Source: Candidatus Thorarchaeota archaeon | GTDB lineage: Archaea; Asgardarchaeota; Thorarchaeia; Thorarchaeales; Thorarchaeaceae | Direction of reading: 5' to 3' | Assembly: GCA_004524445.1 (NCBI GenBank) | Contig: SDNP01000035.1 | Location: forward strand, 1 to 28,134 | Length of the DNA stretch: 28,134 nt | In this document: positions 1 to 28,134 of the stretch, piece by piece | How the letters are laid out: each line of letters starts with the position of its first letter | Numbering within the stretch: position 1 is the stretch's first letter | Notes under the pieces: model-generated | Databases searched by the model: none | What the model was told of the DNA's origin: nothing | Seen by the model: the letters and a program-made list of their open reading frames with translations, nothing else | Translations under genes and position numbers: made by a program

Positions 1-131
1 TATTCTTCAATTCGATCTGAAGAATCAGGCCCACTAGAGTGAACTGTATATGAGGCATTTGTTGCTTGGTTTGGAATCATTGCCACTAGCATCAATAGAA
101 CTAATCCTGCAAGGGCACGTTTCATGGTCAT
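1..131 (-). CDS. 5' end of a secreted/exported protein (partial, runs off window start)
   Basis: Not in the ORF track. Manual translation from ATG at 131 gives MTMKRALAGLVLLMLVAMIPNQATNASYTVHSSGPDSSDRIEE, open to the edge. It has a Sec signal-peptide pattern (KR, hydrophobic core, A-T-N-A) and GAGG lies about 9 nt upstream. Confidence 0.75.
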   Translation of the reverse strand, partial: MTMKRALAGLVLLMLVAMIPNQATNASYTVHSSGPDSSDRIEE

Positions 132-321
132 TCCTTGAACCTCACGGGGGCATTGCGCTGGTCTTTCTCTCGGGCGAAGGGATTTCTATGGATTCCACTG
201 GACAGCTTTTCACCTATATCTAGGGAGTGTTTCTTAGGATTTGGCGCTAATATACATATCTCGAATTCACTCTTTCCAAATAAGAAAATGTACTGCATTT
301 TTTCGAAACCGTCGTCAATCG

Positions 322-873
322 CTATGTGTAGTATGAGGGAGTTGTGTCATCAGGTTGTTGTGGCGGTTTCATAATCGACATTCCAGTGATGTCATTCAAG
401 ACTGCAATAGTCATGTCGACTGCAGCGTGTACTTTGCGCATAACCTGCCAAAGACGGTCATTGGAGAAACCATCGTCATAGATGCGGTCAGAGACCACAA
501 AGCCAGGACCAGGTGGTTGTGGACCCTTTTTGCCAGGTTTCGGCTGGATGAAGCCCATGTTGATGCCATTCGAGAAACTCTCTCGAAGAGCTTCAATCTG
601 AAACTCTCTCATCTTCTCTGCTGTGAGTTTCTTCATGTGCTGAGGGGAAATCATGACCTGCGATTCAACTTGGATGTAATTCTGATCATTGGGTCGAACG
701 ACTGTGAAGAAGAACCGCATGAATTTGACCTTGTAGAGAAATTCAGCTCGCGGATTTGAGATACTCTCGATTTTGACTCCCTCATTAGAGAACCAACTTC
801 GTACTGCGTCTTTGATATCTTCAGATGCATCTTGAGTCATTTTGGGGCTACTCCGCGTCGTGTTGTCACTCAT
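322..873 (-). CDS. DUF2299-like hypothetical protein
   Basis: N-terminal 'VRSWFSNEG' and C-terminal 'RIYDDGFSNDRLWQVMRKV' resemble archaeal DUF2299 proteins. It starts 27 nt after the CN-hydrolase stop on the same strand. Confidence 0.6.
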   Translation of the reverse strand: MSDNTTRSSPKMTQDASEDIKDAVRSWFSNEGVKIESISNPRAEFLYKVKFMRFFFTVVRPNDQNYIQVESQVMISPQHMKKLTAEKMREFQIEALRESFSNGINMGFIQPKPGKKGPQPPGPGFVVSDRIYDDGFSNDRLWQVMRKVHAAVDMTIAVLNDITGMSIMKPPQQPDDTTPSYYT

Positions 874-900
874 GTGTCAGCACTTAATGCTTGTGATAGT

Positions 901-1713
901 TCATTCATTGAAATACTCTATCTCTTCATAACTCTGTGGAGCTCTATCCTGGTAACAGGTTATTTGTTCTCGAACGGAGGGTATCATCGCTGTGTCCCCG
1001 GTTGTTGTTTTGACACCCTCTTCCGAGTTCAATCTCAAGAGCCTAACACCCCATGGGTCCACAACATGAGAATGCCCGAAGTAAATCTTGTCGTCAAAGG
1101 CCGCTCCAACTCGATTTGCAGCTGCAACATAGACTTGGTTTTCGATGGCGCGAGCTTGAACAAGAGAGTCCCAGTGAGCACTTCGTGGATCCGGAAAAGC
1201 AGCAGGAAAGATTAGAATCTCTGCGCCCTCCAAGGCAAGCTTGCGAGATACCTCCGGAAAACGTATGTCGTAACATATCTGCAGGCCTATCTTTATCCCA
1301 CCAGCCTCAACCATTGCTAATCGGTCTCCGCCCGTGAATGTATCCTTCTCCTCCTGAAAGGGATGGATCTTTCGATAATGCGCAAGTATCCTCCCGTCGG
1401 GTGATGCCATGACTAAAGTGTTGTACCATTTCTTACCTGCTTTCTCGATGCCTGTTCCAGCAACATAGGCACTCTGTTCCTCAGCTAGTTCTTCAATGAA
1501 CTCACTGGTGGGACCCGGAATACCTGCTCCCAGTCTATCATAGTCACTGTGTCTGAATCCGATAGCAAAAAGTTCGGGCAGTAGGATGAACTCCTTGTTT
1601 CTATCCGGTCTTCTCTCTTCTAGCATCATCCGAGCTAAATCGAAGTTCCGTTCACGGTGACCTTCATAGCAGCTCATTTGCACGAGGGTAAATGCAAATT
1701 CCATTTCCTTCAA
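901..1713 (-). CDS. carbon-nitrogen hydrolase (nitrilase superfamily, Nit/YafV omega-amidase-like)
   Basis: Glu-Lys-Cys triad motifs LPEL, YRKIH and ICYDIRFPE, plus ARAIENQ and GHSHVVDPWG. Confidence 0.93.
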   Translation of the reverse strand: MKEMEFAFTLVQMSCYEGHRERNFDLARMMLEERRPDRNKEFILLPELFAIGFRHSDYDRLGAGIPGPTSEFIEELAEEQSAYVAGTGIEKAGKKWYNTLVMASPDGRILAHYRKIHPFQEEKDTFTGGDRLAMVEAGGIKIGLQICYDIRFPEVSRKLALEGAEILIFPAAFPDPRSAHWDSLVQARAIENQVYVAAANRVGAAFDDKIYFGHSHVVDPWGVRLLRLNSEEGVKTTTGDTAMIPSVREQITCYQDRAPQSYEEIEYFNE

Positions 1714-1801
1714 CTCAAAGCCTATAGGATAGAAAAACTAACTGTAACATAAGCCTTAAGTTCTTGATGGAGTCATCGAGCTCAACGAGGCTCACGCGGA
1801 A

Positions 1802-2137
1802 GTGTTACTTGTGGTCAATGAGGTAGATATTGAGCCAGAAAAACGAGCGGACATGCCCAAGACATCTTATTCTAAGCCGAGCATTGGCTCCACCGGTGAA
1901 ACTGGCAGCTGGAGGACATTCGAACCAGATATTGATTATGATGAATGTACAAGATGTCGGACATGTTGGCTTCACTGTCCTGAGGCAGTGATTGAGCTTG
2001 ATGAGGACGGAACTCCTCATATTGATTATGACTATTGCAAAGGTTGTGGAATCTGCGCTGAAGTGTGTCCAAAGGGATGCATCGAGATGGTGCGGGTAGG
2101 AATGCGCACAGCTACTGATGAGGAGGCGGAAGCATGA
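1802..2137 (+). CDS. porD: pyruvate/2-oxoacid:ferredoxin oxidoreductase delta subunit (2x[4Fe-4S])
   Basis: TGSWR motif, CTRCRTCWLHCP and YDYCKGCGICAEVCP. Stop overlaps the alpha start (ATGA). The start may be GTG at 1811. Confidence 0.92.
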   Translation: MLLVVNEVDIEPEKRADMPKTSYSKPSIGSTGETGSWRTFEPDIDYDECTRCRTCWLHCPEAVIELDEDGTPHIDYDYCKGCGICAEVCPKGCIEMVRVGMRTATDEEAEA

Positions 2138-3312
2138 AAGCCAAACTCCAGAGTGCCAATTATGCTGCGGCACGAGCGGTGCTCTCAAGCCGCGTGGAAG
2201 TAGTTGCAGCATACCCAATCACACCAGCAACAACCATCCCAGAACAGATTGCATTACTCAGCGAGGAAGGAACCTACAAAGGAGAATTCATCCGTGTTGA
2301 GTCTGAGCATTCTGCGATGTTTGCGTGCATTGGAGCAAGTTCGACAGGCGCACGTGCATTCACTGCCACATCGAGCAATGGTCTCTTGTTAATGGACGAG
2401 GCATTGCATTGGGCTGCTGCAGCAAGACTGCCCATAGTGCTAGCAAATATCAATAGATCAGTTTCGCCGAGCTGGAACATCCACGTCACGCATGACGACT
2501 CCATGTCCAAGCGGGATACTGGCTGGATTCAGTTCTATGTCTCCAGTGTAGACGAGCTCTACCATACTCTGATTCAAGCATTCAAACTTGCAGAGAATGA
2601 GAGAGTTCTGATGCCGGTCATGGTGAATGCAGACGGATTCGTCCTGAGTCATACTGTACAACCGTACGATTATCTAGAGCCAGAAGAAGTGGACAAGTTC
2701 TTGCCCCCATACAAACCATCGCATTGGGTGATGGACCCAGAGAATCCTATATCGCATGGTAATATCGTCTTCCCCGAGTATTATCAGGAATTCCGATACG
2801 GAATGCATGAAGCAAACAGGAACGCGTTTGATGTCTACGAGGAGATTGAGAAGGAATACAAAGACCTGTTTGGAAAGCACTTCGGTGGTCCAATCGATTG
2901 CCACAAGTGCGATGATGCAGACGTTGTATTCACTTCCCAGGGTTCAGTAGCAGCAGAAGCAATAGATGCGGTTGATGAGCTCAGAGAAGAAGGATACAAA
3001 GTTGGAAACGCTCGGATGCGAATGATTCGGCCATTCCCAGTCGAGCACGTCCGAGAGCTCGCAGGCAAAGTGAAGGGAATCACAGCTTTTGATAGAGGAG
3101 TTTCATATGGTTTTGGTGGGCATGTTGCAAGCGACATGCGCTCAGCATTGTACGGTAGCAAACATCATCCAATTATCAAGGACTATATCGGCGGACTTGG
3201 AGGACGTGATATCACTGTTGATGATATCAAGCAGATGTTATTAGAAACCATAGAAGCTGTGGAGAATAATGAAATTGAGCCAGAGGAAATCTGGCACGAC
3301 TTGAGGGAATGA
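2134..3312 (+). CDS. porA: pyruvate/2-oxoacid:ferredoxin oxidoreductase alpha subunit
   Basis: YPITP, VESEHSAM, TATSSNGLLLM, DGFVLSH, IRPFP and GLGGRD motifs. Substrate (pyruvate vs ketoisovalerate) cannot be determined by eye. Confidence 0.93.
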   Translation: MKAKLQSANYAAARAVLSSRVEVVAAYPITPATTIPEQIALLSEEGTYKGEFIRVESEHSAMFACIGASSTGARAFTATSSNGLLLMDEALHWAAAARLPIVLANINRSVSPSWNIHVTHDDSMSKRDTGWIQFYVSSVDELYHTLIQAFKLAENERVLMPVMVNADGFVLSHTVQPYDYLEPEEVDKFLPPYKPSHWVMDPENPISHGNIVFPEYYQEFRYGMHEANRNAFDVYEEIEKEYKDLFGKHFGGPIDCHKCDDADVVFTSQGSVAAEAIDAVDELREEGYKVGNARMRMIRPFPVEHVRELAGKVKGITAFDRGVSYGFGGHVASDMRSALYGSKHHPIIKDYIGGLGGRDITVDDIKQMLLETIEAVENNEIEPEEIWHDLRE

Positions 3313-4220
3313 AAATGGTTGCAACAAGGGATATGCCAATGAAAGAATATGTGTTAAAGGGTAACGCGGCATGCGCAGGCTGTCAAGATATGGTAGCTCT
3401 TCGTCATGCTCACAAAGCTCTCGAAGGCGATGTTATTCAAGTCGTCCCTGCATGCTGTACAAGCGTGGTACAGTCCCTATGGCCAAAAAGCGGACTAGCA
3501 ATCCCAGTGCTCAATACCGCATTTGCAGCTTCAGGAGCGACGGCCTCTGGAGTCCGAGCAGCTCTAAAAGCCAAAGGAAAAGATGACACTCAAGTTATGG
3601 TCTGGGCCGGGGACGGGGGAACTTTCGATATCGGCATACAGGCCCTGAGTGGAGCGTTCGAACGGCGAACAGACTTTCTCTATGTGTGCTATAACAACCA
3701 GGTGTACAGCAATACTGGCACACAACGGTCAGGAGCAACCCCCCTCTATGCCAAGACAACCACGACTTGGTATGGAAAAAGCGAGCCAGAAAAGATGCTG
3801 GACTTGATTGTTGCGGCACATGAGCCAGCGTATCAGGCGACAGCGAGCACAGCCTATCCTCGAGACCTCTACGAGAAATTCCAACGCGCAAAAGAAATCA
3901 GAGGACCAAAATTCATCCATATTTTCATTCCTTGTCCTCAAGCATGGAATTACCCTGTTGAGAAAGGTGTTGAGATTGGCAAGCTAGCAGTAGAAACTGG
4001 ATACTGGATTCAATGGGAACGGATCGGCGAAGATTTCAAACTGAATCGCCACAGCAAGAGATACCAAGATCCTGAAAAGAGAAAACCAATAGAGGAATTC
4101 CTCAGACTCCAGGGCCGTTTCTCACACCTCTTCAAACCAAAGAAGGATGAGAAGAAAATCCAGGACCTTCAGAACTACGTACAGCACCGTTGGGATGTCC
4201 TACTCAGAACTTTCACATAG
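3309..4220 (+). CDS. porB: pyruvate/2-oxoacid:ferredoxin oxidoreductase beta subunit (TPP-binding)
   Basis: ACAGC, GDGGTFDIG...YNN TPP motif, NTGTQRS, PCP and QGRFSHL. ATGA overlap with alpha. Confidence 0.93.
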   Translation: MKMVATRDMPMKEYVLKGNAACAGCQDMVALRHAHKALEGDVIQVVPACCTSVVQSLWPKSGLAIPVLNTAFAASGATASGVRAALKAKGKDDTQVMVWAGDGGTFDIGIQALSGAFERRTDFLYVCYNNQVYSNTGTQRSGATPLYAKTTTTWYGKSEPEKMLDLIVAAHEPAYQATASTAYPRDLYEKFQRAKEIRGPKFIHIFIPCPQAWNYPVEKGVEIGKLAVETGYWIQWERIGEDFKLNRHSKRYQDPEKRKPIEEFLRLQGRFSHLFKPKKDEKKIQDLQNYVQHRWDVLLRTFT

Positions 4221-4242
4221 AAAGCGGCTGAAGTAACTATCC

Positions 4243-4285
4243 TGCAGCATGGAGCTCGGGTTATCCTCGGAGCTCCTGAGCTGCA
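4243..4285. terminator. GC-rich hairpin between convergent porB and M28 peptidase genes (possible bidirectional terminator/stability element)
   Basis: TGCAGC(4243-48)/GCTGCA(4280-85) and GGAGCTC(4251-57)/GAGCTCC(4270-76) form inverted repeats. Confidence 0.55.
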
Positions 4286-4310
4286 ACTAATGTTTTCGAT
4301 TACCACAAAA

Positions 4311-6398
4311 TTACTGACTTTTAGTTAACCGCCTTCTTGCAAACCAGATACCGACCAAGATGAAAGGAATGCATACTACAATGAGCATGACAGGAAGTGT
4401 CGTATAGGGGAATCTGGGGTCTCCACCATTCATGAACTCCTCAATATTCGGGATTCCATCACCATCTGGGTCTTCTGCTGCATCATCCTCGTTCGGGTCA
4501 AGAGAGTAAAGGAGCTCCCAGCTGTCTGGCATTCCATCTTGGTCAGAATCCGAGCTAAACGGGTCTGTTCCTGCAAAGAATTCTTGAACGTTAGTCAAGC
4601 CATCTTCATCATAATCCAACTGTGCATCATCCTTTGTCGGATCCAAATTGTTCATGATTTCCCAGAGATCAGACATGATGTCAGAATCAGAGTCAGTATT
4701 GTGAGGATTCGTACGATTACCATATTCGTAGATGTTAAGCACTCCATCGCCATCAGGGTCCAAGCTCGCATCATCAATCAGGGCGTCTGTTCCATTGACG
4801 ACTTCCCATCCATCAGGAATTCCGTCTGAGTCGGAGTCAGCCTTTTTTGGGGCAGTACCATTTCCATACTCGTTGATGTTCGAGAGATAGTCACCATCAG
4901 GGTCTCGATGGGCATCAGGCAAGCATGGATTCAGCCCCTCTTCATATTCCCATAGGTCGGGCATACCATCCCTGTCGGTGTCCGTGTTATCAGAGGAGGT
5001 GCCGATTATGATTTCGACTGCATCGCTCAATCCATCACCATCTTGGTCCAGGTTGAAAAGCTCGCTATCCAGCCAGAATTGAGTGCTATCCTTTATTCCA
5101 TCATTATCCAGATCCTCATCATACATCGCTTTCAGGTTGAAGCTGACATCGGCCGACTCATTGCCATGAATCACTAACTCATAGAGACCAATCGAGTTCA
5201 GAGAAATATTCGCAATAAGCTCATCCTGAGAATTCTCTTGAACGCTACTGAATGTGAATATCTCCTCCTTTCCTGGGGAATACAGCTTCATTTTCAAACC
5301 CACGCCAGACCAACCGCCATTCAAGATTAATCGGGTAGTGGTTGAAATCGGTAGGTAATAGGAAAGATGAGTAGACGGACGAATATAACCGTAGTACTGG
5401 ATAGTATGAAGTTGCTCATGAGCTCTAGCCATGGTATATGCCATGCTTGCGCCAATAGAGGCTACGGCATCTCTTGCCACTGTATAATTGTAGAGCGGAT
5501 TGTCCCATGTATCCTCTGAACTGTGATAGGCAGTGTCAGAGTCAAAGCCGGATTCAAAGGCAAACAGGACATTCTCGTACCCCTCACTGAGGAATGAGGC
5601 ATGATCAGAACGGCTCCAACCACTGAATTGGTCATTCATGAGGGTTTTCACAAGGTTCCTACCGAAATTCTTACTCATGGCGCGGGATACTTGGGCAAAT
5701 TTCATGCTGTGGTCGTTGTGGACCATCAAGACTCTTTCATCTACAGGAGCATTCTCATCTTCGACAAGAAGCATGTCAATATTCCAGTAGGTAAGAATGT
5801 CAATACCACGAAGTTCGAATATGTTAGCCACCTCTCCACTTCCTACCAAGCCAATCTCTTCTGAGTTCCAAGCACAAAAGTAGATGTCCAAAGGCCATTC
5901 ATATTTTGACATAACGCGGGCAAGTTCAAGGACTGCAGCAACACCGGTTCCATCATCGTTCGCACCTGGCGCACCAGGCACAGAATCATAATGCCCACCA
6001 ACCATAAGAACAGGAGCTCCATCTGGAAGATAGCCGGGCAACCTTCCAACCACTGATTTGTGATTGCCAAGAATCTCAACTTCAATTCTCTCCTTCGAGA
6101 GAGCCTCTAACTGTTCAGATATCCAATTTCGAGCGTGTACGTTTGCTGCGCTGAAGTGGGGCGGGTTTCCGAGCGAGGTTGAACGAGAACCATTCTCAGT
6201 GAGTTTCTGAATAAAGGTGAAGTATTTTGCTTGTGAAACCCCCTGAAAGATAGAACGTGAAATGTCTTGGCCATAAATGCGAACGGGTTTCACAGAGTCG
6301 TCTTGTGGAAGTTCTGGAATAGTAAGACCCGATGACGGGCATACGGGAACAATGAAAATGACAACTACGAGCATGCAGGCATATTGCTTTCTCGGCAT
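4311..6398 (-). CDS. membrane-anchored M28-family zinc aminopeptidase with Ca-binding (TSP3-like) repeats
   Basis: Metal ligands appear intact: GGHYDS, GANDDGTG, NSEEIG, NIDM, SDH and YHSSED. Start moved from 6458 to ATG 6398 (MPRKQYACMLVVVIFIVP, signal-like, with AGGAAG upstream). DxDxDG repeats follow, then a C-terminal TM and RRR. Confidence 0.88.
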   Translation of the reverse strand: MPRKQYACMLVVVIFIVPVCPSSGLTIPELPQDDSVKPVRIYGQDISRSIFQGVSQAKYFTFIQKLTENGSRSTSLGNPPHFSAANVHARNWISEQLEALSKERIEVEILGNHKSVVGRLPGYLPDGAPVLMVGGHYDSVPGAPGANDDGTGVAAVLELARVMSKYEWPLDIYFCAWNSEEIGLVGSGEVANIFELRGIDILTYWNIDMLLVEDENAPVDERVLMVHNDHSMKFAQVSRAMSKNFGRNLVKTLMNDQFSGWSRSDHASFLSEGYENVLFAFESGFDSDTAYHSSEDTWDNPLYNYTVARDAVASIGASMAYTMARAHEQLHTIQYYGYIRPSTHLSYYLPISTTTRLILNGGWSGVGLKMKLYSPGKEEIFTFSSVQENSQDELIANISLNSIGLYELVIHGNESADVSFNLKAMYDEDLDNDGIKDSTQFWLDSELFNLDQDGDGLSDAVEIIIGTSSDNTDTDRDGMPDLWEYEEGLNPCLPDAHRDPDGDYLSNINEYGNGTAPKKADSDSDGIPDGWEVVNGTDALIDDASLDPDGDGVLNIYEYGNRTNPHNTDSDSDIMSDLWEIMNNLDPTKDDAQLDYDEDGLTNVQEFFAGTDPFSSDSDQDGMPDSWELLYSLDPNEDDAAEDPDGDGIPNIEEFMNGGDPRFPYTTLPVMLIVVCIPFILVGIWFARRRLTKSQ
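4407..5114 (-). repeat. acidic DxDxDG calcium-binding repeat array: four 48-aa double units (4407-4982) plus two single motifs
   Basis: Units have the form D(S/T)DxDGxPDxWE...P..DDA..DPDGDG..N..E...GT.P. There are 10 DxDxD-type motifs in total. Confidence 0.85.
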
Positions 6399-6501
6399 AA
6401 TCTTCCTTTTTTCTTGAAAATACATCAAGGTATTGATTAACGCTACTGGTTTTTTCAATGGTTAACAGTAAAAAGGAAGAATTACGTATAGGGGGTTACC
6501 G

Positions 6502-7767
6502 ATGCCACTCAAAGATTTACCAATAGCCTTGGAAATGAAGGATCCAATTCATGGCTACATATCAGTTACAGAAATAGAACGTGACATAATTGACCTTAGA
6601 CTCAGTCAGAGGTTGAGGTACATCCGGTCTCCAGCCGGCGTGAATCTTGTATTCCCTGGAGCAGATACTTCTCTCATGGGGCGGCTCCTCGGTGTGTCTT
6701 TTGTGACTGAGATATTCCTTGAAAATCTAGGCGCAAACATGGAAGAAGTCATAGAATCCCGCCTAGCAGCCATGATTCTTATGCTCGCCTATGGTCCCTG
6801 GCCAAATGTGATGGAGGAGTATTTCACTGTCAGGGGGATGAGTCGAAAGAACATTGCCCAATTGATTATCAAAAATTCGCCTGTTACAGATATCATCAGA
6901 GATAGTAGCTTGTCCGTTAATGAAGCAACAGAAATGATTGAGAAAGGTGTGAAAGTCAAGGGGTTAACACTCGACTTGGTCAGGACACCCATCAATCCAG
7001 AGTTGGTAGATAATCTTGAACGCGACTCCTATTTCGCGGGCGTTGAATACGCTCAACTTGAATTTCGTAAGCTATTCAGTTCCACTCGGATTGCCAAGAA
7101 TAGAATGGCCTTTGACCGCTCTGCGATATTCACTCTTGATTCCTATCTCTCCGCTGCAGCCAACATGTTTGATGCCGTCTATTATCACAAAACGGTCAGA
7201 GCGGCTGAACTGATGTTACTTAGAATTCTAGATGAGGCAGGCTCAAACATCATGCCATCGCCAGAGGCGAATCTAGACGAATATCTCATTACTGACGATA
7301 TAACTTTCCATGACACGCTATTACAAGCTGGTCCAGGCGACTCAGAAGAGATGAAAAATGCAAAGTCGCTCTTTGAAGACTATAGGAAGAGATACCTCAT
7401 TAAGACAGTGACTTCAAGAGGCATAGCCAATGAGAGCTTCTTGAAAAAATTGTCAACTCCTGATGGACTGTACTCGGTCGAGCGGGAAATAGCGGAAGAA
7501 GCAGATATTGACCCGAATAACGTCTGGGTGGATTATCCGGATAGACTCTCAGTCAGCTATTTTCCTGGCAAGCATCCTCTGGATCAGCTTGCTCTATATG
7601 AGAGGGGTTCGAGAGGCTATGAGTTTTGGAGAGTCGAAGAGATAAGCGGCATTGCCAGAAGCTTTGGAAGAAAACTCAAAACAATACGTGTGTATACAAC
7701 CCGAGGCTATCGTTCCAAAGTACGAAGGCCTGCAGAGAAGCTCTTAGAGAGCATTGATACAGTTTAA
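6502..7767 (+). CDS. HD-superfamily dNTP triphosphohydrolase (SAMHD1/YdhJ-like) homolog, catalytically degenerate
   Basis: KDPIHGYI, QRLRYI, VFPGA, LERDSYFAGV and VYYHKTVRAAELML identify the family. HxRxEH and LHDxGHxPxSH are replaced by TSLMGR and ILMLAYGPWPN. Confidence 0.85.
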   Translation: MPLKDLPIALEMKDPIHGYISVTEIERDIIDLRLSQRLRYIRSPAGVNLVFPGADTSLMGRLLGVSFVTEIFLENLGANMEEVIESRLAAMILMLAYGPWPNVMEEYFTVRGMSRKNIAQLIIKNSPVTDIIRDSSLSVNEATEMIEKGVKVKGLTLDLVRTPINPELVDNLERDSYFAGVEYAQLEFRKLFSSTRIAKNRMAFDRSAIFTLDSYLSAAANMFDAVYYHKTVRAAELMLLRILDEAGSNIMPSPEANLDEYLITDDITFHDTLLQAGPGDSEEMKNAKSLFEDYRKRYLIKTVTSRGIANESFLKKLSTPDGLYSVEREIAEEADIDPNNVWVDYPDRLSVSYFPGKHPLDQLALYERGSRGYEFWRVEEISGIARSFGRKLKTIRVYTTRGYRSKVRRPAEKLLESIDTV

Positions 7768-7836
7768 TCATAGATTCTGGCATGATATACGGACAATGTA
7801 TAATATTTCCTAATAGGCGGACAGCATGGTGTTACA

Positions 7837-8325
7837 ATGACAGAACAGCAAGACAAGAGTCCTGTTGGCGATATGATGAAAGACCCAAATATTGGTCTAA
7901 TTGGAACCGGTGCATTGGTGTGGATTCTGAGCTTCTATGTACCATTTATTGGACCACTTCTTTCAACTGGTGGGTTCGCTCTCGTATGTTTGGCATCCGC
8001 AGTCACTGCTTTGAAGCGTCCCATTGACAAGGCAATGGTTGGCTTGATTATGGGTGCCATTATCCAAATTGTTGGAGGCTATCTAGCTGGGGTCTTCCTA
8101 ATTGGCTGGATTCTCTCGCCAATTCTGACAGTAGTGGGTGGAGTCATGATTATTTTCTTTTCAATTCCTCTCGTAGTTCAGACTGGAAAAATTCCATTCG
8201 TAGAGGAATTTCAAGAGGCAATCAAAAAGCAGGCCAAAGAAGACGAGGAGCCATCTGAGGAAACAACAGACACAACAGACGAAGCAGCACAAGGACAAGA
8301 AGAATTTAGTGACGAAGGATATTAG
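7837..8325 (+). CDS. hypothetical membrane protein (about 4 TM, internal 2-TM duplication, acidic C-terminal tail)
   Basis: Hydrophobic pairs 'YVPFIGPLLSTGG' and 'GVFLIGWILSPILTVVGG' look like a repeat. The tail is E/D/T-rich. Confidence 0.75.
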   Translation: MTEQQDKSPVGDMMKDPNIGLIGTGALVWILSFYVPFIGPLLSTGGFALVCLASAVTALKRPIDKAMVGLIMGAIIQIVGGYLAGVFLIGWILSPILTVVGGVMIIFFSIPLVVQTGKIPFVEEFQEAIKKQAKEDEEPSEETTDTTDEAAQGQEEFSDEGY

Positions 8326-8348
8326 TCATTGGCAATTCGGAATCAATA

Positions 8349-8390
8349 ATCGAGAGGTGCAAATAGCCTCTCGATATGCTTCTCTTTTTT
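8349..8390 (+). terminator. intrinsic terminator candidate
   Basis: Perfect 9-bp stem ATCGAGAGG(8349-57)/CCTCTCGAT(8367-75) followed by a pyrimidine/T tract (TTCTCTTTTTT). Confidence 0.65.
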
Positions 8391-8471
8391 GATATATGTA
8401 GAACTAATCTTCTTAAGCACTCATTGAAGGAGAATCATGATAATCACCAATGATGCTCAGAGGTTCCTGAT

Positions 8472-10748
8472 GTGTTCTCTTGTAGTAAATGTGGTCAACC
8501 AGTTTATATCAAAAATGCAGAGCTTGAGGACCATATCCTCCGAATGGAAGTACAATGCTTGAATGGCCATAAGAGCATTAGGAGAATGGCTGAGCATCAA
8601 GCTGAAGAAATGGTTGAGGAAATCTTCGACAAACTGTTTGTATGCACCGAGTGCGGCTCTCTTATGAGTCAAGTTGACACTGGAGTTGATGACGAACGGG
8701 CTGAAAGCACATTTCTTTGTCCAATTCATGGAATCGAACGACGCGAATTCCCTGCGAAATTTCTCGCATCGATTTCACTTCTAAGTGCTGACATAGACAC
8801 CTCTCAATCAATAATTGATTCATTCAGATGTTCTCAATGTGGACATGTATATGTGATTAGAGAGATCGAGAAGAGAGATGGTCTATTCGAACTTGATGTT
8901 CGTTGCCCAAACGGACACGACTCAACCCGCTATATCTCTGAAGATATCGAGGAGAGATTGCTCACTAAGGTATTGCAGAGGCTGCTGCATTGTGATAGAT
9001 GTGGACTGCCAGGGACAATAGTGGAACTAGAAGAACGCAGAAAATCCATTCGAGCGCATGTATCATGCCCAACGCATGGAGTTTCAAAAAAGGACATTCC
9101 TAAAGATTTGGTTAAAGCAGTGAGGAAGGCTGAGGACGAGATTCCTGAAGACGCAGTCGTAAGAGCCATGCTAAATTCAACTCGATGCCAAATACCCTTG
9201 GCAATCCGAGAGATTGAGGATGACAAGTCAGGCTACAAGTTCAAATGTGTATGCCCAGGGCAAGGTGATGTCGCTGACATGGTACAACCTGTTCAATGGA
9301 ACGATTCCAATTCAGCACTCATTACAGAGGCTCTGCTGACATGCAGCGAATGTGGGCTATTCACACAGATTCGGGACTTGAAGGAAAAGAGAAATGAGAT
9401 CGAGTTTCGTGTCGTATGTCCAGTTCATGGCGTGTTGGAGCGAAAGGTTCCCAAAGAGGTCTTTTCAATCGTTTTAGATAAGGAGCAATCAATTGATAGA
9501 ATACCCTCTATTGTCAGAAGCTTGACCTGTCTTGCATGCAATAATCCACTTCATTTGAGAGATGTCCAAGAAAAACATGGGCTCATAGAATTTGATATGG
9601 ATGATAAAAAAGGTCACAGAACACAGAGATTCTTTACACCCGATATGGACCAAGATGCACTGGTGAGTATCTACAAAAATCTCTATCAGTGTCCCGAGTG
9701 CTATGAGCAGCTAGACCTGGTCTATTTGGATCCTCAGGATAGTAAGACGAGAGTTGTGCGTTTATGCCCATTGCATGGGAAATTTGTTCTGGATGTTCCT
9801 CATAACCATGCTGAAGCCCTAAAACTTGCCCACGAAGAGATAGAATTGGATAAATTGACACCCCCAGAGGAAGTTCCAACCCTAGATCAAGAGAGAGAAA
9901 TAGAACCGGAAATAGAGGTTTCCAGCCCACGAGGGAAAAATGTCAAAGTACTACGAGGCTGTGAAATAGTGGGGGGGAAGTTCGACTATAAGGTGAAAGT
10001 TCTGAATGACTCTGATTACGTCATCACAAATGTCACTGTAAGCATTGTTGCGTATCCTGAAGATTGCATGGACCTGGGTGGTGAGAATGTCAAAACCATT
10101 TCAAGGATTGAGGTCGGGGGCTTTAGAAGTCCGCAATTCACATTCTATCCCACTAAAGACTGCGTTCAGGGGAAAGTTGTCGCCACCGTTTCGTATATTG
10201 ATTTCAGAGATAGATTGCATACTGTTCAGGTTGAACCTTATCTTATCCGCTCTGTGTGTGATATGCTAAAGCCCACGGAGGCAAGTAGCAAAGAATTCGA
10301 CCTCGTGCTCAATGGCCTAACAAAGACAGACCAGGAACAATTGCTTGAGTGGAATGCCCGAGTGTTGTTTACAAAAGCGGAGAAACTGCTTCCGACGAAG
10401 AATTTCCATATTATTGACACGGAGGAGCATCTTGTCAGCAATCAGTTCATTGGCACGATTAGAGGATATGCAAAAGGGAAGTACACAGAAAAGAGAGTGG
10501 CAGTAGTTATGCTCATATCTGGACCAGAGATGGGCAGGCATGCAACTGTTAAACTTGAAGCATTGGGAGACGATATTGCTATGTTGCCCACCACAATCGA
10601 TGAGCTCGCTGAGACCATGGATTCCTGGATCTGTCTTAGGTGTGGTGCGCCCCTTGAGCCTGAGGAGGTCAAGCATCTTGGCAAGAGAACGCCGATAAGA
10701 TGTCGGTATTGCTCACATACATTGACAATGGGCCTCTATATGATGTAG
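8472..10748 (+). CDS. multi-zinc-ribbon repeat protein with C-terminal coatomer/adaptin appendage-like domain and terminal C4 zinc ribbon
   Basis: Eight CxxC-x21-C-x2/3-H units. The C-terminal beta-rich region followed by 'DMLKPTEASSKEF' resembles appendage domains. Ends with CLRC...CRYC. GTG start with GAGGT upstream. Confidence 0.8.
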   Translation: MFSCSKCGQPVYIKNAELEDHILRMEVQCLNGHKSIRRMAEHQAEEMVEEIFDKLFVCTECGSLMSQVDTGVDDERAESTFLCPIHGIERREFPAKFLASISLLSADIDTSQSIIDSFRCSQCGHVYVIREIEKRDGLFELDVRCPNGHDSTRYISEDIEERLLTKVLQRLLHCDRCGLPGTIVELEERRKSIRAHVSCPTHGVSKKDIPKDLVKAVRKAEDEIPEDAVVRAMLNSTRCQIPLAIREIEDDKSGYKFKCVCPGQGDVADMVQPVQWNDSNSALITEALLTCSECGLFTQIRDLKEKRNEIEFRVVCPVHGVLERKVPKEVFSIVLDKEQSIDRIPSIVRSLTCLACNNPLHLRDVQEKHGLIEFDMDDKKGHRTQRFFTPDMDQDALVSIYKNLYQCPECYEQLDLVYLDPQDSKTRVVRLCPLHGKFVLDVPHNHAEALKLAHEEIELDKLTPPEEVPTLDQEREIEPEIEVSSPRGKNVKVLRGCEIVGGKFDYKVKVLNDSDYVITNVTVSIVAYPEDCMDLGGENVKTISRIEVGGFRSPQFTFYPTKDCVQGKVVATVSYIDFRDRLHTVQVEPYLIRSVCDMLKPTEASSKEFDLVLNGLTKTDQEQLLEWNARVLFTKAEKLLPTKNFHIIDTEEHLVSNQFIGTIRGYAKGKYTEKRVAVVMLISGPEMGRHATVKLEALGDDIAMLPTTIDELAETMDSWICLRCGAPLEPEEVKHLGKRTPIRCRYCSHTLTMGLYMM
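8481..9779 (+). repeat. eight ~57-aa zinc-ribbon repeats alternating CxxGH and CPxHG endings (4 double units)
   Basis: CSKC/CLNGH, CTEC/CPIHG, CSQC/CPNGH, CDRC/CPTHG, STRC/CPGQG, CSEC/CPVHG, CLAC/DKKGH, CPEC/CPLHG. Confidence 0.85.
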
Positions 10749-10777
10749 CAGATGAATTTTTTCTAACAAGCTTGCTG

Positions 10778-11341
10778 CTAAATGTCACCATCCCACTCAA
10801 TAGCTGTTTCTTCATTGATTCCAAGATGAGTGAGAATTCTATCTACTAACGAATCCACCAATTCCTCAATCGAGGAAGGTTTGCTCCAAAATGCGGGACT
10901 TGCTGGAAATAGAGTGGCTCCAGCCTCAACTACTTTCTCCATATTGCGAATGTGTATCAAATTAAGCGGTGCTTCTCGTGTCACTAATACCAAGGGTTTC
11001 TTCTCCTTGAGTGAGCAGTCAGCTGCTCGTGAAACTAGATTGTCCGCAAATCCGTTTGCGATACTTGACAATGTTTTCATAGAACACGGTGCAATGAGCA
11101 TCCCATCTAGATGGAAACTGCCACTGGCGGGCTTAGCTGCTAGATTCTCTTCATCATATACTTCGTGCACCTTGCTCGCAAGTTCAGCCATCGAAACGCC
11201 GGTTTCGTACTGGAGTGTCTTCTTGCCCCATTTGCTTACGACGAGATGAACCTCTATGTTGGCTTCATTCAACGCCTCAATCGATCGTACACCATATATT
11301 GCACCACTAGCACCGGTGATACATACTAGAATTCGTTTCAT
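10778..11341 (-). CDS. ubiX: flavin prenyltransferase
   Basis: ITGASGAIYG, ASGS, APCSMKTL, RAAD, LKE, REAPL and PAFW motifs. Start placed at ATG 11341 (MKRILV); GTG 11353 is possible. Confidence 0.95.
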   Translation of the reverse strand: MKRILVCITGASGAIYGVRSIEALNEANIEVHLVVSKWGKKTLQYETGVSMAELASKVHEVYDEENLAAKPASGSFHLDGMLIAPCSMKTLSSIANGFADNLVSRAADCSLKEKKPLVLVTREAPLNLIHIRNMEKVVEAGATLFPASPAFWSKPSSIEELVDSLVDRILTHLGINEETAIEWDGDI

Positions 11342-11424
11342 GACAAATACCACAATCCAGTTAGCTGTCTACCTGATTTATTGGATTAATATACTCTTTC
11401 CGGCGTAGCACTTCCCATTCCAAA

Positions 11425-13269
11425 TTACATAAGAAGTGATGATAAGAGCATGAAAAGAAATGCTATAGCACCGGCTGCAACACCCTTTTCCTTTGCGATG
11501 GCCGCAGCCTCTGCAATGTCCATAGTCAGTGTGTCAAACCCTTTTTCACCAAAGACATGCAATTGCTTGATCACATCAAAGCCAAATCCCATCTCTATCT
11601 CTTCGATATCTTCGACAGCATCTTCAGCAGCTTGCGAAATCATGTCGAGAATCTCATCCGGTTTCTCTACCCCCACAGATGGATATCCTCTGCTAGACAT
11701 AGAAACAGCATTTACAACGTGTGTATCTGTGGTCAGGATTTCCGAGGCAGTGAATCCATCGTTCTGGAGGCGCTCCAACACTCTGCCTCTGAATCCCTGA
11801 TGAACGTTGTTTCCATCTACCACAATGAATGCATACATCTCTCCATTCATTTTCATTACCAATGCGATGATACCTCCGGAACCCACTCCTTCTTTGATAC
11901 TGAATTCCTTCGGGATTCTCTGAGCAATGCCAATAGAAACCTGCCTCTTCGAGCAATCACCCAAAATGTCTACAGCCTTTGCCACCGTATCCGCATATTG
12001 TACGGCCTCAGGATCACCAGGCATAACGGACACAGCATCATCACCTATTGTGTTATGTGCATCCACTATTGAAACTTGCCCGATTTCAGGCGATTGGGAT
12101 CTGACTTTGTCTGCAGCATCCATTCCCACTTGTAGTGCGATGTCATCAGTGAAATGAGGGGCACTAGTGGTAATCGTAATCGCGTTTTCCCCCGACCCTA
12201 TTGCCCACGTTGTGAATTTGCCAGAACTGGCTTTGATTGGCCCTGAAACCTCGTGCGCCACTTCGGTTTTCTTAACCAATCTATCAATCGTCTGTAGAAT
12301 TCGCGGATATTCATCTTTGCTGGCCAGGTTCTGGTGGTGTGTACATGTCCCGTGCAAAACGAATCCCTGCACCCCGAAGTCATCTCGAATGTGTTGAATG
12401 ATTGTGGCGGGAAGGCCACTACTTCCAATATCCCTGAAGGGACCCGGGTGTATATACAAGACAGCTCCAACCGCCTTGAGCTTTCCATGCGCCTTTATCA
12501 CAATAACCTCCATTGGAAGATCCTGCGTTACAGAGATATCCCTCATGATTTGTTCGAATGGAGTTGGATTTTCAGCCAGGTAGTCGTAGCCAAAGGCTCT
12601 CAGGAGTGTTGGTCCATCAATACCCAAGTCACGCTCGAATGGCATGCTCACGGCCTTGAAGATGTACAATACAACAATCACATCCACAGCAAGAATGGCT
12701 ACCAGAGCAAACAGCCAAAATGGAGGTAATGTCGGAAGTATGCCATCCATCGATTCAATTACAAGAAAGGATATTGTCCAGACCAGAGGAATCATCAGAG
12801 CCCCGATGAAATTTCGTAGAGAGCCATAGTCGCTCATTCCGGTGATTAGAAACGAGCAGAGCAAGAAAGCGATACCTAGTCCAAGGAACCAGAGCCGAAT
12901 TTCTAGGAATGAAGAACTCAAAATGGAATCTACGACTGCACCAATTGTGCCCAATAAGCACCAAGCGATTATTCCAAGGAATATAGTTCCAAATGTTCGC
13001 CTTGTATCTAGCGGGGACCCAGGATTTCTCACGACCAAGTAGAGCAGCCCGGTTCCCGCATATGAAGAACTCAGCATCAGCAACAAGTAAGACCCGAACA
13101 CAACAGACACATCAGAAACTGCTGAAAGAAAGAATTTCGTTATTGCAATGATAAATGAGCTCAGCAACACTGTCACAAAGATTCTCGCTAGTATTCCACC
13201 AAACGAAGGCAGTTGCCATACCTTTGAGTAAAGGTTGACTGTTTCTTTTACCTTAGCCTTTTCACCCAT
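11425..13269 (-). CDS. DUF2070 family membrane protein
   Basis: About six N-terminal TMs, then HPGPFRDIGSS, HGTCTH, DAHN, DGNN and TTDTH motifs typical of archaeal DUF2070. C-terminal TM. Confidence 0.88.
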   Translation of the reverse strand: MGEKAKVKETVNLYSKVWQLPSFGGILARIFVTVLLSSFIIAITKFFLSAVSDVSVVFGSYLLLMLSSSYAGTGLLYLVVRNPGSPLDTRRTFGTIFLGIIAWCLLGTIGAVVDSILSSSFLEIRLWFLGLGIAFLLCSFLITGMSDYGSLRNFIGALMIPLVWTISFLVIESMDGILPTLPPFWLFALVAILAVDVIVVLYIFKAVSMPFERDLGIDGPTLLRAFGYDYLAENPTPFEQIMRDISVTQDLPMEVIVIKAHGKLKAVGAVLYIHPGPFRDIGSSGLPATIIQHIRDDFGVQGFVLHGTCTHHQNLASKDEYPRILQTIDRLVKKTEVAHEVSGPIKASSGKFTTWAIGSGENAITITTSAPHFTDDIALQVGMDAADKVRSQSPEIGQVSIVDAHNTIGDDAVSVMPGDPEAVQYADTVAKAVDILGDCSKRQVSIGIAQRIPKEFSIKEGVGSGGIIALVMKMNGEMYAFIVVDGNNVHQGFRGRVLERLQNDGFTASEILTTDTHVVNAVSMSSRGYPSVGVEKPDEILDMISQAAEDAVEDIEEIEMGFGFDVIKQLHVFGEKGFDTLTMDIAEAAAIAKEKGVAAGAIAFLFMLLSSLLM

Positions 13270-13362
13270 GGAATATCACCGTTGGTTCTAAAATGTTCCA
13301 CACCGTCCGTCTTATGAAACTTGCCACCTCCTTTTCCAACCAAGAAGCGTGCCCATCTATAG

Positions 13363-13408
13363 CTTTATATCGCATTCGATATTATTTCCAATATCATATT
13401 CGATATTA
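13363..13408 (+). promoter_or_regulatory. TATA-like box overlapped by two tandem palindromic operators (putative PadR sites)
   Basis: ATATCG-CATT-CGATAT at 13367-82 and ATATCA-TATT-CGATAT at 13391-406, spaced 24 bp apart. CTTTATAT at 13363-70. Confidence 0.65.
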
Positions 13409-13426
13409 ATTCCCAAATTGGAGGAA

Positions 13427-13969
13427 ATGAGAGCGATGCCAAAAACTGACACTGATGAATGCGAGGACTTGAGAGAACCGCATTCTATCCCAAGAGGTCT
13501 CCTCCGTTTCGTCGTGATGCGTCTTCTGGAGTCCAATGAGATGAGCGGGACGGATATCATGAATACGCTCCATGAGAGAAACAATGGTCAGTGGCAACCG
13601 AGCCCGGGCTCAATCTATCCGATACTCGCGTCGTTGGAAGAGGACAACTATATCGAACCCAAACCGACAGGGGGACGTAGCAAGGTCTACATCCTAACCA
13701 GTGCTGGCAAAGAGCGACTTGAACTCATGATAAAGCGGCATGCAAAGCTCAAAGATAAGGCACAGCTTGGAGCCAGACTATGGATTTCGTTGTTACGCCC
13801 ACACGAACGAGTTAAGTTTCTGAATTCGGTGATTGAATCCAACTTACAATCATTGAGGGACAATCTGAAGTACTTGACATCTGAACAGAAAAAGAAGCTC
13901 GCTGACGAGCTTGACAATCATAGACAGACAATTAGTGAATTGACAGAGAGACTGAGCAAAAATGAGTGA
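13427..13969 (+). CDS. PadR-family transcriptional regulator
   Basis: PRGLLRFVVMRLL, WQPSPGSIYPILASLEE and RSKVYILTSAG. Real start is ATG 13427 or 13436 (GGAGG at 13420), not 13349. Overlaps the next gene by 8 nt. Confidence 0.92.
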   Translation: MRAMPKTDTDECEDLREPHSIPRGLLRFVVMRLLESNEMSGTDIMNTLHERNNGQWQPSPGSIYPILASLEEDNYIEPKPTGGRSKVYILTSAGKERLELMIKRHAKLKDKAQLGARLWISLLRPHERVKFLNSVIESNLQSLRDNLKYLTSEQKKKLADELDNHRQTISELTERLSKNE

Positions 13970-15824
13970 GATTGAGTATCTAGGCGGAGAGAGAACAACC
14001 CGTAGAGGAGCTGCAAGCTATATGCTTAGCGGCTTGCTGCGAAACAAAGGAATCACGATACTAGCCCTTATTCTTACAGTAGTATCAACTTTCTTACTGA
14101 CAATCCCGATGGTGATTGTAGGTTTGGCAATTGACGAATTAGCCCTGTCCGGTCTTAGTGCCCAATTCGTGATGTATGTCTGGGAGATAGCTGGTCTCAC
14201 TGCATTATACATGGGCCTCTATTTTGTAGTTGGGTATATCTGGGCAATTGTCACACTGAGATGGGAACGAGATGCCAGACAAGAATTCTTCGAGGGATTA
14301 CAGGAATACAGCATGACATTTCATGACCAAATAGACAGCAAAAGAATACTATCCATTGCCATGCAGGACATTAGATGGGTTAGATTTTCCCTAAATCCAG
14401 CACTAAGAAATCTTGCAGGGGGATTGGCACAATTTGCAATTACTGGAGCTTTCCTTGCAGCTATCGACCTGCTACCGTCCATGACCGGTTTCATCTCCAT
14501 CGCAGGAATTCCAATTCTCGGATTCACTTTGATCATGCTCATTGGCGCGCCACTATACCTTGCCTTCGCATACAGATACGCTAACGCAGTCGAGCCCATC
14601 AGGAGGAAACGATCTGAAGACATGGAACGGCTGACTTCTATTTCACAGGGTGTATTTCGCGGCATTGAAGTCGTGAGGGCATTTGGTGCAGAAGATCGAG
14701 AAGAAGAAAAATTCCGGAAAGCCAGTGAGGAGTATAAGGAGTCTGTTGCAAAAGAGGGAAAGCTGGCAGCCTTCTACATCCCTGCACTTGTTTTAACAGG
14801 AATGACCGCTTTGGCTTTCTTCTATGGCGGTTTTGCCGTGATTTCCGGAGCTCTAACTATTGGAGGGTTCATTCAAGTGCTCACTCTTCTTTCAGCCCTA
14901 GTTGGCTTGAATTTCCTACTACCCAGAATGCTCCTAGTTCTGCGAGGCGGCTACGTTAATGCTCAGAGAGTCGTTGATATTTTGAATTGGGAAGATCCGA
15001 TGATTGAACCTCCAGAAGAGGAGGAAGGATTCGATTGGACTGGAGACATTGTATTTGACAATGTCAGTTTTCGGTATGGAGCAGAGAATGAGAACGGAAA
15101 CCACTATGCTCTAAAAAATATTAATCTAACAATTCCCGGAGGGTCGCGTGTAGCACTTATAGGTGGGCCAGGTGGAGGAAAAAGCACGATTCTAAAACTC
15201 ATATTGCGTCTATATGATCCAACTGAAGGCGAAATTAGGATAGGTGACAAGGGTTTGCAGCATGCCCGCACAGAAACCGTTCGGGATGCAGTAGGGTTGG
15301 TGGAACAGGATGTTTTCCTGTTCAGGATGAGTGTACGTGAGAATATAGCATTTGGAGATAAGAATGCAAGCTTGGAAGAGGTCAAGCGGGCTGCCAAAAG
15401 AGCACAGGCACATGAGTTCATCAAGGAACTGCCCGAGCAATACGACTCCATGGTTGGCGAGAGAGGAATGACCCTGAGCGGCGGCCAACGTCAACGTTTA
15501 GCCATAGCCAGGGCTCTCGTTCAAGACCCAGAAATTCTGCTACTGGATGATTCAGTAAGTGCCGTTGACGCTCAGACAGAATATCTACTCAGACAAGCCC
15601 TTGAGGAGGTCATGGTCGGAAGAACCAGTATCACAGTAACCCAGAGACTCAGAACGCTTCTGGAATCAGATATGGTTGTAATTGTCGATAAGGGACAGCT
15701 TGTTGATGTAGGAAGTCACGATAAGCTGATGAGGAGTTCTGAGCAATATAGGAGAATCTTTGAACGTTTACCGGGAGCACGGCAATTGCTTGATTCCATC
15801 GCCACCCAGGGAGGTGCTGTCTAA
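13962..15824 (+). CDS. heterodimeric ABC exporter subunit 1 (TMD+NBD, non-canonical catalytic residues)
   Basis: Walker A GGPGGGKS, signature LSGGQRQ, Walker B LLLDDS (Glu to Asp) and switch TQRL (His to Gln). Confidence 0.93.
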   Translation: MSEIEYLGGERTTRRGAASYMLSGLLRNKGITILALILTVVSTFLLTIPMVIVGLAIDELALSGLSAQFVMYVWEIAGLTALYMGLYFVVGYIWAIVTLRWERDARQEFFEGLQEYSMTFHDQIDSKRILSIAMQDIRWVRFSLNPALRNLAGGLAQFAITGAFLAAIDLLPSMTGFISIAGIPILGFTLIMLIGAPLYLAFAYRYANAVEPIRRKRSEDMERLTSISQGVFRGIEVVRAFGAEDREEEKFRKASEEYKESVAKEGKLAAFYIPALVLTGMTALAFFYGGFAVISGALTIGGFIQVLTLLSALVGLNFLLPRMLLVLRGGYVNAQRVVDILNWEDPMIEPPEEEEGFDWTGDIVFDNVSFRYGAENENGNHYALKNINLTIPGGSRVALIGGPGGGKSTILKLILRLYDPTEGEIRIGDKGLQHARTETVRDAVGLVEQDVFLFRMSVRENIAFGDKNASLEEVKRAAKRAQAHEFIKELPEQYDSMVGERGMTLSGGQRQRLAIARALVQDPEILLLDDSVSAVDAQTEYLLRQALEEVMVGRTSITVTQRLRTLLESDMVVIVDKGQLVDVGSHDKLMRSSEQYRRIFERLPGARQLLDSIATQGGAV

Positions 15825-17863
15825 TGGCAATGCGTAGACGGCATGGAAGAGGACAGCAAGATAACAAGCGGTCCAGGCCTGTGAGAGTCCTACTTGGAAG
15901 AATGATAGATTATCTTGGAGAATTCAAGAGGATAGTAGCCATTGGAGCTATATTCTCCATACTAGGAACCGCTGTTGCAGTCTTCGACCCCCTTGCATTG
16001 AAATGGGGAATAGACGCGGTGGGTTTGCAGAATACAGAACTCGCTGTTTTATTTGGGCTAGTCGGCCTTTATGTACTCCTTAAGGTTGTATCGTGGGCGC
16101 TAAATGGAGCGAATGTATGGATCTTGGCGGAGGCACAGGCAGGATTCACGCAGACAGTCCAGTCAGATGTTTACGACCATCTCGTAAAGGCAGATCTCTC
16201 ATACCATAAATCGGAACAAAGTGGAAATGTGACATCAAGGGTCACATCGGATACAGATAGTCTTACGATTGGAATACAAATCATAATCGATTTTGCAAGC
16301 CAAGCCCTCATGTTTGTGTCTACATTCCTACTCCTCTGGTTTGTTTCACCCACTATTGCAGTGACGTCACTTGTCGTTGTGCCAGGAGTGGCTCTGATTG
16401 CAGTACTATTTGGTACAGTTGGCCAAAGAATAATGCTAGAATCCCAACGGGCATATGGCCGGGTTTCAGGTCAGATTGCAGAGAGTCTTGCAGGCATACA
16501 TGTTGCCAAAGCATTCAATCGAGAAGATGAGCTAGCTGAAGAAATGTGTGAGCTTAACGAGGAAGCTTACCACCATGGCTCCAAGTTCATGATTCTGATG
16601 AGTGCAATGCAACCTCTGATGCGCGGGATTGGTCAGTTTGCAGTTGCAGCACTACTCTTTGTTGGGGGCACTTTGGCTGTGGGAACATTACCTCTACTTT
16701 CTGTATCAGATGTTTTTCTAGGCATCATCCTTGTGAACAGACTCATGTGGCCGCTGCTCATACTTACTATGATGGCATCCCAGCTTCAAGCATCCCTTGC
16801 CGCAATGGATAGAATATCTGATGTGATCGAATCAAAACGGGCTATTGATGACAAGCCAGATGCAAAACCACTCAAAGAGGAAAATGATGGAATATATTTT
16901 GAGGATGTCACATTCGAATATGTTGAAGACACACCCGTACTGAAAGATGTCACATTCCGAGTCAAGCCAGGCAAAACCGTAGCCATTGTTGGTCATACTG
17001 GGGCAGGAAAAACTACTGTTGCTGCTCTCATCAATCGGTTCTATGACCCAACAAAAGGACGAATTCTGATCGGAAACCAGGACCTGAGAGATATCACACT
17101 AGAATCTCTACATGATAATGTATCCCTCATTCCACAGGAGCCATACCTTTTCGATGGGACAATAATCGAGAATATCCGATATGGAAAACCAGGAGTATCG
17201 AGAAAGAAAATCATTGAGCTTTGCAAGATTATAGGGGCAAATGAGTTTATTGAAGTCCTTGCTGAGGGTTACGATTCGAGGGTATATGAGAGTGGAAAGA
17301 ACCTAAGTGCGGGACAACGGCAAATGATAACCATTGCACGAACTATGCTCGCGGATCCAAAAATACTAATTCTAGACGAAGCCACGAGCAGACTAGATGC
17401 ATACAGCGAGTCACTTGTACAAGACGCTCAGGATAAGCTCTTTGCAGGAAGAACAACTGTAGTCATAGCACATCGGCTGACAACCATTGCCAACGCTTCA
17501 AGAATCCTCGTATTCGAAGAAGGGGAAATAATTGAACGGGGCACCCACGAAGAACTCTTAGCTCAAGATGGCAAGTTCAGATCCCTCTATGAAACATATT
17601 ATGTACATCAGGGTATTGATGAAATCACGGAAGAGATTGCACACAGGGCAGGGGACGAAATTTCCAAGGAAGATGCAGGAAAGGCAGTTGCCGCAGGTCA
17701 GAGTATGATGGCCATGATAAGCGGAAGTGGAGAGAGCGGAAAGAAGATGCGTGACCTCCCTGAGGAGATTCCTCCAGAGATTCTTGAGCAAATGAAGGAA
17801 AACATTGATGAATTACCACCGCACATTAGGGATGCTATCAAGAGAAGTAGAGATGAAACCTGA
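15824..17863 (+). CDS. heterodimeric ABC exporter subunit 2 (TMD+NBD, canonical catalytic residues)
   Basis: GHTGAGKT, LSAGQRQ, ILDEATS and IAHRL. TAATG stop-start overlap with subunit 1. Confidence 0.93.
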   Translation: MAMRRRHGRGQQDNKRSRPVRVLLGRMIDYLGEFKRIVAIGAIFSILGTAVAVFDPLALKWGIDAVGLQNTELAVLFGLVGLYVLLKVVSWALNGANVWILAEAQAGFTQTVQSDVYDHLVKADLSYHKSEQSGNVTSRVTSDTDSLTIGIQIIIDFASQALMFVSTFLLLWFVSPTIAVTSLVVVPGVALIAVLFGTVGQRIMLESQRAYGRVSGQIAESLAGIHVAKAFNREDELAEEMCELNEEAYHHGSKFMILMSAMQPLMRGIGQFAVAALLFVGGTLAVGTLPLLSVSDVFLGIILVNRLMWPLLILTMMASQLQASLAAMDRISDVIESKRAIDDKPDAKPLKEENDGIYFEDVTFEYVEDTPVLKDVTFRVKPGKTVAIVGHTGAGKTTVAALINRFYDPTKGRILIGNQDLRDITLESLHDNVSLIPQEPYLFDGTIIENIRYGKPGVSRKKIIELCKIIGANEFIEVLAEGYDSRVYESGKNLSAGQRQMITIARTMLADPKILILDEATSRLDAYSESLVQDAQDKLFAGRTTVVIAHRLTTIANASRILVFEEGEIIERGTHEELLAQDGKFRSLYETYYVHQGIDEITEEIAHRAGDEISKEDAGKAVAAGQSMMAMISGSGESGKKMRDLPEEIPPEILEQMKENIDELPPHIRDAIKRSRDET

Positions 17864-17875
17864 TGGGTGGGATGT

Positions 17876-18646
17876 TTACACAGAAAATTCTACTTGCCGT
17901 GCAGCAATGATAGAAGCGCCTAGTAGGATATAAGACTCGCTAGCCACGATTAGGTTTAAGGCATTTAGATGAGGAAACGAGAAGAATATCCAAAACGCCA
18001 CACGAATCAGAAATAAAAGGCATCCAAATAACGCCAGCCCGATTGGTACAGCAAGATTTCCATCTCGATATGATGTGAATACTAAACCCAGTGAAACTAC
18101 GATCATTGTGAGCCCAATAGCTAGAGGGATATGAGTCAATAGATCCAGACTAAGCACGATTCCTGACATGATTAGAGAAGCACCTAGTGGAATCGCTATG
18201 ACTAGGAAAGACAAGACAAAAATAGACAGCCCGAGTTTCCTTTTCTCCAGGAACTGCATTACTTCATTCACAGCTGCAAGGTAGCTAAATACGCCCGTCA
18301 ACCAGAGGGCAACTCCAACCATTTGGAGAATGCCGGTGGAGAAATAGAAACTAGTACCATCAGATAATTGACTTATGATAAGAGCAGCGCCTTCTCCCGC
18401 AGTAAATGCGAACAGCCCAAAGGCCAGCAGAATATTCATCATGTGAAATGGATCTTCTCTGACAAGCCCATCTTCGCCAAATTGAGCTAGACCCATAATA
18501 GCTACCCCAAAGGCCGACAGCAGGGTTATTGTTGACATAATAATGCTCAGCAATGTTACCTGATCAGCAACCCAGAGGCTGAGGCCGAGAACAACTATAC
18601 CTAATGCAGCGGCAATAAATGGCAGCATTAGTTTTCTTAGTTCCAT
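17876..18646 (-). CDS. polytopic membrane protein (about 8 TM), stand-alone sensor-like membrane domain
   Basis: Eight hydrophobic segments. 'LAFGLFAFTAGE' and 'YRDGNLAVPIGLALFG' recall membrane sensor domains found N-terminal to GGDEF/His kinases. No cytoplasmic output domain. Confidence 0.7.
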   Translation of the reverse strand: MELRKLMLPFIAAALGIVVLGLSLWVADQVTLLSIIMSTITLLSAFGVAIMGLAQFGEDGLVREDPFHMMNILLAFGLFAFTAGEGAALIISQLSDGTSFYFSTGILQMVGVALWLTGVFSYLAAVNEVMQFLEKRKLGLSIFVLSFLVIAIPLGASLIMSGIVLSLDLLTHIPLAIGLTMIVVSLGLVFTSYRDGNLAVPIGLALFGCLLFLIRVAFWIFFSFPHLNALNLIVASESYILLGASIIAARQVEFSV

Positions 18647-18755
18647 ATAGATTACTAGCCTCCAAAATCGTTTTTTCAGTTTCCTTCTTCAATTTGTATA
18701 TTACTATGACACATGGCAATTTCTTTTCAAAGGTCAGATTCTTTAGTGATGCCCA

Positions 18756-19949
18756 TTATGTTGTCATCAGCTCCCACTCAATGCTATAAGCTGTATTTGG
18801 AAAATTCCTTCTTAATTGATTCCTCGACAAGGAGAGTATTTGGTTGACGACAGTGGATCCTGTCAGGCTCGCCACTCTTTTGGTGATGAATTGCATCAGC
18901 GCACGATAGCCATCTCGAAGAGATTCCGGAGTGATATCGCCCTTCACTGCGGCTGATGAGAGGGAGCTCTTTACCTCGACATCAACAGTGTCCTCAAGGC
19001 TGATGAAAACCAACCACGGATAAGCACCCTTTAGAGCCTTTTGCGATGCAAGAAACACATCTCGGGCCTTGGCATACCCTATAATGCTTGCAGATTTATC
19101 AAGAATACTCTGAAGGGCGTGTGAATTCATTACGAGTGCTGCTTGAGCCTCTGAAACCGGTTCAACAGCTCTGCGTTGAGCTAATGAAGTAATATTGTCC
19201 AAGAATCTTTTCAAGTCAGAGGTTTTGATTCGTTCTGCGACTATTGATAGTGGAGTTTCACCGTCTAATACTGTCAGTAGTTCCGCAGACTCTTGGGACA
19301 TGCCATCAACTGCACGTCCAGTGCGTACAAGTGATGTCGCTTGATATATATCGTCAGGCTTCGCCGGATTGAAGATTGTTATTGCCTTTTCCCAATACGC
19401 CTTCGCAGCCAAATTCATGGCGATTTCAAGGGGCACCTCGAGAAAGTCTGCCGCATCCTCAACAGTACAGGCATCTGGGATGAGACTTAGAAATGCAACA
19501 ACATCTGGATCTTTAGTAATCATGTCCCAATTCAATTTGGGATGAATAATGCTATCTTCAGAGATTTGCTCGCGAACGAACTCCTCCCTTACCTCATTTT
19601 CAAACCGGGAGTGGATAGCCAAGTCCATATCGACGAACTCAAGCACATTGAATATCTGCTCGAATCTTTCGACCAGACCTCTGAGCTTCTGTCTAATAAG
19701 TTCAGAATCTTCAGTAGCTGAAACGGCACCCAGTGTCCATTTGCCAAATTCAACAAGGATTTTGTAATCCGTGCCTTCGAATGCTCTTGCTTGAGAATCT
19801 ATAGATCGGGTAGCCTCATTGAAGAATGAAGTCATTGCAGAGATGAATGATGATATCAAATCAGGGTCGAAGATGGATTCTGCGAATTCTTTGTGGTAAA
19901 GGCATCTTCCTGAATCCTTCTTGATGATATAGAAGCTCTTTACTTTCAT
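18756..19949 (-). CDS. longin-domain protein with tandem winged-helix domains (NPRL2-like architecture) and C-terminal helical domain
   Basis: N-terminal 'FYIIKKDSGRCLYHKEF...DPDLISSFISAMTSFFNE...LRGLVERFEQIF' is a longin pattern. Two wHTH-like segments follow. ATG 19949 has GGAG 8 nt upstream; TTG 19955 is the alternative. Confidence 0.75.
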   Translation of the reverse strand: MKVKSFYIIKKDSGRCLYHKEFAESIFDPDLISSFISAMTSFFNEATRSIDSQARAFEGTDYKILVEFGKWTLGAVSATEDSELIRQKLRGLVERFEQIFNVLEFVDMDLAIHSRFENEVREEFVREQISEDSIIHPKLNWDMITKDPDVVAFLSLIPDACTVEDAADFLEVPLEIAMNLAAKAYWEKAITIFNPAKPDDIYQATSLVRTGRAVDGMSQESAELLTVLDGETPLSIVAERIKTSDLKRFLDNITSLAQRRAVEPVSEAQAALVMNSHALQSILDKSASIIGYAKARDVFLASQKALKGAYPWLVFISLEDTVDVEVKSSLSSAAVKGDITPESLRDGYRALMQFITKRVASLTGSTVVNQILSLSRNQLRRNFPNTAYSIEWELMTT

Positions 19950-20080
19950 CCGCAATGCTCCTGATCTCTCTCCAGTAGGTTACAATTGTGAGATTTCTCT
20001 GATTATTGTACTACTGTATCGGCAAGCTGTAAGATAACATTTCATTAATCCTATAAGGAGCTTATTCGTGCAGCCCTATC

Positions 20081-20692
20081 ATGAACGATGATGAGCAGGT
20101 TGCGATGGCATGTCCTAGCTGTGGACATATGGGATTGAAAGTTCAGTCAATGATGTATAGCATCCCATTCTTCAATGAGCTTGCCATGTTCACTATGCAT
20201 TGTCCAGAATGTGGTTTTAGCCATAATGACGTATTTTCTCCTGAAGATAGAGGCCCAATGAGATGGACCCTCCGTGTCAACGAACCGGATCTTCTCAGAG
20301 CTAGGGTTGTAAGATCGGGCTCAGGCACAGTGCGATTTCCCGAATTTGGGATTGATATAGAGCCGGGCCCTTCAGCGGAGGCCTATATTTCCAATGTGGA
20401 GGGGGTTTTGGTCCGTACGCAGTCAGTTGTTGAAACTGCTACTAGGTTTGCGGATGAGGAGGAAGAAAAAGAGAAGGGTAGAGAGATTCTGAGAATGATT
20501 GATAGAGCCATTGAAGGTAATTTGGAGTTTACAATAGTAATTGAGGACCCTGCAGGAGTGAGCGGGATTCTACCTGAAGATATGAGCAAGGTGAAAAGAG
20601 AAGAGATAAGTCAAGAAGAGGCATCGAAACTAAGAGGGGGTCCAACATGGATAGATACAGCAAGAGAGGAATTTCCTGAGCGTAAGGGTTAA
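20081..20692 (+). CDS. ZPR1-type zinc finger protein (archaeal single-module form)
   Basis: CPSC...IPFF...CPECGF, RVVRS, IEPGP, YISNVEGVL and IEDPAGVS. Confidence 0.93.
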   Translation: MNDDEQVAMACPSCGHMGLKVQSMMYSIPFFNELAMFTMHCPECGFSHNDVFSPEDRGPMRWTLRVNEPDLLRARVVRSGSGTVRFPEFGIDIEPGPSAEAYISNVEGVLVRTQSVVETATRFADEEEEKEKGREILRMIDRAIEGNLEFTIVIEDPAGVSGILPEDMSKVKREEISQEEASKLRGGPTWIDTAREEFPERKG

Positions 20693-20719
20693 AACTGCTC
20701 TAACTCGTTTCAGCAATAT

Positions 20720-20796
20720 GGGCCGGTAGATTAGCCTGGTAGATCGTCTGGTTTGCATCCAGAAGGTCTCGTGTTCAAATCACGACCGGTCCACCA
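20720..20796 (+). tRNA. tRNA-Ala(TGC), intronless, CCA encoded
   Basis: Acceptor GGGCCGG/CCGGTCC with G3:U70 (Ala identity), D stem GATT/GATC, anticodon arm TCTGG-TTTGCAT-CCAGA, T arm TCGTG-TTCAAAT-CACGA, then ACCA. Confidence 0.97.
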
Positions 20797-20845
20797 TATT
20801 CCGCAGTTGCTCATTGAGAAGAAAACCAGCTTGACGGTTCCTGAT

Positions 20846-21913
20846 TTATGACATTTCGAGATACTGCTTCACTTTCGGTATCTCAACCTGAAATGAAGTT
20901 ATTTCCTTTGAAAGCTTGAATCCCAATCGCTCATTTATTGCCAACATGGGTTCATTGGATGTCGCATTGTCAGTGACTATTGTTTCGACGTCTTGAAATC
21001 GGTTTTTTATTTCGAGTAACATGGCAGCTTTCAACCATTTGCCCCTTCCATAACCACGATATTCCTCTTGAACACCAGTCAGTGCTTGACTCAAGAGAGG
21101 AACCATTGATGGAACATAGTACACATCGGTCAGTCCAGAGATGTCACCGGTAGACTCTAAAATGTAGGCAGTTAGATGAACAATACCTTGTTTATTGAAT
21201 CTCTGATGATCATCTCGCCATCGATCAGCAGTTAAAACAGTATCCCCAACTTCCAATTCATCCCTTGGAGCTTGATTAAGCACTTCGGTGTATACTTCAC
21301 AATAGCGTTCGAGGATGCTTTCTGGGATTTGAGTGGTAAATTTTATTTCTGCATCAGGGGAGCACGCTTTTCCATCAGTCTGCCACTCCTCCACCATCGA
21401 CCAATCAACATCAGACAATTCAAGGCGATATTCTCGAGATTCTAGAGCTGATTTGCCGCCCAATTTCCGGAGGAATTCCTTCCCGCCTTCGTTGAATATA
21501 GAGCCCACAAGTACACTCATTTTCCTACTCAGAGCTTCCTTGACTATGCTCTCTAGCAATTTCTTAGCTACTCCTTTCCGCTGATACTGAGGGAGTACTA
21601 CTGGTCCGCTTAGACGACAAATATGCTCGTTTCCTTCATAAGATGGAGAATCCTCTAGTAGGAAATAGATTCTTGCAAGAGCAACTAGGTTCTCATGATG
21701 CTCCTTATCAATGGCTATGTAGGAAATTGTTTCGCCTTCTTCCAGTCTGCTTTCTATAAGTGTTTCAAAGGTTGCATCATCCATAGGCGGATCATCGGGG
21801 AACAAATAAGCCCTGACATCCTTTCGAATCTCATGGTATGCAGCATAGTCGTTTTGTGTTGCCTTACGCATGTCCAATGATTTTATCTCAATTTCCAATC
21901 TCTCTTCCTCCAT
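20846..21913 (-). CDS. tandem GNAT N-acetyltransferase
   Basis: Two acetyl-CoA motifs (VLPQYQRKGVAKKL and TGVQEEYRGYGRGKWLK), plus NATSNEPMLAINERLGF. Start placed at ATG 21913. Confidence 0.9.
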   Translation of the reverse strand: MEEERLEIEIKSLDMRKATQNDYAAYHEIRKDVRAYLFPDDPPMDDATFETLIESRLEEGETISYIAIDKEHHENLVALARIYFLLEDSPSYEGNEHICRLSGPVVLPQYQRKGVAKKLLESIVKEALSRKMSVLVGSIFNEGGKEFLRKLGGKSALESREYRLELSDVDWSMVEEWQTDGKACSPDAEIKFTTQIPESILERYCEVYTEVLNQAPRDELEVGDTVLTADRWRDDHQRFNKQGIVHLTAYILESTGDISGLTDVYYVPSMVPLLSQALTGVQEEYRGYGRGKWLKAAMLLEIKNRFQDVETIVTDNATSNEPMLAINERLGFKLSKEITSFQVEIPKVKQYLEMS

Positions 21914-22093
21914 TCTCACGAATATAGTAAACATCAAATTAACATACCAATATTAAAGAATATCGATTGGTGTTTGGATTTTTTTCTCAAAATTCGCCAT
22001 ATCTCAAGTTTATTAATGAGGGTGCTTTGGTTTGTAAGTGAAGATACGTATTTTGCGTGTGTTCCCGTGAATTAGGAAGGTAAGCTGAGTATT

Positions 22094-23458
22094 ATGCCAA
22101 CGCGCAGTAGAGGACCCCTTGAAGATGATCTAGATAGAAAACCAAGAGCAGCAGTATTCTGGGATGCTGAGAATGTTACGTTTAAAGATGAGAGAAGCAT
22201 TGCTGAAGAGTTCAGAAAATGGATAGAGGACAAATATACACCTGATACACTCTTGGCATTCGCAGATTGGAATGGCCCATATAGAGATCAGGGTCGTTTG
22301 CTATACAGAATTGGGTTTGACTTGATTCACGTGCCTGACGAACTAAAGGATAGCGCAGATTGTCAAATGGCAGCTTATGCTATTGATTGGCTTCTTCGTT
22401 CTCCAAGAACCAGCACGTATATTCTGGCGTCAGGGGATGCTGTGTTTGAGCCATTGACTCTTGCTCTCCAGAAGCAAGGCAAAGAAGTTGTCGTGATTAG
22501 CAATCCTTTAACGACACGCCCTGAGACAATACTCCGCGCAGACGATTATCGAGATATCGATTCATTTAGGCCAACCATTCTAAAGCTCGAAACCATAGAA
22601 GACGAGAAAGCACAAAAGATGACTCCCGAAATGACACGAAATGTGGCGTTCAGGAGGCTACAGGAAGCTATTACAAAACTCAAGAAGCTGGGTAGGAAGA
22701 CGCCGAAAAAATACGTCAAAGCTGTCGCAGAACATCTCAATCCAGGCCTAAAAATGGGGGAAGAGGGATATGATACCTGGGAGCAAATCATTAGCAAAGC
22801 CCTATCGGAGAGACTAGTAGCTTTAGAGGGAGAAGAACCCTATGCAGAATTGGTATTGACAAAGAAGGTCGCAAAAATCTCTGAAGATGAAACAGAGAGC
22901 CTCGAAAAAATGATGCAGAAATTCCGAGATATTGTTGAAAAGATGCATGAGAGAGGCGAACATACGGGAATGGAATCTGTTGTTCATAAGGTGAGAGAAG
23001 AGAATTTAGACTATACAGAACTTGGATATAATAAATTCGGAGACTTCGCGAGAGCTGCTGAGAGCAGAGATCTCATACGTATAGTTGAGCGAGATGATAG
23101 CCCGCCAGCACTCAAGCCAGCCTATTCATTTGACAGGATGCTGGAGTGGTATCAGAATAATACCAGAAAATTCTTTGGAAAAGGTGCAAAGGTGCCTAGT
23201 GATAGGTTCATCAAACGAACACTCCGCATGCTTTACAAATATGACACAAGTATTTCTGAAATGGAGGAATATCTGAGAGACCCCGATATTCGTGAAGTCT
23301 ACAATCAAATTCTGAATGCTAGTGGATTGTCCTTTATCCCCCCATATGAACAGATTCTACTATCAATTCTCTTGGGCAAAGGATGGGGTTGTGAGAGATC
23401 AATAGAAGTAGTGAATCAGGAACTCTCACCTCTGGGCTATGAAATAGAATGCCCGTAA
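22094..23458 (+). CDS. NYN (PIN-like, LabA/DUF88) domain protein with two OST-HTH/LOTUS-like domains
   Basis: AAVFWDAENV, KDSAD and ILASGDAVFEPL, followed by 'NPGLKMGEEGYDTWEQII' and 'LDYTELGYNKFGDFARAA'. Confidence 0.85.
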   Translation: MPTRSRGPLEDDLDRKPRAAVFWDAENVTFKDERSIAEEFRKWIEDKYTPDTLLAFADWNGPYRDQGRLLYRIGFDLIHVPDELKDSADCQMAAYAIDWLLRSPRTSTYILASGDAVFEPLTLALQKQGKEVVVISNPLTTRPETILRADDYRDIDSFRPTILKLETIEDEKAQKMTPEMTRNVAFRRLQEAITKLKKLGRKTPKKYVKAVAEHLNPGLKMGEEGYDTWEQIISKALSERLVALEGEEPYAELVLTKKVAKISEDETESLEKMMQKFRDIVEKMHERGEHTGMESVVHKVREENLDYTELGYNKFGDFARAAESRDLIRIVERDDSPPALKPAYSFDRMLEWYQNNTRKFFGKGAKVPSDRFIKRTLRMLYKYDTSISEMEEYLRDPDIREVYNQILNASGLSFIPPYEQILLSILLGKGWGCERSIEVVNQELSPLGYEIECP

Positions 23459-23623
23459 TATAATGTTCAGGATCAAAAAGAACTGAGCAGAATGATTATC
23501 TAAATCTTAGAATCCACTGATGTCAAGTGTAAGAGTGCATCAACGGGTTGTGGTTGAGGCTATACTGAGGCATTCTTCCCGAAGAATTCTCACTGCAAAC
23601 AGGTTTTGTAGATACGGCACAAA

Positions 23624-23872
23624 TCAAGAAGGGCTCTCATCTTCCTTATCTCTTCTACGAGCATCACCTGGTAGGAGGCCGGGTTTATCTCCAACAGGAG
23701 AACCACTCAGACTATCATCTGGAGTACCTTCGTCAGCAAACTGCCTTGTTGTTTCCGGTTTTTGAGCAGGAATAGCTCGTTCTGTTGAAGGCGCACCTCT
23801 CCTATAGACAAGCACAATTATCAAAGCAATTGCAATGATTACGATAGAAGCTCCCAATATCAGTTCAATCAT
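23624..23872 (-). CDS. small single-pass membrane protein with disordered tail
   Basis: From ATG 23872: MIELILGASIVIIAIALIIVLVYRR (TM plus positive-inside), then a polar tail. AAGGT upstream. Confidence 0.65.
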   Translation of the reverse strand: MIELILGASIVIIAIALIIVLVYRRGAPSTERAIPAQKPETTRQFADEGTPDDSLSGSPVGDKPGLLPGDARRRDKEDESPS

Positions 23873-24009
23873 AACTCTACCTTGTTGCCCATTAAGTTTC
23901 CCAAGATATGACTCTTGTGTTAAATGATAATCTACCATCTTTATCCGCGAATATTTCGTCTAACGCCCTGATTGAGTAATATTCATTACGGGGGGTATTT
24001 TCCCCAAGA

Positions 24010-25653
24010 ATGACTATCATGCAAACAATCATTGATGCAGTGAATGTCATTGGCGGGCTTGCTCTATTCATGTTTGCCATACGAATGCTCAGGGAAACAC
24101 TTGGCAAAATATCCGGAGCGGCAGTCGCTAGAGTTCTTGATAAGGTGAGCAACAACCCGATTAAAGGAATGGGCGCAGGCGCTGCAGCGACCTTCATGAC
24201 CCAAAGCTCCAGCATCACTGTTCTGACGCTAATCGGATTTGTGAATGCGGGCATTATGACATTCTCTCAATCTGTGAATGTTATGCTGGGGTCAGAAATA
24301 GGAACTACGCTGACAGCCCAGTTGGTGGCTTTCGATATCGGTATATTTTATTGGCCTCTACTTGCTATCGGCTTTTTTGGGGATATGTTCTCTCGCAATG
24401 AGAGAGTGAAACTAACATGCCAAGTCATTTTCAGTCTTGGCTTAATCTTCTTAGCAATGGAATTTATGAAGACAGGAGCAAGGCCTCTTGGAGAGAGCGC
24501 ACTCTTTGTGGATATAATCAACAGCTATGGAGCCTTTCCAATAATTGGCATACTCGTCGGTACTGTTATCGCAGGAATTACACAGAGCAGCTCCGCAACA
24601 ACAAGTCTAGTTATCGCACTTGGCGGAGTAGGCATAATAGGACTGGATTCAGGTATAGCACTAATAATGGGTGCTAATATTGGAACTTGTTTTCTTGAAT
24701 TATTTGCAGGGATTGGGGCTACTACTCCGGCAAAAAGGACATCCGTTGCTCAAACGCTGATTAACATAATTGGAGTTGCAATCTTTTATCCATTCATTGT
24801 GCCCTTCGCGGATTTAGTAGAGCTGACCTCCGCTGATATCCCAAGGCAAATAGCTAACGCCCATACTATCTTCAATGTGATGGTGAGCTTCATTTTCGTA
24901 CCGTTTGTGGGCCTACTTGTTCGATTCTGTGAGTGGCTAATACCAGATAAAGAAGGGGAAGAAGTTGGACGTCGTTTCTTCGATAATCAGATGCTAAACC
25001 TTCCACAAGCGGCGCTTTTAGAAGCTGAAAAAGAAGTCATCAAAACAAGCGAAGCGACACTCAAGATGATTGAGTTGTCGCAGGAAGCCCTATTGGCGGG
25101 AAATGTGGACTTGGCGCAACAAGTGATAAAGCTCGAGGATGAAGTTGATGATAGTTGTCGCATGACTGAGGAATTCATAGATATGATAAAGGGAGAGGAG
25201 CTATCTGAGGACCAAAGAGTCTGGCGTCATAAACTTCTTCGAATTATAACTGACATCGAACGGGTAGGGGACCTCTCTCAGAATATAGCTGAATTTGCAG
25301 CTGAACGTCTGACGAATGGTATCACTTTCTCAGACCAAGGAACGGAGCAAATTCGCAAAATGTTCATCCTAGTTCAGGATACCTATGAGATGGCAATCCG
25401 AGCACTGAAAACAAAACACCAGGGTTCTGCGAAAAGAGCAATTCAGATGGAGGACCAGGTTGACCTCTTGGAGAGAGAACTCCGTGACGCCCATAATAAG
25501 AGAATGAGTGAAGGAATATGTATGGCTGAAGCAGATACAGTCTTCACCGAAACGCTGCGAAATCTGGAAAGGATTAGCGATCATGCAGACAATGTTGCAC
25601 TAGATGTTCTGAATATGCAGATGGATAATTATCTGGAGATCTTAGAGAGCTGA
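24010..25653 (+). CDS. Na/Pi cotransporter family protein with C-terminal PhoU domains (YjbB/NptA-like)
   Basis: Two QSSS repeats, GSEIGTT and GANIGT, IANAHTIFN, and PhoU motifs DIERVGD and NLERISDHADN. Confidence 0.93.
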   Translation: MTIMQTIIDAVNVIGGLALFMFAIRMLRETLGKISGAAVARVLDKVSNNPIKGMGAGAAATFMTQSSSITVLTLIGFVNAGIMTFSQSVNVMLGSEIGTTLTAQLVAFDIGIFYWPLLAIGFFGDMFSRNERVKLTCQVIFSLGLIFLAMEFMKTGARPLGESALFVDIINSYGAFPIIGILVGTVIAGITQSSSATTSLVIALGGVGIIGLDSGIALIMGANIGTCFLELFAGIGATTPAKRTSVAQTLINIIGVAIFYPFIVPFADLVELTSADIPRQIANAHTIFNVMVSFIFVPFVGLLVRFCEWLIPDKEGEEVGRRFFDNQMLNLPQAALLEAEKEVIKTSEATLKMIELSQEALLAGNVDLAQQVIKLEDEVDDSCRMTEEFIDMIKGEELSEDQRVWRHKLLRIITDIERVGDLSQNIAEFAAERLTNGITFSDQGTEQIRKMFILVQDTYEMAIRALKTKHQGSAKRAIQMEDQVDLLERELRDAHNKRMSEGICMAEADTVFTETLRNLERISDHADNVALDVLNMQMDNYLEILES

Positions 25654-25746
25654 ATCGCGAGTCAATGCAAGGAATAAAAGGCCCTTAACGGCGGCATTTT
25701 AATCGACAGAGGATTAATTAGAAGCTTTGCATCTAGTGTGGAGCAA

Positions 25747-25847
25747 TGAGAGTTGCTTGATGGCGAGGATATGTCCTTCCCAGAAAGAAAGAGTTGTAGG
25801 AACTGCTACGGCTGCCAATAAGGAGCCATAGCACTCTCACTTTTTTT
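25747..25847 (+). ncRNA. candidate structured small RNA / 3' structured element ending in T7
   Basis: The 5' and 3' ends pair, there are two internal hairpins, a T7 tract at 25841-47 and an AT-rich box at 25713-20. No family recognised. Confidence 0.3.
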
Positions 25848-25914
25848 CTCTTCGTAATTCCATGCTACAAGAAGTATATACTTTCATACAGTGCCCCTTT
25901 TATTTTCATCCTAC

Positions 25915-27723
25915 CTAATGTTCGACCCATATTGGACCTATGACACATACTCTACCGGTGTCAAAAACAATGCGTATGAAGTAGAAGTCATTACCACCTG
26001 TATTCAGGATACTCACATCAACGGGATCTTGCGAGTATTCATGGATATAATCGCCATCTTCTTTCGATATCGATGAGGTGTAATTTGCACCCGTAATTGG
26101 CTCAGCGTCAATCCACGACATTATCGACACCTCTTTTTCAAGCGGAGTGCTATTCCATAATTTGCCGTTCTTGAATACTTGAACCTCCCCACTCCAAACC
26201 GGCCCGCTTTCAAGTGGTTTTGCGGCGGTTTCAAAAGCAGCGGCTGGGTTGCCATCTTGCGCAATGAACAAAGAAATGGTACGTTCACTAGTCGAGTTTG
26301 ATACCTGTAGAGTTGAGCCATTATCCCCGGGCTCAACGCCATTTATTGTAAATCGGATATATGGCCGGCCGTAGTCAGAACACGCAATGGTTCTTCTGGC
26401 ATACAACGCATCGAAAATGCTGTCCCGAGTCAGCTCGTCAGCGAAAACACCTGTTATTCCTGATGGGTACGGGTGAGAAGGCCGTGCATAATCCATTGTG
26501 AGGGGATATTGGTGTCCAGCATATGCTCCAGTATGAGTGATGGAATGTCCTGGAAAGCCATCATGACCATCTCCATTAGCTATAAGTCCCATCCTCAATC
26601 CCATTCTGAGGGCAGCAGATATCGAGCTCCCATTAACTGGCTGTTCAGGCACATTCACGCTACCGACGACGCTCCATGGAGAATAGGGATTCACCAAGCT
26701 ACTGCCATGAACCGAATATGCCTCTGCAACCCGTACATACTTTTCATTGGCGTGAGCTGTTTCTATCACTTGGGTCCAATCTTGAATGAAGGCCTTTCTA
26801 ACGGTGTGGTGTGGAATGGCTAAGGCGTGAATATCAGCGTCAGCCGTAAAAACATCCAAGTACTCCCACAAATCCTCAGGGGTTTTCTGTATGTCTGCGC
26901 TGATTCGTGGAAGCGTATCACCCGGAACAACGCAAGTGAAGTGACCATAACCCCGTGCCGGAGTATGTGGGCCCCCGCTGCTAGTCCACTCAACGCCTTG
27001 TAGCGCTACAAACTCATCTTCGGCATAAGCAGCATTGGTCTCTTGTTCAAGTGCATCCCACGAATTCTTGATGTGTAGGCTCTCTCCGTGATCCGTGATA
27101 GAACAGAATTCCAAACCAGCGATATTCTGAGCAAAGAAGTAGGCCTCCGAGGGCATACCACTCCCATCAGAGAGCATAGAATGCCCATGGACATCGCCCC
27201 AAAATAGGTCCCTTCCATTATCGTCAACTACAATGGGATTGCTCCAATAGGTCAACCCAGTATAGCTGTCAGAGAGCGTTATATAATGAATACCAACTGT
27301 CGATATTGACACTGGAAATTCGCGGTAGCCATTATCCCCCCCGGGCAAGTACCAGGGAGCAATCAATCCCTGCCCGATAATTTGTCCTGTGAATTGATAA
27401 TGAGAGGGAAGGTCTGCTTCTACATCTGATCTATCGAACTCTGAGAGTGTTGATACATTGTAAGAGATGATGTCGAACTCAATTTCGCCAGAATAGGTAC
27501 TGCTAATTCGCTCATATGGGTCCCATGCCTCGATGAGAAGCAAGCCCTCTTCATTTGGTTCCAGAGTCGAGGGTGCATGGATCCATAGAAGGATAGGATC
27601 ATTGTTGAATAGCAATGGTGGATTGATGTTAACGAAGCTCCAGAAAATGAGAGGCAGCAAGGTTACAAATGCCAGAGTCCCCTTTTTCGGAGTTATATTT
27701 TTGAAAAGACGCAGAATATTCAC
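25915..27723 (-). CDS. membrane-anchored PHP-fold metallohydrolase (DUF3604 / CehA-McbA-like)
   Basis: FWGDVHGHSMLSDG, ITDH, GVEWT, IPHH, NGDGHDG and LTRDSIFDALYARR. Start re-assigned to GTG 27723, overlapping the upstream TGA (GTGA), which places a TM near the N-terminus. Confidence 0.82.
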   Translation of the reverse strand: MNILRLFKNITPKKGTLAFVTLLPLIFWSFVNINPPLLFNNDPILLWIHAPSTLEPNEEGLLLIEAWDPYERISSTYSGEIEFDIISYNVSTLSEFDRSDVEADLPSHYQFTGQIIGQGLIAPWYLPGGDNGYREFPVSISTVGIHYITLSDSYTGLTYWSNPIVVDDNGRDLFWGDVHGHSMLSDGSGMPSEAYFFAQNIAGLEFCSITDHGESLHIKNSWDALEQETNAAYAEDEFVALQGVEWTSSGGPHTPARGYGHFTCVVPGDTLPRISADIQKTPEDLWEYLDVFTADADIHALAIPHHTVRKAFIQDWTQVIETAHANEKYVRVAEAYSVHGSSLVNPYSPWSVVGSVNVPEQPVNGSSISAALRMGLRMGLIANGDGHDGFPGHSITHTGAYAGHQYPLTMDYARPSHPYPSGITGVFADELTRDSIFDALYARRTIACSDYGRPYIRFTINGVEPGDNGSTLQVSNSTSERTISLFIAQDGNPAAAFETAAKPLESGPVWSGEVQVFKNGKLWNSTPLEKEVSIMSWIDAEPITGANYTSSISKEDGDYIHEYSQDPVDVSILNTGGNDFYFIRIVFDTGRVCVIGPIWVEH

Positions 27724-28133
27724 ACTCCAAACGTGAGGAGGACATAGATTTGCACCAAAAGAGTCCAAATCCATGCAAAAACACCCATTATCCGCCATCT
27801 CTTGCTTTTCCCAAACCATATCAGAAGAAGAGCGGACAACATCCCCAGAAAATTCCAAAAATACAGTGTCCCATCAATTAGTGCAATCAGGAACATGCTA
27901 AAACGCAGGAAATGCCCTGCTATGGAGATTTCTTCGTTTTCAAATCCAAGAGATTTCTGCGAAACAATTTCAGTAATAATCCACGCTGAGCTGAGCGAAA
28001 ACATCATTGAAACGATAATGGAAACCATCTGAAAAACAACGACAGGAACTTCCACTAAGGGAACTAGCCATAGATAGATCAGAATTCCACTCAATACCAC
28101 ATAGTTCGTTGGAATAAACAATGCTACAGAAAT
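27720..28133 (-). CDS. polytopic membrane protein (partial, start beyond window end)
   Basis: The frame is open to the window edge (ISVALFIPTNY...) with several hydrophobic segments. Its stop overlaps the likely start of the next gene. Confidence 0.75.
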   Translation of the reverse strand: MSVALFIPTNYVVLSGILIYLWLVPLVEVPVVVFQMVSIIVSMMFSLSSAWIITEIVSQKSLGFENEEISIAGHFLRFSMFLIALIDGTLYFWNFLGMLSALLLIWFGKSKRWRIMGVFAWIWTLLVQIYVLLTFGV

Positions 28134-28134
28134 A

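Follow-up and report, generated by a model that had tools for sequence, protein, structure and literature searches.

A Thorarchaeal paralogue of SAMHD1/EF1143-type dNTPases, predicted to be catalytically inactive, retains the residues of the regulatory nucleotide site

Introduction

SAMHD1-type enzymes have been studied intensively as dNTPases in which allosteric nucleotide binding leads to tetramer assembly and catalysis. In SAMHD1 the HD motif comprises H167, H206, D207 and D311, and the variants H206R/D207N and D311A are inactive; allosteric site 1 was defined by mutations at D137, Q142, R145 and R451 (PMC7045340). For EF1143 of Enterococcus faecalis the allosteric dGTP contacts are K14, N36, Q41, R44, F64, R326 and K330 (PMC3190883). 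By sequence, the solved structures closest to the protein described here are those of EF1143 (2o6i, 3irh, 4lrl) and Aquifex aeolicus O67745 (2hek), both tetrameric prokaryotic dNTPases whose fold it shares over its full length; a fungal enzyme, RiSAMHD1 (9mr6), and human SAMHD1 (4bzb, 7ujn) are further structural references.

Prozyme-type pseudoenzymes are dead paralogues which activate a catalytic partner within a hetero-oligomer, the AdoMetDC prozyme of trypanosomatids being an example. The full-text literature searched (one collection) yielded no description of a naturally inactive paralogue within the SAMHD1 family. Here we describe a candidate for such a protein that is encoded on a contig of a Candidatus Thorarchaeota archaeon (GenBank assembly GCA_004524445.1, contig SDNP01000035.1, positions 1 to 28,134 of the forward strand). 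This whole stretch of 28,134 nucleotides is referred to as the window, and all coordinates are positions within it unless a locus in another genome is named.

Results

The gene under study was delimited by the list of open reading frames and characterized by Pfam, PDB and AlphaFold2/Foldseek matches.

6502..7767, plus strand: pseudo-dNTPase gene (product P0001), 421 amino acids, ATG start

As stated by the first-pass annotation of this DNA, the 421-residue frame is free of frameshifts. No rival long frame is present in the region. Homology of P0001 to SAMHD1/EF1143-type HD-domain dNTPases extends over its whole length. Pfam recognized PF19276 (HD_assoc_2, a C-terminal "HD associated region") at 8.9e-15 and gave no match to the HD domain PF01966; a scan against NCBIfam assigned no family. 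A phmmer search of the PDB returned 2hek (1.6e-24) and EF1143 (2o6i; 8e-18), together with BT4208 (2q14), the fungal SAMHD1 (9mr6) and human SAMHD1 (about 1e-6). With a profile made from the orthologues the values were 6e-60 for 2hek and 1.9e-45 for EF1143, the leading E-values against solved structures being 6e-60, 1e-48 and 2e-45 and that of SAMHD1 about 1e-33. The AlphaFold2 model, computed from 110 aligned homologues, has a mean pLDDT of 94.9 and a pTM of 0.92, and Foldseek aligned it along the whole chain with TM scores of 0.73-0.78 to RiSAMHD1 (9mr6, the top match), 2hek, EF1143 (4lrl) and human SAMHD1; over the EF1143 and Aquifex structures the range is 0.73-0.83. Sequence matches and model together therefore identify P0001 as a predicted well-folded, full-length member of the SAMHD1/EF1143 structural family, with an HD lobe and a C-terminal HD_assoc_2 lobe. 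It differs from human SAMHD1 and RiSAMHD1, to which it is 16-19% identical, in lacking the SAM domain and the HD motif.

Residues were mapped through HMMER alignments of P0001 to solved structures and carry SAMHD1 numbering where they refer to equivalents. Column by column, 122 full-length orthologue clusters of the P0001 clade were compared with 128 active homologues in an alignment of all fetched proteins. Three blocks were placed by these alignments.

6649..6696, plus strand: first-histidine block, residues 50-65; H162 replaced by T56, R164 by L58 and H167 by R61, with V50 and F51 retained
6772..6807, plus strand: HD block, residues 91-102; H206 replaced by L93, D207 by M94, H210 by Y97 and H215 by N102 (Asn in 122/122 clusters)
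6988..7026, plus strand: DxDxxDY block, residues 163-175; D309 replaced by N165 (122/122), D311 by E167 (117/122), K312 by L168 and Y315 by N171

At the positions of the H...HD...D metal motif (H167, H206, D207 and D311) P0001 reads R61, L93, M94 and E167. Three of the 122 clusters keep H167, and none keeps H206, D207 or D311. Likewise, the substrate contacts Q149, R164, H210, H215, Y315 and R366 are each kept in none of the 122 clusters; R366, which contacts the γ-phosphate of the substrate and had not been listed in the first-pass annotation, corresponds to A219. Retained are the equivalent of Y374 and, within the DxDxxDY block of P0001, D170 (D314), R174 and D175 (D319). Active homologues keep each of the same metal and substrate positions in at least 105 of 128 sequences. 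In terms of EF1143, neither the metal ligands (H66, H110, D111, D183) nor the substrate contacts Q48 and R63 nor the proposed catalytic residues have a counterpart in P0001. Because the replacements recur in 122 of 122 full-length orthologue clusters, the pattern is not due to chance, and the metal-dependent chemistry of the family is excluded, every metal ligand and phosphate contact having been lost. Judged by these alignments, proteins of the clade almost certainly do not hydrolyse dNTPs, and P0001 itself is very probably not a dNTPase.

Most replacements had been read correctly by eye. Changes proposed for Q149 (to S), R164 (to L), H167 (to R), H210 (to Y) and H215 (to N) reappeared in the HMMER alignment as S43, L58, R61, Y97 and N102, and the motif given as NPELVDN in place of DxDxxDY is N165-P-E167-L-V-D170-N171 opposite D309-x-D311-x-x-D314-Y315. 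The HD dyad, given as ML, had to be moved by one residue, the alignment placing L93-M94 (LM) there; neither reading contains His or Asp. Loss of K116 was considered as a further change of the lineage and rejected: its equivalent is L10, but an active paralogue of the same genome (contig C33, see below) also has Leu at this position.

According to the column counts the old active site is constrained and not in free drift, having been refilled with a largely fixed set of residues (R61, N102, N165, E167, L168 and P44). In the P0001 clade N102 and N165 are present in 122 of 122 clusters, L168 in 121 and E167 in 117; L58 follows with 116/122 and R61 with 110/122, and P44 stands in place of L150 in all 122. 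A basic residue (R or K) at position 61 is absent from three of the five sequences that lack E167 (examples are L with I and H with T) as compared with three of the 117 that have it. This joint loss of the residues at 61 and 167 suggests that R61 and E167 contact each other where two metal ligands once met. In total, 46 residues are invariant in the clade and different in active homologues, many of them outside the old pockets. Among them is a β-hairpin.

7600..7629, plus strand: ERGSRGYEFW β-hairpin, residues 367-376; clade-specific invariant residues, with AlphaFold2 strands at 363-369 and 372-377

The hairpin does not vary within the clade, and active homologues either lack it or differ there; it is a candidate new interaction surface.

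Three further segments carry residues equivalent to those of the regulatory nucleotide sites.

6592..6618, plus strand: DLRLSQRLR, residues 31-39; D31, Q36 and R39 align with D137, Q142 and R145 of SAMHD1 and with N36, Q41 and R44 of EF1143
7180..7191, plus strand: YYHK, residues 227-230; Y227, H229 and K230 are the retained equivalents of Y374, H376 and K377, with A219 (R366) upstream
7390..7404, plus strand: RYLIK, residues 297-301; R297 and K301 correspond to R451 and K455 in the SAMHD1 alignment and to R326 and K330 of EF1143

The equivalents of D31, Q36 and R39 make up the half of the guanine-nucleotide regulatory site that reads the base (roles from PMC3190883 and PMC7045340), and those of R297 and K301 the half contributed by the neighbouring subunit, the latter being an addition to the residues recognized earlier. 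Retention of D137, Q142 and R145, as originally claimed, was confirmed by alignment for P0001 and holds in 119, 122 and 122 of the 122 clusters; R451 and K455 are each found in all 122. The claims for V156/F157 and H376/K377 also stood, the aligned residues being V50/F51 and H229/K230. Compared with EF1143, P0001 retains Q41, R44, R326 and K330 of the dGTP site and has a SAMHD1-like Asp at the position of N36. Compared with SAMHD1, it has all five residues of site 1 (D137, Q142, R145, R451 and K455) and, of site 2, V156/F157, R333 (R/K190) and H376/K377; R352, K354 and N358 of site 2 have no conserved counterpart, a trait shared with the archaeal active paralogues. An inter-subunit guanine-nucleotide regulatory site is thus predicted at the sequence level. 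Since D137, Q142, R145, R451 and K455 are near-invariant in the 128 active homologues too, their retention fits a kept pocket without proving one, and contacts needed for folding or oligomer formation could alone explain it.

Family f1 is the Thorarchaeia family that includes the window's genome. At a threshold of E <= 1e-70, 71 of its 85 further genomes have an orthologue of the gene, and one more has a fragment at a contig end; all 16 genera are represented. Elsewhere in the phylum (Asgard), 314 genomes spread over 32 families gave none. The 13 f1 genomes in which no copy was detected are 52-93% complete, and because three of them reach 92-93% the gene may be dispensable. In G024 (C4:160521-161775) and G050 (C16:334-1694) the orthologue consists of two adjoining pieces in different frames, which could reflect a frameshift, local loss or an assembly error. 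G023 has two copies on separate contigs.

In a search of 5.8 billion proteins that gave 301 matches, the 120 listed were 57-90% identical, PF19276 was the sole domain in all of them, and their named sources were nearly all Thorarchaeota. An exhaustive search of 1.8 billion representatives added one full-length 50%-identity cluster, scores falling from 471 to about 190 bits, where identity is about 30%.

The sister family f2, represented by a single genome, has a copy of 413 amino acids (P0272; 26% identical to P0001) which adjoins the POR alpha/beta genes and lies near DUF2070, as in f1. This copy is dead by its motifs as well, with HD changed to SE, D311 to N, R164 to Q, R366 to A and L150 to P; it retains the equivalents of H167 and of D137, Q142, R145 and R451 and has lost H376/K377. 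The dead sequences all grouped together in a quick maximum-likelihood tree (85 sequences), as a single clade with an SH-aLRT of 99; its stem is long, and it branches from within the archaeal active homologues, the C33-type paralogue among them. The single clade, the common gene order and the common derived residues point to one ancient inactivation before the f1/f2 split; long-branch attraction may have influenced the tree. In the sister-family genome (G001, L028:5218-9460) the copy and the end of a gene for a 394-aa Big_7 (Ig-like) protein overlap by 11 nt; the latter gene follows DUF2070 on the same strand, which suggests a transcription unit of DUF2070, the Ig-domain protein and the dead HD protein in this family; the arrangement in f1 is different.

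The first-pass annotation had favoured a maintained pseudoenzyme over a decaying pseudogene and had named conservation of the dead site, a dN/dS below 1 and the existence of an active paralogue elsewhere as checks, with intact HD motifs in close orthologues as a result that would speak against it. The dead site is conserved in every orthologue examined, and none of these has an intact HD motif. dN/dS was computed from codon alignments taken from the genomes; all pairs were tried, and dS was saturated except in four pairs for the P0001 gene and two for the active gene. The four values of 0.077 (G000-G076), 0.056, 0.044 and 0.12 are all far below 1 and similar to those of the active paralogue in the same genome pairs (0.055 and 0.084). 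For P0001 orthologues, identity is 49-66% over the family, 90% inside the genus and 26% with the sister family; the active paralogue reaches 65-81%, 94% and 50%, respectively. As identities are lower in every comparison, the P0001 gene evolves faster at the protein level.

Two intact relatives with H..HD..D motifs are encoded elsewhere in the window's genome (2.79 Mb, 64 contigs, 90% complete), one of 452 amino acids on contig C33 and one of 501 amino acids on contig C24, both with PF01966 and PF19276. Their genes span L002:1474-2832 on the minus strand (C33) and L003:1324-2829 on the plus strand (C24). Within the class, 85 of 87 genomes encode a C33-type paralogue. The two proteins have the two-lobe architecture of P0001 including PF19276, are 29-30% identical to it and carry matching residues at the regulatory site; unlike P0001 they score for PF01966 and have the H..HD..D motif and all substrate residues, and the C33 type evolves more slowly. 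The P0001 gene is unlinked to either, all three lying on separate contigs. Both active paralogues gave weak PADLOC matches to dGTPase (about 1e-6 to 1e-5). A PADLOC scan of P0001 matched no defence model, and its neighbours do not form a defence island, so that the features of an anti-phage dGTPase were not found.

The surroundings of the gene were compared at 14 loci (13 of f1 plus the sister family) with Pfam scans of the neighbours. Gene order is conserved across f1 and includes 2-oxoacid:ferredoxin oxidoreductase (POR alpha/beta), an M28 peptidase, a membrane protein, a zinc-ribbon protein, a flavoprotein, DUF2070, PadR and ABC transporters. No genes of nucleotide or DNA metabolism, DNA repair or replication, or defence were among the neighbours at these loci. 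An operon reading was rejected in favour of synteny because the neighbours are unrelated to nucleotides, DNA or defence, and since they are housekeeping genes the context lends no functional support. Two genes follow on the same strand.

7837..8325, plus strand: membrane protein, 162 amino acids, predicted multi-pass with an acidic C-terminal tail, no Pfam family
8472..10748, plus strand: zinc-ribbon repeat protein, 758 amino acids, about seven modules (CxxC ... CPxHG) and a C-terminal domain of about 280 amino acids

The membrane protein gene lies directly downstream in six of the 13 f1 loci, and it is doubtful whether it belongs to the same unit as the pseudo-dNTPase gene. The zinc-ribbon protein gene adjoins the P0001 gene in 10 of 13 f1 loci, which probably reflects conserved gene order and not a functional link. 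As an obligate partner the protein was rejected: its gene is missing beside the P0001 gene at three of 13 loci and, in the sister family, is separated from it by some 40 kb. With the window's protein as query it was not found in G011. Many Thorarchaeota proteins contain its C-terminal domain, G003 by itself giving eight matches; the zinc-ribbon protein has no Pfam match above cut-off, its Atlas clusters are confined to Thorarchaeota, and weak Atlas leads (scores <0.8) point to adaptin-appendage-like domains. On the opposite side of the P0001 gene, positions 4311-6458 (minus strand) encode a secreted M28 peptidase fused to a long series of calcium-binding repeats of the bacterial TSP3 type, with a transmembrane helix at the C-terminus; the number of M28 peptidase copies beside the P0001 orthologue varies from 0 to 3 among related genomes.

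Discussion

P0001 combines the loss of catalytic residues with a dN/dS of 0.04-0.12, a predicted fold of high confidence (pLDDT 94.9) and presence in 16 genera, as a pseudoenzyme would. The original proposal of a maintained pseudoenzyme is thus borne out by the conserved dead site, by dN/dS and by the active paralogues elsewhere in the genome. That the gene is instead a pseudogene in decay, or an accident specific to the lineage of the window's genome, has next to no probability: the missing catalytic motifs and the matches split over two frames in G024 and G050 could be read in this way, but more than 65 genomes have an intact frame under the purifying selection reported above, and the same substitutions recur across 16 genera in a protein with a confidently predicted fold. 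Distribution, dN/dS and recurrent substitutions refute this reading.

Taking into account the alignments and the distribution of the gene, we consider it on balance probable that P0001 is a non-catalytic regulatory paralogue, a maintained pseudoenzyme that acts as a sensor or regulatory subunit by nucleotide-dependent oligomerisation. Such a protein would have arisen by duplication of an archaeal SAMHD1/EF1143-type dNTP triphosphohydrolase before the two Thorarchaeia families split. It would then have lost the metal centre and the contacts to the substrate phosphates, and with them metal-dependent dNTP hydrolysis, and would have kept its complete fold together with the two halves of the guanine-nucleotide pocket between subunits. 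GTP, dGTP or another nucleotide may bind at the subunit interfaces and drive oligomerisation without catalysis, and the resulting homo-oligomer, or a mixed oligomer with an active paralogue, might tune dNTP breakdown. Retained nucleotide-dependent assembly appears to be the best explanation because both halves of the pocket were kept while adjacent catalytic positions changed. It is tempting to speculate that P0001 is a prozyme-like subunit which co-assembles with an active Thorarchaeal dNTPase via the inter-subunit nucleotide sites, such that the activity of mixed tetramers depends on the proportions of dead and live subunits and on GTP/dGTP; we put this forward tentatively, as a possibility that is rather unlikely in this specific form.

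The first-pass annotation had proposed three roles, those of a sensor, a nucleic-acid scaffold or a partner in a hetero-oligomer. Other functions of a maintained, inactive protein have to be weighed against regulatory oligomerisation. The retained guanine-reading residues would also serve a role in nucleic-acid binding that is independent of dNTPase activity and unlinked to dNTP pools, in which the regulatory pocket and the interfaces hold single-stranded nucleic acid; SAMHD1, which binds ssDNA and ssRNA and acts in DNA-end resection, offers a parallel. According to PMC7854603, the allosteric sites of SAMHD1 can take oligonucleotides instead of GTP/dNTP, and SAMHD1-DNA complexes (8d94, 8d9j) are among the Foldseek matches of P0001. 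However, P0001 is acidic (pI 5.4, net charge -8), which argues mildly against a general binder, the clade (median pI 5.5, net charge -9) is no more basic than active homologues, and the neighbourhood is devoid of DNA-repair and replication genes. We regard this role as unlikely. A similarly low probability is assigned to a purely structural scaffold that binds no nucleotide and whose new, clade-specific surfaces, such as the hairpin at 367-376, engage an unrelated partner. The 46 clade-specific invariant residues, many of which lie away from the old pockets, are compatible with it, and the regulatory residues, being invariant throughout the family, are unspecific as evidence for ligand binding. 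Yet all five base- and phosphate-reading positions were retained (119-122 of 122 clusters) while their catalytic neighbours changed, which goes beyond the usual maintenance of a fold.

The strong conservation of the replacement residues (N102 and N165 in 122/122 clusters, E167 in 117, R61 in 110) shows the old pocket to be constrained and might be taken as a sign that P0001 is still an enzyme, one whose remodelled pocket (R61, N102, N165, E167, D170, D175 and Y227) supports a metal-independent or differently liganded reaction. We consider this quite improbable. None of the four metal ligands and none of the phosphate-binding residues remains, and E167 and R61 give way to hydrophobic or other residues in some orthologues, a change that would be incompatible with an essential catalytic pair. 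HD-superfamily chemistry without the metal site was not found in the literature searched, among which the superfamily review PMC8177086 was listed.

The AdoMetDC prozyme resembles the regulatory paralogue proposed here in being a dead paralogue of an oligomeric enzyme that is held under purifying selection beside an active copy. It belongs to a different enzyme family and forms a hetero-oligomer, which for P0001 is a hypothesis.

Public records name proteins of the P0001 clade "HD superfamily phosphohydrolase" or "hypothetical protein", an annotation that is corrected by our analysis. P0001 represents a natural copy of a SAMHD1-type protein from which catalysis appears to have been removed and in which the predicted regulatory pocket is kept; as such it may serve as a tool to separate allostery and oligomerisation from chemistry. 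Mixed tetramers of the prozyme-like kind, if they exist, would constitute a mode of dNTP-pool control undescribed for SAMHD1-type enzymes, in the archaeal lineage nearest to eukaryotes. As a candidate regulator, P0001 may add a new level to the control of dNTP pools in Asgard archaea.

Follow-up and report, generated by a model that had tools for sequence, protein, structure and literature searches.

We found that a 758-aa protein encoded in a 28,134-nucleotide window of Thorarchaeota DNA (the window being the whole stretch analyzed) begins with a rod of zinc ribbons, continues through a hinge into an appendage-like ear and ends in a further zinc ribbon. According to its structural model, the C-terminal domain has, with high confidence, the fold of the ears of eukaryotic vesicle-coat adaptors. 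The gene and its parts are the following.

8472..10748, plus strand: whole gene, 758 aa, GTG start (from the ORF listing and translation)
8472..9857, plus strand: N-terminal rod of eight ~57-aa zinc-ribbon modules, aa 1-462 (from the ligand pattern, the Cys/His columns and the AF2 model)
9858..9938, plus strand: Pro/Glu-rich hinge, aa 463-489, with the sequence LTPPEEVPTLDQEREIEPEIEVSSP
9939..10274, plus strand: beta-sandwich (Ig-like) subdomain of the ear, aa 490-601; strands with a pLDDT mostly >90
10275..10625, plus strand: junction and alpha/beta platform subdomain of the ear, aa 602-718
10626..10745, plus strand: terminal C4 zinc ribbon capping the ear, aa 719-758 (C721xxC724 ... C744xxC747)

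Gene and reading frame

The choice of the start codon is confirmed by the orthologues, which open with MFSC as the 758-aa protein does. Full-length orthologues are present in many Thorarchaeota genomes, and the source genome (90% complete) contains a single copy of the ear. The hydropathy window predicted 0 transmembrane (TM) helices, as for a soluble protein.

In a sequence-only reading of this DNA, the ear had been placed at 9937-10625. This span does correspond to aa 489-718, but it is off frame by one base and its literal translation is riddled with stops; the in-frame bounds are 9936/9939-10625 (aa 489/490-718). All sequence strings quoted in that reading were found in the protein (FDYKVKV...SIV at aa 504-526, ISRIEVGG...SYID at aa 543-577 and IRSVCDML...NGL at aa 592-616), and the acidic Pro-rich linker said to precede the beta-rich segment was located at aa 462-486. 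The Asn residues of the proposed "N-x5-N" strand pair are spaced as N512-x7-N520. Throughout the family alignment, N512 is invariant. Two minus-strand ORFs within the ear region (10317-10676 and 10442-10684) were dismissed as spurious, since the plus frame is kept in hundreds of homologues.

In metatranscriptome libraries of salt-lake samples, contigs with ≥99% identity match portions of the gene, some of which fall in the ear; the uncovered parts of the gene carry no meaning. Being contigs, these matches give only a weak hint that the gene is transcribed, which DNA carry-over could also produce.

Zinc-ribbon rod and hinge

The ligands of the rod modules follow the pattern CxxC...C(x)xGH / CPxHG, which is intact in six of the eight modules and degenerate in units 5 and 7, and the Cys/His ligand columns are invariant in 45 sequences. 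In the AF2 model of the rod (pLDDT 91.3; pTM 0.78), each module is built of three strands and one helix. A Foldseek search against the PDB returned only beta-propeller-like repeat matches with a TM of ~0.1 and no global analogue, and rod homologues are confined to Thorarchaeota, where they comprise the orthologues of the 758-aa protein and a ~615-aa paralogue. The N-terminal 462 aa gave no Pfam match to the Adaptin_N alpha-solenoid; this region is occupied by the zinc-ribbon modules.

In the hinge, which is probably flexible, the pLDDT drops to 65 and subsequently 47 where the rod model ends and is 78 where the ear model begins. Among 42 orthologues, mean identity is 76% in the ear, 50% in the rod and 31%, the lowest value, in the hinge, which indicates that the ear is under the strongest constraint. 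Thus, the suggestion that the protein keeps a trunk-hinge-ear layout with a zinc rod as the trunk is borne out by eight confidently modeled modules and by a hinge of low confidence and poor conservation.

Fold of the ear and its structural matches

The ear was modeled with AF2 from the module alignment (A1), which contains 50 of the 454 family members; the mean pLDDT is 92.5. The beta-sandwich comprises model residues 6-116 (protein residues 491-601), and the platform, with a helix, a strand, a helix, four strands and a helix, comprises model residues 121-231 (protein residues 606-716). The small zinc ribbon follows at model residues ~235-270 (protein residues ~720-755). This predicted secondary structure agrees with the beta-rich segment and the subsequent alpha/beta segment of the sequence-only reading. 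Thus, both subdomains of an ear were found: an N-terminal Ig-like sandwich and, directly after it and packed against it, an alpha/beta platform. Sandwich motifs conserved in the family alignment are RG.E.VGG.F.YKVKV.N, YP and GGFRSP.F.F.PTKDCV.G. The four Cys residues of the terminal ribbon, which has a pLDDT of ~95 and weak Zn_ribbon Pfam matches, are invariant in the 50 family members, and a terminal ribbon was found in 91 of the 139 representative proteins.

The best Foldseek matches of the ear model were the AP2 alpha ear, COPI (9qpq_H), the beta2 ear and gamma-COP, with E values from 5e-10 to 1e-6. Structural alignment, in which the sandwich was superimposed on its counterparts in COPI beta, AP2 alpha/beta2 and gamma-COP, gave the following values (score; aligned residues).

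9qpq_H, residues 722-953: 17.6; 224 (rmsd 3.6)
AP2 alpha ear: 15.6-16.1; 210
beta2 ear: 15.0; 206
gamma-COP: 13.4; 213
AP4-beta platform alone: 13.1; 112 (rmsd 2.4)
BBS9: 11.7; 190

We take 9qpq_H to be beta-COP by its residue numbering. Coatomer beta models in the ESM Atlas match the ear with a TM of 0.71-0.77 over ~220 residues. Of the named language-model neighbors of the ear, almost all are adaptin/COP appendage clusters. An Ig-like sandwich plus platform appendage had been proposed from the sequence, with a structure search of an AlphaFold-type model as the check; the platform is present after the sandwich, and the best two-subdomain matches belong to the families that had been named. In the structural alignments, sequence identity between the ear and eukaryotic ears is just 7-14%; at this level motif resemblances alone are insufficient, and the claim rests on the fold comparison. 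We infer that the ear is homologous to the eukaryotic ears.

Sequence searches and the platform motif

Sequence searches of aa 490-718 against Pfam, NCBIfam and the PDB assigned no family, and for the rest of the protein they gave only subthreshold zinc-ribbon matches. By hmmscan (E ≤ 10 for the protein; E ≤ 1 for 50 family members), no appendage Pfam family was matched; those tested were Alpha_adaptinC2, Alpha_adaptin_C, B2-adapt-app_C, Coatamer_beta_C, Coatomer_b_Cpla and COP-gamma_platf. Furthermore, none of the whole-genome profile searches with PF02883, PF09066 and PF14806 reached the ear gene, and a profile of 50 family members found nothing for the ear among the PDB sequences. Matches to beta-arrestin and Sir2, obtained with aa 470-758 or the family profile, were at chance level and were discarded. 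A Coatomer_b_Cpla match elsewhere in the genome (C28; E 0.0014) was treated as spurious; the ORF behind it, judged from its translation, presumably encodes a phosphohexomutase-like protein.

The junction helix reads E-F-D-L-V-L, and the family consensus is F-x3-(L/I/V/T). In the inspected half of the 50-sequence alignment, Trp was found 0 times at position +4 of the junction-helix Phe. An FxxxW motif for ligand binding by the platform is described, with F837/W840 in alpha-adaptin, and reported for beta/gamma-COP too (PMC2262067). In the ear family, Leu, Ile or Val apparently takes the place of the Trp of this motif, the equivalence being drawn from the order of the sequence alone. Should this equivalence hold, the family would lack the classical Trp site and might bind a different ligand.

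Distribution and domain partners of the module

In an exhaustive search by HMMER, aa 480-758 matched 454 representative proteins at E ≤ 1e-3. The ear-plus-ribbon module comprises ~270 residues in host proteins of 129-2867 aa and is nearly always C-terminal; 105 of 139 representatives have ≤15 residues after it. Two complete tandem copies occur in some Thorarchaeota proteins, and there are also tandem arrays of small ear genes (e.g., G087:C18 and G215:C15). The module was detected in 119 of 251 sampled Asgard genomes, usually in multiple copies, with a maximum of 9 matches in one genome. It is present in 55 of the 59 genomes of the source genome's family and in 51 of 54 of a second family, and went undetected in a number of other families of this sample. 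Distant family members carry the labels Helarchaeota and Thorarchaeota.

A crude hydropathy window predicted a TM helix in the 120 residues before the module for 85 of the 139 representatives and TM helices further upstream for 19; for 35, including the 758-aa protein, it predicted none. The 12 residues past the upstream helix have a mean net charge of +2.1 and are followed by a Pro-rich linker. This positive-inside pattern and the Cys4 ribbon suggest, within the limits of the crude hydropathy scan, that the ear lies on the cytoplasmic side. The domains preceding the helix are typical of surface proteins and include SBBP and LVIVD propellers, beta-helix/NosD, PKD, TSP3 and SBP_bac_5 (family-5 solute-binding) domains, while soluble members have LRR repeats, TPR repeats (Pfam) or zinc-ribbon arrays before the ear. 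A putative "mini-adaptin" is suggested by a 407-aa Thorarchaeota ear cluster that the Atlas labels "HEAT_2 80%," but two ear proteins of 404-420 aa from other genomes (L016 and L017) and several representatives of ~420-490 aa are without a Pfam HEAT match.

Genomic context

The neighbors of the ear gene encode an M28 peptidase, an HD_assoc_2 protein, a small membrane protein, a UbiX-like flavoprotein, a DUF2070 protein, PadR and two ABC exporters. A 162-aa membrane protein encoded upstream has an acidic tail. The gene order around the ear gene is the same in two other Thorarchaeota genomes, and this conserved neighborhood looks like general synteny of housekeeping genes and not like an operon. 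Neither ESCRT genes (Vps4, ESCRT-III, Vps28 or Vps23) nor adaptor-subunit genes were found among the neighbors, and the protein contains no ESCRT-I fusion. Elsewhere in the source genome, the Adaptin_N search gave only a subthreshold match. The Clat_adaptor_s profile had 0 matches in the source genome and 0 in control genomes also, and is hence uninformative.

Proposed function and alternatives

We propose that the 758-aa protein is a soluble cytoplasmic scaffold made of a zinc rod, a hinge and an appendage ear with its C4 ribbon, and that the mobile module is likely a protein-docking platform, a reading that we consider fairly probable. Eight zinc-ribbon modules would form a stiff rod, which would be followed by a short Pro/Glu hinge, a bilobed ear (sandwich plus platform) and, at the end, the C4 ribbon. 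Asgard archaea use the ear-plus-ribbon as a mobile C-terminal unit; in most of the proteins it would hang by a linker on the cytoplasmic face of the membrane, behind diverse ectodomains or polytopic domains. By analogy, the ear may dock a conserved partner, perhaps short motifs of disordered tails. Where, or on what, docking occurs may be set by the N-terminal part, which varies. The fold, architecture, distribution and conservation pattern are results of the analysis, and from them we infer the docking function and the cytoplasmic location; docking is suggested by the analogy with eukaryotic ears, by the ear being the most conserved part and by its attachment, as a terminal domain on a tether, to many different proteins.

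It is also conceivable, and in our view rather unlikely, that the likeness to eukaryotic ears exists at the level of the fold only. An Ig-like sandwich on a TBP/helix-grip-like domain, convergent or diverged, would then say nothing about coat or adaptor activity. This would fit the low identity in the structural alignments, the lack of a profile match and the nonconservation of the presumed FxxxW Trp, as well as the terminal zinc ribbon and the membrane tethering, both of which are alien to eukaryotic ears. As zinc ribbons frequently bind nucleic acids, the protein could instead be a nucleic acid-binding factor, in which nine zinc ribbons and a TBP-like platform grip RNA or DNA. The topology of the platform is TBP-like (10.1101/2024.02.06.579148), and JGI automatic orthologue names ("RPC12/RpoP," "Elf1" and "RNA-binding Zn-ribbon") point in the same direction. 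However, these names stem from generic zinc-ribbon similarity under the Pfam cutoffs, the ear is mostly found on membrane proteins with extracellular domains, and the neighborhood is without nucleic acid-processing genes; we regard this as the least probable of the readings considered here.

Two further readings concern the role of the ear on membrane proteins. The ears of membrane tails and of the soluble rod could bind each other and thereby cluster surface proteins in patches or a lattice, as the tandem double-ear proteins, the several ear proteins per genome and the tandem arrays of small ear genes might suggest. Yet with a single ear gene in the source genome (90% complete), heterotypic ear-ear clustering would be impossible there, and we find such self-association quite improbable; a prediction of a two-copy ear complex ("no answer"; score 0.00) bears neither way on it. 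In a broader and decidedly speculative scenario, which we deem unlikely, the coat-type ear of Thorarchaeota and several other Asgard lineages would serve first of all as an integral cytoplasmic handle by which membrane proteins (surface receptors, solute-binding proteins and polytopic proteins) are gripped, and the soluble zinc-rod protein, whose ear is the same and its most conserved part, would be a bridging or regulatory part of a shared sorting or clustering machinery. The ear would then be older than its uptake by alpha-solenoid trunks and mark a cargo-side precursor of the eukaryotic adaptor-accessory networks.

Significance

Ears are recruitment hubs in eukaryotic vesicle coats, and their occurrence and attachments in Asgard archaea inform how the trafficking machinery was assembled during eukaryogenesis. 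The present family is an independent, widely shuffled module with a prokaryote-style zinc cap, which in most cases appears to be anchored on the inner side of the membrane and here has a zinc rod in place of the solenoid. Its conserved ~270 aa are a concrete target for binding-partner screens, and the lineages now include cultured Asgard relatives. The gain lies in the architecture and its testability; the Asgard ears themselves are no first discovery.

Comparison with known systems

The closest known structures are the ears of COPI beta and gamma-COP and of the AP complexes AP2 (alpha and beta2) and AP4 (beta) (9qpq_H, 1b9k/1w80, 1e42, 1pzd and 2mj7). The large subunits of AP and COPI have an alpha-solenoid trunk and a hinge of ~100 aa, whereas the 758-aa protein has a zinc-ribbon trunk and a hinge of ~27 aa. 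The additional C4 ribbon after the platform of the 758-aa protein has no counterpart in eukaryotic ears. In addition, AP complexes include mu and sigma subunits, and none were found for the 758-aa protein, the search for sigma being uninformative. The GAE and platform domains of BBS9, BBS2 and BBS7 of the BBSome are a weaker match; in contrast to the 758-aa protein, the BBS proteins have an N-terminal beta-propeller and extra C-terminal helices.

The suspicion that appendage-like domains had already been reported from Asgard genomes was justified. Liu et al. 2021 described Asgard Vps28/Vps23 fusions to adaptin and COPI C-terminal domains (10.1101/2020.10.19.343400), and Eme et al. 2023 found alpha-adaptin C-terminal and beta2-appendage Pfam domains unfused to trunks in Asgard genomes (PMC10307638). 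Makarova et al. 2024 reported that archaeal ESCRT systems contain appendage regions of the Ig-plus-TBP type, one of them bearing a Zn ribbon and another following a transmembrane linker, and assigned the appendage domain to the last archaeal common ancestor (10.1101/2024.02.06.579148). Such domains of ESCRT-linked archaeal and Asgard proteins have been read as interaction hubs (10.1101/2024.02.06.579148; 10.1101/2020.10.19.343400; PMC10307638).

The archaeal appendage-like proteins comprise the Vps28/Vps23-fused, UFM1-ligase-fused, Meth_adaptin and Halo_adaptin systems. They share with the 758-aa protein the Ig-like and TBP-like region, and some of them have a Zn ribbon or are linked to a transmembrane segment. 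They were described from ESCRT neighborhoods or as fusions to ESCRT-I, while the gene of the 758-aa protein has no ESCRT neighbors. A Promethearchaeota UFM1-ligase/PCI cluster matches the ear partially (TM 0.42-0.50). In the main text of the papers on Asgard appendages consulted here, we found no published description of a rod of eight zinc ribbons joined to an ear or of a predominance of ears on membrane tails. Thus, Asgard ears as such were known, and what is distinctive here is the zinc-ribbon cap, the trunk in the form of an eight-module rod and the placement of most ears on membrane tails.

The N-terminal zinc-ribbon array, a probable rod

In the 758-aa protein, the part preceding the hinge and the ear (the C-terminal domain predicted to fold like a COPI/AP2 appendage) is encoded by the following region:

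8472-9857: zinc-ribbon array of eight tandem modules of the Cys3His type, ~57 aa each

The modules end alternately in CxxGH and CPxHG, and units 5 and 7 are degenerate. Because the AF2 model of this region reached a pLDDT of 91 and a pTM of 0.78, the array probably forms a rigid rod. No global analogue of the rod was found in the PDB, and its homologues were solely Thorarchaeota orthologues and one paralogue of ~615 aa, the latter not present in the assembly of the window's own genome.

Ear modules in tandem, in gene arrays, and on membrane proteins

Two complete ear-plus-zinc-ribbon modules in tandem were detected in paralogues of ~700-800 aa from other Thorarchaeota genomes (P0002, P0006, P0008, P0012, and others), and their ears are 54-63% identical to that of the 758-aa protein. 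Furthermore, ear genes form tandem arrays in three sampled Asgard genomes:

G087:C18:43213-47344
G215:C15:4398-11260
G140:C2:25782-30701

Each array comprises 3-5 genes encoding small proteins (~350-430 aa) with the ear module at the C-terminus. These would be membrane-anchored ears, since representatives of the same size have a single predicted N-terminal TM helix. A larger protein, P0136 (987 aa), retrieved in the representative search, harbors an extracellular solute-binding domain of family 5 (aa 97-537), followed by a TM helix (654-672) and then by an ear (719-985). P0136 is a substrate-binding protein bearing a predicted cytoplasmic coat-type ear.

Neighboring and antisense reading frames

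7837-8325, plus strand: 162-aa membrane protein with a hydrophobic core, directly 5' of the ear gene
4311-6458, minus strand: 715-aa M28-family peptidase including a bacterial TSP3 repeat
10317-10676, minus strand: antisense ORF of 119 aa inside the ear-coding region
10442-10684, minus strand: antisense ORF of 80 aa inside the ear-coding region

The 162-aa protein, for which no Pfam family was found, has an acidic, Phe-containing C-terminal tail (...EEFSDEGY) and is a possible ear ligand. A homologue (35% identity) occupies the same position in another Thorarchaeota genome (L014 7355-7882) and is missing at the equivalent position in a third (L013). Several membrane proteins that carry an ear likewise have TSP3 repeats, in their ectodomains, as the M28 peptidase does. 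Neither antisense ORF is likely to be genuine; each most probably shadows the plus-strand frame, which is conserved.

Candidate solenoid-plus-ear proteins

Two ear proteins of 404-420 aa (L016 655-1866 and L017 616-1875) had no HEAT match in Pfam. The ESM Atlas contains a 407-aa Thorarchaeota cluster with an ear, in which 80% of the members are labeled HEAT_2; this cluster would be a putative solenoid-plus-ear "mini-adaptin."
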